DNA of 60,343 bases, taken from contig CANJQI010000006.1 of NCBI GenBank assembly GCA_947476215.1, forward strand, positions 1 to 60,343, in the 5' to 3' direction. Shown here in pieces: positions 1 to 60,343 of the stretch (the first letter of the stretch is position 1; each line of letters opens with the position of its first letter). The notes under the pieces are model-generated. The model saw only the letters and a list, made by a program, of their open reading frames with translations. It was not told the origin of the DNA and made no database searches. A program made the translations under genes and the position numbers. The DNA comes from Betaproteobacteria bacterium. GTDB lineage: Bacteria > Pseudomonadota > Gammaproteobacteria > Burkholderiales > SG8-41.

Positions 1-39
1 AGGTGCGGCGACTGTTGACATTCGTACAGGAGAATTGCC

Positions 40-975
40 ATGCCCCAATCCAAGATCCGCCGTTACCTGCGTCACGGCATGCTGCCGCAGCTCAGCGTGT
101 TCGAGGCCGTTGCGCGCCTCGGAAGCTTTACCCGCGCCGGAGAAGAGTTGTATATGGCGCAGCCTACGGTCTCCGTGCAGATCAAGAAGCTTACGGAAAC
201 CATAGGCGCGCCGTTGTTGGAGCAGGTCGGCAAAACGGTAAGGCTGACGTCGGTAGGTCGGGAACTGCAGATTGCAAGCAGTGAGATCTTCCAGGCGTTT
301 AGCCGATTTGAGCAAAAGGTGGCGGACACGCGCGGACTGCAGACCGGCTCGCTCGACGTCGCAGCCAGCACCGTCGCCAAATATTTTACTTCGCGCATGC
401 TGGTTGAATTTGCGAAAGTCTATCCGGGAATCACCGTGCGCATGCACGTCGGGCATCGGCAGTCGCTGCTCGATCGCATCGCGACCAACGCCGACGATCT
501 GTACCTGATGGCGAACCCGCCGTCAGGTGATGAGGTGGTAAGTCTGCGCTTGATGCCCAACCCTGTCGTGGTGTTCGCCTGCAGCGATCATCCGCTGGCA
601 GGGCTATCCAGCATTCCATTCGCGCGACTTGCACAGGAACCCCTGCTGGTGCGCGAGTCCGGTTCCGGCACCCGCATGACCACCGAGCGCCTGTTCCGTG
701 AGCGGGGAATTACGCCTAACATACGCATGGAACTCGGCAGCAACGAATCCATCCGCGAAGCCCTGACGTCCGGCCTGGGCGTGTCCATCATGTCGCGCCA
801 GTACGCAGGCGTGGATCTGGACGCCAACCTGACCGTGCTGGATGTTGAAGGATTTCCGATCAAATCGCACTGGTACTTGGTCTACCCGGTAGGCAAGCAG
901 TTGTCATTTATCGCGCAGACATTTCTCGACGTTCTGCGCAAGGAGGCACAGCGTCTGGATTCCGTGAAAACCTGA
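40..975 (+). CDS. LysR-family transcriptional regulator (CbbR/CmpR-like subgroup)
   Basis: N-terminal LysR HTH (QLSVFEAVARLGSFTRAGEELYMAQPTVSVQIKKL), REsGSGTR and MELGSNESI motifs typical of CbbR/CmpR/CysL-like proteins; AGGAG RBS upstream. Confidence 0.9.
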   Translation: MPQSKIRRYLRHGMLPQLSVFEAVARLGSFTRAGEELYMAQPTVSVQIKKLTETIGAPLLEQVGKTVRLTSVGRELQIASSEIFQAFSRFEQKVADTRGLQTGSLDVAASTVAKYFTSRMLVEFAKVYPGITVRMHVGHRQSLLDRIATNADDLYLMANPPSGDEVVSLRLMPNPVVVFACSDHPLAGLSSIPFARLAQEPLLVRESGSGTRMTTERLFRERGITPNIRMELGSNESIREALTSGLGVSIMSRQYAGVDLDANLTVLDVEGFPIKSHWYLVYPVGKQLSFIAQTFLDVLRKEAQRLDSVKT

Positions 976-1030
976 AAGATACCGAGTTCCAGCTCAAGCA
1001 CGGTAATCGCCAAAATGTAGGCGCTGCGTC

Positions 1031-4000
1031 TCACTTCAGTTTCAACGGCCTGCGCATCAGCAAGTATGCCGCGGGAATGACGAACATCGACAGCAACGGC
1101 GCGGTAATCATTCCGCCCACCATGGGAGCGGCGATGCGTTGCATGATTTCCGATCCGGTTCCGGTGCCAAACATAATGGGCAGCAGACCGGCGATGATGA
1201 CGGCCACCGTCATCGCCTTGGGGCGCACGCGCAACACCGCGCCTTCGGCAATCGACTGCATCAGCAGGTCCAGGGTAGGCGCCTCGCCCGATGCGAGCCG
1301 TGCATCCCACGCGTGCCTGAGATAGAGCAGCATGATCACGCCGAATTCGGCGGCGACACCGGCAAGTGCGATGAAACCGACACCACTGGCCACCGACAGG
1401 TTGTGATTGAGCAGCCACAACAGCCAGAAGCCGCCCACCAATGCAAACGGCAGTGTCGCCATGATGAGCAAGGCCTCGTCCACGCGCTGAAAAGTGAGAA
1501 AGAGCAGCATGAATATGATGGCGAGGGTGGCCGGTACCACGATTTTGAGCCTGGCACTTGCGCGTTCCAGGTATTCGAACTGCCCTGACCACGACACCGA
1601 ATAGCCGGGCGGCACTTTCACCTCCCGCATTACGGCCTGCTGCATATCGATCACCGCCGACTTGAGATCGCGGCCACGGATGTCGACGTACACCCACCCG
1701 GCGAGCCTGGCGTTTTCCGACCGCAGCATGGGCGGGCCGTCGGTAATGCCGATTGCGGCGACATCCGTTAATCGTATTTGCGCGCCGCGTTCGGTGAGCA
1801 CCGGCAGGTTGCGTATCTTCTCGACCGAGTCACGGATTTCGCGCGGATATCGCACGTTGATCGGAAACCTTTGCAGCCCCTCGACGGTTTCGCCGATATT
1901 ATCGCCACCGATCGCCGCGGACACGATGCTCTGCACATCCGCGATGTTCATGCCATACCGCGCCGCGGCGTCACGATCTATCTTGACATCGATATAGCGT
2001 CCGCCATTGAGACGTTCGGCAAGCGCTGAACTTACACCGGCTACTGTCCTGGTCACACGCTCGATATCGCCCGTGATGCGATCGATTTCCTTGAGGTTGG
2101 TCCCTGCCACTTTCACGCCGACCGGACTCTTGATACCGGTGGCAAGCATATCGATGCGATTGCGGATCGGCGGCACCCAGATGTTCGAAATTCCCGGCAC
2201 TTGGACAATGCGGTCGAGTTCCTCAACGAGCTTGTCGGGCGTCATGCCCGCACGCCATTCGCTGCGCGGCTTGAACTGTATGGTGGTCTCGAGCATCTCC
2301 AGGGGCGCGGGATCGGTGGCCGTTTCGGCACGGCCCGCCTTGCCGAATACGCGCGCCACCTCCGGCACGCTCTTGATCAACCTGTCGGTCTGCTGCAGCA
2401 GTTCCGTGACTTTTCCGATGGATATGCCGGGCAGAGCGGACGGCATATAAAGCAGATCGCCTTCGTCGAGCGGCGGCATGAATTCACCTCCCAAACGGAT
2501 TGCGGGATAGATCGCCAACAACCCGACCATCAATGCACCCACCAGTGTCGTGCAGGGAAAACGCAGAACCAGAGCGAGGCATGGCCGGTAGACCGCGATC
2601 AGCAGTCTGTTGAGCGGGTTCGCGGATTCGCCGGGGATCTTGCCGCGTATCAGATAACCCATCAGCACGGGGATCAACGTCACCGCCAACCCCGCCGACG
2701 CAGCCATCGCATAGCTCTTGGTGTACGCCAGTGGAGAAAACAGCCGGCCTTCCTGTGCCTCCAGCGTAAACACCGGTATAAACGACAACGTGATGATCAG
2801 CAGGGAGAAAAACAGCGCCGGCCCGACCTCCGCCGCCGCATCGGCAATGACCCGCCAGTGTTCATCGCCGCGCAAAACACAACCCGGATGCGCGTGCCGC
2901 CAGCGCTCCAGATGCTTGTGTGCGTTTTCTATCATCACGACTGCGGCATCGACCATGGCGCCGACAGCGATGGCGATGCCGCCCAGCGACATGATGTTTG
3001 CATTCACGCCCTGATAATGCATGACGATAAACGCCATCAAAATACCTATCGGCAGGGTGACGATGGCCACCAGGGATGAGCGCACATGAAACAGGAACAG
3101 CGCGCAGACCAGCGCCACAATGACGAACTCCTCGACGAGTTTTTCGCCGAGGTTGCTGACCGCGCGCTTGATCAGATCGGAACGGTCGTAGGTCGGCACG
3201 ATTTCCACGCCGGGCGGCAAGCCCGGCTTCAACGATTCCAGCTTGGCCTTGACCGCGGTAATGGTTTCGAGCGCGTTCTTGCCCGAGCGCATGACGATAA
3301 TGCCGCCCACGACTTCTCCCGTTCCGTCCAGTTCCGCGACCCCACGCCGCATCTCGGGACCTACCTGCACTCGCGCCACATCGGCTAGCCGCACGGAAAT
3401 CCCGGTGTTGGTCGTCATCAGCGGAATCCTGCGAAAATCGTCAAGCGATTGCAGGTAGCCGGAAGCGCGCACCATGTATTCGGCCTCTCCGAGTTCAAGC
3501 ACCGAACCGCCGCTTTCCTGATTTGCTTTCTGCACCGCGTCTATGACCTTCGAATGCGGGATGTTGTAAGCGCGCAATTTGTCGGGATCGAGAACGATCT
3601 GATATTGCCGCACCATGCCGCCTATGCTGGCCACTTCCGAGACATTGGGCACCGTCTTCAACTCGTATTTGAGGAACCAGTCCTGCAGCGTGCGCAATTG
3701 CGACAAATCCATGCTTCCGCTGCGATCCACCAGCGCATACTCGTATACCCACCCCACGCCGGTTGCGTCCGGACCCAGCGCGGTTTTGGCCTGAGCCGGC
3801 AGGCGCGACTGCGCCTGATTCAGGTATTCCAGCACGCGCGAGCGCGCCCAGTACGGATCGGTACCGTCTTCGAACAGTACGTAAACGAATGAATCGCCGA
3901 AGAATGAATAGCCGCGCACCGTTTTCGCGCCCGGCACCGAGAGCATGGTGGTCGTCAGCGGATAGGTGATCTGGTTTTCGACGATCTGCGGCGCCTGCCC

Positions 4001-4162
4001 CGGAAAGCTGGTGCGTATGATCACCTGCACGTCGGACAGATCGGGAATCGCATCGAGTGGTGTGCGCTGCACGGACCACGCGCCCCACGCCGAAACGAAT
4101 ATCGTCGCCAGCAACACCAGAAAGCGGTTGGCGATGGACCAGCGTATGAGTTGCGCGATCAT
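1031..4162 (-). CDS. cusA: Heavy-metal (Cu/Ag) efflux RND permease, CusA/SilA family
   Basis: 1043 aa; [45 protein letters not shown] Met motifs; RVRPKAMT. Confidence 0.95.
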
Positions 4163-5466
4163 TTGCCGGTGCCGTGCTGACGTTGTGCCGGCGGCGCATC
4201 CGGAGGCTCCGACATGCGCGTCGCGGTTGCCTTGAGACTGGACTCGGAGTCGATCAGGAACTGGCCTGATATGACGACCTTCTGGCCGGCAGTCAGCCCC
4301 TTGCGGATTTCCGTCTGGCCATGCGCTTCAGCGCCGATGTCGACGTCAACGGGCTGATATTTCCCCGGTTCGGTCTCGACGAACACAACCTTGCGCTGCC
4401 CTGTGTGTATCACGGCCTCGCTGGGCACCGTCAAGACCGCGGCCTTGGCCGGCGCGGCGAAATCGATGTTTGCAAACATGCCCGGCGTCAGCGATCCATC
4501 TGCGTTGGCGACTTCGATTCTGGCCCTCAGCGTGCGGGTCGCAGCATTCACCTCGGGCAGTATCGCAGCCACGCGGCCTTGATACAAGCGGCCGGGCGCC
4601 GCGAGCGCATGCACCACCACACGGTGGCCCGGACGTATCTGTGCAACGCGCGTTTCAGCAATTTCTGCATACGCCCACACCGATGATAAGCCATTGATTT
4701 TGAATAAAATTGATCCCACTGCCACGGTCATGCCTTCGCGCACGCCGAGTTCGGAGATCACACCGCCGATGGGCGCGGCCAGCGTGAAGCGCGGGTTTGC
4801 CTTGCCGGCTGTCTCGACGACGCGCACCTGATCCTCGCTCATGCCCGCCAGCAGCATGCGCTGGCGCGCCGCGGCGAGCACGACATCGAGGCCCTGGCCC
4901 TGCATGCGCCGTACCGACAGGTATTCCTCCTGCGCAGCGATCCACTCCGGTGCATATAGTTCAGCCAGCGGCTGACCTTTGCGTACCGGGTCTAGCGGAG
5001 CACGCACGTACAAGCTTTCCACAAACCCGGCGGTGCGTGCGGTTACCACGGCAACGTCGCGCTCGTTGTATGCAATGCTGCCGACAACATCAAGTTTTTG
5101 CGTCATGGCGCCCGTGCTCACTTCCGCAGTACGCACGCCGAGGTTCTGCTGCATGCGCGCACTGATGCTGACGGTTCCCGTATCGCTGTCGCCATCCGCA
5201 TAAACCGGCACCAGTTGCATGTCCATGAAAGGCGATTTGCCGGGTTTGTCGAATTTCTGAGCCGGCACCATGGGATCGTGCCAGTACAACACCTTCCTGC
5301 TATCGGGCGTATCAACCCCATTCGCACCGTGCGCGGGGTCGGCGGCAGGCGCGGTAGCGCCTGCCATGCTGGTTCCACGATTCATGCCCAAGCGGAAGCC
5401 GCCATAGCTTGCAGCGACTACGACACCTGTAACTGCCATTGCAATCACCAGCGTTCGCATGTTCAT
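4159..5466 (-). CDS. cusB: RND periplasmic adaptor, CusB family
   Basis: YWHDPMVP...[13 protein letters not shown] heavy-metal-binding motif, [12 protein letters not shown]; start placed at ATG 5466, which overlaps the upstream stop (ATGA). Confidence 0.92.
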
Positions 5467-6815
5467 TTGCGCTCCTTCGACGACGATGTGGATGCAGGAC
5501 GCGATTCGTGTGCACCATCGGGTACAAGGAAATTGAGCTGAGCCCACACGCGAGCCGTATCCATTTCAAGCTGCACCCGCTGGATGCGCACGTCGATTTC
5601 ATTTCGGCGCGCGGCCAGCACGGCGGCCAGGTCGCTCTTGCCGCCACGATAGGCAACCAGCGCAGCCCGTGTGCGGTCGGCAGCGAGTGGGAGCAATTCG
5701 CGATCGTAACGGCCACAGCGTTCCAGACCGTTTTCCCATTCGTTCAACATTGCCCGCACCTCGGCAACATGCGCACGCAAACCATCTTGCTGTTGCGCTT
5801 TGGCGCGATCAACCAATGCCAGCCGGGCCCTGAGCTCGCGCTCCTGGCGGTTCTTCTGATCCCACTGCAAGGGCACGGAGACACCGATGGAAATCATGTT
5901 GGAATACGCCGGGCCACGCTGCTGATAGGCGAGTTCGACGCTCCAATCCGCCTGCTTGTTCGCCTTGGCCAGTAACGCGTCGGCCTCCGCAATCGCAACC
6001 TGACGGCCGAGCACCGCGATTTCCGGATGATATTCAAGCTCGCGATCAAGCGCACGGGGGTTAATGCGCACGGCACTGATGTCCGGTTCACCGGCGAGCG
6101 GAGCGTCGGCAGCCTCGCCCGCCCAGCGCGCCAGCATCGCGCGCGCGCTGCGCAGGCGGCGATCAAGTTCCGAAAGGCGATCGTGCAAGGCAACGCGCGA
6201 TGCGCGCGCGGCTAACACCTCCGCCTGACTGCCGCGCCCGGCGCGATAAGCACCCTCGGCCGCCTCGATCTCCAGACCGGCTTCTTCCGCCTGGGCGGTC
6301 ATGACGGTCCGCATGCGTTCGAGGTAATAACGATCCAGCCATGCAAGCGCGGTATCGCGCTGTATGGCGGCCTCCGATGCAGATCGCTCGGTGACGGCGA
6401 GTTCCGCTTCGCGCGTGTAACGCTCCGATTTGAAGCGGCGTTTCTCAGTGCGCGTCAGTTCCTGCGTTATCCCGATACGGCGCATGGTCATGAAATCGCG
6501 CGCCAGGCTGAATTGATCCGCGCCATCGGCGGGAAGATTGTCGATCCCGAATTTAAACACCGCGTCCGGAAGCTGTCCGGCAGCGACGGACATTTCCCGT
6601 GATGCGGAAATCATTGCGTCGCCGGCGGCCAGCCGCGCGGACCGTTCGACCGCGATGCGCTGCGCGCCTTTCAACGTCAATGCCGATTGAGCGACTGCTG
6701 TATCCGGAGCCAGGATGAGCCCGACCAGTAGCGCGGATACGGCGATCGCGCATCGCCCCAACGCGGACCGCAAGCATGAGGTGCGGAAACGCCGCACGCG
6801 AGTAAGCAGCACCAT
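5463..6815 (-). CDS. TolC-family outer membrane channel of the heavy-metal RND system (CusC/CzcC-like)
   Basis: Signal peptide, OEP-type helical repeats, DFMTMRRIG motif; first structural gene of the CBA operon. Confidence 0.88.
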   Translation of the reverse strand: MVLLTRVRRFRTSCLRSALGRCAIAVSALLVGLILAPDTAVAQSALTLKGAQRIAVERSARLAAGDAMISASREMSVAAGQLPDAVFKFGIDNLPADGADQFSLARDFMTMRRIGITQELTRTEKRRFKSERYTREAELAVTERSASEAAIQRDTALAWLDRYYLERMRTVMTAQAEEAGLEIEAAEGAYRAGRGSQAEVLAARASRVALHDRLSELDRRLRSARAMLARWAGEAADAPLAGEPDISAVRINPRALDRELEYHPEIAVLGRQVAIAEADALLAKANKQADWSVELAYQQRGPAYSNMISIGVSVPLQWDQKNRQERELRARLALVDRAKAQQQDGLRAHVAEVRAMLNEWENGLERCGRYDRELLPLAADRTRAALVAYRGGKSDLAAVLAARRNEIDVRIQRVQLEMDTARVWAQLNFLVPDGAHESRPASTSSSKERK

Positions 6816-6889
6816 GAGTATCTCCCGAACAAATCCGATTCCCGCCGCGCACCAGCGCGCCGGCGGGTCTTACCAGACTTGCGGGAAGG

Positions 6890-7285
6890 TCAAATACGCA
6901 GAAAGCCGAAACGTATCAACGGCGGCGGCGAGGTCTCTCGCTCCGGATAGGCTGGATGGGAAGCGATACGGTCGTCCGCTTCGATAACTGTCGTTTCAAC
7001 GACGACGGTGTAAGACATCGCCATCGGCGGGACCGGTATGTGTGGTGTCGTTTGCACGGCCTGATCCCCGGACTGGCAATGCTGGAGGCAAAGGTTGGCG
7101 TTTCCGGAACCGTGTGAGTCGCAATCCGGCATGGCCATCGGAGTTTGCGGGAACAATGCGGCATGCAGCATGTCGCCCGGACTCATGTTTACAGGGCACG
7201 CGTACGCAGCCACTGCCATCTGCGCGAATAGCAGCACCGCGATGCCGTATCGGGCGATTGCCCGGCGAAAAACCCAAATCCTCAT
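6890..7285 (-). CDS. Small exported Cys/His/Met protein with Pro-rich C-terminus, leading the cus operon (CzcI/DUF2946-like leader candidate)
   Basis: Signal-like N-terminus ending AAYAC, then PDCDSH and LCLQHC, C-terminal SPPPLIRFGFLRI; 74 nt upstream of the TolC gene on the same strand. Confidence 0.7.
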   Translation of the reverse strand: MRIWVFRRAIARYGIAVLLFAQMAVAAYACPVNMSPGDMLHAALFPQTPMAMPDCDSHGSGNANLCLQHCQSGDQAVQTTPHIPVPPMAMSYTVVVETTVIEADDRIASHPAYPERETSPPPLIRFGFLRI

Positions 7286-7292
7286 CTAACAC

Positions 7293-7333
7293 AGTCTACA
7301 CCATGCGTGTGGCGGGTTCTTGATCCATGTCAA
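7293..7333 (-). promoter_or_regulatory. FNR/Anr-type box (TTGACATGGATCAA, 7333-7320) with -10 element TAGACT (7298-7293)
   Basis: 9 of 10 match to TTGAT-N4-ATCAA; centred at -41.5 if transcription starts at 7285 (class II geometry). Confidence 0.6.
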
Positions 7334-7493
7334 CAAGTCTGGCGTGCCGTGCCGCGCGATTCAGATTACCTGTCAGGCACCAATGGCACAACCTTAACAA
7401 GAAGCTCAACCACTTAACGCGGCCGCGTTGGGAGTTTGAATTGATCCGTTAAGCGCAACGTTTAAAGTCTTCTTGCTCACGCACGCCCTCAAC

Positions 7494-8819
7494 TCACAGC
7501 ACGTAGCGAGCAAGATCCTCGCTCTGCGCCAATCCCTTGAGACGTGAGTCGACGTACGCATCATCGATAGCTATCGTCTGGCCTGAATGCTTTGCCGCGT
7601 CAAACGAGATTTCCTCGAGCAACTTTTCCATCACGGTATGCAGCCGGCGTGCGCCTATGTTCTCGGTCTTTTCGTTGACTTGCCACGCTATCTCGGCCAT
7701 GCGCTTGATTGCGGACGGCTGAAACTCGAGTTTCACACCCTCGGTCTCCAACAACGCCTGATATTGCCGCGTAAGACAGGCGTCGGTATTGGTCAGTATC
7801 TGTTCAAAATCGGTTACGCTGAGGCTGGCCAACTCAACGCGGATCGGGAAGCGCCCCTGCAATTCCGGTATCAGATCCGACGGCTTGGCGAGGTGAAATG
7901 CGCCGCTGGCTATGAACAGGATATGGTCGGTCTTGATCATGCCGTACTTGGTCGACACCGTCGTGCCCTCAACCAGCGGCAGGAGATCCCGTTGTACGCC
8001 CTGACGGGAAACTTCGGCACCGGAAGCCTCACCACGGCTGGTGATCTTGTCGATCTCGTCGAGAAACACGATCCCGTTCTGTTCAACGTTGGTGACGGCG
8101 TGGGACTTGAGGTCATCGTCGTTGACCAGTTTCGCAGCCTCTTCCTCGATCAGCAGTTTCATCGCTTCGCGGATTTTGACCTGCCGGCTCTTCTTGCGCG
8201 ACGTGCCGAGATTCTGGAACATGCCCTGTATCTGGGTCGTCAGATCCTCCATTCCCGGCGGCGCGAAAATTTCCATGTGCGCCTGCGGCGTGGCGACTTC
8301 AATCTCGATCTCCTTGTCGTCGAGCTCGCCTTCGCGCAGCTTCTTGCGAAATTTCTGCCGTGTAAGGTTATCGGTGTCCGACAGCGCACTGTCGCCATCG
8401 CGCGCCGATGGCAGCAGAATATCAAGCACGCGCTCCTCAGCCTGGTCCTCAGCCTGCCGCCGTACCTTGCGCGTTGCGTGCTCGCGCGCCTGCTTGATCG
8501 CCGATTCGACCAGATCACGGATGATGGTATCGACGTCGCGTCCGACATATCCGACTTCGGTAAACTTGGTCGCTTCGATCTTGATAAACGGCGCATCGGC
8601 TAGCCGCGCCAGGCGACGTGCGATCTCCGTCTTGCCCACGCCCGTGGGGCCTATCATCAGAATATTCTTGGGCGTGATCTCCTGCCGCAGCGGCTCCGGC
8701 ACTTGCTGCCTGCGCCAGCGGTTTCTTAATGCGATTGAAACAGCACGCTTGGCGGCGTCCTGCCCTATGATATGTTTGTCCAGTTCGTGGACGATTTCCT
8801 GCGGCGTCATGTGGCTCAT
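7494..8819 (-). CDS. hslU: ATP-dependent protease ATPase subunit HslU
   Basis: [25 protein letters not shown] Walker [27 protein letters not shown]-terminal DLARYVL. Confidence 0.98.
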
Positions 8820-8831
8820 TGCTTATGTGGC

Positions 8832-8938
8832 GGTGATTGGTGATTGGTGATTGGTGATTGGTGATTGGCAACAGGTCCGTTACAGAATTTTGCGTAGGCG
8901 CTCCACCGCTTACCGCTCACTGATTACCGTTTACCACT
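8832..8938. repeat. Heptamer tandem array (GGTGATT)x5 at 8832-8868 plus a degenerate counter-oriented heptamer array at 8904-8938
   Basis: Direct reading: five exact units, then caccgct/taccgct/cactgat/taccgtt/taccact. Confidence 0.85.
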
Positions 8939-8943
8939 ACAAG

Positions 8944-9480
8944 TCATTCAAGCAGTTCGATGATGTGCTGCTGATTGGTATATATGCACAGATCGCCCGC
9001 GATGACCAGCGATTGCTTGACGATATCCTCGGGCGGCATAGTCGTGTGCTCCAGCAGCGCGCGCGCCGCCGCCTGCGCATAAGGGCCGCCGCTGCCGATC
9101 GCAACCAGGCCCTGTTCAGGCTCGATTACATCGCCGTTGCCGGAAATGATCAGCGAGCTCTGGCTGTCACACACCACCAGCATCGCTTCGAGACGGCGCA
9201 ATATTCGATCGGTACGCCAGTCCTTGGCAAGTTCCACCGCCGAACGCAACAGGTTGCCCTGGTGTTTCTCCAGTTTGGCTTCAAAACGCTCAAAAAGCGT
9301 GAACGCATCCGCCGTGCCGCCGGCAAAGCCGGCGAGTATTTTGTCGCCGTACATGCGGCGCACCTTGCGTGCGGTCGACTTGACGACCACGTGTCCCAGT
9401 GTAACCTGGCCGTCGCCGCCGAGCGCCACGCGCTTGCCGCGCCGCGCGGAGACGATGGTAGTGCCGTGAAACTGTTCCAT
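8944..9480 (-). CDS. hslV: ATP-dependent protease peptidase subunit HslV
   Basis: HGTTIVS (catalytic Thr), [30 protein letters not shown]. Confidence 0.98.
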
Positions 9481-9536
9481 GAATTAGCGCGCCGACCGGC
9501 GAGTCATCAATATCGGGGCGCTATTATCCCACACCG

Positions 9537-10469
9537 TCACACCACGTGATCGGGCGCCAGCACACACGGAATGGCGGAAGTGCCCGTTTCGATCTGTACC
9601 GTGACATGTCCGATATGGAACTTGTGCTCAACCTGCTGAATAACGCTGGACAGAAACTCGTCTCCCGGATGCCCGTTCGGCATCACCATGTGCACGGTTA
9701 ATGCCGTTTCGGTGGTGCTCATGGCCCAGATGTGCAGATCATGTACTTCCGTGACGCCGTCAAGTTCGGCGAAATAGCGACGCACGTCCGCCGGATTGAC
9801 GCTCTCCGGGGCAGCCTGCAGCGCCAGCCTTACCGAGTCGCGCAACAATCCCCAGGTGCCGACAAAAATGACGGTAATGATCAACAGGCTGGTAACCGGA
9901 TCAAGCCACGTCCATCCGGTGTATTTCATCGCGATGCCCGCCACCACAACGCCCAGCGATATCCCCGCATCCGCAGCCATGTGCAAGTACGCACCACGCA
10001 CGTTGATGTCGGTCTTGCTGCCCTTCATGAACAGCATCGCCGTCGCCGCATTGATCATCACACCCAGCGCCGCCACCCAGATCACGATCGTCTCGTTGAT
10101 GACGCTGTCGTTCTGAAATCGCAAGATGGCTTCCCACGCGATGCCACCGGTAACGATCAAAAGCAACATCGCGTTTCCCAGCGCCGCCAGTATGGTGGTG
10201 CCACGCAGTCCATACGTAAAACGCGCGGTCGGCGGGCGCCGTGCCAGGGCCATCGCACCACCCGCGAGTACCAGCCCCAGCACGTCGCTGAGGTTATGCG
10301 TGGCGTCCGCGATCAACGCCAGCGAATTGGCGCTGATTCCACTCACCCACTCGACCACGACAAAAATGACGTTCAGCGTGATGCCAAACACGAACGCACG
10401 CCCCATCCCGCCAGCGGGGGCCTTATCGTGATGGTGGTGATGACCGTGATCGTGTGTGTGGGCGTGCAT
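9537..10469 (-). CDS. Cation diffusion facilitator (Zn/Co/Cd efflux, CzcD/ZitB-like)
   Basis: His-rich N-terminus, SLALIADATHNLSD, NVRGAYLHMAAD, VHDLHIW, HVTVQIE. Confidence 0.93.
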   Translation of the reverse strand: MHAHTHDHGHHHHHDKAPAGGMGRAFVFGITLNVIFVVVEWVSGISANSLALIADATHNLSDVLGLVLAGGAMALARRPPTARFTYGLRGTTILAALGNAMLLLIVTGGIAWEAILRFQNDSVINETIVIWVAALGVMINAATAMLFMKGSKTDINVRGAYLHMAADAGISLGVVVAGIAMKYTGWTWLDPVTSLLIITVIFVGTWGLLRDSVRLALQAAPESVNPADVRRYFAELDGVTEVHDLHIWAMSTTETALTVHMVMPNGHPGDEFLSSVIQQVEHKFHIGHVTVQIETGTSAIPCVLAPDHVV

Positions 10470-10618
10470 TTGTATGAGGTTTAGTAATCGCCAGAGGCAG
10501 CACGTTTGGAAATCCCCGCGACCGGCCGGGATTCCATTGTAAGTCCAAAAACTCCGCGGAAGATGTTCATGTTACTGACCTTTTCACGATTCATGATCTT
10601 CATGCCGTCATGTCAACG

Positions 10619-10637
10619 AATACCGGAATCCGGTATT
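10619..10637. promoter_or_regulatory. Perfect 9-1-9 palindrome AATACCGGA-A-TCCGGTATT, putative operator
   Basis: Lies in the divergent intergenic region between the CDF and carboxyltransferase genes. Confidence 0.45.
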
Positions 10638-10794
10638 TGTCGCATTCTTCCTCAGTATCGCGGTGAATGTGGCTGGCGACAGTGTCATCTTCCTGTGTGT
10701 ATTCATGTTAATGTTCAAGTCAACTTTTGGCAGGATAGACATCCCGTGCAGTGGCACGACCGATAAGCAGCGCCGAACCCGAGGAGTATGCCGG

Positions 10795-12267
10795 ATGAGA
10801 GAAATCAGGATCATGGATCAAACTCTGCGCGACGCGCACCAATGCCTGTGGGCGTCCCGCATGACCACCGCGATGATGCTTTCGGTCGCCGAGAAAATGG
10901 ACAGCATGGGTTTTGACGGGATCGATCTGATTGGTGGGAGCCATTTCGACGTCTGCGTCCGTTACCTCAAGGAAAACCCGTGGGAAAGAATACGGCTGAT
11001 GTGTGGCAAGGTCACGCGTACCCCGATGTACGGAATGGTGCGCAGCAGGCACCTCACGGGATTCGATATTGTCCCAAACGATTTGTTGCTGTTATGGACG
11101 GAGCGGCTCATCGCCAACGGCCTCAAGCGGTTCAGGGCGTTTGACGCATTAAATGACCTCGACGCCATCGTGCCTCTGCTGCTTCATGCAAAACAACTTG
11201 GCGCTTACACTATAGGCGCATTGGCGTACGGCCACAGCCCCGTGCATACCGATGAGCATTACATTCAAAAAACCAGGGAACTCATCGAACGCACGCACGT
11301 GGACGCGGTCATGCTCAAGGACGCGGGTGGACTGCTCACCCCGGACCGAATCCGCACCCTGGTTCCAGCACTAAAGAAGGTAATGGGTGGTTTACCCCTG
11401 GAACTTCACAGCCATTGCCTGACTGGTCTCGCGCCATTAGTGTATCTTGAGGGTGCACGACTCGGTGCCGACCAGCTGCATACCTCGATAGCCCCGCTTG
11501 CGAACGGCGCGGCGCAACCAGCGACCCAGACTATCGTGCGCAATTTGCGCGATATGGGCTATGCGGTCAACGTCAACGACCGACTGGTCGACGAGGTTGG
11601 CGATCACTTCCGCAAGGTTGCCGTGCAGGAAGGCAAACCGCTCGGCGTGCCCATGGAATATGACGCATTCCACTTTGAACATCAGGTGCCGGGGGGCATG
11701 CAGTCTCATTTCAAGGGCCAGCTCGCCCAGGCGGGACTCTCCCACAAGCTCGACGAAGTGTTGCACGAATGCGCGCGAATTCGGGGCGAACTCGGCTGGC
11801 CGATCATGATTACGCCGTTGTCACAACTCGTTGGAACGCAGGCGGTGTTCAATGTCGTACATGGGGAACGTTACCGAGTCATCCCGGATGAGGTGAAAAA
11901 ATACGTGCTCGGCTACTACGGCGCTCTGTTGGCGCCGGTGGAGCCCAACGTGCTCGATCGTATTCTTGCGAACGGCTCGCAGTCGATTCCATCCACCCCT
12001 ATACCGCCTGAGCCGGCGGTACCGGCGCTGCGCAGAAAGTACCCGAACATGAGCGACGAGGAGCGTTTGCTGCGGTATTCTTACGCGGGAACCCAGGTCG
12101 ACGAGATGCTCGCGGCCGGTCGCATGCAAACAGAATACCGCTTCGGAAATCCGGTGAGCCGCCTGATCCAGGAAATCGCAAAGCGCCCGAAGCTTGCTCG
12201 CGTTTATATACAGAAAAAAGACCTGCTGCTGGACTTGCGCAAGAAGCCACAGCCGGCAGTCGATTGA
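10795..12267 (+). CDS. Pyruvate carboxylase B / oxaloacetate decarboxylase alpha-like carboxyltransferase (no biotinyl domain)
   Basis: DQTLRDAHQ, ENPWERI, FDALND, LKDAGG, LHSH, HQVPGGM, ITPLSQLVGTQA; start moved to ATG 10795 after GAGGAG. Confidence 0.88.
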   Translation: MREIRIMDQTLRDAHQCLWASRMTTAMMLSVAEKMDSMGFDGIDLIGGSHFDVCVRYLKENPWERIRLMCGKVTRTPMYGMVRSRHLTGFDIVPNDLLLLWTERLIANGLKRFRAFDALNDLDAIVPLLLHAKQLGAYTIGALAYGHSPVHTDEHYIQKTRELIERTHVDAVMLKDAGGLLTPDRIRTLVPALKKVMGGLPLELHSHCLTGLAPLVYLEGARLGADQLHTSIAPLANGAAQPATQTIVRNLRDMGYAVNVNDRLVDEVGDHFRKVAVQEGKPLGVPMEYDAFHFEHQVPGGMQSHFKGQLAQAGLSHKLDEVLHECARIRGELGWPIMITPLSQLVGTQAVFNVVHGERYRVIPDEVKKYVLGYYGALLAPVEPNVLDRILANGSQSIPSTPIPPEPAVPALRRKYPNMSDEERLLRYSYAGTQVDEMLAAGRMQTEYRFGNPVSRLIQEIAKRPKLARVYIQKKDLLLDLRKKPQPAVD

Positions 12268-12322
12268 ATTCCGACTTTGCAGTTTACCCTTTGCGATGGC
12301 GCGGGACACAAGGAGATCACCA

Positions 12323-13300
12323 GTGAAAATTGGCAACAGCAGGTTACGCAGCCTTGCACATTCGGCCGTTTATCTGATTGCCGCGCTTTATTGGGCGGTT
12401 CCGTACGCCGGCGCACAGGGTTATCCGACCAAGCCCGTACGCCTGATCCTGTCATTCGCGGGCGGTACGGACATGGTTGGCCGCTGGCTTGCGCAGAATC
12501 TTTCGGGTAGCCTCGGCCAGCGGGTTGTACCCGATCCGCGTGTCGGCGCCGGCGGCAACATCGCACACGAAGCCACCGCCAAGTCGCCTCCGGATGGCTA
12601 CACCTTACTGATGGCGTCATCACCGATTGTGGTAAACCCGCACATGAACCCCAATGTTGGCTATGACCCGCTGCGCGATTTCGCGCCGGTCGCCCTGGTT
12701 GCATCGATTCCGAATGTGCTGGTCGTACACCCATCGGTGCCGGCCAGGACGCTGGGCGAACTGGTGCGAATCGCCCGCAGCAGCCCGGGCAAACTCACCC
12801 ACGGATCAGGAGGTATCGGATCAACCAATCACCTTGCCGCCGAATTGCTGAAATTGATGGCAAAGATCCAGATCCTGCACGTACCCTACAAAAGCGCCGT
12901 CATCGGCGCGACCACCGGCGAAGTCGACATTGTGATCCTCACCGCATCGAGCGTCGCGCCTATAGTCGCGGCGGGCCGGGTGCGGCCGTTGGCAGTACTC
13001 GATGCAAAACGTATCGCCTCGATGCCGACGGTACCCACTTCAGCTGAAGCGGGAATGACCGAGTTCACCGCAGTCAACTGGTACATGCTGCTTGCGCCCG
13101 CCGGCACGCCGCGCGATATTGTCGAACGGCTCAACGCCGATTCGGCGAAAGTCATGATGACTGCGGAAACGCGCGAACGCTTCGCAATCATGGGGGGTGA
13201 ACCAACTGCGAGGACACCCGAACAAACCGCCGAGTTCCTGCGCACGGAGTACACACGCTGGGGCAAGGTCGTCCGCGAAGCCGGCGTAAAGGCGGAGTAA
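12323..13300 (+). CDS. Bug/TctC tripartite tricarboxylate transporter substrate-binding protein
   Basis: YPTKPVRLI, GAGGNI, PPDGYTLL, YDPLRDFAPV, WGKVVREAGVKAE; GTG start after AAGGAG. Confidence 0.9.
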   Translation: MKIGNSRLRSLAHSAVYLIAALYWAVPYAGAQGYPTKPVRLILSFAGGTDMVGRWLAQNLSGSLGQRVVPDPRVGAGGNIAHEATAKSPPDGYTLLMASSPIVVNPHMNPNVGYDPLRDFAPVALVASIPNVLVVHPSVPARTLGELVRIARSSPGKLTHGSGGIGSTNHLAAELLKLMAKIQILHVPYKSAVIGATTGEVDIVILTASSVAPIVAAGRVRPLAVLDAKRIASMPTVPTSAEAGMTEFTAVNWYMLLAPAGTPRDIVERLNADSAKVMMTAETRERFAIMGGEPTARTPEQTAEFLRTEYTRWGKVVREAGVKAE

Positions 13301-13473
13301 GCGCGCCAGCCGGACTCGCGAATCGCACTGGCGCACATTCGTGCTGCAGGGTGGTATACAAGTCATGCAGTCCAATTCAGTTACTCCTGCTGTGATATGT
13401 CAATGCCGTATACGCTCACGACGCACATGACCAAGCGAGCCGTGTGACTTGCTCCCACACCGGCCATTGAACA

Positions 13474-14532
13474 ATGAATATTCAAATACAGCGATATGCC
13501 TTACTGGCGCTGACCGCAGCCGCGCTGTTCGGCGCCAGCACCCCGCTGGCGAAGTTGCTATTGCAGGGCGTATCTCCGCTAATGCTCGCCGGGCTGCTCT
13601 ATTTGGGCAGTGGTATCGGTTTGCTGATGATACGGCTGGTCAGTGGCTTGGTCACCCCGCGCAATCATGGCGAACCCGGCATACAACGCCGAGACTACCC
13701 GTGGCTCGCTGCCGCCGTTTTGCTGGGGGGCGTCTGCGCGCCCGTCCTGCTGATGTGGGGACTGAACGGATCGACTGCGGCAGGCGCCTCACTTCTCCTT
13801 AATCTTGAAGGCGTATTCACCGCATTGGTCGCCGCCGCCCTGTTCCGGGAAGCGGTGGGCCTTCGAGTCTGGCTGGCAACTTTCATCATGCTCGCCGGCG
13901 CGCTCCTGCTGTCTTACGACCCTGCGCTGGCCATGCGACTGTCGCCGCACTCGCTCGCAGTCGCGGCAGCGTGCTTGTTGTGGGCGTGCGACAACAACCT
14001 GACGCGCAAGATCTCCGCAAACGATCCCATGACCATAGCCATCGTTAAAGGAATGGTTGCAGGTGTTGTGAATATTGGGTTGGCTTGGGCGGTCGAACCG
14101 GCAACACCGGCCGCAACTGTAATCGCGGGTGCGATGCTGCTGGGACTATTCAGCTATGGCATCAGCCTCGTCATGTTTATTTACGCGCTACGCCATCTGG
14201 GAAGCGCACGAGCCAGCGCGCATTTCAGCACCGCGCCGTTCATGGGCGCCACCATTTCCATCCTGTTGCTGAATGATCCCGGGAGCATCGCGTTCGTCTT
14301 CGCCGTAATCCTAATGATATGCGCGACATGGCTGGTGTTGACCGAGCATCACCAGCATCAGCATACGCATTCCCAGATGGCCCACACTCACGGGCACAGC
14401 CACGATGAACACCATCAACACCCGCACGACGGCAGCGAAGGTGCCGAACCGCACGCTCATGCGCACACGCATTCGTCATTGACACACGCCCATCCGCATT
14501 TGCCGGACATACATCACCGGCATGAGCATTGA
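13474..14532 (+). CDS. EamA/DMT-family transporter with long His-rich C-terminal tail
   Basis: About 10 TM segments, LFGASTPLAKLL, DNNLTRKIS; roughly 60-aa HxH tail ending PDIHHRHEH. Confidence 0.88.
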   Translation: MNIQIQRYALLALTAAALFGASTPLAKLLLQGVSPLMLAGLLYLGSGIGLLMIRLVSGLVTPRNHGEPGIQRRDYPWLAAAVLLGGVCAPVLLMWGLNGSTAAGASLLLNLEGVFTALVAAALFREAVGLRVWLATFIMLAGALLLSYDPALAMRLSPHSLAVAAACLLWACDNNLTRKISANDPMTIAIVKGMVAGVVNIGLAWAVEPATPAATVIAGAMLLGLFSYGISLVMFIYALRHLGSARASAHFSTAPFMGATISILLLNDPGSIAFVFAVILMICATWLVLTEHHQHQHTHSQMAHTHGHSHDEHHQHPHDGSEGAEPHAHAHTHSSLTHAHPHLPDIHHRHEH

Positions 14533-14617
14533 TAAGCGCAGCGAATTGCGCCAAATGGGTTGGCGGCAAACGTCTCCATGCGGCGCAATGCTCTTTGGGT
14601 ATTGCGCCCTACGCTTG

Positions 14618-15376
14618 TTATCGCCCGCGTCGTGGCGCGACCATGGCCGTCGCGACAGCAAGCGCCGTCATCACCCAGACAATTGCGGGTCCCGACGGCC
14701 AGTCGGTCCACGCGGATACGGCCAGTCCTATTGCATATCCCGCGGCGCCAACAACATAGCCGGCGGCAATACGCCAGCGCGCGAAATGGCGCGTCGCGAG
14801 CGCCGGCACAATCAACGTGGTAAACACCAGATACAGACCCACCAGTTGCACCGACACCGTGACCGCGCATGCGAACAGCAGATAGAATCCGATGCGACCA
14901 AGGCGCTCGCCCATTGCAAACCAGATCGCGAGGATCGCCGCATAAGCGAGGGCGACCCACGGCAGGCGCGCCGGACTGACCCACAGTATCTGCCCGACCA
15001 GCAGCTCTTTCAGATGTTCGGCGCCGTGCGGATTGCTGGCGAGCAGGATCAATGCGCCGCTTGCGGCGAGTATGAACGTCACGCCGATCAGCGCCTCCTG
15101 TATTTCCGGCCAGCGCTTGTCGGTCCACGTCAGCAGGAGCGCACCGGCAACCGCCGCGGTTAATGCCGACAGCTGAACCGCCCAGCCCTGCGGCTCAAAT
15201 CCCAGCCAGTCCGCACAAATCACGCCCAGGCCCGCGATCTGCGCGATGGCGAGGTCGACAAACACGATGCCGCGATTCAGCACTTGCGTGCCCAGCGGCA
15301 CATGGGTCGCGGTCACCAGCAGGCCGGCAATCAGCGCCGGCCACAGGATGCTGATGTCGAGTAACGTTGAGTTCAT
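14618..15376 (-). CDS. Metal ABC transporter permease (ABC-3, ZnuB/MntB-like)
   Basis: THVPLGTQVLNRGIVFVDLAIAQIA, LLVGQILWV, LVFTTLIVPA, PSGPAIV. Confidence 0.88.
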   Translation of the reverse strand: MNSTLLDISILWPALIAGLLVTATHVPLGTQVLNRGIVFVDLAIAQIAGLGVICADWLGFEPQGWAVQLSALTAAVAGALLLTWTDKRWPEIQEALIGVTFILAASGALILLASNPHGAEHLKELLVGQILWVSPARLPWVALAYAAILAIWFAMGERLGRIGFYLLFACAVTVSVQLVGLYLVFTTLIVPALATRHFARWRIAAGYVVGAAGYAIGLAVSAWTDWPSGPAIVWVMTALAVATAMVAPRRGR

Positions 15377-16278
15377 TTAACAATCGCCAGCAAGCGTGCA
15401 ATCGTATCGTCGAACAAGCCAAACAGGTCTTTAGCCTTTTCGGTGCCGCCGACGGTGAATGGCAGCATGACCGCCGGAATTTTGGCCTGTTCGGAAAGCC
15501 ACTCGGCGGCACGCGGTTCGTTGTAGGCTGCCCGCACCACCGCCCGGGCCGGATTTTTTTGCAGTTGCGCCAGCAGACTGCTCAATTGTGCCGAGGTCGG
15601 CGGCAATCCGGGTTTAGGTTCCAGGGTACCCAGCAAGCGCAGGCCCAGCCAGTTTTCCAGGTAAGTCAGGTTCTTGTGATAGACAACAATGGGCACGCCT
15701 CTCAGCGGTGCAGCTTCTTTTTCCCAGCGCGCGATGGCCTGCTGCCATCGATCGAGAAACGACTTGCTGCGGGCGCGGTAGCCATCGGCTTCCGCCGCAT
15801 CGAGTTGCGTCATGCGTTCGGTGAGCGCGACCACAACCCGCGCGATATTTCGCGGGTCAAGCTGAATATGCGGGTTGCCACCGGGATGCACATCACCTTG
15901 CGCGCGATCCAGTCGCTCGGGGATTTCCAGCATCGAAACATATTGTGCAGCCTCGAAGTATCCAGGCCGCCCGCGCTGAATTTTCGGATTGCCGGATTGC
16001 GATTGCAGCAGCGGCATCCATCCCACTTCAAGTTCGGCGCCGGTACACACCACCAGATCAGCGCTGCGTGCGCGCGCGATCAAACTGGGGCGCGCTTCGA
16101 TGTGATGCGGATCCTGCAAGGCGGTCGTTGCAACGTAAACGTTTATCTTGTCGCCACCGAGTTCCCTGCTCAACGCGCCCCATTCGGGTTCACACGCCAG
16201 AATATTCAAAGCGGCCCATGCCGACTGCGTTGCAAGCGTGCCCGCAGCCAGCATTGTCCATACCAAAAATGTCTTCAT
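15373..16278 (-). CDS. Metal ABC substrate-binding protein (cluster A-I, ZnuA/TroA-like)
   Basis: Signal peptide, QDPHHIEARPS, GDVHPGGNPH, YHK, LEPKPGLPP; ATG 16278 after AAGGA. Confidence 0.9.
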   Translation of the reverse strand: MKTFLVWTMLAAGTLATQSAWAALNILACEPEWGALSRELGGDKINVYVATTALQDPHHIEARPSLIARARSADLVVCTGAELEVGWMPLLQSQSGNPKIQRGRPGYFEAAQYVSMLEIPERLDRAQGDVHPGGNPHIQLDPRNIARVVVALTERMTQLDAAEADGYRARSKSFLDRWQQAIARWEKEAAPLRGVPIVVYHKNLTYLENWLGLRLLGTLEPKPGLPPTSAQLSSLLAQLQKNPARAVVRAAYNEPRAAEWLSEQAKIPAVMLPFTVGGTEKAKDLFGLFDDTIARLLAIVK

Positions 16279-16304
16279 TTTCAAGTCCTTAAGGAATAAC
16301 ACGC

Positions 16305-17747
16305 TCAGAACTTGTGCGCGCCGTGCGCGCCCAGACTGTGAATGTACTGTATGAATACCTGATTGTCGGTAGCGCCCAGCCGCGACTTGTCGGACGCGAA
16401 TTGCAGGCGCATACGGCTGAATTCGCTCGGACTCCAGTCAAGCATCAGCGTGCTGCGCGTCGGGCTGTGATTGGCCAGCACCGGGAAATCAGCCGCAGTC
16501 GGCCCAAGTCCGTTCACCACGATGCCATTGCTAACCGTTCCATAGCGCAGCGCGTCATAGCGATAACCAACCCGCCATCCCGGATAAAACTTCCACACCC
16601 CCTGTGTGTACCAGCCGGACTGGTCGGTGCGCAAATAGTCGGTGAACGTCGAACCGAACTGCGGCGCAGTTTGCGCCGTGTCGTCGTAGGTCAGGGCACC
16701 GTCTTGTTTGAGGCGGAAGTATTCGCCTTGCAGCGTGAAGCTGTTGTGCTGGGCGTTGCCGTTCGGCGCCCACTTGAGCACGCCGTTCAGGCCGAGCGCC
16801 CTGGCAGTGCCGGTAAAGGTGTTGACGACTGCACCGCCCAGCGCGTCGGTGTCCGCATGTGTACGGGCAGCGGGCGAAGCGCGCAGGTGCGAGACGCCGA
16901 GCCGCCACGCGGTACTGGCGCCGATATCGCCGCCCATATTCATGAACACGGCGCTTCCGCCTATGCCGTTCTTGTTGCGATCGCTGCCCGGAAACGTGTC
17001 ACCGGCACTGAGTTCCGCGCCCAGTTCCACCAGCAAATCAGTTGGTGCAATCCACTTGAACTGGAGGCCGTCCTGCTTCAACTTATTGCCGAAAAAGGCT
17101 TTGTAGACCAATGGCGCGTCCTGAAAATCCCATGCATGCTGGTGCTGCTCGTTCTGGTAGCCGATGCCCGAGAAAAAGCGCCCGCCTTTCAGCCCGAAAC
17201 CGAATGGCAGCGACAGCGTCTGAAAATAGGCTTCCTCCGCCTCAATCCCACCTTCGGGAGCAACAGCCAGCACCGCCAGACCGCGAAAATAGTGATCGAT
17301 GTTTGCGCTGATCGCGACTTCGGTCTCGGCCAGTCCGAAACTTCGTTTGGGTGGTCCAACTTCACCGCCTGTCGGCACAAAACCCGTGATCTGATGCTGA
17401 TTCGGATCCTGGGAAGTCTTAGCCATGGTGCCCTGCAGTATCATCGACACAGCAGGATTAAATGCGCTCTCGGAAGACGGGCGTTTACCTGCCTCGACTG
17501 CCGCGGATTGGGCAGAGTCCGCTTTCTGCTCGGCTTTGGCAGCGACAGCCTCTGTTTTGCCTGCCTTGGCTTCAGCTTCGGAAAGGCGCTTTTCCAGCGC
17601 CTGGATGCGTTTTTCGTACGCCTCCCTGATCTGTTTTACTTCGTCGCGGATTTTGGCGATATCCGCGTCCTGCGCCTGCGCCTGCGCCGCAAGCGGCGTG
17701 GTAAATACGAATGCGATCGCCATGGCGATCAATTTGCGATGGAACAC
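16305..17747 (-). CDS. Outer-membrane beta-barrel with N-terminal coiled coil (putative metal-uptake porin)
   Basis: Signal peptide, coiled coil (IREAYEKRIQALEKRL), FNPAVS, EEAYFQT, NEQHQHAWDF, PSEFSRMRLQ, C-terminal LGAHGAHKF. Confidence 0.8.
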   Translation of the reverse strand: MFHRKLIAMAIAFVFTTPLAAQAQAQDADIAKIRDEVKQIREAYEKRIQALEKRLSEAEAKAGKTEAVAAKAEQKADSAQSAAVEAGKRPSSESAFNPAVSMILQGTMAKTSQDPNQHQITGFVPTGGEVGPPKRSFGLAETEVAISANIDHYFRGLAVLAVAPEGGIEAEEAYFQTLSLPFGFGLKGGRFFSGIGYQNEQHQHAWDFQDAPLVYKAFFGNKLKQDGLQFKWIAPTDLLVELGAELSAGDTFPGSDRNKNGIGGSAVFMNMGGDIGASTAWRLGVSHLRASPAARTHADTDALGGAVVNTFTGTARALGLNGVLKWAPNGNAQHNSFTLQGEYFRLKQDGALTYDDTAQTAPQFGSTFTDYLRTDQSGWYTQGVWKFYPGWRVGYRYDALRYGTVSNGIVVNGLGPTAADFPVLANHSPTRSTLMLDWSPSEFSRMRLQFASDKSRLGATDNQVFIQYIHSLGAHGAHKF

Positions 17748-17779
17748 AAGAATTCTCCTCTGACAACAATGGGACGAAC

Positions 17780-17798
17780 CAACCGTCAGCGACGGTTG
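17780..17798 (-). promoter_or_regulatory. Stem-loop between the RGPP leader ORF and the porin RBS
   Basis: CAACCGTC-3nt-GACGGTTG perfect 8-bp stem; outer ACAAC/GTTGT pairing (17805-17809 with 17763-17767) reaches next to the GAGGAG SD at 17760-17755. Confidence 0.55.
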
Positions 17799-17812
17799 AC
17801 CAAGTTGTGGCG

Positions 17813-18142
17813 TTAGAGAAGGATAGGCGGGCCGCGCGAGGCGGGAATGACAGGGCTGGAAGGGTATTGCCGCGTGAAGTGAACAGACGTTCGTTCTGCT
17901 GCAAAAACGGCAATGAGCGGCAGGTCTGCCGCAGAATTGACTATGCCCAGTACCTGGATAAATGCAGCATGAAAATCACACAGGTCGGATTGCGGCAGCG
18001 ATTTGCCGCCGCCAGTCTGGGACGACACACCCGACAACTGGCCATGCGCATGCTGCATTTGATGCATAACCGCGCCGTGCTGCGCGATCAGCAATAGTGC
18101 AGCAAGAATGATCTGTAGGTAGCTTCGCTTCATGAGCGTCAA
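17813..18142 (-). CDS. DUF2946/CruR/CutF-like leader protein with C-terminal RGPP arrest motif
   Basis: Signal-like N-terminus, HQMQHAH, CDFH (CxxH), C-terminal [10 protein letters not shown]; 65 nt upstream of the porin; start 18142 (TTG) or 18133 (ATG). Confidence 0.78.
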
Positions 18143-18175
18143 AGAATCAGGCCCGAGGATCCAGTATGTGTGGGA

Positions 18176-18204
18176 AGATTACGCTACAAAAGCCGATTTT
18201 GCAA
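18176..18204 (-). promoter_or_regulatory. Sigma70-type promoter TTGCAA-N17-TAATCT for the leader-porin-ABC operon
   Basis: Near-consensus hexamers with exact 17-nt spacing. Confidence 0.55.
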
Positions 18205-18254
18205 AAACATGGCGGCTTCATGGGTACGTCGCACTACTCAGAGCCCATAACAAT

Positions 18255-18482
18255 ATGAAACCCCTCTTGCTGATTCTGATTCGGTACTATCAGATCTGTC
18301 TGAGCCCGTTCTTCGGCGGGCAGTGCCGCTTCTATCCGACCTGCTCCGTCTATGCCGCCGAAGCGGTTGACAGCCACGGCGCACTTAAAGGTTCGTGGCT
18401 TGCGATGCGTCGGCTGCTGCGCTGCCATCCGTGGCACCCGGGTGGAGTGGATCCCGTGCCGGAAAGAAAAGACGATCAATAG
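18255..18482 (+). CDS. yidD: Membrane protein insertion efficiency factor YidD
   Basis: [45 protein letters not shown]; ATG 18255. Confidence 0.93.
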
Positions 18483-18510
18483 CTTTCTCAAACCTTGCGG
18501 CGCCTGGTGA

Positions 18511-19110
18511 TCAGCGAATCTCATCGGCTGATGGCTTGTGTCCCAGTACTGCCGCAAGTTCGGGATCGTAACAGCCATCGATAAGCACGTATAACATGCG
18601 CGCCACCTTACCGGAACGATTGCTCCATGCATGGTTGGTGCCACGTTGTATCACGACATCACCGGTCTTGAGCAGCACCTCCTGGTCGTCCAGCAGTAAC
18701 GTCATTTCACCTTCAAGCACCACGACATAATCGATGGACTCGCTGCGATGCATCATCGGGTGGCGCCCACCGCGTCCATAGGTGGAAGCTGTTTCATTTC
18801 CCATGGACTTGAAGAGTTCGCGCGATTTATCCGCAGGCAGATCGCGTATCGCGTCGGTTTCCGGCCCAATCTCGGCAATGCGTATTACTGTGCCCCCGGG
18901 CGCCGGACGTATCGTGCGCGGCCCCAATGTCGGTTCCGGTTCAGTCCTTGAAATCGGCACCGGCATGGCGGTCGTTTTCCAGGTCTCGGTCGACCGATGC
19001 CCGGGCCGCAGCGGATTGGCATGCAGCTTGGGCGCCAAACCGTCCGAGATGACTATGGATCTCCCCTGATCGTCATGGCCTGTGACGACCCGTCGGATGA
19101 ATCCCGTCAT
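18511..19110 (-). CDS. Cupin-domain protein
   Basis: IRRVVTGHD, PMMHRSESIDY, GDVVIQRGTNHAWSNRS. Confidence 0.88.
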   Translation of the reverse strand: MTGFIRRVVTGHDDQGRSIVISDGLAPKLHANPLRPGHRSTETWKTTAMPVPISRTEPEPTLGPRTIRPAPGGTVIRIAEIGPETDAIRDLPADKSRELFKSMGNETASTYGRGGRHPMMHRSESIDYVVVLEGEMTLLLDDQEVLLKTGDVVIQRGTNHAWSNRSGKVARMLYVLIDGCYDPELAAVLGHKPSADEIR

Positions 19111-19111
19111 G

Positions 19112-20491
19112 TCAGCCCTGCATGTCCTGTATCTTCGTCAGCTTGACCAGTTTGCCGACGGATTTTTTCTTTTCGATGGACTTCACCAACGCCAAAAGCT
19201 TCTTCTGGGTGTCCGGCGTCAGGAGCTTGGCGGTGAGCGTCGTAAACTTGGCAACCGCCTGATCCCAACCCGGATCCGCAATGTCGTCATCCAGGCTGCG
19301 GCGGCATTCCGCGATCACGGTTTCGCCATTCTTCATGGTCGCGGTAAGGCGGCAGCAACGCGTTTCCGGCGCAAGATCCGCAAACTCGTCGGGCAGCTCT
19401 ATGCTGCATTTGTCGATCAACTCGACGACATCGCGATCCCGGAATCGTCCGCTATCCATCATGTGCGGCGTGATGGTGCCGTCCAGCAACGCCATGGCGA
19501 CGGTGCAGGGCAATGAATGATCGGCGGTTTCGCGCGTTTCCGGTTTCCATACCTCGGGCAGATCGACCCAGCGCTCGAATGCCTGGCGGATCGATTCGAT
19601 TTTCAACGCTGCAATATCGTGAACGTTGACCATGCCGCGCAGTTTTTGCGCAGTAAACACCGGCACCTGACAATTGAAACGCGTCGGAAAGGATTTGATC
19701 ATGGTCTGGCGCACGGCAAATACGTGATCCTTGAAATCGACCGGGATGGGCAGATCGTATCGCTCGCCGCCCATCATCTGCTTCCACAACCCAAACTTGC
19801 CTTCAAACACTTCGTCGGGCCCGGTCATGCCTTCCCGCGCCAGATACGCCGCGAATACGCCGGCGCGGGCGCCCTGCGGACCGGCCATGCCTTTCCACAT
19901 CGAGAGTTTGCCGGTGCGCGTCTGGTTCAGGGCAAGGTTAGGCGTAATCGCCAATGCGATCGCATGGTACATCTGCGTCTCGTTGAGTTTCAGCAATCTG
20001 CTGCAGCCCAGCGCCGCACCCAACGCCACTACCGGCGTCTGGTCCCAACCATGATGATTGTACGGAACCACTTCAACGAAACGGCATTGCACTTCGTAGA
20101 TGATGGCGGTCGCAAGCAGCAGATCCGCTCCAGACAATCCCTCCGCTTCAGCCACCGCGAGAATTGCGGAAAACGCGTCGGCCGGATGACTGACGGCCGC
20201 CATTACGGACGTGTCGCTCATGTCCAGACTGCGCACCATGGCGGAATTGACGAACGCCGCCATGTCCGGCGTAGTCTTCGTGGCGGAGCCAAAGATACTC
20301 GCCGGCGGATTCCCCTTGACACGATCGGCCAGCTTGCGAGCGATGCGCACGGGCTCCAGATCGAATGCGGCAAGGCTGACGGCTATGGTGCTGACGATAC
20401 GCGCCTTGGCTGCCTTGATCGCGACTCTCGACAAGTCCGACAACTGCAGGCGGGACGTAAAATCAATTAGCTTTTTTGCGGTGATATCCAC
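19112..20491 (-). CDS. MmgE/PrpD-family protein (methylcitrate dehydratase-like, divergent)
   Basis: AAFVNSAMVRSLDMSD, SHPAD, RTGKLSMWKG, ETADHSLP. Confidence 0.88.
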   Translation of the reverse strand: MDITAKKLIDFTSRLQLSDLSRVAIKAAKARIVSTIAVSLAAFDLEPVRIARKLADRVKGNPPASIFGSATKTTPDMAAFVNSAMVRSLDMSDTSVMAAVSHPADAFSAILAVAEAEGLSGADLLLATAIIYEVQCRFVEVVPYNHHGWDQTPVVALGAALGCSRLLKLNETQMYHAIALAITPNLALNQTRTGKLSMWKGMAGPQGARAGVFAAYLAREGMTGPDEVFEGKFGLWKQMMGGERYDLPIPVDFKDHVFAVRQTMIKSFPTRFNCQVPVFTAQKLRGMVNVHDIAALKIESIRQAFERWVDLPEVWKPETRETADHSLPCTVAMALLDGTITPHMMDSGRFRDRDVVELIDKCSIELPDEFADLAPETRCCRLTATMKNGETVIAECRRSLDDDIADPGWDQAVAKFTTLTAKLLTPDTQKKLLALVKSIEKKKSVGKLVKLTKIQDMQG

Positions 20492-20528
20492 TGGTGTTTC
20501 TCCTGTAAGTGTTTTTCAATCGCTTTTG

Positions 20529-21266
20529 CTACTCGGCCAAGTGCGCGACTACAAAAATAAACGCCGCTCCCAGACACGTAAGTGCGATCAGGCTAAGCGT
20601 GGTCGACGATTGATTTTGCGAGTGCGCTTCCGGCAGGATGTCGGAAGCGCCTATGTAAAGCAGAAAACCGGCAAAGAATCCCAGATACAGCATCAGCACC
20701 GGCGGTGAAACCTGGATGAATAATGTACACAATACGCCGAGCACGGGGGCAACCGCATCCAGCAACAGCATCGCAACCGCGCTGCGCGTCGTATTCTTGT
20801 GCATCAGCATGAGGCTGACGGTGTTCAGGCCGTCGCAAAAATCGTGCGCGATGACGGCTATCGCGACCACGATGCCGACCGATTCAGAGACCTGAAACCC
20901 GAGCCCTATGGCGATGCCGTCCATGAAGCTGTGGCCGGCCAGCGTAATCGCCGATAGCACGCCCACCTTGGGGTGCCGATGCGACGCGTAATCGGCCTCA
21001 TGAACGTTGTGTATCAGCACGAACTTCTCAAGGCCGTGGAACAGCAGGAAGCCCACGACCATCGCTATCATCGCGCCGGTGGCATCAAGCGACTGCGCAT
21101 GCGCCAGATGAAATATCTCCGGCAGTATGTGAAAACTCACCACGCCGAGCAGCACGCCGGCGGTAAAGCTCAATATGTAATGCAGGTGATCGCGATATCG
21201 GAGCGCGAACAAGCCGCCGACGCAGGTCGACACGAACGCCGCTATCGTCAATAAAACGGCGCTCAC
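20529..21266 (-). CDS. ZIP-family divalent metal transporter (ZupT-like)
   Basis: SFTAGVLLG, ILPE, HSFMDGIAIG, VIAHDFCDG, DILPEAH; GTG 21266 preferred start. Confidence 0.9.
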   Translation of the reverse strand: MSAVLLTIAAFVSTCVGGLFALRYRDHLHYILSFTAGVLLGVVSFHILPEIFHLAHAQSLDATGAMIAMVVGFLLFHGLEKFVLIHNVHEADYASHRHPKVGVLSAITLAGHSFMDGIAIGLGFQVSESVGIVVAIAVIAHDFCDGLNTVSLMLMHKNTTRSAVAMLLLDAVAPVLGVLCTLFIQVSPPVLMLYLGFFAGFLLYIGASDILPEAHSQNQSSTTLSLIALTCLGAAFIFVVAHLAE

Positions 21267-21291
21267 CGCGGGCACCGGCCAAAACGCTTGA

Positions 21292-22482
21292 TCACGCGCA
21301 CGCCTGCGCGATAGCAACTCGACATGTCAATCCTTTTAAGTAATCGCCTTCGGGAAACGCCAGCGCCACCGGGTGATCGGCGCCAGGACTCATATGCCCC
21401 ACAATCTGCGCATCGACCCCCGCATCCAGCGCCGCACCCGCGACTATCTTTTGGAACAGTTCGCGCGACACACCGCCGGAGCAGGAAAACGTGAATAATA
21501 AACCACCCGGACGGAGCAACTTGAACGCAAGCAGGTTGATATCCTTGTAAGCACGGGATGCTTTTTCGGCGTGCGCAACAGTGGGTGCGAATTTGGGTGG
21601 GTCAAGGACGATCAAATCAAATTTGCGCGCCTGGTCGCGCAATTTGCGCAACATCTGGAAAACGTCGCCTTCCAGGCATTCGGGCTGCGCAAGTTCATTA
21701 TGCGCCACGTTGCGCTTCAACAGTTCGAGCGCCGGGCCGGAACTGTCCATCGCGGTGACCGTGGCCGCGCCGCCGGCAAGCGCCGACACGCTGAAACCGC
21801 CCGTGTAGCAGAAACAATCAAGCACTTCGCAGTTTGCCGCGAGCGCGCGCACTGCCGATCGGTTGGCACGCTGATCGAGATAGAAACCGGTCTTGTGTCC
21901 GCCATCGACGTCGACTTCAAATTTCAGCCCTGATTCATCGACAATCAAGGGCGCGGGCGGCGGGAAACCGCGCAGCAAGCCCGTAACCGGCTTTAATCCT
22001 TCGCGCGTGAGCACGTCGGAATCGGAGCGTTCAAAGATCGTCGCCGGCCGCGCCAGTTCAAACAAGGCGTCCGCAATCGTTTCGCGCCAGTACATCGCAC
22101 CGGCGCTCGATAGTTGCAACACCACAACATCCCCGTAGCGGTCTGCAACGACACCCGGCAAGCCGTCCGATTCGGCGTGCAACAACCTCATGGCCGGACA
22201 GTCCGGCAACAGGCGCGCGCGCAGAGCGAGCGCGGCAGCTATCCGCTCGCGGAAAAACGCTGCGTCGATGTCCCGCCGCCGCCAGTCCCACACGCGCGCG
22301 AGAATTTGCGACTGCGGGCTGTACGCGGCAAGCGCCAGAAACTCACCGTCACTGCTGTGTACCTCCAGCGTTTCGCCGCTGGCGGGCGTGCCGGATATTC
22401 TGGAAACCGCGCCTGAAAACACCCATGGGTGGCGACGCTTCAGCGATTTCTCGCGACCGGGATTAAGGATGAGTTTATTCAT
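21292..22482 (-). CDS. rlmI: 23S rRNA m5C1962 methyltransferase RlmI
   Basis: GREKSLKRRHPWVFSG PUA, HAESDGLPG, GHKTGFYLDQR, LDPPKF, FSCSG, FPEGDYLK. Confidence 0.92.
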   Translation of the reverse strand: MNKLILNPGREKSLKRRHPWVFSGAVSRISGTPASGETLEVHSSDGEFLALAAYSPQSQILARVWDWRRRDIDAAFFRERIAAALALRARLLPDCPAMRLLHAESDGLPGVVADRYGDVVVLQLSSAGAMYWRETIADALFELARPATIFERSDSDVLTREGLKPVTGLLRGFPPPAPLIVDESGLKFEVDVDGGHKTGFYLDQRANRSAVRALAANCEVLDCFCYTGGFSVSALAGGAATVTAMDSSGPALELLKRNVAHNELAQPECLEGDVFQMLRKLRDQARKFDLIVLDPPKFAPTVAHAEKASRAYKDINLLAFKLLRPGGLLFTFSCSGGVSRELFQKIVAGAALDAGVDAQIVGHMSPGADHPVALAFPEGDYLKGLTCRVAIAQACA

Positions 22483-22496
22483 TGGGAATCTTTTTT

Positions 22497-22736
22497 ACCG
22501 CCAAGACGCCAAGGCCGCCAAGAAAATCCAGGGCCAAAACGAAAATGAAAAGATGTTGGGCGCTGGACGTTTCTGGAAATTGTTCATTACGTGAACATTG
22601 CCCGTGCTCAACCTAAGTCCCTTCGGAGAATTGTTTCCCCATCCATACCACTCAAATGGATGGGGCCCCAAAGGGAGTCGATCCATTAAAAAAAATGTCT
22701 TTCGCTTTTCCTTGGCGGCCTTGGCGTCTTGGCGGT
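22497..22736. repeat. 240-bp element bounded by perfect 26-bp inverted repeats (MITE-like)
   Basis: ACCGCCAAGACGCCAAGGCCGCCAAG at 22497-22522 and its exact reverse complement at 22711-22736; internal 10-bp hairpin at 22637-22665. Confidence 0.85.
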
Positions 22737-22746
22737 TCAACTCCAA

Positions 22747-23748
22747 CTAATCCACATGCGCGCCCGACGCCTTGACCACCCGTTGCCATTTGGCGAGATC
22801 GGTTTTGATCAACCCCCGAAACTGTTCGGGCGTGCTGGTCACGACGTTATATCCCTGCGCCAGGAGTTTTTCCCGGACGTCGGGCAATTGCAGAATACGC
22901 ACGATTTCCTTGTTGAGTTTATCGATGAGAACCCGGGGCATGCCGGCGGTTGACAGTACGCCGTACCAGGCTTGCGCTTCCACGGCGGGAAATCCCGCCT
23001 CCGCAAAGGTAGGAATATCGGGCATGGTGGCTTCGCGTTTGGCACTCGCCACTGCCAACCCTTTGAGCTTGCCCGCGCGCACCTGCTGGATCACCGCGCC
23101 TGGGGCACTGAACATCATCTGCACCTGACCCGCAAGTACGTCGGTGATTGCCGCACCATTTCCTTTGTACGGAATGTGGACGATCTGCGTTGCCGTTTCC
23201 ATTTTGAACAGCTCGGCCACCATATGCCCTACAGTTCCGTTGCCGGCGGATGCATAATTGAGCGTGGCCTTTTTCGACGTCGCCAGCGCCACCAGTTCCT
23301 TCACCGAGCCTGCCGCCACGGACGGGTGTACGACGAGCATGTTGGGTGCCGTCGCAGCCATCGTAATGGGCGCGAAGTCCCGCAGAGAATTATATGGCAA
23401 ATCTTTGAATAAAAAAGGATTTACCGCAAGATTGCCGACATAACCCATGAGCAGTGTGTAGCCGTCCGGAGGCGCCTTTGCCACCATGTCGGTACCGATG
23501 TTTCCACCGCCGCCGCTGCGATTGTCGACCACCATGGATTGTCCCCACGTTTCAGTGAGCTTCTGGCTGATGACGCGTCCTAACAGGTCTACGCCGCCTC
23601 CCGGCGAAAATGGCACGATGAAGCGGACAGGCTTGCTCGGGTAGGTCTGTCCTGATCCTGTCACGGCAGGCTGCGCAAGCGCGAGGGTCCACGCCGATAA
23701 CGATATGGTCACAATCATCGCCCGCCCAAAATCAAGCTTCATGCTCAT
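22747..23748 (-). CDS. Bug/TctC tripartite tricarboxylate transporter substrate-binding protein
   Basis: YPSKPVRFIVPFSPGGGVD, DNRSGGGGNIG, PPDGYTLL, HIPYKG. Confidence 0.93.
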   Translation of the reverse strand: MSMKLDFGRAMIVTISLSAWTLALAQPAVTGSGQTYPSKPVRFIVPFSPGGGVDLLGRVISQKLTETWGQSMVVDNRSGGGGNIGTDMVAKAPPDGYTLLMGYVGNLAVNPFLFKDLPYNSLRDFAPITMAATAPNMLVVHPSVAAGSVKELVALATSKKATLNYASAGNGTVGHMVAELFKMETATQIVHIPYKGNGAAITDVLAGQVQMMFSAPGAVIQQVRAGKLKGLAVASAKREATMPDIPTFAEAGFPAVEAQAWYGVLSTAGMPRVLIDKLNKEIVRILQLPDVREKLLAQGYNVVTSTPEQFRGLIKTDLAKWQRVVKASGAHVD

Positions 23749-23843
23749 TTCTCCTTGCGCTAAATTCCGGCCTGCGTGTTGCGCGGCGCGAATTGCGACC
23801 GCTCGTACACGCAGAGTTAAACCGGCGCCTTACGTCCGGGCCT

Positions 23844-23893
23844 GGAGTGCATAACAAAATGAAACGCGCGTGTTTCATCTTGTTATGCACTCC
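23844..23893. repeat. 22-bp-arm palindrome (1 mismatch) overlapping the xerC stop; REP-like or terminator-like
   Basis: GGAGTGCATAACAAAATGAAAC-gcgcgt-GTTTCATCTTGTTATGCACTCC. Confidence 0.75.
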
Positions 23894-24827
23894 TGACTCT
23901 TTTTGCTCGTGGATGCGCCGCGTCGTAGGCCTTGGCCAGATACTGAAAGTCCAGATGCGTGTACACCTGCGTGGTCGATATGCTGGCGTGGCCCAGCATT
24001 TCCTGCACCGCCCGCAAGTCGCCGCTCGACTGCAGGACATGCGACGCAAATGAATGGCGCAGTTTGTGCGGATACACATCGCTGTCGAGCCCCAGCTTGA
24101 GCGCCCAGCTTTTCACCCGGTTCTGTATCGTGCGCGGACTCAGGCGCGCACCGTTGCGATTGACGAATAATGCATTGTCTCCGTCGACCTTGATAAATGC
24201 ATCGCGCTGGGCGAGCCACTTGTTCAGGGCGCTGATGGCATGCCGACCGACCGGAACAATACGCGTCTTGCTGCCCTTTCCCGTCACCTGCACGGTCGCA
24301 TCGCTGAAATGAATATCAGCCGGCGCAAGCCCCGTCAGTTCAGACAGGCGCAAGCCCGACGAATAGAACAGTTCGAAAATCGCCTTGTCGCGAATAGACC
24401 ACGCGTCGTCGCACGGAATCTCCATCAGACGCGCCGCTTCTTCCGGCGACAGCGCCTCAGGCAGGGCTTTTTTGGCTTTGGGCGCGCGCAACCCAACGCA
24501 CGGGTTGTTGGTATACCCATGATCGCGCGCGAGGTAGCGGAAAAATCCCCGCCACGCCGACAACATGCGCGCCAGACTTCTGCCATCCAGGCCTCGTGCA
24601 TGCAATTGCGACACAAAGCGCCGCACCTGATGTATCTGAAGTTGTGCCAGAGGCGTTGAGCGGGAGAGTTCCAGCAACGCGGTGATATCGCGCCCGTAGT
24701 TGAGAGTGGTATGTGGACTGAGCCGCCGCTCGTTGGCAAGATGCGCAAGGTAAGCGGCGCGCAAATCCCGTGTTACCCCGTCTGTGGCACCGCGATCCTT
24801 TCCCCCTCCTGACTCATCACTCATCAC
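23883..24827 (-). CDS. xerC: Tyrosine recombinase XerC
   Basis: ERRLSPHT, YSSGLRLSEL, GKGSKTR, PHKLRHSFASH, VQEMLGH, TQVYTHLDFQYLAKAYDAAHPRA; follows dapF-DUF484. Confidence 0.95.
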   Translation of the reverse strand: MMSDESGGGKDRGATDGVTRDLRAAYLAHLANERRLSPHTTLNYGRDITALLELSRSTPLAQLQIHQVRRFVSQLHARGLDGRSLARMLSAWRGFFRYLARDHGYTNNPCVGLRAPKAKKALPEALSPEEAARLMEIPCDDAWSIRDKAIFELFYSSGLRLSELTGLAPADIHFSDATVQVTGKGSKTRIVPVGRHAISALNKWLAQRDAFIKVDGDNALFVNRNGARLSPRTIQNRVKSWALKLGLDSDVYPHKLRHSFASHVLQSSGDLRAVQEMLGHASISTTQVYTHLDFQYLAKAYDAAHPRAKRVRSA

Positions 24828-24849
24828 TCATCACTCATCACTCATCACT
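24812..24849. repeat. Heptamer tandem repeat (ACTCATC)x5 overlapping the xerC start
   Basis: Five exact units plus ACT. Confidence 0.9.
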
Positions 24850-24866
24850 GGACCCGCCCTCACTCT

Positions 24867-25517
24867 TCAATATGCAAGATATCGCTGCAATGACGCGGCG
24901 ACAAGCTCGCCTATACGCTGTTGATAGAGCATACCCATATCGGGATAGAAGCGCTGCGCATCCTCACTTGCCATCGCGAGCAGGCCGAATGCCCGCTCCG
25001 TACGCAGGCTGATGTAGGCAAACGAGCGTAATAACAACGCCTGTTCGCCAAACCAGCTTGCGGTGTCGACCATGGCGTGCGCGCTGCAATATGGATGCGC
25101 CAGACTCTCCGCGAAGTCGCGCGATTCGGCACTGACCGCAGAAAACTCCGGAAGTTGCGGGTGTTCGCCTTCGCTCCATAGGCGTAACACCGTATGCGGC
25201 ACGGCGAAATCTTCGCGCAGGTGCAAGTAGATGGACTCCGTCACACCTTGCACATCGCGCGCCTTTATCAAGCCTAACGTAAGCCTGTGCAATTTCTCGC
25301 TGAGAGCGTCGTTTTCCTCCCCGAACACGATCAGCTCGCGCAGTTTGCTCTCCAGTTGCTTGCCTTTGTCGCGCAGCGCCAGTATCTGCCGCTCGCTGAT
25401 CGAAATCGCGCGCCCGCCATGCGGATGCGGCATGAAGACCGTCGCCAGAAAATCGGCATGTTCTTCAAAAAACTCAGGATGCTGTTTGAGATATTCGACT
25501 ACGCCATCAGGTGTCAT
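24867..25517 (-). CDS. DUF484 (YigA-like) protein
   Basis: YLKQHPEFF, PHPHGGRAISISERQ, RFYPDMG; canonical position between dapF and xerC. Confidence 0.9.
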   Translation of the reverse strand: MTPDGVVEYLKQHPEFFEEHADFLATVFMPHPHGGRAISISERQILALRDKGKQLESKLRELIVFGEENDALSEKLHRLTLGLIKARDVQGVTESIYLHLREDFAVPHTVLRLWSEGEHPQLPEFSAVSAESRDFAESLAHPYCSAHAMVDTASWFGEQALLLRSFAYISLRTERAFGLLAMASEDAQRFYPDMGMLYQQRIGELVAASLQRYLAY

Positions 25518-25527
25518 GCGCCGCCCT

Positions 25528-26364
25528 TTATGATTCCAGTTCCATTTCGCCTTCGAAAACAGACTCGGCCGGACCGGTCATCATGACCGGCCGCCCTTCC
25601 CCTTCCCATGATAACCCGAGGTCGCCACCGCGCGTCGTTACCGTGACGCGATTATCCAGCAATCCGCGCTGTATGCCCGCCACAACCGCGGCGCAAGCGC
25701 CCGTGCCGCAAGCCAGCGTCTCCCCGGCGCCACGCTCAAATACCCGCAGCCTGATGTGAGCACGATTCATCACCTGCACGTACCCGGCGTTAACCCGCTG
25801 GGGAAATCTGGAATGCACTTCTATCAATGCGCCCTCGCTCGTCACCGGCGCGCGGTCAAGATCGCTCACCACCTGCACGGCATGCGGATTGCCCATGGAG
25901 ATCGCACTGATTTCGACCTCCTTGCCGTTGACGTCCAGACTATAGGTCGTCGCCCGGCGACCGGCTTCAAACGGGATGCGCGATGGCTCGAATTCAGGCG
26001 CTCCCATGTTAACCGTGACCCGGCCATCCGCCTCAAGTCGCGGCGCGATCACGCCACAGCGCGTCCCGACACGGATTTCATCCCGGTCAGTTAGCCCGTG
26101 GTCGCGCACGAAACGCACGAAACAGCGTGCGCCATTGCCGCACTGCTCGACCTCTCCCCCATCGGCATTGAAGATGCGATAGTAATAATCCGTATCGGTC
26201 TGGCGTGGCTTTTCCACCAGCAATATCTGGTCGCAGCCGACGCCGAAATGACGATCCGCAATGTGGCGCAACTGTGCGGGGCTGAGTTCGATAGGCGCAC
26301 GCGTTGCGTCCAGCACGACAAAATCGTTGCCCAGACCGTGCATTTTTGTGAACTTGATTTTCAT
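25528..26364 (-). CDS. dapF: Diaminopimelate epimerase
   Basis: [37 protein letters not shown]. Confidence 0.98.
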
Positions 26365-26380
26365 TTCCCGAGAATTGCCA

Positions 26381-26911
26381 TTATCCGATCTGTTTCACCA
26401 TGATGTAATCGTCCATGACAAAACCATCGCCGATATCCTTAACGACAGCGTCGACAGTGCGAAAACCATATTTTTCATACGCGGCAATCGCCCCATGGTT
26501 TTTCTTGTTTACTGCAAGGGTAAGCCGGCGGCTACTGTTCCGACGGGCGACCGTTTCCACCCTCGTGAGCATCAGTCGGCCATAGCCTTTACGCTGTTGC
26601 TCGTGATGTATATATAGCTTGTCGAGCTTCATTCCCGCAGCGCCCGCGTTCAGGAAATACGAGGCAAATCCCCGCATACAGCCCGCAATCAGCAGCTGAT
26701 CCCACCATAAGTCGTTGCGCATCAGCTCCGCGCACAATACGTCCGGACTATAACGTTGCGCGAGCATGTAGTCTATCTGCGCCGTTCCGATAATGTCCGC
26801 GTAGTGGCGATGCCAGATCTCGGAAGCGAGAGTACGCATCTCGTCGATGTCGTCCATCCCCACTGAGGAGATCTTCGGTACGTCGCTTGCGACCTCTTTA
26901 CTATTCACCAC
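26381..26911 (-). CDS. GNAT-family N-acetyltransferase
   Basis: KLDKLYI, QQRKGYG acetyl-CoA motif, [25 protein letters not shown]. Confidence 0.9.
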
Positions 26912-26918
26912 TCACTCC

Positions 26919-27794
26919 TCACCTTGCCGCATACAGATCAGGCTCACCCTCCGGACGCGTCTTAAAGCGCCTGTGCAGCCAGTAATATTGCTCGGGCATT
27001 TCTCGCACGCGTTCCTCGATAAATGCGTTCATGCGCAATGCGTCGGCCTCGACATCGGTACCGGGAAAATCCGTCCACGCCGGATAAAGCGTTACGACGT
27101 AGCCTGCGCTGTCGGGCAATTGCCGCGTAACGCAGGGCACGATCACAGCGCCCGCGAGGCGTGCAATGCGCGCGAGCCCGGTGATCGTGGCCGCGGGTAC
27201 ACCGAAAAACGGCGCGAAGACAGAGTCGCGCCGGCCCAAGTCCATGTCCGGCAGGTAATAAAACGGTTCGCCCGACTTGAGCGACCGGATCATCGGACGT
27301 ATGCCGTCCTGGCGCGCGAACAACGTAGTTTGGCCGAAACGCGTGCGGCCATGGATCAAGATGGCGTCGAACGCCGCACTTTTCTGGCGGCTGTAGACCG
27401 AATTGAGCCGAAATTCCGATGCAAGGCGGATGCCACCCATGTCGAGCCCGACAAAATGCGGTGCGAGGAGTATGACGGGACGGCCGCCTGTGTTGCGCCA
27501 GTGTTCGATACCTTCGACGCGTACCAGTGCCTGCACGCGTGACCGGGAACCCCACCACAATATTCCGTGTTCCAGCGCGCTGCGCCCGAACGCCTGAAAG
27601 TGGCGGCGCGTCAGCGCGCTGCGTTCCGTCTCGCCCAGTTCCGGGAAACACAGCCTGAGGTTAGTCATGACGACACGGCGCCGCGCCGGTGCCAGCACGT
27701 ATAGCAGCAGGCCAAATGCCGCACCAACCCGCGATAGCACAGCCAAGCGCAGAAAATGCAGCAGCCATATCAGGCCCAACCCTAGCCGCGCCAT
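26919..27794 (-). CDS. lpxL: Lipid A late acyltransferase (LpxL/HtrB family)
   Basis: NLRLCFP, PHFVGLD, YLPDMD, PFFG, PEQYYWLHRRFKTRP. Confidence 0.88.
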   Translation of the reverse strand: MARLGLGLIWLLHFLRLAVLSRVGAAFGLLLYVLAPARRRVVMTNLRLCFPELGETERSALTRRHFQAFGRSALEHGILWWGSRSRVQALVRVEGIEHWRNTGGRPVILLAPHFVGLDMGGIRLASEFRLNSVYSRQKSAAFDAILIHGRTRFGQTTLFARQDGIRPMIRSLKSGEPFYYLPDMDLGRRDSVFAPFFGVPAATITGLARIARLAGAVIVPCVTRQLPDSAGYVVTLYPAWTDFPGTDVEADALRMNAFIEERVREMPEQYYWLHRRFKTRPEGEPDLYAAR

Positions 27795-27900
27795 AAAGTT
27801 CCGCCGATCCGTGTCGATATGATAGAAATAGGTATCTGATTAAATACGCCGGCTACTATTGTATAATGCGGGCCTTTGTCAGTTCCCTGGAAAATACGCC

Positions 27901-29061
27901 ATGAGCGAATTTCTGTTTACTTCCGAGTCCGTTTCCGAAGGACATCCCGATAAGGTCGCTGACCAAATTTCCGATGCGGTGCTGGATGCCGTCTTAGCCC
28001 AGGACAAACTTTCGCGCGTTGCCGCGGAAACGCTGGTCAAGGACAATCTGGTGGTGCTAGCCGGGGAAATAACCACTGGTGCCAAGGTGGACTTTGCCGA
28101 GGTTGCACGCAAAACGATCAAGCGCATAGGCTATACCGATCCGGCTATCGGTTTCGACGCGGCAACCGCGACGGTCCTTATTCAATACGGACAGCAGTCG
28201 CAACACATCGCGCAAGGCGTGAACGAAGGCCAGGGAATTGACCTTGATATGGGCGCGGGCGACCAGGGACTTATGTTCGGCTACGCTTGCGACGAAACCC
28301 CGCAATTGATGCCACTCGCCATCCACCTTGCGCACCGCCTTGTCGAACGCCAGTCCGAATTACGCCGCGACGGCCGCCTGCCATGGCTTCGTCCCGACGC
28401 GAAGTCGCAAGTGACGATCAAATACGTAGACAACAAGCCGGACTCGATCGAAACCGTGGTGCTCTCCACCCAGCATCAGCCGGGCCACACGCACAAGGAA
28501 ATTGAAGAAGCCGTTATCGAACAGATCGTCAAGCCGGTACTGCCCAAGCATCTGGTCAAGGGCCAGATCAAGTACCTGATCAACCCGACCGGCAGTTTCG
28601 AGATCGGCGGACCCAAGGGCGACTGCGGGCTGACCGGACGCAAGATCATCGTCGACACCTATGGCGGCTCCGCCCCGCACGGCGGCGGCGCATTCTCGGG
28701 CAAGGACCCATCCAAGGTTGACCGCTCGGCGGCCTACGCGGCACGCTATGTCGCCAAAAACGTTGTTGCCGCAGGCCTGGCGACGCGCTGCACGGTGCAA
28801 GTTTCGTATGCAATAGGCGTGGCCAAACCGACCAGCGTGATGATAACGACCTATGGCACGGGCAAGATATCCGACGACAAGTTGTCGGCACTGGTGTCGA
28901 AGCACTTCGACCTGCGACCGAAAGGCATAATCCAGATGCTCAATCTGTTGCGCCCGATTTACGAGAAAACCGCTGCCTATGGGCACTTCGGGCGCGACGA
29001 GCCGGAATTCACCTGGGAAGTTACCGACAAGGCGGCGGCCCTCAAGGCTGACGCAAAATAG
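27901..29061 (+). CDS. metK: S-adenosylmethionine synthetase
   Basis: [38 protein letters not shown]. Confidence 0.98.
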
Positions 29062-29096
29062 CCGTTGCTACAGAGTATTTATGTAATTAATCGTTG

Positions 29097-29175
29097 CCGT
29101 TTCGAGGAGCGCTGCGACCGGGAGTAATCCCGGCCAGGCTCGAAACATCAGGCTATTCCAGCAACGGCGCTCACG
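29097..29175 (+). ncRNA. SAH riboswitch
   Basis: GTTTCGAG-GAGCGCTGC...CCAGG-CTCGAAAC with CCGGGA/TCCCGG inner stem and downstream AACGGCGCTC pseudoknot partner; directly upstream of ahcY-metF. Confidence 0.93.
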
Positions 29176-29207
29176 AACTTTTTTCTTTTACAGGAAAGGA
29201 GCGCGTG

Positions 29208-30626
29208 ATGAACGCCGCAGCCAAATCCCCCAAGAGTAACGACTACCACGTCGCCGATATCGCACAAGCCGACTTCGGCCGCAAGGAAATCGCCATCGCC
29301 GAAACCGAGATGCCCGGCCTGATGGCATTACGCGAGGAATTCAAAGGCACGCAGGTGCTCAAAGGCGCTCGCATAGCCGGCTCGCTGCACATGACGATAC
29401 AAACGGCGGTACTGATAGAAACGCTGGCGGCGCTCGGCGCTGACATACGCTGGGCGTCGTGCAACATCTTTTCGACACAAGATCACGCGGCGGCGGCAAT
29501 TGCCGCGCGCGGAATTCCGGTATTTGCTTACAAAGGCGAATCACTCGAGGACTATTGGGATTACACGCACCGCATACTCGAATGGTCCGACGGCGGCACG
29601 CCCAACATGATCCTCGATGACGGCGGCGACGCCACGCTGCTGGTAACGCTGGGCGCCAAACACGAAAAGGAAGGCACGCTGCCGCCCGAAGGCACGAACG
29701 AAGAGGAAGTGGTGTTGTTCGCCGCCATGCGCAAGAGACTCAAGGAAAAGCCTGGTTACTATTCGAAGATACAGGCCAATATCAAGGGCGTGACCGAGGA
29801 AACGACTACCGGCGTGCATCGCCTCTACCAGATGGAAAAAGAAGGACGGCTGCCGTTCCCGGCCATCAATGTCAATGACTCGGTTACCAAATCCAAGTTT
29901 GACAACCTCTACGGTTGCCGTGAGTCACTGGTCGACGCCATCAAGCGCGCCACCGACGTCATGATCGCCGGCAAGGTGGCCTTGGTCTGCGGCTATGGCG
30001 ACGTCGGCAAGGGCAGCGCCGAAGCACTGCGCGCACTGTCGGCGCAAGTCTGGGTCACGGAAATCGACCCCATCTGCGCGCTGCAAGCCGCGATGGAAGG
30101 TTTCCGCGTCGTGACCATGGACTACGCCGCCGACAAGGCTGACATTTTTGTCACCGCGACGGGCAATCTGGGCGTGATCAACCACGATCACATGAAGCAC
30201 ATGAAAAACAACGCCATCGTGTGCAACATTGGCCACTTCGATTCCGAGATTGAGATTGCCTCGCTCAAACAATACCAGTGGGAAAACATCAAACCTCAGG
30301 TCGACCACGTCATTTTCCCCGATGGCAAACGCCTGATCATCCTCGCCGAAGGGCGGCTGGTGAATCTGGGCTGCGGCACCGGACATCCGTCGTTTGTGAT
30401 GTCAAATTCATTTACGAATCAGACACTTGCGCAAATAGAACTGTACACCAAGGGCGAAAATTACCAGCACAAGGTCTATGTGCTGCCCAAGCAGCTGGAT
30501 GAAAAAGTCGCGCGTTTGCACTTAAAGAAACTCGGCGTACAGCTTACGGTGTTAAGCGAAAAACAGAGCGATTACCTGAGCGTGCCTGTCGACGGGCCGT
30601 TCAAGGCCGATCACTATCGGTACTAA
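29208..30626 (+). CDS. ahcY: Adenosylhomocysteinase
   Basis: [52 protein letters not shown]; start reset to ATG 29208. Confidence 0.98.
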
Positions 30627-30664
30627 TATTCACGCGCAGTCACCACTCTGAAACCGGCACAACT

Positions 30665-31513
30665 GTGACGACATTGCAAAACAAGGCACAGCGTACCTTC
30701 AGCTTCGAGTTCTTCCCCCCCAACACGCCGGAAGGACAGGAGAAACTGCGTGCCACGACCCGCCAACTGGCGCAGCTCAATCCGAAGTTCTTCTCGGTGA
30801 CATTCGGGGCTGGCGGCTCGACTCGCGACCGCACGTTGGGCACGGTGCTGGATATCCGCGCCATGGGGTACGCCGCCGCACCGCACATTTCCTGCATCGC
30901 ATCCACGCGTGAAAACATCCGCGAATGGTTGCAGCGTTATAAAGACGAGGGTATTAAACATCTGGTTGCGTTGCGCGGAGACCTGCCCTCAGGCCTCGCC
31001 TCCGCGGGTGAGTTTCGCTACGCCAATGAATTGATCGAATTCATACGCACGGAATTCGGCGATGCGTTCCAGATCGAGGTCGCGGCATATCCCGAGTTCC
31101 ATCCCCAGGGAAAAAGCGCGCAGGACGATCTGCGGAATTTCAAACGCAAGGTCGAGGCCGGCGCGAACTCCGCGATCACGCAATATTTTTACAATGCCGA
31201 TGCGTATTACCGATTCGTTGATGAATGCGAGGCCATAGGTATCGCGATTCCTATCGTGCCCGGCATCATGCCGGTCGGACGCTATTCACAACTTGCGCGT
31301 TTTTCAGACACATGCGGCGCCGAAATTCCGCGCTGGATGCGCAAGAAGCTTGAAGGGTACGGCGATGATACCGCCTCGATACGCGCATTCGGTCTGGATG
31401 TGGTGACGGCATTGTGCGAGAACCTGCTGCGCCAGGGTGCGCCCGGACTTCATTTCTACACCCTGAACCAGGCGGGCTTGATAACCACCATTTGGCAACG
31501 TTTGGGACTGTAA
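30665..31513 (+). CDS. metF: 5,10-methylenetetrahydrofolate reductase
   Basis: FSFEFFPP, SVTFGAGG, ALRGD, AAYPEFHP, ITQYF, HFYTLN. Confidence 0.97.
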   Translation: MTTLQNKAQRTFSFEFFPPNTPEGQEKLRATTRQLAQLNPKFFSVTFGAGGSTRDRTLGTVLDIRAMGYAAAPHISCIASTRENIREWLQRYKDEGIKHLVALRGDLPSGLASAGEFRYANELIEFIRTEFGDAFQIEVAAYPEFHPQGKSAQDDLRNFKRKVEAGANSAITQYFYNADAYYRFVDECEAIGIAIPIVPGIMPVGRYSQLARFSDTCGAEIPRWMRKKLEGYGDDTASIRAFGLDVVTALCENLLRQGAPGLHFYTLNQAGLITTIWQRLGL

Positions 31514-31514
31514 T

Positions 31515-31799
31515 ATGCCTAGAGCGAGCTGGAACGGCACCGTTATTGCCGAAAGCAACCGTTGCATCGTCGTCGAAGGCAATCAATACTTTCCGCCCGA
31601 AACGGTCAACCACGACTTTCTGCGCGCAAGCAAGACGCATACGCTTTGTGCGTGGAAAGGCATGGCCAGTTACTACGATGTAGTGGTGAACGATGAATCC
31701 ATCAAGGATGCCGCTTGGTACTATCCGCAGACCAAAGCCGAAGCACAGCACATCAAGGGATATATTGCGTTCTGGAAAGGCGTGAAAGTCGAAATTTAG
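31515..31799 (+). CDS. DUF427 domain protein
   Basis: WNGTVIAES, VEGNQYFP, CAWKGMASYY, AAWYYP, IAFWKGV. Confidence 0.9.
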   Translation: MPRASWNGTVIAESNRCIVVEGNQYFPPETVNHDFLRASKTHTLCAWKGMASYYDVVVNDESIKDAAWYYPQTKAEAQHIKGYIAFWKGVKVEI

Positions 31800-31805
31800 A
31801 AACGC

Positions 31806-33230
31806 CTACGTCCAGCCCCCGCCCAACGCCTTGAACAAGTCCGCAATGGCGGTGCGCTGGGCGCGCAACGCATCGATGCGGTTCTGTTCTGCGGCCAGCA
31901 AACCGCGTTCCGCATCCAACACGTCGAGCTGGCTCACCAGTCCGTTTTCGTAACGCAATCGGGCAAGTCTCAGCGTTTCGCGCAGCGCGGTAACGCGCTG
32001 CGTTTCCGCGTCGAGCTGATCGCGCGCCTTGACCTGCGCCACCAGCGCATCGCGCACTTCGCGAAAAGCATTTTGAATCGCACCTTGATATTGCGACAGC
32101 GCCTGCTGCTGGCGCGCCGTGGCCACTTCCACTTGCGACTCGATGCGCCCGCTTACCCATAGCGGCTGCGACAGCGCGGCCGCGAACCTCCAGATCATCG
32201 CCGGACCCGAAAACAGACTGCTGAGCGCGGTGCTCTCGCTGCCCAGATAGCCGGATAATGAAATCGCTGGAAAGTAATAGGCGCGCGCGACGCCTATACG
32301 AGCGTTCGCCGCGATCAGCCGCTGCTCGGTCTCGACGAGATCGGGTCGACGCAACAACAATTCCGACGGCATGTCGGACGGAACCACGACGGCGGCAGCC
32401 ACATTCCCTCCGTCGCTGCCGGCGTCGACGCCGCCTTCGTAAATCGTTTTTGGGCTGCGCCCCAAGAGGACCGCGAGAGCGTTTTCCTGCCGAGAACGCG
32501 CACGCTCCAGCGCCGGCAACTGCGCGCGCGCGGCCGCCACTTCAGATTCGCGTTGACGTAACTCGTAATCCGACAGCAGGCCGAACTCCACGCGCTTGCG
32601 CTGTATGGCGAGCGACTCGCTGCGCGACGCCAGCGAGCGGCGCGTCACGGCGATTTGCTCATCAAGCGCGCGCAACGCGAAATATCCCTGCGCAACATCG
32701 GACGTCAGCGCAATGCGCACCGTCGAGCGAGCAGCTTCACTGGCCAGCAAGTCCGCGCGTGCCGCCTGGGTTGCGCTACGCAGTCTGCCCCACAAATCGA
32801 GTTCGTAGGAGACATCCAAGGTGGCGCGAAAATCGTTACGCACCGGATCGCTACCAGCGGGCGAAGGCTGACTTCCGCGCTGCGAGATGCGCGAACGTGA
32901 ATTGTCGAGGTTAATGCGCGCGCCGGGCGTCTCCTCCGCGGCAGCAAACTTGAGTGCGGCGCGCGCTTCGTCGACGCGTGCCGCAGCCAGCGACAGGTTG
33001 GCGTTGTTTGCCAAAGCTTCGGCAATCAGTTGATCCAGCACGCGCTCCGCATAGACGGTCCACCATTGCGTGTTCCTTACTTCCGCACCGGTCGCGCTAA
33101 CGGTGCTCCACGCGGCTGGAACTTCCACCGCGGGTTTGTTATATCGGGGCCCCATCGACGAACATCCCGCGACCAGCATTGCGACCGCCATGACTAGCGT
33201 AAACATTTGTTTATTAATCATATTAATCAT
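31806..33230 (-). CDS. Efflux outer-membrane lipoprotein (NodT/OprM family)
   Basis: Lipobox LVAGC, SYELDLWG, PSELLLRRPD, LFKALGGGW; start at ATG 33230 overlapping the RND stop (the ORF track over-extends to 33797). Confidence 0.92.
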   Translation of the reverse strand: MINMINKQMFTLVMAVAMLVAGCSSMGPRYNKPAVEVPAAWSTVSATGAEVRNTQWWTVYAERVLDQLIAEALANNANLSLAAARVDEARAALKFAAAEETPGARINLDNSRSRISQRGSQPSPAGSDPVRNDFRATLDVSYELDLWGRLRSATQAARADLLASEAARSTVRIALTSDVAQGYFALRALDEQIAVTRRSLASRSESLAIQRKRVEFGLLSDYELRQRESEVAAARAQLPALERARSRQENALAVLLGRSPKTIYEGGVDAGSDGGNVAAAVVVPSDMPSELLLRRPDLVETEQRLIAANARIGVARAYYFPAISLSGYLGSESTALSSLFSGPAMIWRFAAALSQPLWVSGRIESQVEVATARQQQALSQYQGAIQNAFREVRDALVAQVKARDQLDAETQRVTALRETLRLARLRYENGLVSQLDVLDAERGLLAAEQNRIDALRAQRTAIADLFKALGGGWT

Positions 33231-36200
33231 GAGTGGCTGCCCGAAGCCGAACCCTCGTGCGCATGCACGGGGCGCGGCTTGCGCGCCAGCAGGGCAAAGA
33301 ACAAGGGCACGAATATCGGCGCGATAAATGTCGCGATGATCATCCCGCCAAATACACCGGTACCCATCGACTGGCGTGCCGCGGCGCCGGCGCCGGTGGC
33401 GATCACCAATGGCAACACGCCGAATACAAACGCCAGCGAGGTCATGACGATGGGACGAAAGCGCAGTCGCGCGGCTTCGCGCGCCGCCTCTGCCGCGCTT
33501 TTGCCATGCTCCATGCCCTGCATCGCGAATTCCGCGATCAGGATCGCATTCTTGGCAGCCAGCCCTATGAGCACGATCAGGCCGATCTGAAAATAAATGT
33601 CGTTTTGCATGTCGCGCAAAAACACAAATCCCAGCGCGCCACCCAGTGCAAACGGCACGGCCATCAGCACCGCTAGCGGCACGCCCCAACGCTCGTAAAG
33701 CGCGGACAAAATCAGATAGACCATGACAATCGCAAATCCAAACGCGAATATCGATGCACTGCCCGTGCGTTTCTCCTGGAATGCCTGGCCCGTCCATTCG
33801 ATGGCATAGCCTTGCGGCAGCGTTGCCTTTGCGATTTCCTCGACAGCGCGTATGGCTTCGCCTGAGCTGTAACCAGGCTTGGCATTTCCGAAAACCTTGG
33901 CGGCGATATACGCGTTGTAACGCTCGATCTGCTCGGGGCCGATAATGTTGCTTACCGTGATCAGTGCCTTAAGCGGAATCATGGTGCCGGTGGTCGCCGA
34001 ACGCACATAAACGCTGCCAAGATCCTGCGGTTTTGCGCGATATTGCGCGTCGGCCTGTATGGTTACCCGGTACGTGCGGCCGGCGCGGTTGAAGTCATTG
34101 ATATACAGCGACCCCATTTGCGCCTGCAGCGCCAGAAACACTTCGTTGACGGGCACGCCCAGCGCCAGCGCTTTCTCGCGATCCACATCAACTCGCAACT
34201 GAGGTACCGTCGGCCGGTAGAAGGTGGTGATGCCGGCAAGCACGGGACTCTTGTTGAGCGCCGCGATGAATTCGCCGGTAACCTGAGCCAGCTTGAGCGG
34301 ATCCGCATCAGTGCGGCCCTGCACATAGACCTCGAAGCCGCCGGCGGCGCCCAACCCCTGTATCGGAGGCGGGTTGAAGGCAAATGCGATGCCATCGGAC
34401 AGCATGAATCCCTTGCCGCTGACTTCGTTGGCCAGTTGCAGCGAGGTCTGGTGACGCTCGTTCCATGGTTTCATCGGCGTAAATATGGTCGCGGCGTTGC
34501 TCTTGTTGCCGCCCCCGATCAGGTCAAAGCCGTTGACGATGAAGAAATTTTCTATGGCCTGATTGCCGCTCATCATCTGCCGCAGTTGTTCGGTGGTCTT
34601 GCTGGTGCGTTCCAGCGTGGCGCCGTCGGGCAACTGCACCGCGGCAATGATGTAACCCTGATCCTCGGGCGGCACGAAACTGCCGGGAATACGAAACAGC
34701 AGCAGTGCCACGCCACCCAGCAACGCGGCAAAAAGCACCATGGCCAGAATGCGACGCGCAAGCACCATGTCGACGGCACCCAGAAAATGCCGTGTTGTCC
34801 AGTCGAATCCACGGTTGAATGCTCCGAATAGCGCGCGCACCCAACCGCGGCTCTTTTCCTGGTGACCTTGCTTAAGCAGAATGGCGCACAAAGCGGGTGT
34901 CAGCGTCAAGGCAACCACGCCCGACAACACGACCGCGATCGTGACCGTCACCGCAAACTGGCGGTAAAGCTGCCCGGCAATGCCGCCCAGAAAAGCAACC
35001 GGAATAAACACCGCACTCAACGCCAGCACGATGCCGATCACCGCGCCCTGCACTTCGCGCATGGCCTCGATGGCCGCCGCCAGTGGTGTCATTTTTTCTT
35101 CACGCATCAGGCGTTCGACGTTTTCGAGTACCACGATGGCATCGTCCACGACTATGCCTATGGCGAGCACCATCGCGAACAGCGTCAGCGTATTGATCGA
35201 AAATCCGAACAACCACAACCCGGCGAAGGTCCCTATCAGGGAAACCGGCACCGCCAGAATTGGAATCAACGTCGCGCGCCAGGACTGCAGGAAAACGAAT
35301 ACCACCAGCACGACTATGATGGCCGCTTCCGCGATGGTGTGCGTGACTTCCTTGATCGATGCCGACACGAAACGCGTGGTGTCGTAGGGAATACTGTAGT
35401 CCACATCCTCGGGAAAGCGGTCTTTGCGCAGTTCCGCCATGCGCGCCTTGACCGCGGCACCGACGTCGAGCGCATTGGCGCCGGACTGCAGGAATACGCC
35501 GAGCGGCAAGGCGGGCTGGCCGTTGATGGTACTGGACGCATCGTAACTCTGCGCGCCCAACTCGATGCGAGCAACGTCCTTCAGCCGGAGCACGCCCGCG
35601 CCGCCGTTGGCGGCATTGCCGGAACGCAGCACGATCTCGCCGAATTGTTCCGGCTGCGTCAGCCGCCCGCTCGCAATCACGGTGTAATTGAGCGACTGCC
35701 CCTTCAGCGCGGGCTCGGCGCCGACGCGGCCGGCCGCATACTGCGCGTTTTGCGCGTTGATCGCCGACTGTATGTCGGCCGTGGTGACGCCGAGCTGCGC
35801 CATGCGGTCGGGCTTCAGCCAGACGCGCATCGAGTAATCACGTGCCGCGAAATTAATGACATCGGCGACGCCCGCAATGCGTTTAATGTCATCGATTACA
35901 TTCTGTGTCGCGTAATTCGACAGAAACAAGGTGTCATGAGTACTCTTGGGTGAATTGAGCGAGATCACGAGCAGAAAATTCTGCGAGCGCTTCGCAACGG
36001 TAATGCCGTTGCGCCGGACTTCGTCGGGCAACCGTGGTGTCGCAAGCTGCACGCGGTTGTTGATATTGAAAGTGGCCTTGTCGATATCGGTGCCCACTTC
36101 AAAGGTCGCGGTGATCACGGTCTGACCGTTCGACGCCGATGTCGAGTTGAAATACAGCAGGTTTTCGACGCTCGACAATTGCTCCTCGATCGGCGCGGCG

Positions 36201-36382
36201 ACGGTCTTGGCGAGCGTTTCCGCGGATGCGCCCGGATATAGTGCGGTAATCGTGACCGTAGGCGGAGCAATTTCAGGATACTGCGCAATCGGCAGTATTT
36301 TTGCCGACACCAGACCTGCAAGAACAATAATGATCGCTAAAACGCCCGCGAATATCGGGCGCTCTATGAAAAATCTCGACAT
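33227..36382 (-). CDS. HAE1 multidrug efflux RND permease (AcrB/MexB-like)
   Basis: MSRFFIERPIFA, AIGIVVDDAIVVLEN, GLAAKNAILI, RFRPIVMTS. Confidence 0.95.
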   Translation of the reverse strand: MSRFFIERPIFAGVLAIIIVLAGLVSAKILPIAQYPEIAPPTVTITALYPGASAETLAKTVAAPIEEQLSSVENLLYFNSTSASNGQTVITATFEVGTDIDKATFNINNRVQLATPRLPDEVRRNGITVAKRSQNFLLVISLNSPKSTHDTLFLSNYATQNVIDDIKRIAGVADVINFAARDYSMRVWLKPDRMAQLGVTTADIQSAINAQNAQYAAGRVGAEPALKGQSLNYTVIASGRLTQPEQFGEIVLRSGNAANGGAGVLRLKDVARIELGAQSYDASSTINGQPALPLGVFLQSGANALDVGAAVKARMAELRKDRFPEDVDYSIPYDTTRFVSASIKEVTHTIAEAAIIVVLVVFVFLQSWRATLIPILAVPVSLIGTFAGLWLFGFSINTLTLFAMVLAIGIVVDDAIVVLENVERLMREEKMTPLAAAIEAMREVQGAVIGIVLALSAVFIPVAFLGGIAGQLYRQFAVTVTIAVVLSGVVALTLTPALCAILLKQGHQEKSRGWVRALFGAFNRGFDWTTRHFLGAVDMVLARRILAMVLFAALLGGVALLLFRIPGSFVPPEDQGYIIAAVQLPDGATLERTSKTTEQLRQMMSGNQAIENFFIVNGFDLIGGGNKSNAATIFTPMKPWNERHQTSLQLANEVSGKGFMLSDGIAFAFNPPPIQGLGAAGGFEVYVQGRTDADPLKLAQVTGEFIAALNKSPVLAGITTFYRPTVPQLRVDVDREKALALGVPVNEVFLALQAQMGSLYINDFNRAGRTYRVTIQADAQYRAKPQDLGSVYVRSATTGTMIPLKALITVSNIIGPEQIERYNAYIAAKVFGNAKPGYSSGEAIRAVEEIAKATLPQGYAIEWTGQAFQEKRTGSASIFAFGFAIVMVYLILSALYERWGVPLAVLMAVPFALGGALGFVFLRDMQNDIYFQIGLIVLIGLAAKNAILIAEFAMQGMEHGKSAAEAAREAARLRFRPIVMTSLAFVFGVLPLVIATGAGAAARQSMGTGVFGGMIIATFIAPIFVPLFFALLARKPRPVHAHEGSASGSHS

Positions 36383-36391
36383 AGTCTGCGC

Positions 36392-37615
36392 CTAGTTCGC
36401 TTTCTTTGCTGCCGCGGCGCCAGCCTTGCCTGCGTCGGGCGCGGGTGGTTCGGGTTGCGCGCCGGCCGGAGCGCTCTCCGGCGTATGCGGCTGCACCGGT
36501 GCACCGGTGCGTATTTTCATCAGATTGTCGACGATGACCTGATCTCCTACGCTGAGGCCTTTGCGCACCACCCAGTTGCTGTCCGACCATGCCACCGCCT
36601 CCACGGGGCGCGGCGCGGCCTTGCCGTCCTGACCCGCGATCCACACGAAGCGACCTTGGTCGCCCTGCATCACCGCGGCCTTAGGAACCAGAAACGCATC
36701 CTCCTCGCCGGTCAACACCTGCACGCGTACAAACTGCCCCGGAAGCAACACTAGCTTGGGGTTGGGAAATTCAGCACGCACTTGCACTGTTCCCAGCTTG
36801 GGATCCACCGTGGACGCCGTGAAATTGAGTTTTCCCTGGGATGCAATGACCTTGCCATCCGGCGAAACAAGTCTGACCTCGGCTTTTTTTGCGCCGTTGT
36901 GCAGCTGCGTGTATTCGCCCTCGGAGAAGGAAAATCTCACCCAGATGGGATCTGTCTGTGACAGCGTCGTCAGCAATGCGCTGTCGGTACCGGCCGTGAC
37001 CAAGCTGCCCTCGGAACGTTGTGCGCGGCCGGTGATGCCGCGGATGGGCGCAACAACGGAGACATAAGACAAGTTCAGTTCGGCTTCGCGCACCTTGGCC
37101 TCCGCCGCCATGGTCGTCGCTTCCGACTGTTTGACAGCCGACGTAGCGTCGTCAAACTCCTTTTGACTGACGGCTTTCTCGGCCACCAGCAGTTTCATGC
37201 GACCGGCCTCGCGCTGCACCTGCTCGCCACGCGCTTTTTCCTGCGCCAGCGCGGCTTTTGCCTGATCGAGCGCGATTTCATAGGGCGCCCGGTCTATCTG
37301 GAACAGCACAGTGCCGGCGGATACGGTCTCGCCCTCGTTATAAAGGCGTTTTTGCACTATGCCCGAAACGCGCGCACGGATCTCGATCTCGCGCGACCCC
37401 TCGGTCTGCCCGACCGCCTCGACCATGGCCGGCACGCGCTGCTGCTTGACCTGCATTATCGTGACCGGCATCGCCATCCCTCCCGGCCCCTTGCCTGCGT
37501 CGTGCGCACTTTGTCCGCAACCGGCGAACAAGATGACGGCCGCGATACCGCCTGCGGTTAAAACGCGCCGCGAAAACAGTGCACTGGACGTAAATTCATA
37601 GGTTCGGTATGTCAT
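36392..37615 (-). CDS. RND periplasmic adaptor lipoprotein (AcrA/MexA-like)
   Basis: Lipobox LFAGC, EIRARVSG, APIRGITGR, FPNP...LLPGQFVR; ATG 37615 preferred start. Confidence 0.92.
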   Translation of the reverse strand: MTYRTYEFTSSALFSRRVLTAGGIAAVILFAGCGQSAHDAGKGPGGMAMPVTIMQVKQQRVPAMVEAVGQTEGSREIEIRARVSGIVQKRLYNEGETVSAGTVLFQIDRAPYEIALDQAKAALAQEKARGEQVQREAGRMKLLVAEKAVSQKEFDDATSAVKQSEATTMAAEAKVREAELNLSYVSVVAPIRGITGRAQRSEGSLVTAGTDSALLTTLSQTDPIWVRFSFSEGEYTQLHNGAKKAEVRLVSPDGKVIASQGKLNFTASTVDPKLGTVQVRAEFPNPKLVLLPGQFVRVQVLTGEEDAFLVPKAAVMQGDQGRFVWIAGQDGKAAPRPVEAVAWSDSNWVVRKGLSVGDQVIVDNLMKIRTGAPVQPHTPESAPAGAQPEPPAPDAGKAGAAAAKKAN

Positions 37616-37785
37616 GGTTTCTGTCCTGGGTATCTTTGGTGGGCACAACCATGCCCAAAATCGCTGGGGTGCGATGTACAGTCCGCTGCGCCGAGCTGCA
37701 AATTTGCGGATACAGCGCTTCCGAAAAAACAGCAATTTTATACGTATGCGCTTGAATGCATGCAAATAACTTGCAAAATCCAATT

Positions 37786-37821
37786 GATGCCATGGCGCCC
37801 GAAAACGGGCACCATGGCATC
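37786..37821. repeat. 16-bp-arm inverted repeat in the divergent RND / kinase-cluster intergenic region
   Basis: GATGCCATGGCGCCCG-AAAA-CGGGCACCATGGCATC; the single mismatch becomes G-U on the minus strand. Confidence 0.7.
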
Positions 37822-37919
37822 CATGCTGGAAATCCCGTTCACGGTGGATTTATCAAAATAATTTGCTTAAACTGGACCCTTGGGCGCTCGAAACCGAATC
37901 GAATGGTGGCTAGGCACAC

Positions 37920-38615
37920 ATGAATAAGCTCCTCATTCTCGGCATGACTGCAGTGCTGGCATGCGCGGCTGCTTCCGGCCACGCGCAGGGCTTCAAGTTT
38001 TCTCAAGACGACAATGGCGCCAAGGGCAAGGAACAGGCGCGACAGGAGGCGATTGCCGATCGCCTCTCCACGCCGTGCCGGGAGCAGCTTAAGAGTAAGA
38101 AGATCATGCTGATCATAGGCGAGCAAATGTCCGCCGGCGGGATACTCGCCAATCAGGAAAACTACGGGCCGCATTTTCAGGCGATTAATCAGCGCCTGCG
38201 CGCACTTGGCCTCACCACCTATACGCCTGAAGAGATCAAGAAGCAGATCGCGCAGGCCGAGATCGATGCCTATTTCAAAGGCAATCCCGACGCTGCGTTG
38301 TCGGCGTCGAGACGGCTGGGCGCGAGCTTTGTGCTGCGCGGACTGATCGCCACGCAATCCGCGGTCAACCCGGTGATTCGGGTCAACGAAGTGACGGTCA
38401 ATCTCGGTTTCTCGCTTTCCGACGCCACCGGCCGCGCGATCTCCGACGCCACGGCGCAAGGCGGATCCTTCGCGGGCAGCGATTTGCGCTCGGCCGCGGC
38501 ACGGCTGATCAATGAACAAGCAGACGACGTCGTGTCCAGGCTCTACAGCGACTATTGCACCAAGGCAGTGGTCGCCGAGCCCGCGCGCAAGGGCGAACCT
38601 GCGCGCAAAAAATAA
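37920..38615 (+). CDS. Exported hypothetical protein, possible CsgG/TolB-N/FlgT-middle-like fold
   Basis: Signal peptide (GHA|Q); KIMLIIGE...RLRALGL...ASRRLGASFVLRG...SLSDATGRAI pattern; two mature Cys. Confidence 0.7.
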   Translation: MNKLLILGMTAVLACAAASGHAQGFKFSQDDNGAKGKEQARQEAIADRLSTPCREQLKSKKIMLIIGEQMSAGGILANQENYGPHFQAINQRLRALGLTTYTPEEIKKQIAQAEIDAYFKGNPDAALSASRRLGASFVLRGLIATQSAVNPVIRVNEVTVNLGFSLSDATGRAISDATAQGGSFAGSDLRSAAARLINEQADDVVSRLYSDYCTKAVVAEPARKGEPARKK

Positions 38616-38657
38616 TGTCTGTGTCCAACGACGCTACTTTGAGAAGCTTAACCGTTC

Positions 38658-38755
38658 AACGCGGGGGACGCAGAGGGTCGCAGAGATGCGCGGAGTAACA
38701 GCTTGGAGCAAATCAAGATAAGGTTTCCTCTGCGTCCCCCCGCGTTCTCTGCGTT
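38658..38755. repeat. Inverted-repeat element built from CGCAGAG-type units
   Basis: AACGCGGGGGACGCAGAGG (38658-38676) pairs with CCTCTGCGTCCCCCCGCGTT (38727-38746); extra cgcagag/cgcggag and ctctgcg units. Confidence 0.75.
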
Positions 38756-38809
38756 AGGCGTTTATTAAGGTAGTTTCATTGGTACCTGTGCCAAATCTGT
38801 CTTAGGAGA

Positions 38810-39625
38810 ATGAAGATGAAACGGAATCTGTCAAAAATTGCAGGCGGAATCATGGGCGGCGCGTTGTTCATAATGTCTTGCGCAGGTTATGCGCAACCGG
38901 ATTTCAGCCGCAGCAGTCCCGCACCTTCGACCTCGACATCGCAAAGAGCCAACGAAGCCGCCGATCGCGCTCTTTACAAGCCTATCGAATATGCGAACGC
39001 CGCCAAAGCCGGCCCGCCGCTGATCGTGATCCCAGGAGATATCAAGAGCACCAATGCAACTTTCACCCAGAAGTACGGCGCCAACAATATCGCCGACTTT
39101 GCGGAGATCGAACTATCAAAAGCCAACTTTCCGGTGCTCGAACGCACCAATCTCGGTCCGCTGCTCAATGAATTCACGCTCGCCTATAACCTGGGCGACC
39201 AGGGTGAAGCGCGCAAAATGCTGGGTCGTGGCAATCTGAAAACCACCAAATGGGTGGTCAAGTTCGATATCCTGAAAACGGAACATGTCGCGTCCGCGCA
39301 AAAAGGTTTCGATGGCAGGGCAATAGGCAACATCATAGGCATCTTCGGCGGGATGGGCGGCGCAATAGGCGGCACTACCGTTGGTTCGGTCAAGACTGAG
39401 GATACTACTGGCGTGTGGATTATAGGCATGCGTTACAAGATCATGAATGCGGAAACCACCGAGCAGGTCGCCACCGGCTACACCGAGGAAAAAATGGAAG
39501 TCGGCACCACCGGAACCTCGATGCTCGGCATTTCATCCGGCCAGCAGGGCGGCGTGTCGCTCGATACCATGGTGCAACGCCTGGTGCAAAAAACCGTATG
39601 GGAAATTGACAGCAAGTACAAGTAA
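38810..39625 (+). CDS. Exported CsgG/HfaB-like protein
   Basis: Signal peptide; FPVLERTNLGPLLNE matches the CsgG-family F-x-V-(V/L)-E-R motif; Gly-rich hairpin; YKIMNAETTEQV; AGGAG RBS. Confidence 0.72.
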   Translation: MKMKRNLSKIAGGIMGGALFIMSCAGYAQPDFSRSSPAPSTSTSQRANEAADRALYKPIEYANAAKAGPPLIVIPGDIKSTNATFTQKYGANNIADFAEIELSKANFPVLERTNLGPLLNEFTLAYNLGDQGEARKMLGRGNLKTTKWVVKFDILKTEHVASAQKGFDGRAIGNIIGIFGGMGGAIGGTTVGSVKTEDTTGVWIIGMRYKIMNAETTEQVATGYTEEKMEVGTTGTSMLGISSGQQGGVSLDTMVQRLVQKTVWEIDSKYK

Positions 39626-39656
39626 TGACTTGTCGGAAGGCACAGGAAATCGCGCC

Positions 39657-42026
39657 ATGAGCGTATCCGCTCAAAAGCTGGGCAAGTATGAAATACTGCG
39701 CGAACTGGGACGCGGCGCGATGGGTGTCGTTTACGAGGCGTTCGACCCGTCCCTGGAGCGTACCGTCGCACTCAAAACCATACGCCGAGATCAGCTCGAA
39801 GGCGCTGAAGCCGCGGATGCCATCGCACGTTTCGAACGCGAAGCCAAAGCGGCGGGGCGCCTTAATCATCCGAATATCGTATCGGTATACGACTTCGGCG
39901 ACGATAACAATACAACCTATATCGCCATGGAGTTCGTGCACGGACGCGAACTCAAGAGTTTCTTCGGGAAGGACGAGCGTTTTCCAATGCCGGAAATCGC
40001 GCGCATCATGGGGCAGTTGCTCGACGCACTCGAATATTCCCATAACTATGGCGTCGTACACCGCGACATCAAACCGGCCAACATCATCATACAGTTCAAT
40101 GGGCAGGTCAAAGTCGCGGACTTCGGCATTGCACGCATAGAATCGTCGCAGTACACACAGGCCGGCACGGTACTTGGCACACCCGCGTACATGTCGCCCG
40201 AACAATTCATGGGGCAGACCGTCGACCGCCGCTCCGACATATTTTCGGCGGGCGTGGTGCTCTATCAGTTTCTGACCGGTGAAAGGCCATTTTCGGGGGC
40301 AGCGACCACCATCATGCACAAGGTGCTGAGCGTGGATCCGCCGGCGCCGTCCATGTTGAATGTACAAACCCCCAAGCCCTTCGACGAAGTCATCTCCAAG
40401 GCGATGGCCAAGCGTCCCGAAGACCGCTTTCAGACGGCAAAAGAATTCGCGGATGCCATCCATCTGGCTGCGCAGGGTATAGCGGCGCCAGGCCTGGTCG
40501 TCGCGGCTCCGGGCGACGCCGACGGCACCGTCGTCAACACAGGGACCGACGCAACAGTGAAGTCCGCGGTGGCTCCGGCCGCGAGTCCAAAAATGTCGCC
40601 GCCAATTGCTCCCGCGGCAACGCCTGCGCCCCCGCCGCCACCGGCGCGTAAATCACCCGTCGTTTTGATTGCCGCATCGGTTGCCGGCGTAATCGCCATC
40701 GGCATAGCGGGTTATTTCGTTCTCCCACGGTCGCAACCGGAAGCCGCCCCCAAGGCGGCATCGGGAACGCCGGCGGTTGTAACGAAAGACGCGCCTCCTC
40801 CCGTGGTCGCGCCCGTTGCGGTTCAGGCCGAGCCGGGCACCATGATCATCAGCGCAGTCGGCCTTGCCGACCCGAACGACCAGAAGTATCAGGCGGACAA
40901 GTCACTGCTTGCCGCAGATCTGCGCGCGGACTCCAAGAGCCAGTTGGTGGAAAAAGCGGTGGCGCTCTACGTCGACCGTGTTTCGCTCGCGAGCAACTAC
41001 GATTTGCTGCGCGACAAGCTGCTGGCGAAAAGCGGCGACTTTATCGTCAATATCGTTCAGGAGGGTGCGCCGCAGTTGGGCAAGGACGGCCTCATGTATG
41101 TGACCACGCAGGCCATGGTCAAGGTACGCGAAGTGCAGAAATCGCTCAACAAGATGTCGCGCGATGAACGCGTCAATTTCATACGTAATAATGGCGACCC
41201 GAAAATATCCGTGGCCATCAGTGTGCGCGGCGATAATGCCGCCGCGCCGGCGCAAAACTCGCAGGTTGCCGAGAATCTGCTCAAGGAGCGCATCCAGTCT
41301 TTCGGGTTCCGTATCTGGTCGGATGACTCGAAAAGTCCGTCCGCGCAGGGCGCCGGCGCGGATTTCGCGGTGATCGGTGAAGCCAAGCTCAAGAAACTTT
41401 CCGCGCGCCTGCAAGCATCCGGAATTACGATTGACAAGTTCATGCTGACTTCCTGGACGGTGAAATGCATCGACAAGCAGACCGGCGAGGAGATCTATTT
41501 CAACAACACGCTACCCGCTGCCGCCGGTTCGTGGGCCACCGAGGAACAGGCGCTGGCCGCGATCGGCACCAAGATTGCCGACGAGTTTTCCCGCGATTTT
41601 TTCGCGCAGCATTTTAATGTCACGGGACGCAAGATGGCACTACGCTTCGATGGCCTGCCTGACGGATCCGTGCAAGAGGCGATTTCGCGTGAGCTGATCG
41701 GACTGCAACCGGTGATAGCGGTTGCGCGGCGTGGGGCGACCGGTATATTTGACCTTCAGGTTTCGGGTGGCAACGGGCCGCTCGGCGACCTTGTCATCAG
41801 CGCAATACTCAAACCGCTCAATGCCAAGCTTGGCCAGGCCTGCTTCAGTCTGGGCGCCACCAGCGGCGACGATATCGGCGTCTCGTTCGACCCGGCGTGC
41901 AACGACAAGTCGGTGCTTGCCAGACTCGAAACCTATCCGCCCGCCTCGCTATATGCCGCGCCCTCGGGGCGGCAAAAGTCTGTCGTCAAGGATCCAAGCG
42001 TAATCAAGCGGCTGACGATTATTTGA
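39657..42026 (+). CDS. Hanks-type Ser/Thr protein kinase with TM helix and large periplasmic LPP20/FlgT/CsgG-like region
   Basis: GRGAMGVVY, VALK, HRDIKPAN, DFG, GTPAYMSPE; Pro/Ala linker; TM VVLIAASVAGVIAIGIAGYFVL; about 430-aa ectodomain; ATG 39657. Confidence 0.92.
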   Translation: MSVSAQKLGKYEILRELGRGAMGVVYEAFDPSLERTVALKTIRRDQLEGAEAADAIARFEREAKAAGRLNHPNIVSVYDFGDDNNTTYIAMEFVHGRELKSFFGKDERFPMPEIARIMGQLLDALEYSHNYGVVHRDIKPANIIIQFNGQVKVADFGIARIESSQYTQAGTVLGTPAYMSPEQFMGQTVDRRSDIFSAGVVLYQFLTGERPFSGAATTIMHKVLSVDPPAPSMLNVQTPKPFDEVISKAMAKRPEDRFQTAKEFADAIHLAAQGIAAPGLVVAAPGDADGTVVNTGTDATVKSAVAPAASPKMSPPIAPAATPAPPPPPARKSPVVLIAASVAGVIAIGIAGYFVLPRSQPEAAPKAASGTPAVVTKDAPPPVVAPVAVQAEPGTMIISAVGLADPNDQKYQADKSLLAADLRADSKSQLVEKAVALYVDRVSLASNYDLLRDKLLAKSGDFIVNIVQEGAPQLGKDGLMYVTTQAMVKVREVQKSLNKMSRDERVNFIRNNGDPKISVAISVRGDNAAAPAQNSQVAENLLKERIQSFGFRIWSDDSKSPSAQGAGADFAVIGEAKLKKLSARLQASGITIDKFMLTSWTVKCIDKQTGEEIYFNNTLPAAAGSWATEEQALAAIGTKIADEFSRDFFAQHFNVTGRKMALRFDGLPDGSVQEAISRELIGLQPVIAVARRGATGIFDLQVSGGNGPLGDLVISAILKPLNAKLGQACFSLGATSGDDIGVSFDPACNDKSVLARLETYPPASLYAAPSGRQKSVVKDPSVIKRLTII

Positions 42027-42036
42027 TACCTTCGTC

Positions 42037-42927
42037 CTAACCGCATCTAAACGAAACGGTATCCACATCGGGCTCGATGGACGTATGCCCGAGGCAGATC
42101 ACGCCGCTGCCGCGCAACATCAGCTGCTCGCGCTTGAGAATGATTTCCCCATCGCCTTCGACGGTCACATAGGTGCCATTGGTGCTTTGGTCGACGAGGA
42201 AAAATTTGCCGCGTCGATATTCGACCTTGCAGTGCACGCGCGATGCCATTTTGTCCAGAACCACCAGCGCATTGGTGGCTTCACGCCCCAGCGACGCCAT
42301 CGGCCGCGTTACGCCAAGTTCAACAGTGTTCGTGCCGTAGGTCAGAACCAGCGACGGCTCATGCGTGCTTACCGGCGCCTCGCGCTTGGCCAGCGTCGTC
42401 AGGTCATCGCTGTCCTGCCAGATGACTTCAGATATGTGCATCTCATCCTGCTTGCCCCTGACGACCATGGCGTCGAGGTCGCGTGTGGATTTGCGCAATA
42501 GCGTCGAAAGCGCCTCGATGGTGGGGCCGCTGGTGATAATCTGGCCACCCTTGGCGAGGCCGGTCATGCGCGCCGCGGTATTAACCGCGTCGCCGAAGAA
42601 ATCACCCCCCTCTTCGATGGCCGGGCCATAATGAAAACCGGCGCGGATCATGAGTTGCACGCTCGCGACTGCCGGCAGACTTGAAACCCGGATTTGCATA
42701 TCGCATGCCGCCTGCATCGCGGCGTCGGCGGTGGCAAAGACCGCCATCAGCTCGTCGCCTATTGTCTTGACGACACGGCCCTGCTGGAACGCAATCGCCT
42801 TGCGCATTTCAGACAACACGCCCTCGATCGCCGTCAAGGCGGTTTGGTCGCCCAGTTTCTCGTATAGGCTGGTACTGCCGCTGACATCAGCGAACAGTAT
42901 GGCGTATTGCGGTGATACGGTAGTCAT
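42037..42927 (-). CDS. Class III adenylate cyclase with C-terminal FHA domain
   Basis: LFADVSGST, VKTIGDE, GDFFGDAVNTAARM; FHA motifs LGR, SRVH, DQSTNGT. Confidence 0.92.
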   Translation of the reverse strand: MTTVSPQYAILFADVSGSTSLYEKLGDQTALTAIEGVLSEMRKAIAFQQGRVVKTIGDELMAVFATADAAMQAACDMQIRVSSLPAVASVQLMIRAGFHYGPAIEEGGDFFGDAVNTAARMTGLAKGGQIITSGPTIEALSTLLRKSTRDLDAMVVRGKQDEMHISEVIWQDSDDLTTLAKREAPVSTHEPSLVLTYGTNTVELGVTRPMASLGREATNALVVLDKMASRVHCKVEYRRGKFFLVDQSTNGTYVTVEGDGEIILKREQLMLRGSGVICLGHTSIEPDVDTVSFRCG

Positions 42928-42990
42928 GACGAGGGATTATAGCTTGGCGCGGCACTTGTGCGATGTGCCATACGCCTCATTCGCGGTTCC

Positions 42991-44243
42991 CTACTGGACT
43001 TTGGCGATGCCTTTCTTCTTGGCGCGGCCTTGGCATGCAGCGCGGCGTAGGCGCCGTGCGCAGCCGCTTCCGCCCCGCCCACCTGAACCGGCATCCCCAT
43101 ATCCGCAAGAACTGAACCCAGCGCCGACAGGCATAACATGACATTTTCGGGCTTGCACGAATAGCCCATCAGGCCGATACGCCAGATTTTGCCGGCAAGC
43201 GGCCCCAGTCCCGCGCCTATTTCCAGATTGAACTCGTTAAGCAGTGTCGTGCGCACTTCCACTTCCCGTGCGCCGACCGCATCGGGAATATGAATTGCGT
43301 TCATTTGCGGCAGCCGCGCACCTTCCTTGACCAGAAATTTCAGGTTCATCGCTTCGCGCCCGGCTTTGAGCGCAAGGTGATGGCGCGGGTGGCGCGCTCA
43401 CGAGTTCTCTATGCCCTCTTCCTTCAGTATCAACAACGCTTCGTGCAATGCGTAAAGACTGTTGGTAGGCGCGGTATGGTGGTACGTGCGGTTGGTGGCG
43501 CCCCAGTAACCGAGCAGCAGATTCATGTCCATGAACCAGCTGTGTATCTTGTCCTTGCGCGCCTTGACATAGTCGACCACGCGCTCGCTGAATGAGACCG
43601 GTGACAAGCCCGGTGTGCACGACAGGCACTTCTGGCTTGCCGAATAAACCGCGTCAAATTTCCATTCGTCAACCAGCACGGTGTCCCGGCGAGCGAGGTG
43701 ACGGCATCGACGATGGTCAGCGCATCATGCCGATGCGCGATTTCCACCAGTGTTGTGGCATCCGACTACACGCCCGTTGATGTTTCCGCGTGAACAAAAG
43801 CAACCAGGCGCACGTCCGAATTGGCCTTGAGTGCGTCGTCCAGCTTTTGCGAGCTGATCTGCTCACCCCAACCGTCTTCGACCACCACCGGCACACCGCC
43901 GCAACGCTCGACATTTTCGATCATGCGGCCGCCGAACACGCCGTTACGGCATACGATCACCTTGTCACCTGGCGCAACCAGATTTACGAAACAATATTCC
44001 ATGCCCACCGATCCGGGGCCCGATATCGGAAACGTGAGCGCGTTCTTGGTCTGGAAGACATATCGCAACAGCGATTTGAGATCTTCCATCATGTCGACGA
44101 AGACCGGATCCAGATACCCTATTGCCGGCAGGCTTATTGCAGCCATGACGCGCGGGTTGATTTCCGAGGGGCCAGGACCCAGCAACGTGCGCTGCGGCGG
44201 ATGGAATGAGGCGATGCGTTTGGCGGGCGCGAAGCTATTCAGC
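42991..44243 (-). pseudogene. Alanine-glyoxylate / serine-pyruvate aminotransferase (class V), disrupted
   Basis: LLGPGPS, HAETSTG, VDAVTSL, SQKCLS, WRIGLMG spread over four ORF fragments; in-frame TAG 43766-43768, 1-nt frameshift near 43680, in-frame TGA 43398-43400. Confidence 0.9.
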
Positions 44244-44277
44244 TTGCAGTCTGCCTTGAATGGCGGTCAAAAACTAA

Positions 44278-45234
44278 TTATAAATCAAAGGCTTTATCGC
44301 CTTCCTCGGACGCAACACCGGTTGCAGCGATGGCGCCAAAGTCGAACAACTGGCGATCCAGCAAGTGCGACGGACGCACGTTTTGCAGGCTTCTGAATAT
44401 CGTTTCCGCGCGTCCGGGATGCAGTTTTTCCCAGTCCTGTATCTGGCGTTTAATCTGTTTGCGCTGCAAGGTCGGCTGCGAGCCGCACAAGTCGCATGGA
44501 ATGATCGGAAACCCTCTGAGTTCAGCGTAGGCCGCAAGATCGGCTTCCTTGACGTACGCGAGCGGCCGCACAACCACATGCGCGCCGTCGTCGGAAACCA
44601 GCTTGGGCGGCATCGTTTTCAACTTGCCGCCGAAAAAAAGATTCAGAAAAAAGGTTTCCAGTATGTCGTCGCGATGGTGGCCGAGCGCAATCTTGGTGGC
44701 GCCGATTTCCTTGGCGACGCGGTACAGCACACCTCTGCGCAGCCGCGAACACAGCGAACACATGGTCTTGCCTTCCGGAATCACGCGCTTGACGACACTA
44801 TAGGTGTCCTGCACTTCGATGCGATACGGGATCCCGAGCGCTTGCAGATATTCGGGTAGTACGTGCTCGGGATACCCGGGATGACGTTGGTCAAGATTGA
44901 CGGCAACGATCTCAAAACTTACCGGCGCCTTGTCACGCAGCCGCATCAGCACATCGAGCAATCCATAGCTGTCCTTGCCACCGGAGAGGCAGACCATGAC
45001 GCGATCACCCGCGCTGATCATGTCGAAATCCGCTATCGCCTGCCCGACCTGACGCCGCAACCGCTTGGCCAGTTTGTTCGACTCGTAAAGCTGCTTCGGC
45101 ATGGTGATGCCTTGCGTGACCGTTGCTGCCTGCTCTTCAGGGGTGGACAACAACTCGGCCGCTGGCGAATTTCCCTCGCGCAGCGGGGAAAGCTTGGTAA
45201 ACACGAGCGGAAATGAAGGATGGACGGAATTCAA
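44278..45234 (-). CDS. ttcA: tRNA 2-thiocytidine(32) synthetase
   Basis: SGGKDS PP-loop, [24 protein letters not shown]; true start may be ATG 45102. Confidence 0.95.
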
Positions 45235-45983
45235 AGCGTGATACTCCTGCCACCGTCGACCGCGATAACTTGCCCGGTCACGTATGGCGCACCCGTTACC
45301 AGGAACTCGACCGCCTTGGCGATGTCATCGGGGTCCCCGATGCGCTTCAATGCGGTCTGGTTGACGATACGCTGGCGCGACAATGCATCAGACCACGCAT
45401 CGTCCTCGGGCCACAGTATGGTGCCCGGCGCCACGCCGTTGACACGTACTTCCGGGCCGAGTTCACGCGCCAGGGAACGTGTCAACGCCAGCAGCCCGCC
45501 CTTGGCAACGGTGTATACCACGTAACTCTTCATTGGAAATTCGGCATGTATATCAACTATATTGACGATGCAGCCGTGGCGCCGGCGCAGTTCCGCAGCC
45601 GCCGCCTGCGATAAAAACAACGGCGCTTTCAGGTTGGTCCCGATCAAGTCCTCCCAGTTCTTCTCCGTGACTTCGCCGATTGCGGTGGCGAAGAAACTGG
45701 AGGCGTTATTGATCAGAATATCCAGCCCGCCAAACTGCTGTATCGTTGTTTTGACGAGATCCGGCAAGCTCGCGCTGTTGAGCAGGTCGGCGCGTATCAG
45801 AGCCACCGAACCGGCGCGCAACTGATTCAAATCCTGCTGTAAGGCTCTGGCTTCGGCCACCGATGCGCGATGGTGCACCATCAGATTCGCACCCTGGGCA
45901 TGCAGCCGCCGGCATATCGCCGCACCGACACGCTTGGCGCCGCCGGTTACCAGTGCCACTTTGCCTGTCAGTTCTTCACTCAT
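45231..45983 (-). CDS. Pteridine reductase / FolM-like SDR
   Basis: [35 protein letters not shown]. Confidence 0.9.
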
Positions 45984-45987
45984 GTGA

Positions 45988-47202
45988 TTGTCACGTAACG
46001 TATTGTCAATTTTAACTTATTCCCGCATTATCGGCGGCTTGTTACCCGCACACCTGTCATTTCTGCCCGTACCTTCGGACACCGCGCGCGCGCATAGCGC
46101 GCGATTGTCCGCGCTCATCGCCAGCGAAATTTCCGCCGCTGGCGGCTGGATCAACTTCGCGCGCTTCATGGAACTGGCATTGCACGCACCCGGTTTGGGC
46201 TATTACAGCGCGGGCGCGCGCAAATTCGGCCGCGCCGGCGATTTCGTCACCGCCCCCGAATTGGGACGCCTGTTCGCCACTACGCTTGCCCGCCAGTGTG
46301 CGGAGTGTCTGCGCAACGAATTGCCCACGATTCTGGAAATCGGCGCGGGCAGCGGCCGGCTCGCGTGTGATCTGCTGGCCGAACTCGCATCCCTCGAATG
46401 CCTGCCCCAGCGTTACCTGATACTGGAAACCAGCGCCGATCTGCGCGAACGCCAGCGAAATCTGGTGCAACGCGAACTGCCGCATCTCGCTTCGAAAGTC
46501 AGCTGGTTAAGCGAGCTGCCGACTTCCATCGAAGCGTTGGTGATCGGAAATGAAGTGCTGGACGCCATGCCGGTGCACTTGTTCACGACCGGCACCGACG
46601 GCGTCGCCGAAATTGGCGTCATCGCGAAAAACCATGCATTTGAAATGAGCAGACGACCCGCCGGCGGCCGGTTGCGCGCAGAGGTCAACGACCTTCAGCT
46701 CGAAGCCGGCTATACATCGGAAATTCATCTGGCGAGTCACGCCTTTGTGCGCACCATGGCGTCGCACCTCGCGCGCGGCGTCATCATGCTGATCGATTAC
46801 GGCTTTCCGGCGCACGAGTACTATCATCCCCAACGCAGCAGCGGCACGCTGATGTGTCATTACCGTCAACATGCGCACGACGATCCATTGCATCTGGTCG
46901 GCTTGCAGGACATTACCGCGCACGTCGATTTCACTGCGATCTCGCGCGTGGCAGCCGAGTCTGGCCTGGACCTGCTGGGATATGCCGGTCAGGCGCAATT
47001 TCTGATCAATTGCGGGATCACCGATGTGCTGGCGGCGGTTTCGCCGAGTGATACCGCAAACTACCTGCCCCTCGCGGCGCAGGCACAAAAACTGATGAGC
47101 CCGGCGGAGATGGGCGAGCTTTTCAAGATTATCGCCTTTGGCAAGGACTACGACCAACCATTGCTCGGATTTTTGCGCGGCGACAAGCGGCATACACTCT
47201 AG
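45988..47202 (+). CDS. SAM-dependent methyltransferase, MidA/NDUFAF7 family
   Basis: GYYS, GDFVTAPE, EIGAGSG, NEVLDAMP, IDYG, QDITAHVDF, MGELFK; start uncertain (possibly TTG 46039). Confidence 0.92.
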   Translation: MSRNVLSILTYSRIIGGLLPAHLSFLPVPSDTARAHSARLSALIASEISAAGGWINFARFMELALHAPGLGYYSAGARKFGRAGDFVTAPELGRLFATTLARQCAECLRNELPTILEIGAGSGRLACDLLAELASLECLPQRYLILETSADLRERQRNLVQRELPHLASKVSWLSELPTSIEALVIGNEVLDAMPVHLFTTGTDGVAEIGVIAKNHAFEMSRRPAGGRLRAEVNDLQLEAGYTSEIHLASHAFVRTMASHLARGVIMLIDYGFPAHEYYHPQRSSGTLMCHYRQHAHDDPLHLVGLQDITAHVDFTAISRVAAESGLDLLGYAGQAQFLINCGITDVLAAVSPSDTANYLPLAAQAQKLMSPAEMGELFKIIAFGKDYDQPLLGFLRGDKRHTL

Positions 47203-48308
47203 TCGTGCTCCCCCAATTCGCGGCGCAGCGCATCAAGACGCGCCGCGGCTACCGCATCGTGTATCCCGCTTTTGTCGATGGTTGCGCCGGCGATGATGCC
47301 CGCATTGACGGACGCGGCGGAGGCTTGTGCACGATCCAGCCGCGCTCGCGCCGCCCCGGCATCGGGCTCGTTCACCAGTGCAGTACTAATCAGTTGCGTG
47401 AAGCGCGCGGGCCTGCGCCACAGGTCCGCGGCGTTAAACAATTCGAGCGCGGTCCGCGCATCGATCGCCGCGGCGTCAACGATGACGTTTGCGTGACGCG
47501 CAGCGAGCATTGCAAGGTCGCGGCTGTCCGCGGGGGCTTTGAGCCGATTGCAAAGCGCCGCCACCGCCAACGGGTCGAGGCTGCGCGTCAAAACCGCAAA
47601 TCGAACTTCCAACTCACATCCAGACTGCGCCGCAGCGTCGAGCGCTGCAACCATAACAGCGGCATCTCCGCTTGCCCACAACGAGTCGATCTCCGGCATG
47701 ACCCGTGCCAGCGCGTCGCATTCATGCAGCACCTGCATCATGCGTGCGGGGCGTGCTTCCATCAAGCCACGCACCAGTTCCCGCCATGCGCGTTCCGCCA
47801 CCAGCGCGTCCGCCTCGCCATCGGCAACCATCGCCCGCATCAGCTGCATGGTTTGCGGTGCGATCGCGAAATCAAACCGTGCGGAAAATCGCGCAACCCG
47901 CAATATACGCACCGGATCCTCGACAAACGCCGGACCTACATGCCGCAGGAGACCGCCTTTGAGATCCGCAACACCGCCATGCGGGTCTATGAGATTTCCG
48001 GCGGCGTCCTTGGCAATGGCGTTGATGGTCAAATCGCGCCGCGCCAGATCCTGCTCCAGGGTGACCTCCGGCGCGGCGTGAAACACAAAGCCGTGATAAC
48101 CGCGCGCAGTTTTGCGCTCGGTGCGCGCCAGCGCATATTCTTCATGCGTCACCGGATGCAGGAAAACCGGAAAGTCCTTGCCCACCGGCTTGTAGCCGAG
48201 CTTGATCATTTGCTCGGGCGTGGCGCCTACCACCACGTAGTCGCGATCCACCACTGGCAGGCCGAGCAACTCATCGCGCACGGCACCGCCGACCACGTAG
48301 ATCTTCAT
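47199..48308 (-). CDS. cca: tRNA nucleotidyltransferase (CCA-adding enzyme), short form
   Basis: VGGAVRD, DRD, EYALARTERK, RRDLTINA, EDPVRILR. Confidence 0.93.
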   Translation of the reverse strand: MKIYVVGGAVRDELLGLPVVDRDYVVVGATPEQMIKLGYKPVGKDFPVFLHPVTHEEYALARTERKTARGYHGFVFHAAPEVTLEQDLARRDLTINAIAKDAAGNLIDPHGGVADLKGGLLRHVGPAFVEDPVRILRVARFSARFDFAIAPQTMQLMRAMVADGEADALVAERAWRELVRGLMEARPARMMQVLHECDALARVMPEIDSLWASGDAAVMVAALDAAAQSGCELEVRFAVLTRSLDPLAVAALCNRLKAPADSRDLAMLAARHANVIVDAAAIDARTALELFNAADLWRRPARFTQLISTALVNEPDAGAARARLDRAQASAASVNAGIIAGATIDKSGIHDAVAAARLDALRRELGEHD

Positions 48309-48341
48309 CGCGTCAGTTCTGGAATCCGTAATGAACTTCTG

Positions 48342-48373
48342 CCATCACCCCTTCCCCTCTCCCGGTGGGCGAG
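48342..48373. repeat. Degenerate CCCTCACCC...CCTCTCCC-GGGAGAGG-type small palindromic repeat
   Basis: ccatcaccccttcccctctcccggtgggcgagg in the intergenic region; single copy in this window. Confidence 0.35.
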
Positions 48374-48418
48374 GCGGTTAGAGCGTAGCGAGGTCGCGCG
48401 GTCGGGAGGTAAGCCATG

Positions 48419-49366
48419 TCAGCTCGCGGCGCGTCCGGCGTGATCGCGGTAGGATCGGTAGCGTGCACGCGGCGCGGCGTTGCCTAGATAGCCAGGAATG
48501 ATGGCCTCAATCGCAGCAGGCCGGATACCGAACGGGAATGCCGCACTGCTCACGCTGTCGATTTTCATCGAACGGTAGTTGTCGCGCGTCATCAGCTTCA
48601 TTGGCAGGAGTTCCAGCATGCAGGCCTGAAGATAGGACAGCGTGCGGCCCAGGCCGATGACGGGCGGGCGGCGACCGACGACGCGCGCGACAATTTGTAT
48701 CAGCTCACGCAGCGTATGGACGGTGGGACCGCAAAGATCGTAAGTGGCGCAAAAAGCACTCCGCTCAGTCAGTCCACGCACGCACGCCAGCGCGACGTCT
48801 TCGACGAAAACGGGTTGAAACCGCACCTGCGGGCACGGGAGTAACAATACCGGCATCGCTTCCAACATCACCGCGAAGCGATTGAGGAACTTGTCGCCGC
48901 GACCGTAGATCACCGAAGGACGCAAGATGCTCCAGTCCAAATCCGACGCGCGCACCAGATCCTCGGCGGCGCCTTTGCTGCGCAGATATCGGCTCGGCGC
49001 CTGCGCGTCGGCCACCAACGCGCTCATGTGAACCAGACGCCGCACGCCGGCAGCCTGACAGGCAGCTATCACCTTGCGTGTGAGTTCCACATGTAACTGC
49101 TCGAAGCTATCAGCGCCGCGTCCCCCATGCAGTATGCCGGCCAGATTGATGACCGCATCCATGCCACGCACCAGTCCCGCCAACTGCGTCTCATCATGAA
49201 CATCGGCCTCGATGACGTCCACCGTAGGCAATAAAATCAATGACTTGGCGCGTTCGCGGTGACGCGTGGGCACGCGTACCAGATAACGCTGCGCGCTCAG
49301 CAGATGTGCAACATGGCTGCCGACGAAGCCGGAGCCGCCGATGACGCATACCCTGGTTATTTCCAC
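48419..49366 (-). CDS. NDUFA9-like NAD(P)-binding atypical SDR
   Basis: GGSGFVG, INLAGIL, HMSAL, YLRSKG, RPSVIYG, FQPVFVEDVA. Confidence 0.9.
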   Translation of the reverse strand: MEITRVCVIGGSGFVGSHVAHLLSAQRYLVRVPTRHRERAKSLILLPTVDVIEADVHDETQLAGLVRGMDAVINLAGILHGGRGADSFEQLHVELTRKVIAACQAAGVRRLVHMSALVADAQAPSRYLRSKGAAEDLVRASDLDWSILRPSVIYGRGDKFLNRFAVMLEAMPVLLLPCPQVRFQPVFVEDVALACVRGLTERSAFCATYDLCGPTVHTLRELIQIVARVVGRRPPVIGLGRTLSYLQACMLELLPMKLMTRDNYRSMKIDSVSSAAFPFGIRPAAIEAIIPGYLGNAAPRARYRSYRDHAGRAAS

Positions 49367-49394
49367 ATGTCCCCCCGCATCTGTAGTTGCATGT

Positions 49395-51359
49395 TCAAGG
49401 TAACTGGCCGCTGCCAGGCTCGTCTAGGGTTTGCTCGGTGGCACGCGAGCGCGGCGCGATGACCCCGATGCGCTCCTTCAGCGAGAGCAACGCCTGGCCA
49501 AACTGCTGGCTGTAGTAACTCGCATTGCTCATGACCTTCTTGACGTAATCACGCGTTTCGTTGAACGGTATGGACTCCGAATAGATCGCGGCTTCCATGG
49601 GCGTATCGGCGCGCCAGCCGCGTGCCCGTCCAGGGCCCGCGTTGTACGCCGCCGAAGCCAGCACCGGATGGTTATCCAGGGTCTCCAGCACGTGTTTCAT
49701 ATACCAGGTACCGAGGTTGATGTTGGTTTCCACATGGTTCGTCTGGGACCACGAAAAATTCTTGAGACCTATCTTGCCGGCAACCCAGCGCGCGGTGGCA
49801 GGCATCAACTGCATCAATCCGCTGGCGCCGGCGCTGGACTTTATATCGGCAATAAAACGGCTCTCCTGCCGGATCAAGCCGTAAACCCAGGCTTCATCGA
49901 GGCGCTGCTGGTTGACGTAGCTCTTCATCACCGTGCGATAGGGCGCCGGATATCGCATGGCAAAATCGTGCACGTCGCGCGTGCGATCCGCACTGCTGAT
50001 CGCGCGGTCGTATAGGTCGCTGCGGCGTGCGAACTCCGCGGCCGCCAATAGCTGCCGATCGTCGAAATTACGTATCGTCCAGCTCCATTCGCGATTGCCT
50101 TCAAACCGAAGATTCAGCCGGTAAAATGCCAATGATCGCTGAAGTCCGGGTGTCTTCGCCATCGCCGACACATCCTCCGCAGCGGGCTTGTAGACCGTTG
50201 GCGGGACGCGGACACGGTCACCGAGTTCTTCCGCAGCCAGTTGTCCATAAAAAGTGAAATCGCCCGCTAACGACACCAGCAATGGCTGCGCCTCGGCGCC
50301 ACGATTCAACGCTTTAAGTGCACGGGCCTTCCAGTAGCGCCAGGCGGGGTCCTGAGCTTCCTTGCCCGACATGGCTTCGATCGCCGCCAGGACGTCAGGC
50401 CAGCTGAGTGCACGCAGCGCCGTGCGCACTTTCCAGGCGAGCTGCTGGTCGCCCAGATCACCAGCGCGGGCATACCATGCCAGCGCATTCGAGTCGTGGC
50501 GCTGCGCGGCCAGATAAGCGATCACTCCCCATACGTAGCCGCGCTCGGACGCGCTAAACCGCTCGCCCAGTTTGGTCCACTGTTGTGCAGCCAGCGACGG
50601 TGCGGTACGCGCCAGTCGGTGCACGGAAAACATGACGGTTTCCCGGCCAGCGCGCGACTTTAGGTTGAAATTCGCGCGATCGAGAAACGCCTGGGGGTTT
50701 ACGGAGATGCCGGCAAGTGTCTGCGCGTCGGGTTGTTCGGGTGTGGGCAGGTATTCCGCAGCACGGCGCGCCACGCCGGTATTTCCGGTTTCCAGCGCCA
50801 AACGTATGCGCGCCCAGACGCTGTCGGTTGCCAGCTGCCGGTTTGCAAACAGCGCGTTAAACACCGTATGGCAACTTTCGGGCAGTTCCCGGCCGGAAAG
50901 CCACAGCGGCCGCGCCCCATCCTGCACTTGCGCAAGACCGGCACGCATACGGCTCTGCAGCGAATAACACAACAGTTCCGTGTCCTCGCCGACCGATTGC
51001 GGGTACTCCGCGTCGAACAGGTCCCACTGCTGCTTAGCTCCCAGCCTTTTTAACCAATCGCTGCGCAGGCTGTTCGAAGTCGGTCCATCCTGAGTTTGTG
51101 CCAGCACCGCGTGAACCTCTTCGGTCGCGGCGTTGTCCAGGCGCAACCTCAGCCGCCAGTAATCGACATAGGGCTCAAGAACATAGCCTTTAAGCGTTTT
51201 GGCATAACGCTCCAGTTTGAGCGCGTCACCGGCACGGAATGCCGCGCGTGCGGCCATGAAATCGTCGTCCTGGCTTGCGCCATACGCCACCGATGCGCGG
51301 CAAAGCACCACTAACACCAGCCAGGCGCCGACCTTGCGCGATCCAAGAGGAATCTTCAT
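49395..51359 (-). CDS. slt: Soluble lytic murein transglycosylase
   Basis: Signal peptide, helical repeats, IRQES, GLMQLMP, AYNAGPG, IPFNETRDYV. Confidence 0.95.
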   Translation of the reverse strand: MKIPLGSRKVGAWLVLVVLCRASVAYGASQDDDFMAARAAFRAGDALKLERYAKTLKGYVLEPYVDYWRLRLRLDNAATEEVHAVLAQTQDGPTSNSLRSDWLKRLGAKQQWDLFDAEYPQSVGEDTELLCYSLQSRMRAGLAQVQDGARPLWLSGRELPESCHTVFNALFANRQLATDSVWARIRLALETGNTGVARRAAEYLPTPEQPDAQTLAGISVNPQAFLDRANFNLKSRAGRETVMFSVHRLARTAPSLAAQQWTKLGERFSASERGYVWGVIAYLAAQRHDSNALAWYARAGDLGDQQLAWKVRTALRALSWPDVLAAIEAMSGKEAQDPAWRYWKARALKALNRGAEAQPLLVSLAGDFTFYGQLAAEELGDRVRVPPTVYKPAAEDVSAMAKTPGLQRSLAFYRLNLRFEGNREWSWTIRNFDDRQLLAAAEFARRSDLYDRAISSADRTRDVHDFAMRYPAPYRTVMKSYVNQQRLDEAWVYGLIRQESRFIADIKSSAGASGLMQLMPATARWVAGKIGLKNFSWSQTNHVETNINLGTWYMKHVLETLDNHPVLASAAYNAGPGRARGWRADTPMEAAIYSESIPFNETRDYVKKVMSNASYYSQQFGQALLSLKERIGVIAPRSRATEQTLDEPGSGQLP

Positions 51360-51496
51360 GGTCTTGATTTTAAAGGGTTTTTGCCACTATCCTCGGTTAT
51401 CCCACCGAAGCTGCCGCGGCGGATTCCCGATACACAGGTTTGCCTGCAGTGTTTCATTATATTAGGCACTCTAAGGAACAACTCGATGCGTAACTG

Positions 51497-53014
51497 CTAC
51501 TTACCTAAAAAGAGCCGATACGCAGGATTGCTCGTCTCATTTGAGTATTGGTAACCGAGCTGGTTCAAAAATGTCCGGAAAGCTGCCTGGTCGCTGGGCG
51601 GCACCTGCATGCCCACCAGCACGCGGCCGTAATCGGCGCCGTGATTTCGATAGTGAAACAGGCTGATATTCCAACCCTGGCGCAGGCTGTCGAGAAACTT
51701 CATCAGAGCACCCGGCCGCTCGGGAAACTCGAAACGATAAAGTATTTCGTGCTTGACCGTGGGCGCATGTCCACCGACCATATGGCGAACGTGCAGTTTG
51801 GCAAGTTCATTGTCGCTGAAATCCAGCGCCTTCAATCCATGCCGTCGTAAAGACCTGACCAGACGACCGCTCTCGGCGTAATTCTGCACCTGCACGCCCA
51901 CGAACACTTGAGCGTCGCTTTCATCGGCGAAACGATAGTTGAATTCGGTCACGTTGCGTGGGCCCAGCAATGCACAAAACTTGCGGAAGCTGCCTGGCTT
52001 CTCCGGTATCGTCACGGCGATGACCGCTTCGCGCTTTTCTCCGAGCTCGGCCTCCTCGGCAATAAACCGCAAGCGATCGAAGTTCATATTGGCGCCGGAC
52101 GCCACTGCCACCAGGGTCTTGCCGCGCACACCCCGGCGCTCGGTCCACGCTTTCGCACCGGCGATGGCAAGAGCTCCTGCCGGTTCGAGTATCGACCTCG
52201 TGTCCTCATACATGTCCTTGATAGCCGCGCACGTGGCATCGGTGTTGACCAGCACGACTTCATCCACCAGTTCGCGACAGATGCGAAACGTTTCCTTGCC
52301 TACCTGCCGCACGGCGACGCCATCGGCGAACAGCCCGACCTGGTCAAGACGCACGCGCTTGCCGGCCTTCAGCGAACGATACATGGCGTCCGCATCAACC
52401 GGCTCCACGCCGATGATCTTGATGCCCGGCCGCAGTCGCTTGACGTAGGAGGCAATGCCGGCAATGAGCCCGCCGCCGCCCACGGGCACGAAGATTGCAT
52501 CTATCGGGCGCTGAGTCTGGCTGAGTATCTCCATCGCGATCGTGCCCTGGCCGGCGATCACGTCGGGATCATCATAAGGATGGACAAAGGTCAATTCGTC
52601 CCTGCGTTCAAGCATCAGCGAGTGCGCGTAGGCCTCGTCAAAGGTGTCGCCATGCAAAATCACGCGCGCTCCGCGCCCCGCAACGGCCGCGACCTTGATC
52701 TGCGGTGTAGTGACCGGCATCACGATGGTGGCGCGGCACTTGAGTTTCTGGCCCGCCAGCGCGACGCCCTGCGCATGATTACCCGCGGATGCGGCGATCA
52801 CGCCGCGTTCGAGCACATCCCGCGGCAATTGCACCATCTTGTTGTAGGCGCCGCGCAGCTTGAACGAAAAGACCGGTTGCATGTCCTCGCGCTTCAACAG
52901 CAGCGTGTTGTTGATCCGCGCCGACAGATTGGAGGCGCGCTGTAGCGGTGTTACCGTCGCCACGTCGTAGACGCGCGCGTTCAGTATGCGTTGCAGGTAG
53001 TCTATTTTTTTCAT
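51497..53014 (-). CDS. ilvA: Threonine dehydratase, biosynthetic
   Basis: KREDMQPVFSFKLRGA, ASAGNHAQG, GGGGL, C-terminal ACT-like pair (FPERPGAL, FHYRNHG). Confidence 0.98.
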   Translation of the reverse strand: MKKIDYLQRILNARVYDVATVTPLQRASNLSARINNTLLLKREDMQPVFSFKLRGAYNKMVQLPRDVLERGVIAASAGNHAQGVALAGQKLKCRATIVMPVTTPQIKVAAVAGRGARVILHGDTFDEAYAHSLMLERRDELTFVHPYDDPDVIAGQGTIAMEILSQTQRPIDAIFVPVGGGGLIAGIASYVKRLRPGIKIIGVEPVDADAMYRSLKAGKRVRLDQVGLFADGVAVRQVGKETFRICRELVDEVVLVNTDATCAAIKDMYEDTRSILEPAGALAIAGAKAWTERRGVRGKTLVAVASGANMNFDRLRFIAEEAELGEKREAVIAVTIPEKPGSFRKFCALLGPRNVTEFNYRFADESDAQVFVGVQVQNYAESGRLVRSLRRHGLKALDFSDNELAKLHVRHMVGGHAPTVKHEILYRFEFPERPGALMKFLDSLRQGWNISLFHYRNHGADYGRVLVGMQVPPSDQAAFRTFLNQLGYQYSNETSNPAYRLFLGK

Positions 53015-53077
53015 GTGCTGATCGGGGCAGTGGGTCTCTTGCGGATAGAAGGTAAAGGATAGCCTGATTCTGATAGT

Positions 53078-53109
53078 TTTTATACCCCCTGGGCCGGGGG
53101 GGTATAAAA
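53078..53109. promoter_or_regulatory. Perfect 12-bp inverted repeat TTTTATACCCCC-N8-GGGGGTATAAAA between divergent ilvA and rpiA
   Basis: Direct reading; function not assignable. Confidence 0.45.
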
Positions 53110-53210
53110 GTGCGGCGTTTTCACTTCGCCATCATTTGCTTGACGCACATTTTTCTTGCTTCGCATTCGTGCCATTTACTATTCGGCCATGAGCGTTTAT
53201 CATGCATTTC

Positions 53211-53870
53211 ATGAATCAGGATGAACTCAAGCGGGCTACCGCAAAAGCGGCTATCGCCCACGTTCCCGTCGGTTCCATCATAGGCGTGGGCACCGGGTCG
53301 ACCGCAAATTTCTTCATCGATGAACTGGCGACGATCAAGCACAAGATAGAAGGTGCGGTCGCCAGCTCCGAAGCCTCGGCACAACGGCTCAAGAAGCATG
53401 GCATCGAAGTGCTCGCCCTGAACGATGTAAAAGACCTGCCTGTTTACGTGGACGGCGCCGACGAGATCACGCGCCATCTGGCGATGATCAAGGGTGGCGG
53501 CGGCGCACTGACGCGCGAAAAGATCGTCGCGGCGGTAGCCAGGAAGTTCATCTGTATCGCCGATCAGTCCAAGCTCGTCGACGTGCTTGGACGTTTCCCG
53601 CTGCCGGTGGAAGTTATACCGATGGCGCGTTCCTACGTCGCGCGCGAGCTGGTCAGGCTCGGCGGGCAACCGGCGTTGCGTCAGGGTTTCACGACCGATA
53701 ACGGAAATGTAATACTTGACGTCCACAATCTCAACATAATGAATCCACCCGAGCTGGAAAGCGCACTGAACCAGATCACCGGTGTCGTCACCAATGGCCT
53801 GTTCGCACGGCGTGGTGCTGATATTTTGTTGCTGGGGACCGAGAGCGGGGTACAGACGCTTACGGTCTGA
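53211..53870 (+). CDS. rpiA: Ribose-5-phosphate isomerase A
   Basis: [36 protein letters not shown]. Confidence 0.98.
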
Positions 53871-53886
53871 ACCATCCCGCGATATC

Positions 53887-55407
53887 ATGCCCGTCTACTC
53901 CACGCTTGCCGCCGTTGATCTCGGATCAAATTCGTTCCACCTCCAGATTGCCCGTGTCGTCAGCGGTCAAATCTATCCCCTGGATTCCCTGCGTGAACCC
54001 GTTCGCATCGGCGCAGGTCTGACGCACGACAAGCGGCTTGATGAAAGCTCGCAGCAGCGCGCACTCGATTGCCTGAAGCGGTTCGGCGAACGTCTGCGCG
54101 GTTTCGATCCGCACACGGTGCGCGCTGTGGGCACCAACACCTTGCGCGTTGCCAAGGATGCCGCCAGCTTTCTGAAACAGGCTCAGGCAGCGCTCGGATT
54201 TCCGATTGAACTGGTCGCCGGTCGCGAAGAGGCGCGCCTGATCTACGTTGGTGTGTCACACAGCCTGCCGGCTTCCACTGACAAGCGCCTGGTGGTCGAT
54301 ATCGGCGGCGGATCCACGGAATTGATCATAGGCAAAGGCTTTAAACCGCTCAAACTGGAAAGCACCTACATGGGCTGCGTCAGCTACAGCCTCAAGTACT
54401 TTCCAGGTGGGAAAATCACCAAAAACGGGATGAAACAGGCCGAGCTTGCGGCACGCAATGAGCTGCAGCCCCTGGTGTCGGGTTACACCAAAGGCAACTG
54501 GCAGCAGGCGGTTGGTTCCTCGGGCAGCGCACGGGCGCTCGCGGAAATCCTGCGCATGAACGGCTACTCAGACTCAGGCATTACGCCGGATGGCCTCGAT
54601 CAGTTGCGCGCCGCGATGCTCAAGGCGGGGGACGTCGAGGGATTAAACCTCAAAGGACTGAAGCCCGACCGCCTGCCGGTATTGCCGGGTGGGATCGCGA
54701 TCATGATCGCGATCATTTCGGAACTCGGCATTGACAACATGGTGGTGGCCGACGGCGCCATGCGTCAGGGCATACTATACGACCTGCTCGGGCGCTTTCA
54801 GCATCACGACATGCGCGACGTCACCGTGTCCCAATTTATGCAGCGCTACCACGTTGACTCCAGGCAGGCACGCCGGGTCGCGAATCTGGCCCTGGGTCTA
54901 TACCGTCGCTTCGCCGCTGGCGACGATACGGTCGACGAGACCGCGCCGCACTACATCGCGTGGGCCGCCAAGTTGCACGAAATCGGCATATCCGTCGCCT
55001 ACAGCGGATATCACAAGCATTCAGCGTACATCGCGCGCAATGCCGATATGCCGGGATTCTCGAAAATGGAGCAATGGCGGCTTGCGACTTTATTGCTCGC
55101 GCACCGTCGCTCGTTAAAGCGGATTTTTTCGGACGACATTGAAATCATCGACTGGCGCATGGTAATGGCGCTGCGTCTGGCAACGCTGATTTACCGCAAC
55201 CGCACCGATATCGTCTTGCCTGAATTCGCGGTCAACATGCAGGCGCGCACCCTCAAATTGGACCTGGATCGTGACTGGCTAGCCACCAATCCACTGACAG
55301 TGACAGCACTGCAGGAGGAGATCGAGGAATGGAGTACTGCGGGATTCAAACTCGACATCAAGTCATTGCGCGAGCTTGAGGCCGGCGTTGAAGCACAAGC
55401 GGCATGA
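53887..55407 (+). CDS. ppx: Exopolyphosphatase (Ppx/GppA)
   Basis: AAVDLGSNSFH, GREEARLIY, DIGGGSTE, LHEIG HD-like domain; ATG 53887. Confidence 0.95.
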   Translation: MPVYSTLAAVDLGSNSFHLQIARVVSGQIYPLDSLREPVRIGAGLTHDKRLDESSQQRALDCLKRFGERLRGFDPHTVRAVGTNTLRVAKDAASFLKQAQAALGFPIELVAGREEARLIYVGVSHSLPASTDKRLVVDIGGGSTELIIGKGFKPLKLESTYMGCVSYSLKYFPGGKITKNGMKQAELAARNELQPLVSGYTKGNWQQAVGSSGSARALAEILRMNGYSDSGITPDGLDQLRAAMLKAGDVEGLNLKGLKPDRLPVLPGGIAIMIAIISELGIDNMVVADGAMRQGILYDLLGRFQHHDMRDVTVSQFMQRYHVDSRQARRVANLALGLYRRFAAGDDTVDETAPHYIAWAAKLHEIGISVAYSGYHKHSAYIARNADMPGFSKMEQWRLATLLLAHRRSLKRIFSDDIEIIDWRMVMALRLATLIYRNRTDIVLPEFAVNMQARTLKLDLDRDWLATNPLTVTALQEEIEEWSTAGFKLDIKSLRELEAGVEAQAA

Positions 55408-55483
55408 TGCCGGGATTGCAGGAGTTCAGCGGGCCGGAATGCTGGTACACAGCGCATTGGGGAACGGAATCCAGAGGCAATCT

Positions 55484-56437
55484 ATGTGGTTCTTGATCCG
55501 GGCAATCATGGCTGGCGCGGCGTTACTTTGCCTGAATCCAGCGCGCGGTGAGGATTTTCCGGCCAGGCCGGTACGATTCGTGACATCCGATCCCGGCGGC
55601 AGCGGCGACATGGTCGCGCGAATGATCGCACCCGGCCTCACCCGCAGCCTCGGCCAGCAGGTTATCGTCGACAACCGCGGCGCAAATGTCGTCATCCCGG
55701 TGGTAATCAAAGCGTCCCCGGATGGCCATACGTTGCTCTTATATGGCAGCACTTTCTGGATAGGCACCCTGCTGGATAAAGCCCCCTACGATCCGCTCAG
55801 GGACGTTGCGCCGATTGCCTGCGTCACCAGTGCATATAACGTCCTGGTCGTGCACCCGGCTGTGCCCGCGCATTCGGTCAGGGAATTGATCGACTTGGCC
55901 AGAGCCAAGCCAGGCGTCCTGAATTACGGCTCCGGCGCTACGGGCGCCTCGACGCATCTGGGCGCGGAGTTGTTCAAAGCCATGGCCGGCGTCAATCTCG
56001 TGCGCATACCGTTCAAAGGCGCGGGACCGGCGATTATCGGACTGCTGGCTGGCGAAGTGCAGGTGATGTTCCCCTCATCAAGCTCGATCGCATCGCACAT
56101 GAAGTCCGGCAAAGTCAGGGCATTGGCCGTGGCCAGCCCCAAACCGACAGCACTGGTACCGGGGTTGCCCACGGTGGCGGCTTCGGGTGTGCCGGGCTTT
56201 GAATCGGCCACCGTTAACTCGGTATTTGCGCCGGCAAAAACACCAACTCGGATTATCAACCGCCTGAATACCGAAATCGTGCGCGCCTTCAACCAGCAGG
56301 ACGTGAAAGACACGTTATTTGGCTTGGGGATAGAGCCGGTCGGCAGTTCCCCGCAGGAACTGATGGCGCTGATGAAATCCGATATCGCACGCCTGGGCAA
56401 AGTCATCAAGGATGCCGGAATCGGCGCACAGCCGTAA
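55484..56437 (+). CDS. Bug/TctC tripartite tricarboxylate transporter substrate-binding protein
   Basis: FPARPVRFV, PDGHTLL, YDPLRD, IPFKG, GKVIKDAGI; ATG 55484. Confidence 0.9.
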   Translation: MWFLIRAIMAGAALLCLNPARGEDFPARPVRFVTSDPGGSGDMVARMIAPGLTRSLGQQVIVDNRGANVVIPVVIKASPDGHTLLLYGSTFWIGTLLDKAPYDPLRDVAPIACVTSAYNVLVVHPAVPAHSVRELIDLARAKPGVLNYGSGATGASTHLGAELFKAMAGVNLVRIPFKGAGPAIIGLLAGEVQVMFPSSSSIASHMKSGKVRALAVASPKPTALVPGLPTVAASGVPGFESATVNSVFAPAKTPTRIINRLNTEIVRAFNQQDVKDTLFGLGIEPVGSSPQELMALMKSDIARLGKVIKDAGIGAQP

Positions 56438-56457
56438 TGCCGGCGAGTGTTTTGCCG

Positions 56458-56919
56458 TTATAGAAGATCGGGCGCGATCGCTGCCCGCAGCATCACCCGC
56501 GCGTCACTGACGTCATCACGCCGTGCAAGCCAGATCACGGCGCCCTTCTTAAGCGCCCATGGGGCTTTCCTGCCGGTCAGCAACAGCGCTGCTGTTTCAC
56601 CCAGCGTCGGCTGATGACCGACAATCACGACGCTACCCTTGGTCGCGGGCCACTTGATCACCGATAACAACGATTCAGGCGACCCTGACGTTCCGAGTTC
56701 CGGCATCACCCTAAAGTCCCTACCCAACGCGTGAGCGGTTTGCAGGGTGCGTTGGGCGGGACTGGCCAGAAACACCGCGTCTTCAGACAGCCTTTCCTGC
56801 AACCACTTTGCCATGCGCTGAGCCTGCTTGAGGCCCTTGCGGGTAAGAACGCGCTCCTGGTCGGGGGTGCCGTCCTCAGCTTCGGCATGCCGCCACAAGA
56901 TCAAGTTCATCGTTGCCAT
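56458..56919 (-). CDS. sixA: Phosphohistidine phosphatase SixA
   Basis: LWRHAEA, ASPAQRTLQTA, VGHQP. Confidence 0.9.
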   Translation of the reverse strand: MATMNLILWRHAEAEDGTPDQERVLTRKGLKQAQRMAKWLQERLSEDAVFLASPAQRTLQTAHALGRDFRVMPELGTSGSPESLLSVIKWPATKGSVVIVGHQPTLGETAALLLTGRKAPWALKKGAVIWLARRDDVSDARVMLRAAIAPDLL

Positions 56920-56934
56920 TTTTACTGCTCCGCT

Positions 56935-59007
56935 TTACTCGGCCAGCAAGCGGAGCAATCGCGTCTGAACGTGCCCGTCGAGCCCACGCTTGCCCTTGCG
57001 AAACTTGCAGGGGCCGCCGGACTCCATTTCCCATGCGTCAATATCACGCGCAAGAAAGGGCAGAAGTCCTTCCCGAATGACACGCTTCCTGAGCCGCGTA
57101 TCCAACACCGGAAAGCATACCTCGATGCGCCGGAAGAAGTTGCGATCCATCCAGTCGGCGCTCGACAGATATACATCTTCCGCGCCGCCATTGAAGAAAT
57201 AAAACACGCGAGAATGTTCCAGGAACCGCCCGAGCACGGAAATGACCCGGATATTTTCCGATATACCCTTGATACCGGGGCGCAACGCACAAACGCCGCG
57301 TACGATAAGGTCTATTTTGACGCCCGCCTGTGACGCCTTGTACAACGCTGCAATGATTTGCGGTTCGAGCAGTGCGTTCATTTTGGCGATGATGCGCGCC
57401 CTGCCTCCGCCCGCCGCGATTTTCTCCTCGTTCTGTATCGCCTTGATGCTCCGGCTGTGTAGCGTGAACGGCGCCTGCCACAGATGCTTGAGCTTGATGG
57501 ACTTGCCCAATCCGGTCAGCTGCATGAATACCTCGCTGACATCGGAGCTGATCTCATCGTGGCACGTAAACAGTCCGAAGTCCGTATACAGCTTCGCGGT
57601 CCGCGAATGATAATTTCCCGTCGACAAATGCACGTAGCGTCGCAGGCGTTTTTCCTCGCGCCGCACAACCAACGCCATCTTGGCGTGCGTTTTGTGCCCG
57701 ACTACGCCGTAGATCACGTGCGCCCCGACGTCTTCAAGACGCTGCGCCCAGTTGATATTGGCCTCTTCATCAAATCGTGCCGTCAGCTCAAGCACCACGG
57801 TTACCGACTTGCCATTGCGGGCAGCTGCGATCAACAGTTCCATCATTTCGGATTGCGCACCCGTACGATAGACAGTTTGCTTGATCGCAACCACTTGCGG
57901 ATCGATGGCTGCCTGCTCAATGAACTTCAGCACCGGCAGAAAAGACTGGTACGGATGGTGAAGCAGGATATCGCCTTTACGTATACAGTCGAAAATGTCC
58001 GGGTAGCGGGTCAATGCGCGCGGCATGGCCGGCACAAATGACGGAAATTTCAAGTCCGCGCGATCCACGGCTTCCGCTACATGTGCCAGCCGCATCAGAT
58101 TGACGGGGCCGCTTACCTGGTAGAAATCCTGCTGAGTCAATCCAAACTGCTGCAGCAGCGCGCTCGACATACGCGGTGGGCAGGTGTCCGTGACTTCAAG
58201 ACGCACGCTGTCGCCATATTGGCGCTGTGAAAGTTCTCCCTGCAACAACTTGCGCAGACTTTTCAGTTCCAGCAACTCCTCTTGGTCGATATAGAGATCA
58301 CTATTGCGCGTAAGCTGAAATTGATAGCACCCGACAACCGACATGCCCGGAAACAGCTCGCTGACATGGGCGTACATGATGGATGACAGAAATATAAACC
58401 CATGCGGGCAGCCTGATATTCGTTTCGGCACGGCAATGATGCGCGGCAGTACGCGCGGGGCCTGCACGATGGCCATGCTCGATTTTCGACCGAAAGCGTC
58501 CTTGCCTTCGATCTCGACCACGAAATTGAGACTCTTGTTCAGAAGCTTCGGAAACGGATGCGCCGAATCGAGTCCCATGGGCGTCAGAACCGGCATCAAT
58601 TCATTGAAGAAATATTCCCTTACCCATTTCTTATGCACGCTGTTCCATTTGCTGTGCCTCAGGATGCGTATGCCATGCGTCGCAAGTTGCGGCAGGACTT
58701 CTTCATTGAGCACCTGGTACTGGCGCGCGACCAGCGCCTGCGCCTGAATTGACACCTCGCGCAATACCTGAACCAGTGGCATGCCATCCGGACCTGCCGG
58801 TGCCGCAGCGGCGATTTCCTGCTTCAGTCCGGCAATGCGGATTTCGAACAATTCGTCGATATTGCTGTCGACGATGCACAGGAAGCGCAGTCGTTCGAGT
58901 GCGGGGCTGGCGCGGTTTTCCGCAAGCGCCAGCACGCGACGGTTGAATTCAATCAGACCGAGTTCCCGATTGAGATAGAGTTCGGGTAATACGTATCTCT
59001 TGCTCAT
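56935..59007 (-). CDS. ppk1: Polyphosphate kinase 1
   Basis: NRELGLIEFNRRV, LLHHPY, ELTARFDEEAN, KTHAK, RFLEHSR, SADWMDRN. Confidence 0.97.
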   Translation of the reverse strand: MSKRYVLPELYLNRELGLIEFNRRVLALAENRASPALERLRFLCIVDSNIDELFEIRIAGLKQEIAAAAPAGPDGMPLVQVLREVSIQAQALVARQYQVLNEEVLPQLATHGIRILRHSKWNSVHKKWVREYFFNELMPVLTPMGLDSAHPFPKLLNKSLNFVVEIEGKDAFGRKSSMAIVQAPRVLPRIIAVPKRISGCPHGFIFLSSIMYAHVSELFPGMSVVGCYQFQLTRNSDLYIDQEELLELKSLRKLLQGELSQRQYGDSVRLEVTDTCPPRMSSALLQQFGLTQQDFYQVSGPVNLMRLAHVAEAVDRADLKFPSFVPAMPRALTRYPDIFDCIRKGDILLHHPYQSFLPVLKFIEQAAIDPQVVAIKQTVYRTGAQSEMMELLIAAARNGKSVTVVLELTARFDEEANINWAQRLEDVGAHVIYGVVGHKTHAKMALVVRREEKRLRRYVHLSTGNYHSRTAKLYTDFGLFTCHDEISSDVSEVFMQLTGLGKSIKLKHLWQAPFTLHSRSIKAIQNEEKIAAGGGRARIIAKMNALLEPQIIAALYKASQAGVKIDLIVRGVCALRPGIKGISENIRVISVLGRFLEHSRVFYFFNGGAEDVYLSSADWMDRNFFRRIEVCFPVLDTRLRKRVIREGLLPFLARDIDAWEMESGGPCKFRKGKRGLDGHVQTRLLRLLAE

Positions 59008-59103
59008 CGCAGGCTCGAATTCGTGGCAGCGCCTGCCTGCAAGCAGAATGGTCGATCAGGTGCACAGCCCCCGGCCCGACAGCAATTCAGGGGTATGCGG
59101 GTG

Positions 59104-59379
59104 CTACTTTCCAGGTGGCGGAACATAGCCCTGTGCCGCATCCGCCCCGTCACCGAAAAAATGTTTTTCCATCTGCTGCGCAAGATAATCGCGCGCTTTC
59201 TTGTCCGCGAGATTGAAGCGGTTTTCGTTAACCAGCATCTTCTGATGCTCGAGCCACTGTTTCCAGGCTTCTTTCGAGACATTGTCAAAAATCCGTTTGC
59301 CCAGCGCGCCCGGATACGTTGGAAAATCCAGCCCTTCCGCTTCGCGTCCCAATTTGACGCACGTCACCATTCTTGCCAT
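59104..59379 (-). CDS. yggX: Fe(II)-trafficking / oxidative damage protection protein YggX
   Basis: [38 protein letters not shown]. Confidence 0.95.
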
Positions 59380-59451
59380 CGTCGTTACTCCAGATTAACC
59401 GTCGCCCGTTAAAAAATTGTTACATGCATGCAAAGACCACACCTGCGGCGA

Positions 59452-60343
59452 TCACAGACGCTTCATGAATACCTGCGAACGGCGCTGATAGTTATACAGG
59501 TCCTGTCTGCGGCGCGGCAATTCATTCACCGGCACCTCGTTGAATCCCCGCTCCACAAACCAGTGTCCGGTTCTTGTGGTCAGCAGAAACAGCCGCTTCA
59601 CCTTGCGCTTGCGTGCCCGCGCTTCAATCGCCTGCACCAGCCGTTCGCCGGCTCCGGCGCGACGATGATCCGGATGTACAACCAGGCCCGCGAGCTCTGC
59701 GGTGCCATCGTCGAACTGATAGAGCGCGGCACATCCAACGATGACTCGATCGTGTTCGAGCACGTAAAAGCGGTCTATCTCCATCTCCAGCAGATCGCGC
59801 CCGCGCTTGACCAAAGTGCCGTCGGCCTCAAGCGGCTCAAGGAGCTGCAGTATGGCGCCTATGTCCTCAATGCGCGCCGGACGCAGTTTTTCAAGCGGAT
59901 CCTGCGTCACCATGGTGCCGACACCGCGATGCGTAAACAGTTCAAGCAGCATCCCGCCGTCCACATGGCGCGACAACAAATGTGCGCGCTTGACGCCCGC
60001 CCGGCACGCGGCCACGGCACGCGGCAGATACAGCTTCACGTCGTCCGACAAGTTCAGATTTCGCGCAATCAGCCTGTCGGCTTCAGTGCACGTCAGCTCG
60101 CGTTTCAGTTCCGCGCGCTTGCCCGTCGTGACACCCGCGTCTGCCATCAGAAAGATCAGTTTCTCCGCACCGAGCGCTATGGCGATCGAAGCGGCCACGT
60201 CCTCGAGCGCAAGGTTGAATATCTCGCCCGTCGGTGAATATCCGAGCGGCGAGAGCAGCACCAGTTCGTTATGATCGAGACGATCGCGAATGCCCACTGC
60301 GTCGATCTAGCGAACTTCGCCGGTATGCAGAAAGTCCGTGCCG
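59452..60343 (-). CDS. argA: Amino-acid N-acetyltransferase (N-acetylglutamate synthase), 5' truncated by the window edge; in-frame TAG at 60307-60309
   Basis: SPLGYSPTGEIFN, LLELFTHRGVGTM, GNAT LTTRTGHWFVERGF, YNYQRRS; homology continues upstream through the stop (GTDFLHTGEVR*IDAVGIR). Confidence 0.9.

Follow-up and report, generated by a model that had tools for sequence, protein, structure and literature searches.

The window analysed here, meaning the whole stretch of 60,343 nucleotides, contains a small open reading frame upstream of genes for a porin-like outer-membrane protein, a ZnuA-family substrate-binding protein (SBP) and an ABC-3 family metal permease. All features described lie on the minus strand and are listed in Table 1. 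We call the small ORF the leader and number its residues according to the 106-aa form. The leader N-terminus consists of K2 and R3 followed by 18 mostly hydrophobic residues. Read from the sequence, this segment is a candidate signal peptide or N-in/C-out anchor. Two groups of candidate metal ligands follow, and the RGPP motif is followed by the residues ILL and the stop codon TAA at 17815-17813, which places the motif exactly three residues before the stop. The window's leader contains no PPP motif. The initial annotation had described an ORF of 106-109 aa with a hydrophobic N-terminus, HQMQHAH, CDFH and RGPP three residues before the stop, and all of these elements are present, on the minus strand. 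The AF2 model of the leader has helices at residues 2-35 (pLDDT 84-93) and 50-68, with a pTM of only 0.37; in this model the pairs H24/H28 and C52/H55 would lie on two separate helices.

Table 1. Features of the leader locus and the genes behind it, in order of transcription
Feature	Coordinates	Strand	Details
Putative promoter	18176..18204	-	TTGCAA (18204-18199), 17 nt, TAATCT (18181-18176); 7/12 consensus positions
Leader ORF (uORF)	17813..18133	-	106 aa from ATG at 18133, plus stop
Leader ORF, alternative start	17813..18142	-	TTG at 18142, 109 aa
Hydrophobic N-terminal segment, residues 5-23	18065..18121	-	read from sequence
His pair H24 + H28 (HQMQH) within HQMQHAH (H24..H30)	18050..18064	-	candidate metal ligands
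CDFH (C52..H55)	17969..17980	-	candidate metal ligands C52 and H55; 44 residues before RGPP
RGPP motif	17825..17836	-	CGC GGC CCG CCT; residues R100-P103
Anti-SD (CUUCUCU)	17815..17821	-	CUU CUC + U of UAA; pairs with AGAGGAG 17761-17755
GC-rich hairpin, enclosed by anti-SD:SD helix	17778..17800	-	in the 65-nt intergenic region; covariation
Porin SD region (A+GAGGAG)	17755..17761	-	7 nt before GTG at 17747
Porin-like outer-membrane protein	16305..17747	-	480 aa; signal peptide, coiled-coil N-terminus, ends ...GAHGAHKF
ZnuA-family substrate-binding protein	15373..16302	-	PF01297, E 1.7e-38
ABC-3 family metal permease (ZnuB/AztB-like)	14618..15376	-	PF00950, E 1.2e-20

Within the genus, 25 of the 28 other genomes contain a full-length, stop-free homologue of the leader (E <= 7e-14). 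In the 20 genus loci that were fetched, the frame was open throughout (106-111 aa, with 107-108 aa in 18 of them), and each leader carried CxxH and ended with RGPP, three residues and a stop. H24, H28, C52, F54, H55, E80 and RGPP were invariant across these 20 sequences, and the stretch from C52 to RGPP was free of indels in all of them. Leader identity to the window's protein was 41-51% in the 20 loci. It was 35-53% where the porin, SBP and permease of the same loci keep 45-86%, and the middle region of the leader is Gln-rich and poorly conserved. The RGPP codons show synonymous third-base changes within the genus, and the Arg is encoded by CGC, CGT, AGA or AGG in other genera. Since the codons for Arg, Gly and Pro vary synonymously while the residues are fixed, selection appears to act on the peptide. 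Judged by this pattern of conservation, the leader ORF is a real gene. The same porin lies downstream of it in 20 of 20 genus loci, and yidD is found upstream in divergent orientation in 28 of 30 loci.

Searches for related loci were seeded with 20-member and 13-member alignments, and genomic context was covered for 124 loci (20 + 30 + 28 + 18 + 8 + 20 of the genus, partly overlapping). A family profile search returned 459 cluster representatives at E <= 1e-3, and the protein-level figures rest on the best 150 of these 459 matches, taken without genomic context. Among the 151 proteins examined (best of 459 matches), 124 carried RGPP, nine RAPP and three RSPP, and RGPP was located exactly three residues from the end in 107. 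The spacing between the Cys motif and RxPP was 44 in 88 of the 98 scorable proteins among these best of 459 matches, and C52 was invariant in the best 150 of 459. In a 123-member alignment H24 was invariant and H28 was kept in at least 90%; HxxxH was present in all 29 loci of other genera. Depending on the subfamily, position 55 is occupied by His, Cys or Asp. In other genera the motif is CxxC in 23 of 28 loci, 22 of them before the same porin and one (L113) before another receptor, and RAPP is the arrest motif in most sister genera. In sister genera, CxxC together with RAPP is followed by the same porin-SBP-permease genes. The porin itself was found behind the leader in 22 of the 28 loci. The description of the window's leader as 'His-substituted' in the initial annotation is thus borne out by the CxxC that occupies the same position in front of the same porin.

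The initial annotation had also proposed kinship with CruR and DUF2946, to be checked by an HMM search. That search did not support it: Pfam PF11162 scored 11.6 bits (E 0.5) on the window's leader, below the cut-off of 23.7, and no family was found for the leader in Pfam (E <= 0.1) or NCBIfam. The sub-threshold alignment covers leader residues 13-106 and profile positions 10-117 of 117. PF11162 matched at E <= 0.01 in 12 of the best 150 (of 459) family members. CxxC-type porin-linked members scored 17.8-24.1 bits, with one of five above the cut-off, and a UniRef entry gives one CxxC-type member the label 'DUF2946 domain-containing protein'. Word-indexed protein searches were poor in relatives, with only two for the leader and none besides itself for a canonical DUF2946 protein. 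Across the class, PF11162 was matched in 1 of 121 genomes, and a reference set of 27 canonical proteins was therefore taken from an order-level search. Comparison of the 150-member profile with these 27 proteins by hhalign gave a probability of 80.3% (E 1.4e-5) over 107 columns, end to end, the Cys motif and RxPP each being aligned to their counterparts; the genus-only profile gave only 36%, at the N-terminus only. The spacing from Cys to RxPP is 44 in the window's leader and 43-46 in the 27 canonical proteins. These sequence comparisons support the leader as a probable relative of the CruR/CutF (DUF2946) type, only a distant one. The proposed kinship is retained in this weaker form, on the profile alignment, the spacing (44, against 45 in CruR) and the position of RxPP.

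A sigma70 promoter had been assigned to the leader in the initial annotation. A sigma-70 consensus scan of 17600-18400 returned no site, and the putative promoter matches only 7 of 12 consensus positions. However, 18 of 20 genus loci have a permissive pattern of the same kind (TTGC[AC]N, 16-18 nt, T[AT]NNNT) 30-42 nt upstream of the start. Conservation, and not the consensus score, thus supports the putative leader promoter. Contigs from RNA libraries cover parts of the leader and of the sequence between it and the porin (X20, 17775-17953; X19, 17835-17985 and 17999-18149), and X18 RNA contigs match at 92-95% likeness. The leader-covering contigs are short, come from three libraries and show no transcript ends, and DNA carry-over may contribute to them. 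The porin gene body was covered by no RNA contig, an absence that proves nothing. Rfam gave no match to a riboswitch or other known RNA between 17500 and 18400 (E <= 1).

We then analysed the RNA between leader and porin, where a stem-loop with an outer arm abutting the porin SD had been annotated. The intergenic region measures 65 nt in the window and 62-75 nt across 20 genus loci. It contains a GC-rich hairpin with the stem GUCAACCGU(C) / (G)ACGGUUGGU at 17800-17778, in which 8 of 9 pairs show compensatory changes and 97.2% of cells are paired. The stem-loop is therefore present and covaries, but 16 nt separate the end of its 3' arm from the SD (GAGGAG, 17760-17755). The SD instead forms the 3' arm of an outer helix, whose 5' arm consists of the last two leader codons and the U of the stop. 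In the alifold consensus, leader columns 76-80 were paired with the SD, and 87.8% of cells of this anti-SD:SD helix were paired in the genus alignment. Leu codons at the last two leader positions are CUY in 36 of 37 cases, against 28% of the 301 internal Leu codons of the same ORFs. In the core of the helix only one of seven pairs changes on both sides within the genus; it barely covaries there because both sides are constrained.

A ribosome stalled at RGPP would have the anti-SD:SD helix within its footprint, when that footprint is placed by analogy. In the window, masking the footprint raised P(unpaired) of the SD from 0.01 in free RNA to 0.33. The SD was paired in free RNA in 20 of 20 genus loci, with P(unpaired) of 0.00-0.26 and of 0.05-0.70 after masking; in L013 and L016 it pairs elsewhere. 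Among 11 other genes of the window, 3 had P(unpaired) <= 0.05 at the SD-like site. As these controls are equally closed, SD accessibility in a single sequence was rejected as evidence. In other genera, 19 of 22 porin-linked loci retained a helix that joins the SD to the footprint region. This count comprises 17 of 20 loci with 8-16 MFE pairs, plus L102 and L118, in which the SD partners lie mostly under the stalled-ribosome footprint; L097, L099 and L107 had no such helix, with gene starts as defined here. The arms differ between genera while their complementarity is kept (UUCCUCUGAAC / GUUCGGAGGAA, UCUCGCUUAAGC / GCUUAAGCGAGG and UUCCCUUUCUGAAA / UUUUUUAAGGGAA). A translational switch of the porin-SBP-permease operon, as proposed in the initial annotation, is supported by this conserved helix under the predicted stall footprint, and we infer that the ribosome melts it.

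The leader resembles several characterised systems. It shares with CruR (Bp2923) of Bordetella pertussis, as described in PMC9426467, its position as first gene of a metal-uptake operon, its putative export, a Cys-x-x-X motif 44 residues before R-x-P-P (45 in CruR) and an R-x-P-P exactly three residues before the stop. It differs in having CDFH for CxxC, RGPP for RAPP and two extra invariant His after the signal segment. The downstream genes differ as well, with a porin and a ZnuA-like ABC system behind the leader and a TonB receptor and PepSY_TM behind CruR, and so does the metal, which is copper for CruR and probably zinc here. The 65-nt intergenic region with its SD-sequestering helix contrasts with the 162 nt and Rho-dependent termination of CruR (PMC9426467). 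CutF of Rhodobacter capsulatus is a secreted leader of DUF2946 type, in which C-terminal stalling melts an mRNA structure that shields the SD (PMC9973294; 10.1101/2025.02.05.636593). According to the same reports CutF has CxxxC and PPP, in place of CDFH and RGPP, with an EF-P-sensitive stall, and it controls a detoxifying oxidase, with metal strengthening the stall. In the leader, unlike in CutF, the anti-SD lies within its own last codons. The RAPP/RGPP peptides described in PMC12992588 (ApdA, ApdP, ApcA and seven of Streptomyces lividans) are also small secretory or membrane proteins with the motif near the C-terminus, encoded upstream of the gene presumed to be controlled. The named members precede genes for Sec/YidC, a TonB receptor, YcnI, PCuAC, PepSY and thioredoxin-like proteins, and metal homeostasis is among the enriched classes downstream (PMC12992588). 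In SecM-secA of Escherichia coli, a C-terminal stall in an exported leader exposes the downstream SD, and pulling on the nascent chain releases it; SecM shows no sequence kinship with the leader beyond R-x-x-P and senses export, not metal.

On balance, we favour the reading in which the leader is a cis-acting arrest leader that controls translation of the porin/SBP/permease operon, stalling unmasking the SD and a metal, most likely zinc, releasing the stall. The leader would be transcribed from its own conserved promoter and translated as far as R100-G-P-P103, where the ribosome would stall while Pro102 occupies the P site. Toeprinting located the CruR arrest at the two Pro codons, one in each of the P and A sites (PMC12992588), and by analogy the P site of a ribosome stalled on the leader is expected to hold CCG (17830-17828) and its A site CCT. 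In four peptide contexts RGPP gave the most robust arrest, refractory to EF-P (PMC12992588). The mRNA channel of the stalled ribosome would cover about 15 nt downstream, that is the last two codons and the stop, which form the CUUCUCU arm. The helix CUUCUCU:AGAGGAG would otherwise sequester the porin SD, with the intervening hairpin clamping both arms together, and during the stall the SD would be free for translation of the porin and probably of the whole operon. H24/H28 on one helix and C52/H55 on the second may then bind metal, most likely Zn(II), so that the chain folds outside the tunnel. Folding would pull the arrest motif out, leading to termination, re-formation of the helix and uptake switched off. 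The fixed spacing of 44 residues suggests that C52 and H55 have just emerged from the exit tunnel when arrest sets in. More tentatively, the need to keep the anti-SD within the mRNA channel of the stalled ribosome would account for the hallmark position of the motif three residues before the stop.

While the gene, its motifs and conservation, the gene context and the RNA structure come directly from the sequence comparisons, we infer that arrest takes place, that a metal is bound and that it releases rather than strengthens the stall. The direction of the response is ambiguous by analogy, since metal relieves the stall in CruR (PMC9426467) and strengthens it in CutF (PMC9973294; 10.1101/2025.02.05.636593). 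The operon of the leader serves uptake, unlike that of CutF, and the opposite sign is therefore expected. This corresponds to the logic described for CruR, where relief of the stall by metal lowers uptake (PMC9426467).

Next, we considered which metal the operon may handle. No family was found for the porin-like protein in Pfam and NCBIfam; one homologue matches BBP2 (PF07642) weakly (E 7.8e-5). The best NCBIfam match of the SBP is AztC (E 4.6e-23, below cut-off). All of its NCBIfam matches, weak Mn-type ones included, are far below their cut-offs, and the SBP sequence does not reveal a metal specificity. In its source, one homologue carries the name 'zinc ABC transporter substrate-binding protein'. 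The gene after the permease is convergent (EamA, 13474-14532, plus strand). An ATPase gene is absent from the operon and from 7 full sister loci, with L126 alone having one, and a query of the window's own genome with the L126 ATPase gave only generic best matches for a cognate ATPase. Lacking an ATPase, the operon has a transport function that is incompletely understood. A ZIP transporter lies 2.4 kb from the operon, and a CDF zinc-type exporter adjoins it in other loci. Relatives of the CxxD type precede receptor genes, and among NCBIfam models ZnuD fits these receptors best (E 6e-93 and 7e-95; 313-319 bits), while the copper-receptor model gave 48 and 40 bits on them. A fourth ligand that varies between Cys, His and Asp suits Zn(II) better than Cu(I), for which Asp or His in place of the second Cys is unusual. 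Gene context and ligand pattern together indicate that the metal sensed and imported is probably zinc.

Zur-repressed znuABC and znuD (PMC4176598) resemble these loci in their ZnuA-family SBP and ZnuB-like permease, and the ZnuD-like receptors of sister loci are a further parallel. The leader cluster differs from znuABC by having no ATPase gene and by starting with a dedicated porin and an arrest leader. A search for the Zur box TGTTAT-N5-ATAACA with up to 2 mismatches gave a single match in the window (26404), which is chance level; the test is a weak one near the operon, as the pattern derives from Caulobacter and may not fit this lineage. Inspection of 20 upstream regions of the genus by eye revealed no conserved palindrome.

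The leader may also work as proposed and sense copper, or Ni, Co, Mn or Fe, with the module importing that metal. Both characterised relatives, CruR and CutF, sense copper (PMC9426467, PMC9973294), and CxxC, the copper-type motif of CruR, is found before the same porin in most loci of other genera. The cluster of L081 holds a canonical DUF2946 protein together with PCuAC, and in one source a cluster member is annotated as 'copper-binding protein CopC'. His-only CutF-like clusters have been linked to Ni and Co (PMC9973294), and the weak Mn-type matches of the SBP would fit manganese. However, the best match of the SBP is to the zinc-type AztC, although below cut-off, its homologues are named zinc SBPs by their sources, and the ZIP transporter or the CDF exporter accompanies the operon. 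The receptors behind CxxD-type relatives fit ZnuD far better than the copper-receptor model, and the substitution of the second Cys by Asp or His speaks against Cu(I) on grounds of general chemistry. We therefore regard another metal as rather unlikely. Of the Zn, Ni or Co named in the initial annotation, zinc is favoured by the ZnuA/AztC-like SBP, the ABC-3 permease, ZIP and the ZnuD-like receptors, whereas Ni and Co are without support here. Its claim that the mechanism extends beyond copper is only partly new, as Ni and Co were already proposed for the His-only CutF-like clusters (PMC9973294). We put forward as a tentative proposal that this would be the first zinc-sensing family of ribosome-arrest peptides, with a His-His-Cys-(Cys/His/Asp) site and either a porin/ZnuA-like importer or, for CxxD, a ZnuD-like receptor as the regulated target.

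The same leader and arrest could instead have a transcriptional output, the stall blocking Rho or altering termination at the hairpin and a U-tract before the porin. CruR acts through Rho-dependent termination (PMC9426467), and terminator-like sites turned up in a site scan of this region. The 10 nt behind the hairpin hold at least 6 T in 9 of 20 genus loci and in 10 of 20 loci of other genera, with runs of T7-T9 in L104, L110 and L112. In the window there are only 3 T in these 10 nt, and we rejected the hairpin as an intrinsic terminator as the T content after the stem is inconsistent. The hairpin starts about 30 nt past the P-site codon, beyond the footprint of the stalled ribosome, and stalling could thus not prevent its formation. 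Moreover, the 62-75 nt of intergenic sequence, compared with the 162 nt of CruR, leave little room for a rut site, and conservation across genera is seen for the anti-SD:SD helix and not for a U-tract. A transcriptional output is therefore unlikely as the main explanation. With a T-rich tract in about half of the loci, transcription attenuation may still contribute, with the opposite dependence on stalling.

It is highly improbable that the arrest monitors export as in SecM, or that the small protein is a transporter partner such as a metallochaperone with a secondary RGPP tail: the signal-like hydrophobic N-terminus, the neighbouring yidD, a membrane-insertion factor gene, and the first discovery of RAPP/RGPP peptides upstream of Sec and YidC genes (PMC12992588) would fit, but the downstream genes serve metal uptake and not export, yidD lies upstream on the other strand, four candidate metal ligands are kept at a fixed distance from the arrest motif, the Gln-rich variable middle and the low identity relative to porin, SBP and permease suit a leader better than a folded partner, and CruR and CutF were undetectable as stable proteins (PMC9426467, PMC9973294).

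The window's ORF, a proposed translational arrest leader of the porin operon, belongs to a family that is probably a zinc-flavoured relative of the two copper-sensing leaders CruR and CutF. To our knowledge, metal-sensing arrest leaders are known for copper alone, in these two cases. In Gram-negative bacteria, control of zinc uptake is otherwise ascribed to the transcription factor Zur. If the zinc-sensing reading is true, zinc entry through the outer and the inner membrane would be regulated during translation, whether or not Zur takes part. The family would then show how a nascent-chain sensor is retuned between metals when a single ligand is exchanged among Cys, His and Asp. It would also offer a well-defined natural case in which metal-driven co-translational folding generates force, and it would give a role to an unnamed, widespread porin and an ATPase-less ABC-type module. 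Our literature search found no zinc-responsive leader of the RAPP/RGPP or DUF2946 kind in front of genes of ZnuA or ZnuD type, and the main text of PMC12992588 contains neither 'zinc' nor 'ZnuA'; the supplements of PMC9426467, PMC9973294 and PMC12992588 may list such leaders.

Finally, the leader family matched 105 of 301 sampled genomes of the order, and canonical DUF2946 matched 83 of the 301. The Pfam DUF2946 model misses most members of the leader subfamily, and surveys that use this model consequently under-count such leaders.

The leader, a small minus-strand ORF ahead of the porin operon, is a real gene. Its features and neighbours are collected in the table below. The ORF, its RGPP tail and the porin gene behind it had been described in the initial annotation, and the observation was confirmed far beyond chance. 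In all 20 fetched loci of the genus the frame is kept, the ORF (106–111 aa) ends in RGPP, three residues and a stop, and the same porin gene follows after 62–75 nt. Among 28 other genomes of the genus, 25 have a full-length, stop-free homologue (E ≤ 7e-14). Leaders of the genus set share 41–51% identity with the window's protein, as against 35–53% in a scan of 30 related loci, in which the porin, substrate-binding protein (SBP) and permease keep 45–86%. Invariant across the 20 loci are H24, H28, C52, F54, H55, E80 and R-G-P-P, and the stretch from H55 to R100 has no indels. These few fixed positions within a drifting background give the ORF the look of a regulatory leader. Since the Gly and Pro codons of RGPP vary at their third base within the genus, and the Arg codon of RxPP in other genera is CGC, CGT, AGA or AGG, the constraint acts on the peptide and not on the RNA.

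Features of the leader, the RNA between leader and porin gene, and the neighbouring genes (residue numbers refer to the 106-aa form)
Feature	Position	Strand	Details
Leader ORF	18142 (TTG) or 18133 (ATG) to stop 17815-17813	minus	109 or 106 aa
Leader N-terminus	K2, R3, then hydrophobic stretch to ~residue 23	minus	from sequence
Leader His residues (HQMQHAH of the initial annotation)	H19, H24, H28, H30	minus	from sequence
Leader linker, Gln/Gly/Ser-rich	between His cluster and Cys motif	minus	from sequence
Leader Cys motif C52-D-F-H55	residues 52-55	minus	from sequence; followed by moderately hydrophobic stretch
Leader C-terminus		minus	V-I-P-A-S-R100-G-P-P103-I-L-L-stop, from sequence
Outer helix, leader's last codons with porin Shine-Dalgarno (SD)	CUUCUCU 17821-17815 with AGAGGAG 17761-17755	minus	RNAalifold, 20 loci
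Hairpin	17800-17778	minus	RNAalifold, 20 loci
Porin-like gene, 480 aa	16305-17747	minus	GTG start 17747, 65 nt downstream of leader; SD GAGGAG 17760-17755
ZnuA-family SBP	after porin gene	minus	PF01297, E 1.7e-38
ABC-3 permease	after SBP	minus	PF00950, E 1.2e-20
EamA-family transporter	13474-14532	plus	long His-rich C-terminal tail (HHQHQHTHSQMAHTHGHSHDEHHQHPHD...); convergent to operon
yidD (membrane-protein insertion efficiency factor)	18258-18482	plus	divergent upstream of leader; PF01809
ZIP-family transporter	20529-21317	minus	upstream of leader, 2.4 kb away; PF02535, E 3.4e-23

The leader had no match in Pfam or NCBIfam at E ≤ 0.1. The HMM search against DUF2946 (PF11162) proposed in the initial annotation, run at E ≤ 10, gave an alignment nearly end to end that scored 11.6 bits, below the Pfam cut-off of 23.7. 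Searched against 1.84 billion proteins, a 20-sequence profile detected 459 cluster representatives at E ≤ 1e-3. We scored the best 150 of these 459 plus one further protein search match. Among these 151 proteins, 124 carry RGPP, nine RAPP, three RSPP and 15 none of these, some of the latter reading RDPP; RGPP stands exactly three residues from the end in 107, and CxxH is present in 94, many others having C-x-F-D. The Cys motif lies 44 residues from RxPP in 88 of the 98 proteins of this set that were scorable. Only 12 of the best 150 of 459 reached PF11162 at E ≤ 0.01. As a reference we used 27 canonical DUF2946 proteins from genomes of the order, which show CxxC, 43–46 residues, and RAPP mostly three residues from the end, in agreement with the CruR paper (45 residues, three before the C-terminus; PMC9426467). 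Aligned with this set by hhalign, the 150-member profile reached 80.3% probability (E 1.4e-5, 107 columns), with C52 aligned to the first CxxC cysteine, and SRGPP to pRAPP; the shallow genus-only profile reached 36%. By score the window's leader falls outside the Pfam family; from these profiles we read it as probably a distant offshoot of the DUF2946 superfamily.

At E ≤ 1e-6 the family profile has matches in 105 of the 301 genomes sampled from the order, which belong to 58 of 143 genera; two of the 105 are flagged unpublished. Canonical PF11162 has matches in 83 of these 301 genomes. HxxxH and an RxPP three residues before the stop occur in all 28 loci of the other-genera set, from which one locus of an unpublished genome was left out. 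In 22 of these, CxxC (mostly CDKC) with RAPP or RGPP is followed by a porin homologue (45–54% identity), in four CxxD precedes a TonB-dependent receptor, and in two other receptors lie downstream. Larger fetches showed the whole leader–porin–SBP–permease module in seven further genera, with an ATPase gene in just one. A scan with CxLH-type leaders as query added eight loci: six with the porin, one with a receptor and one without a match to any query gene. Four of the six porin loci show both SBP and permease, and the contigs of the other two stop within the porin or SBP. At the genus level, 26 of 30 scanned loci have the porin module and four a receptor. The porin is common across the order and in every case follows one of these leaders, and yidD keeps its divergent place in 28 of 30 related loci. 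One CxxC-type leader is labelled 'DUF2946 domain-containing protein' in a UniRef entry.

RNAalifold on the 20 genus loci predicted a hairpin and an outer helix. The hairpin shows both-side changes in eight of nine pairs, with 97.2% of cells paired. For the whole structure 93.1% of cells were paired, compared with 40.7–67.2% when partners were slid by 1–3 columns. The outer helix (87.8% paired) hardly covaries within the genus because both of its arms are constrained. At the last two leader positions, CUC and CUU account for 36 of 37 Leu codons, compared with 28% of the 301 Leu codons at other positions of these ORFs and 27% of 388 in ten window genes, where CUG dominates. This codon choice is independent evidence for the outer helix, though the bias overstates the case because related sequences are not independent. 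Other genera are a stronger test. In 17 of 20 of their porin-linked loci, the MFE structure joins the SD region by 8–16 pairs to the sequence that lies 2–9 nt downstream of the first base of the P-site codon. In the loci L102 and L118, scored by pairing-partner share, the SD partners lie mostly under the footprint (0.86 and 1.00), so that this helix is present in 19 of 22 loci in total. Its arms differ while complementarity is kept (for example, GCCUCGUCUGA / UCACGAGGU, UUCCUCUGAAC / GUUCGGAGGAA, GUUCUCGGCUGA / UCAGACGAGGAU, UCUCGCUUAAGC / GCUUAAGCGAGG, UUCCCUUUCUGAAA / UUUUUUAAGGGAA). In partition-function folds, the probability of the SD being unpaired was 0.00–0.26 in free RNA in 20 of 20 genus loci, and 0.05–0.70 once nucleotides −12 to +15 relative to the P-site codon were masked. 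As a control, 11 other genes of the window that have an SD-like site were folded, and three were equally closed. A single-sequence fold is therefore not evidence alone, and the weight of the SD-closure argument rests on conservation across lineages.

The initial annotation's interpretation is probably right in kind: the ORF would be an arrest leader that controls the porin operon, in the class of CruR and CutF. The leader is best described as a member of a large, mostly unannotated subfamily with an anti-SD built into its last codons. RGPP is reported to be the most robust, EF-P-refractory core motif, and the CruR toeprint shows two Pro codons in the P and A sites (PMC12992588). By analogy with this toeprint, arrest at RGPP would leave CCG (17830–17828) in the P site, and the ribosome would protect the mRNA to about 17815, exactly the anti-SD arm. 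The stalled ribosome would leave the SD open and the porin translated; after release and termination the helix would re-form and close the SD. This would also explain the invariant three-codon tail, by which the anti-SD would stay within the channel of the stalled ribosome. Release of the stall by metal, as proposed for CruR, would be the useful sign for an uptake operon, and the output logic would be that of CutF/SecM (PMC9973294; 10.1101/2025.02.05.636593). The 44-residue spacing would place C52 and H55 just outside the exit tunnel at arrest, where they could close a site with H24 and H28 and put tension on the nascent chain. The tunnel holds 30–40 residues. AF2 (123 sequences) placed the ligand pairs on helices 2–35 and 50–68 (mean pLDDT 74.4, pTM 0.37).

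The operon has four genes and lacks an ATPase, as the next gene is convergent, and the neighbourhood looks metal-related (His-rich EamA tail, ZIP). No ABC ATPase gene was found in the module in the window (14618–17747) or in seven full sister loci (L119, L123, L124, L128, L129, L130 and L133). The only locus with one, L126, has it between SBP and permease; a search of the window's own genome for this ATPase gave generic best matches (36% identity in a 543-aa frame and 32% in a 641-aa frame). The porin has a signal peptide, a ~50-residue coiled coil and a barrel ending in GAHGAHKF. It matched no Pfam or NCBIfam family; one homologue weakly matches BBP2 (PF07642, E 7.8e-5). Source names of the homologues are 'zinc ABC transporter substrate-binding protein', 'metal ABC transporter permease' and, for the porin, 'hypothetical protein'.

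The leader plausibly senses a metal other than copper, as suggested initially, and from gene context zinc is favoured, with a probability that we put at even or slightly better. The ZnuA/AztC-like SBP and ABC-3 permease of the operon point to zinc, as do the ZIP neighbour, CDF neighbours in other loci and a fourth ligand that can be Cys, His or Asp. ZnuD-like receptors behind the CxxD relatives argue the same way: their best NCBIfam model is ZnuD (E 6e-93 and 7e-95), compared with 48 and 40 bits for the copper-receptor model, all of them below the curated cut-offs. Sensing of copper or another metal, about half as probable, agrees with both characterised relatives being copper sensors, with CxxC in most sister genera and with a canonical DUF2946 + PCuAC pair in one cluster; moreover, every specific family match, including those to ZnuD, is below its curated cut-off. 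The probability that is left falls to a leader that senses no metal. His-only clusters preceding HupE/UreJ genes may sense Ni/Co (PMC9973294); for the window's leader, the suggested nickel or cobalt found no support in this analysis.

CruR (mBio 2022, PMC9426467) and CutF (mBio 2023, PMC9973294; bioRxiv 2025) are copper-sensing DUF2946 leaders with two different outputs. A survey found that small secretory ORFs with RAPP/RGPP are enriched upstream of genes for TonB receptors, YcnI, PCuAC, PepSY and thioredoxin-like proteins (EMBO J 2025, PMC12992588), and a Caulobacter Zur-regulon table has a DUF2946 protein before czrCBA (PMC4176598). The words 'zinc' and 'ZnuA' are absent from the main texts of the CruR, CutF and EMBO J papers, and 'porin' from the first two (PMC9426467, PMC9973294, PMC12992588). 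Our literature search returned no paper on a zinc-responsive leader of the RAPP/RGPP or DUF2946 kind; supplements and figures may list such loci.

Downstream of CxxD-type leaders with CAFD lie ZnuD-like TonB-dependent receptors and a TonB gene (L081 5001–9382; L136; L091–L093, L114). In L081 the canonical DUF2946 (27 bits) + PCuAC pair directly follows the genes of this cluster, which thus holds two different arrest-type leaders. In two other genera (L120 3183–4007, minus, 29.4 bits; L129 4804–5244, plus), a canonical DUF2946 ORF shares the strand of the porin-linked leader, lies ~3–4.5 kb downstream of it and precedes further outer-membrane-like genes. The window's own genome has a 123-aa DUF2946-like ORF (C50:29643–29933; L021 1453–1824, minus; 19.4 bits, below cut-off) with a signal-like N-terminus, CVLC, and SCGPP instead of RAPP five residues before the stop, possibly a variant of the arrest motif or a degenerate one. 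Short metatranscriptome contigs from three lake or freshwater libraries map to the leader and to the intergenic hairpin (17775–18149); in one, the Pro103 codon is changed synonymously from CCT to CCC (A>G on the plus strand at 17825). Most of the stretch is also present in lake or freshwater DNA runs from several studies, of which 17 contain half or more of the sampled words.
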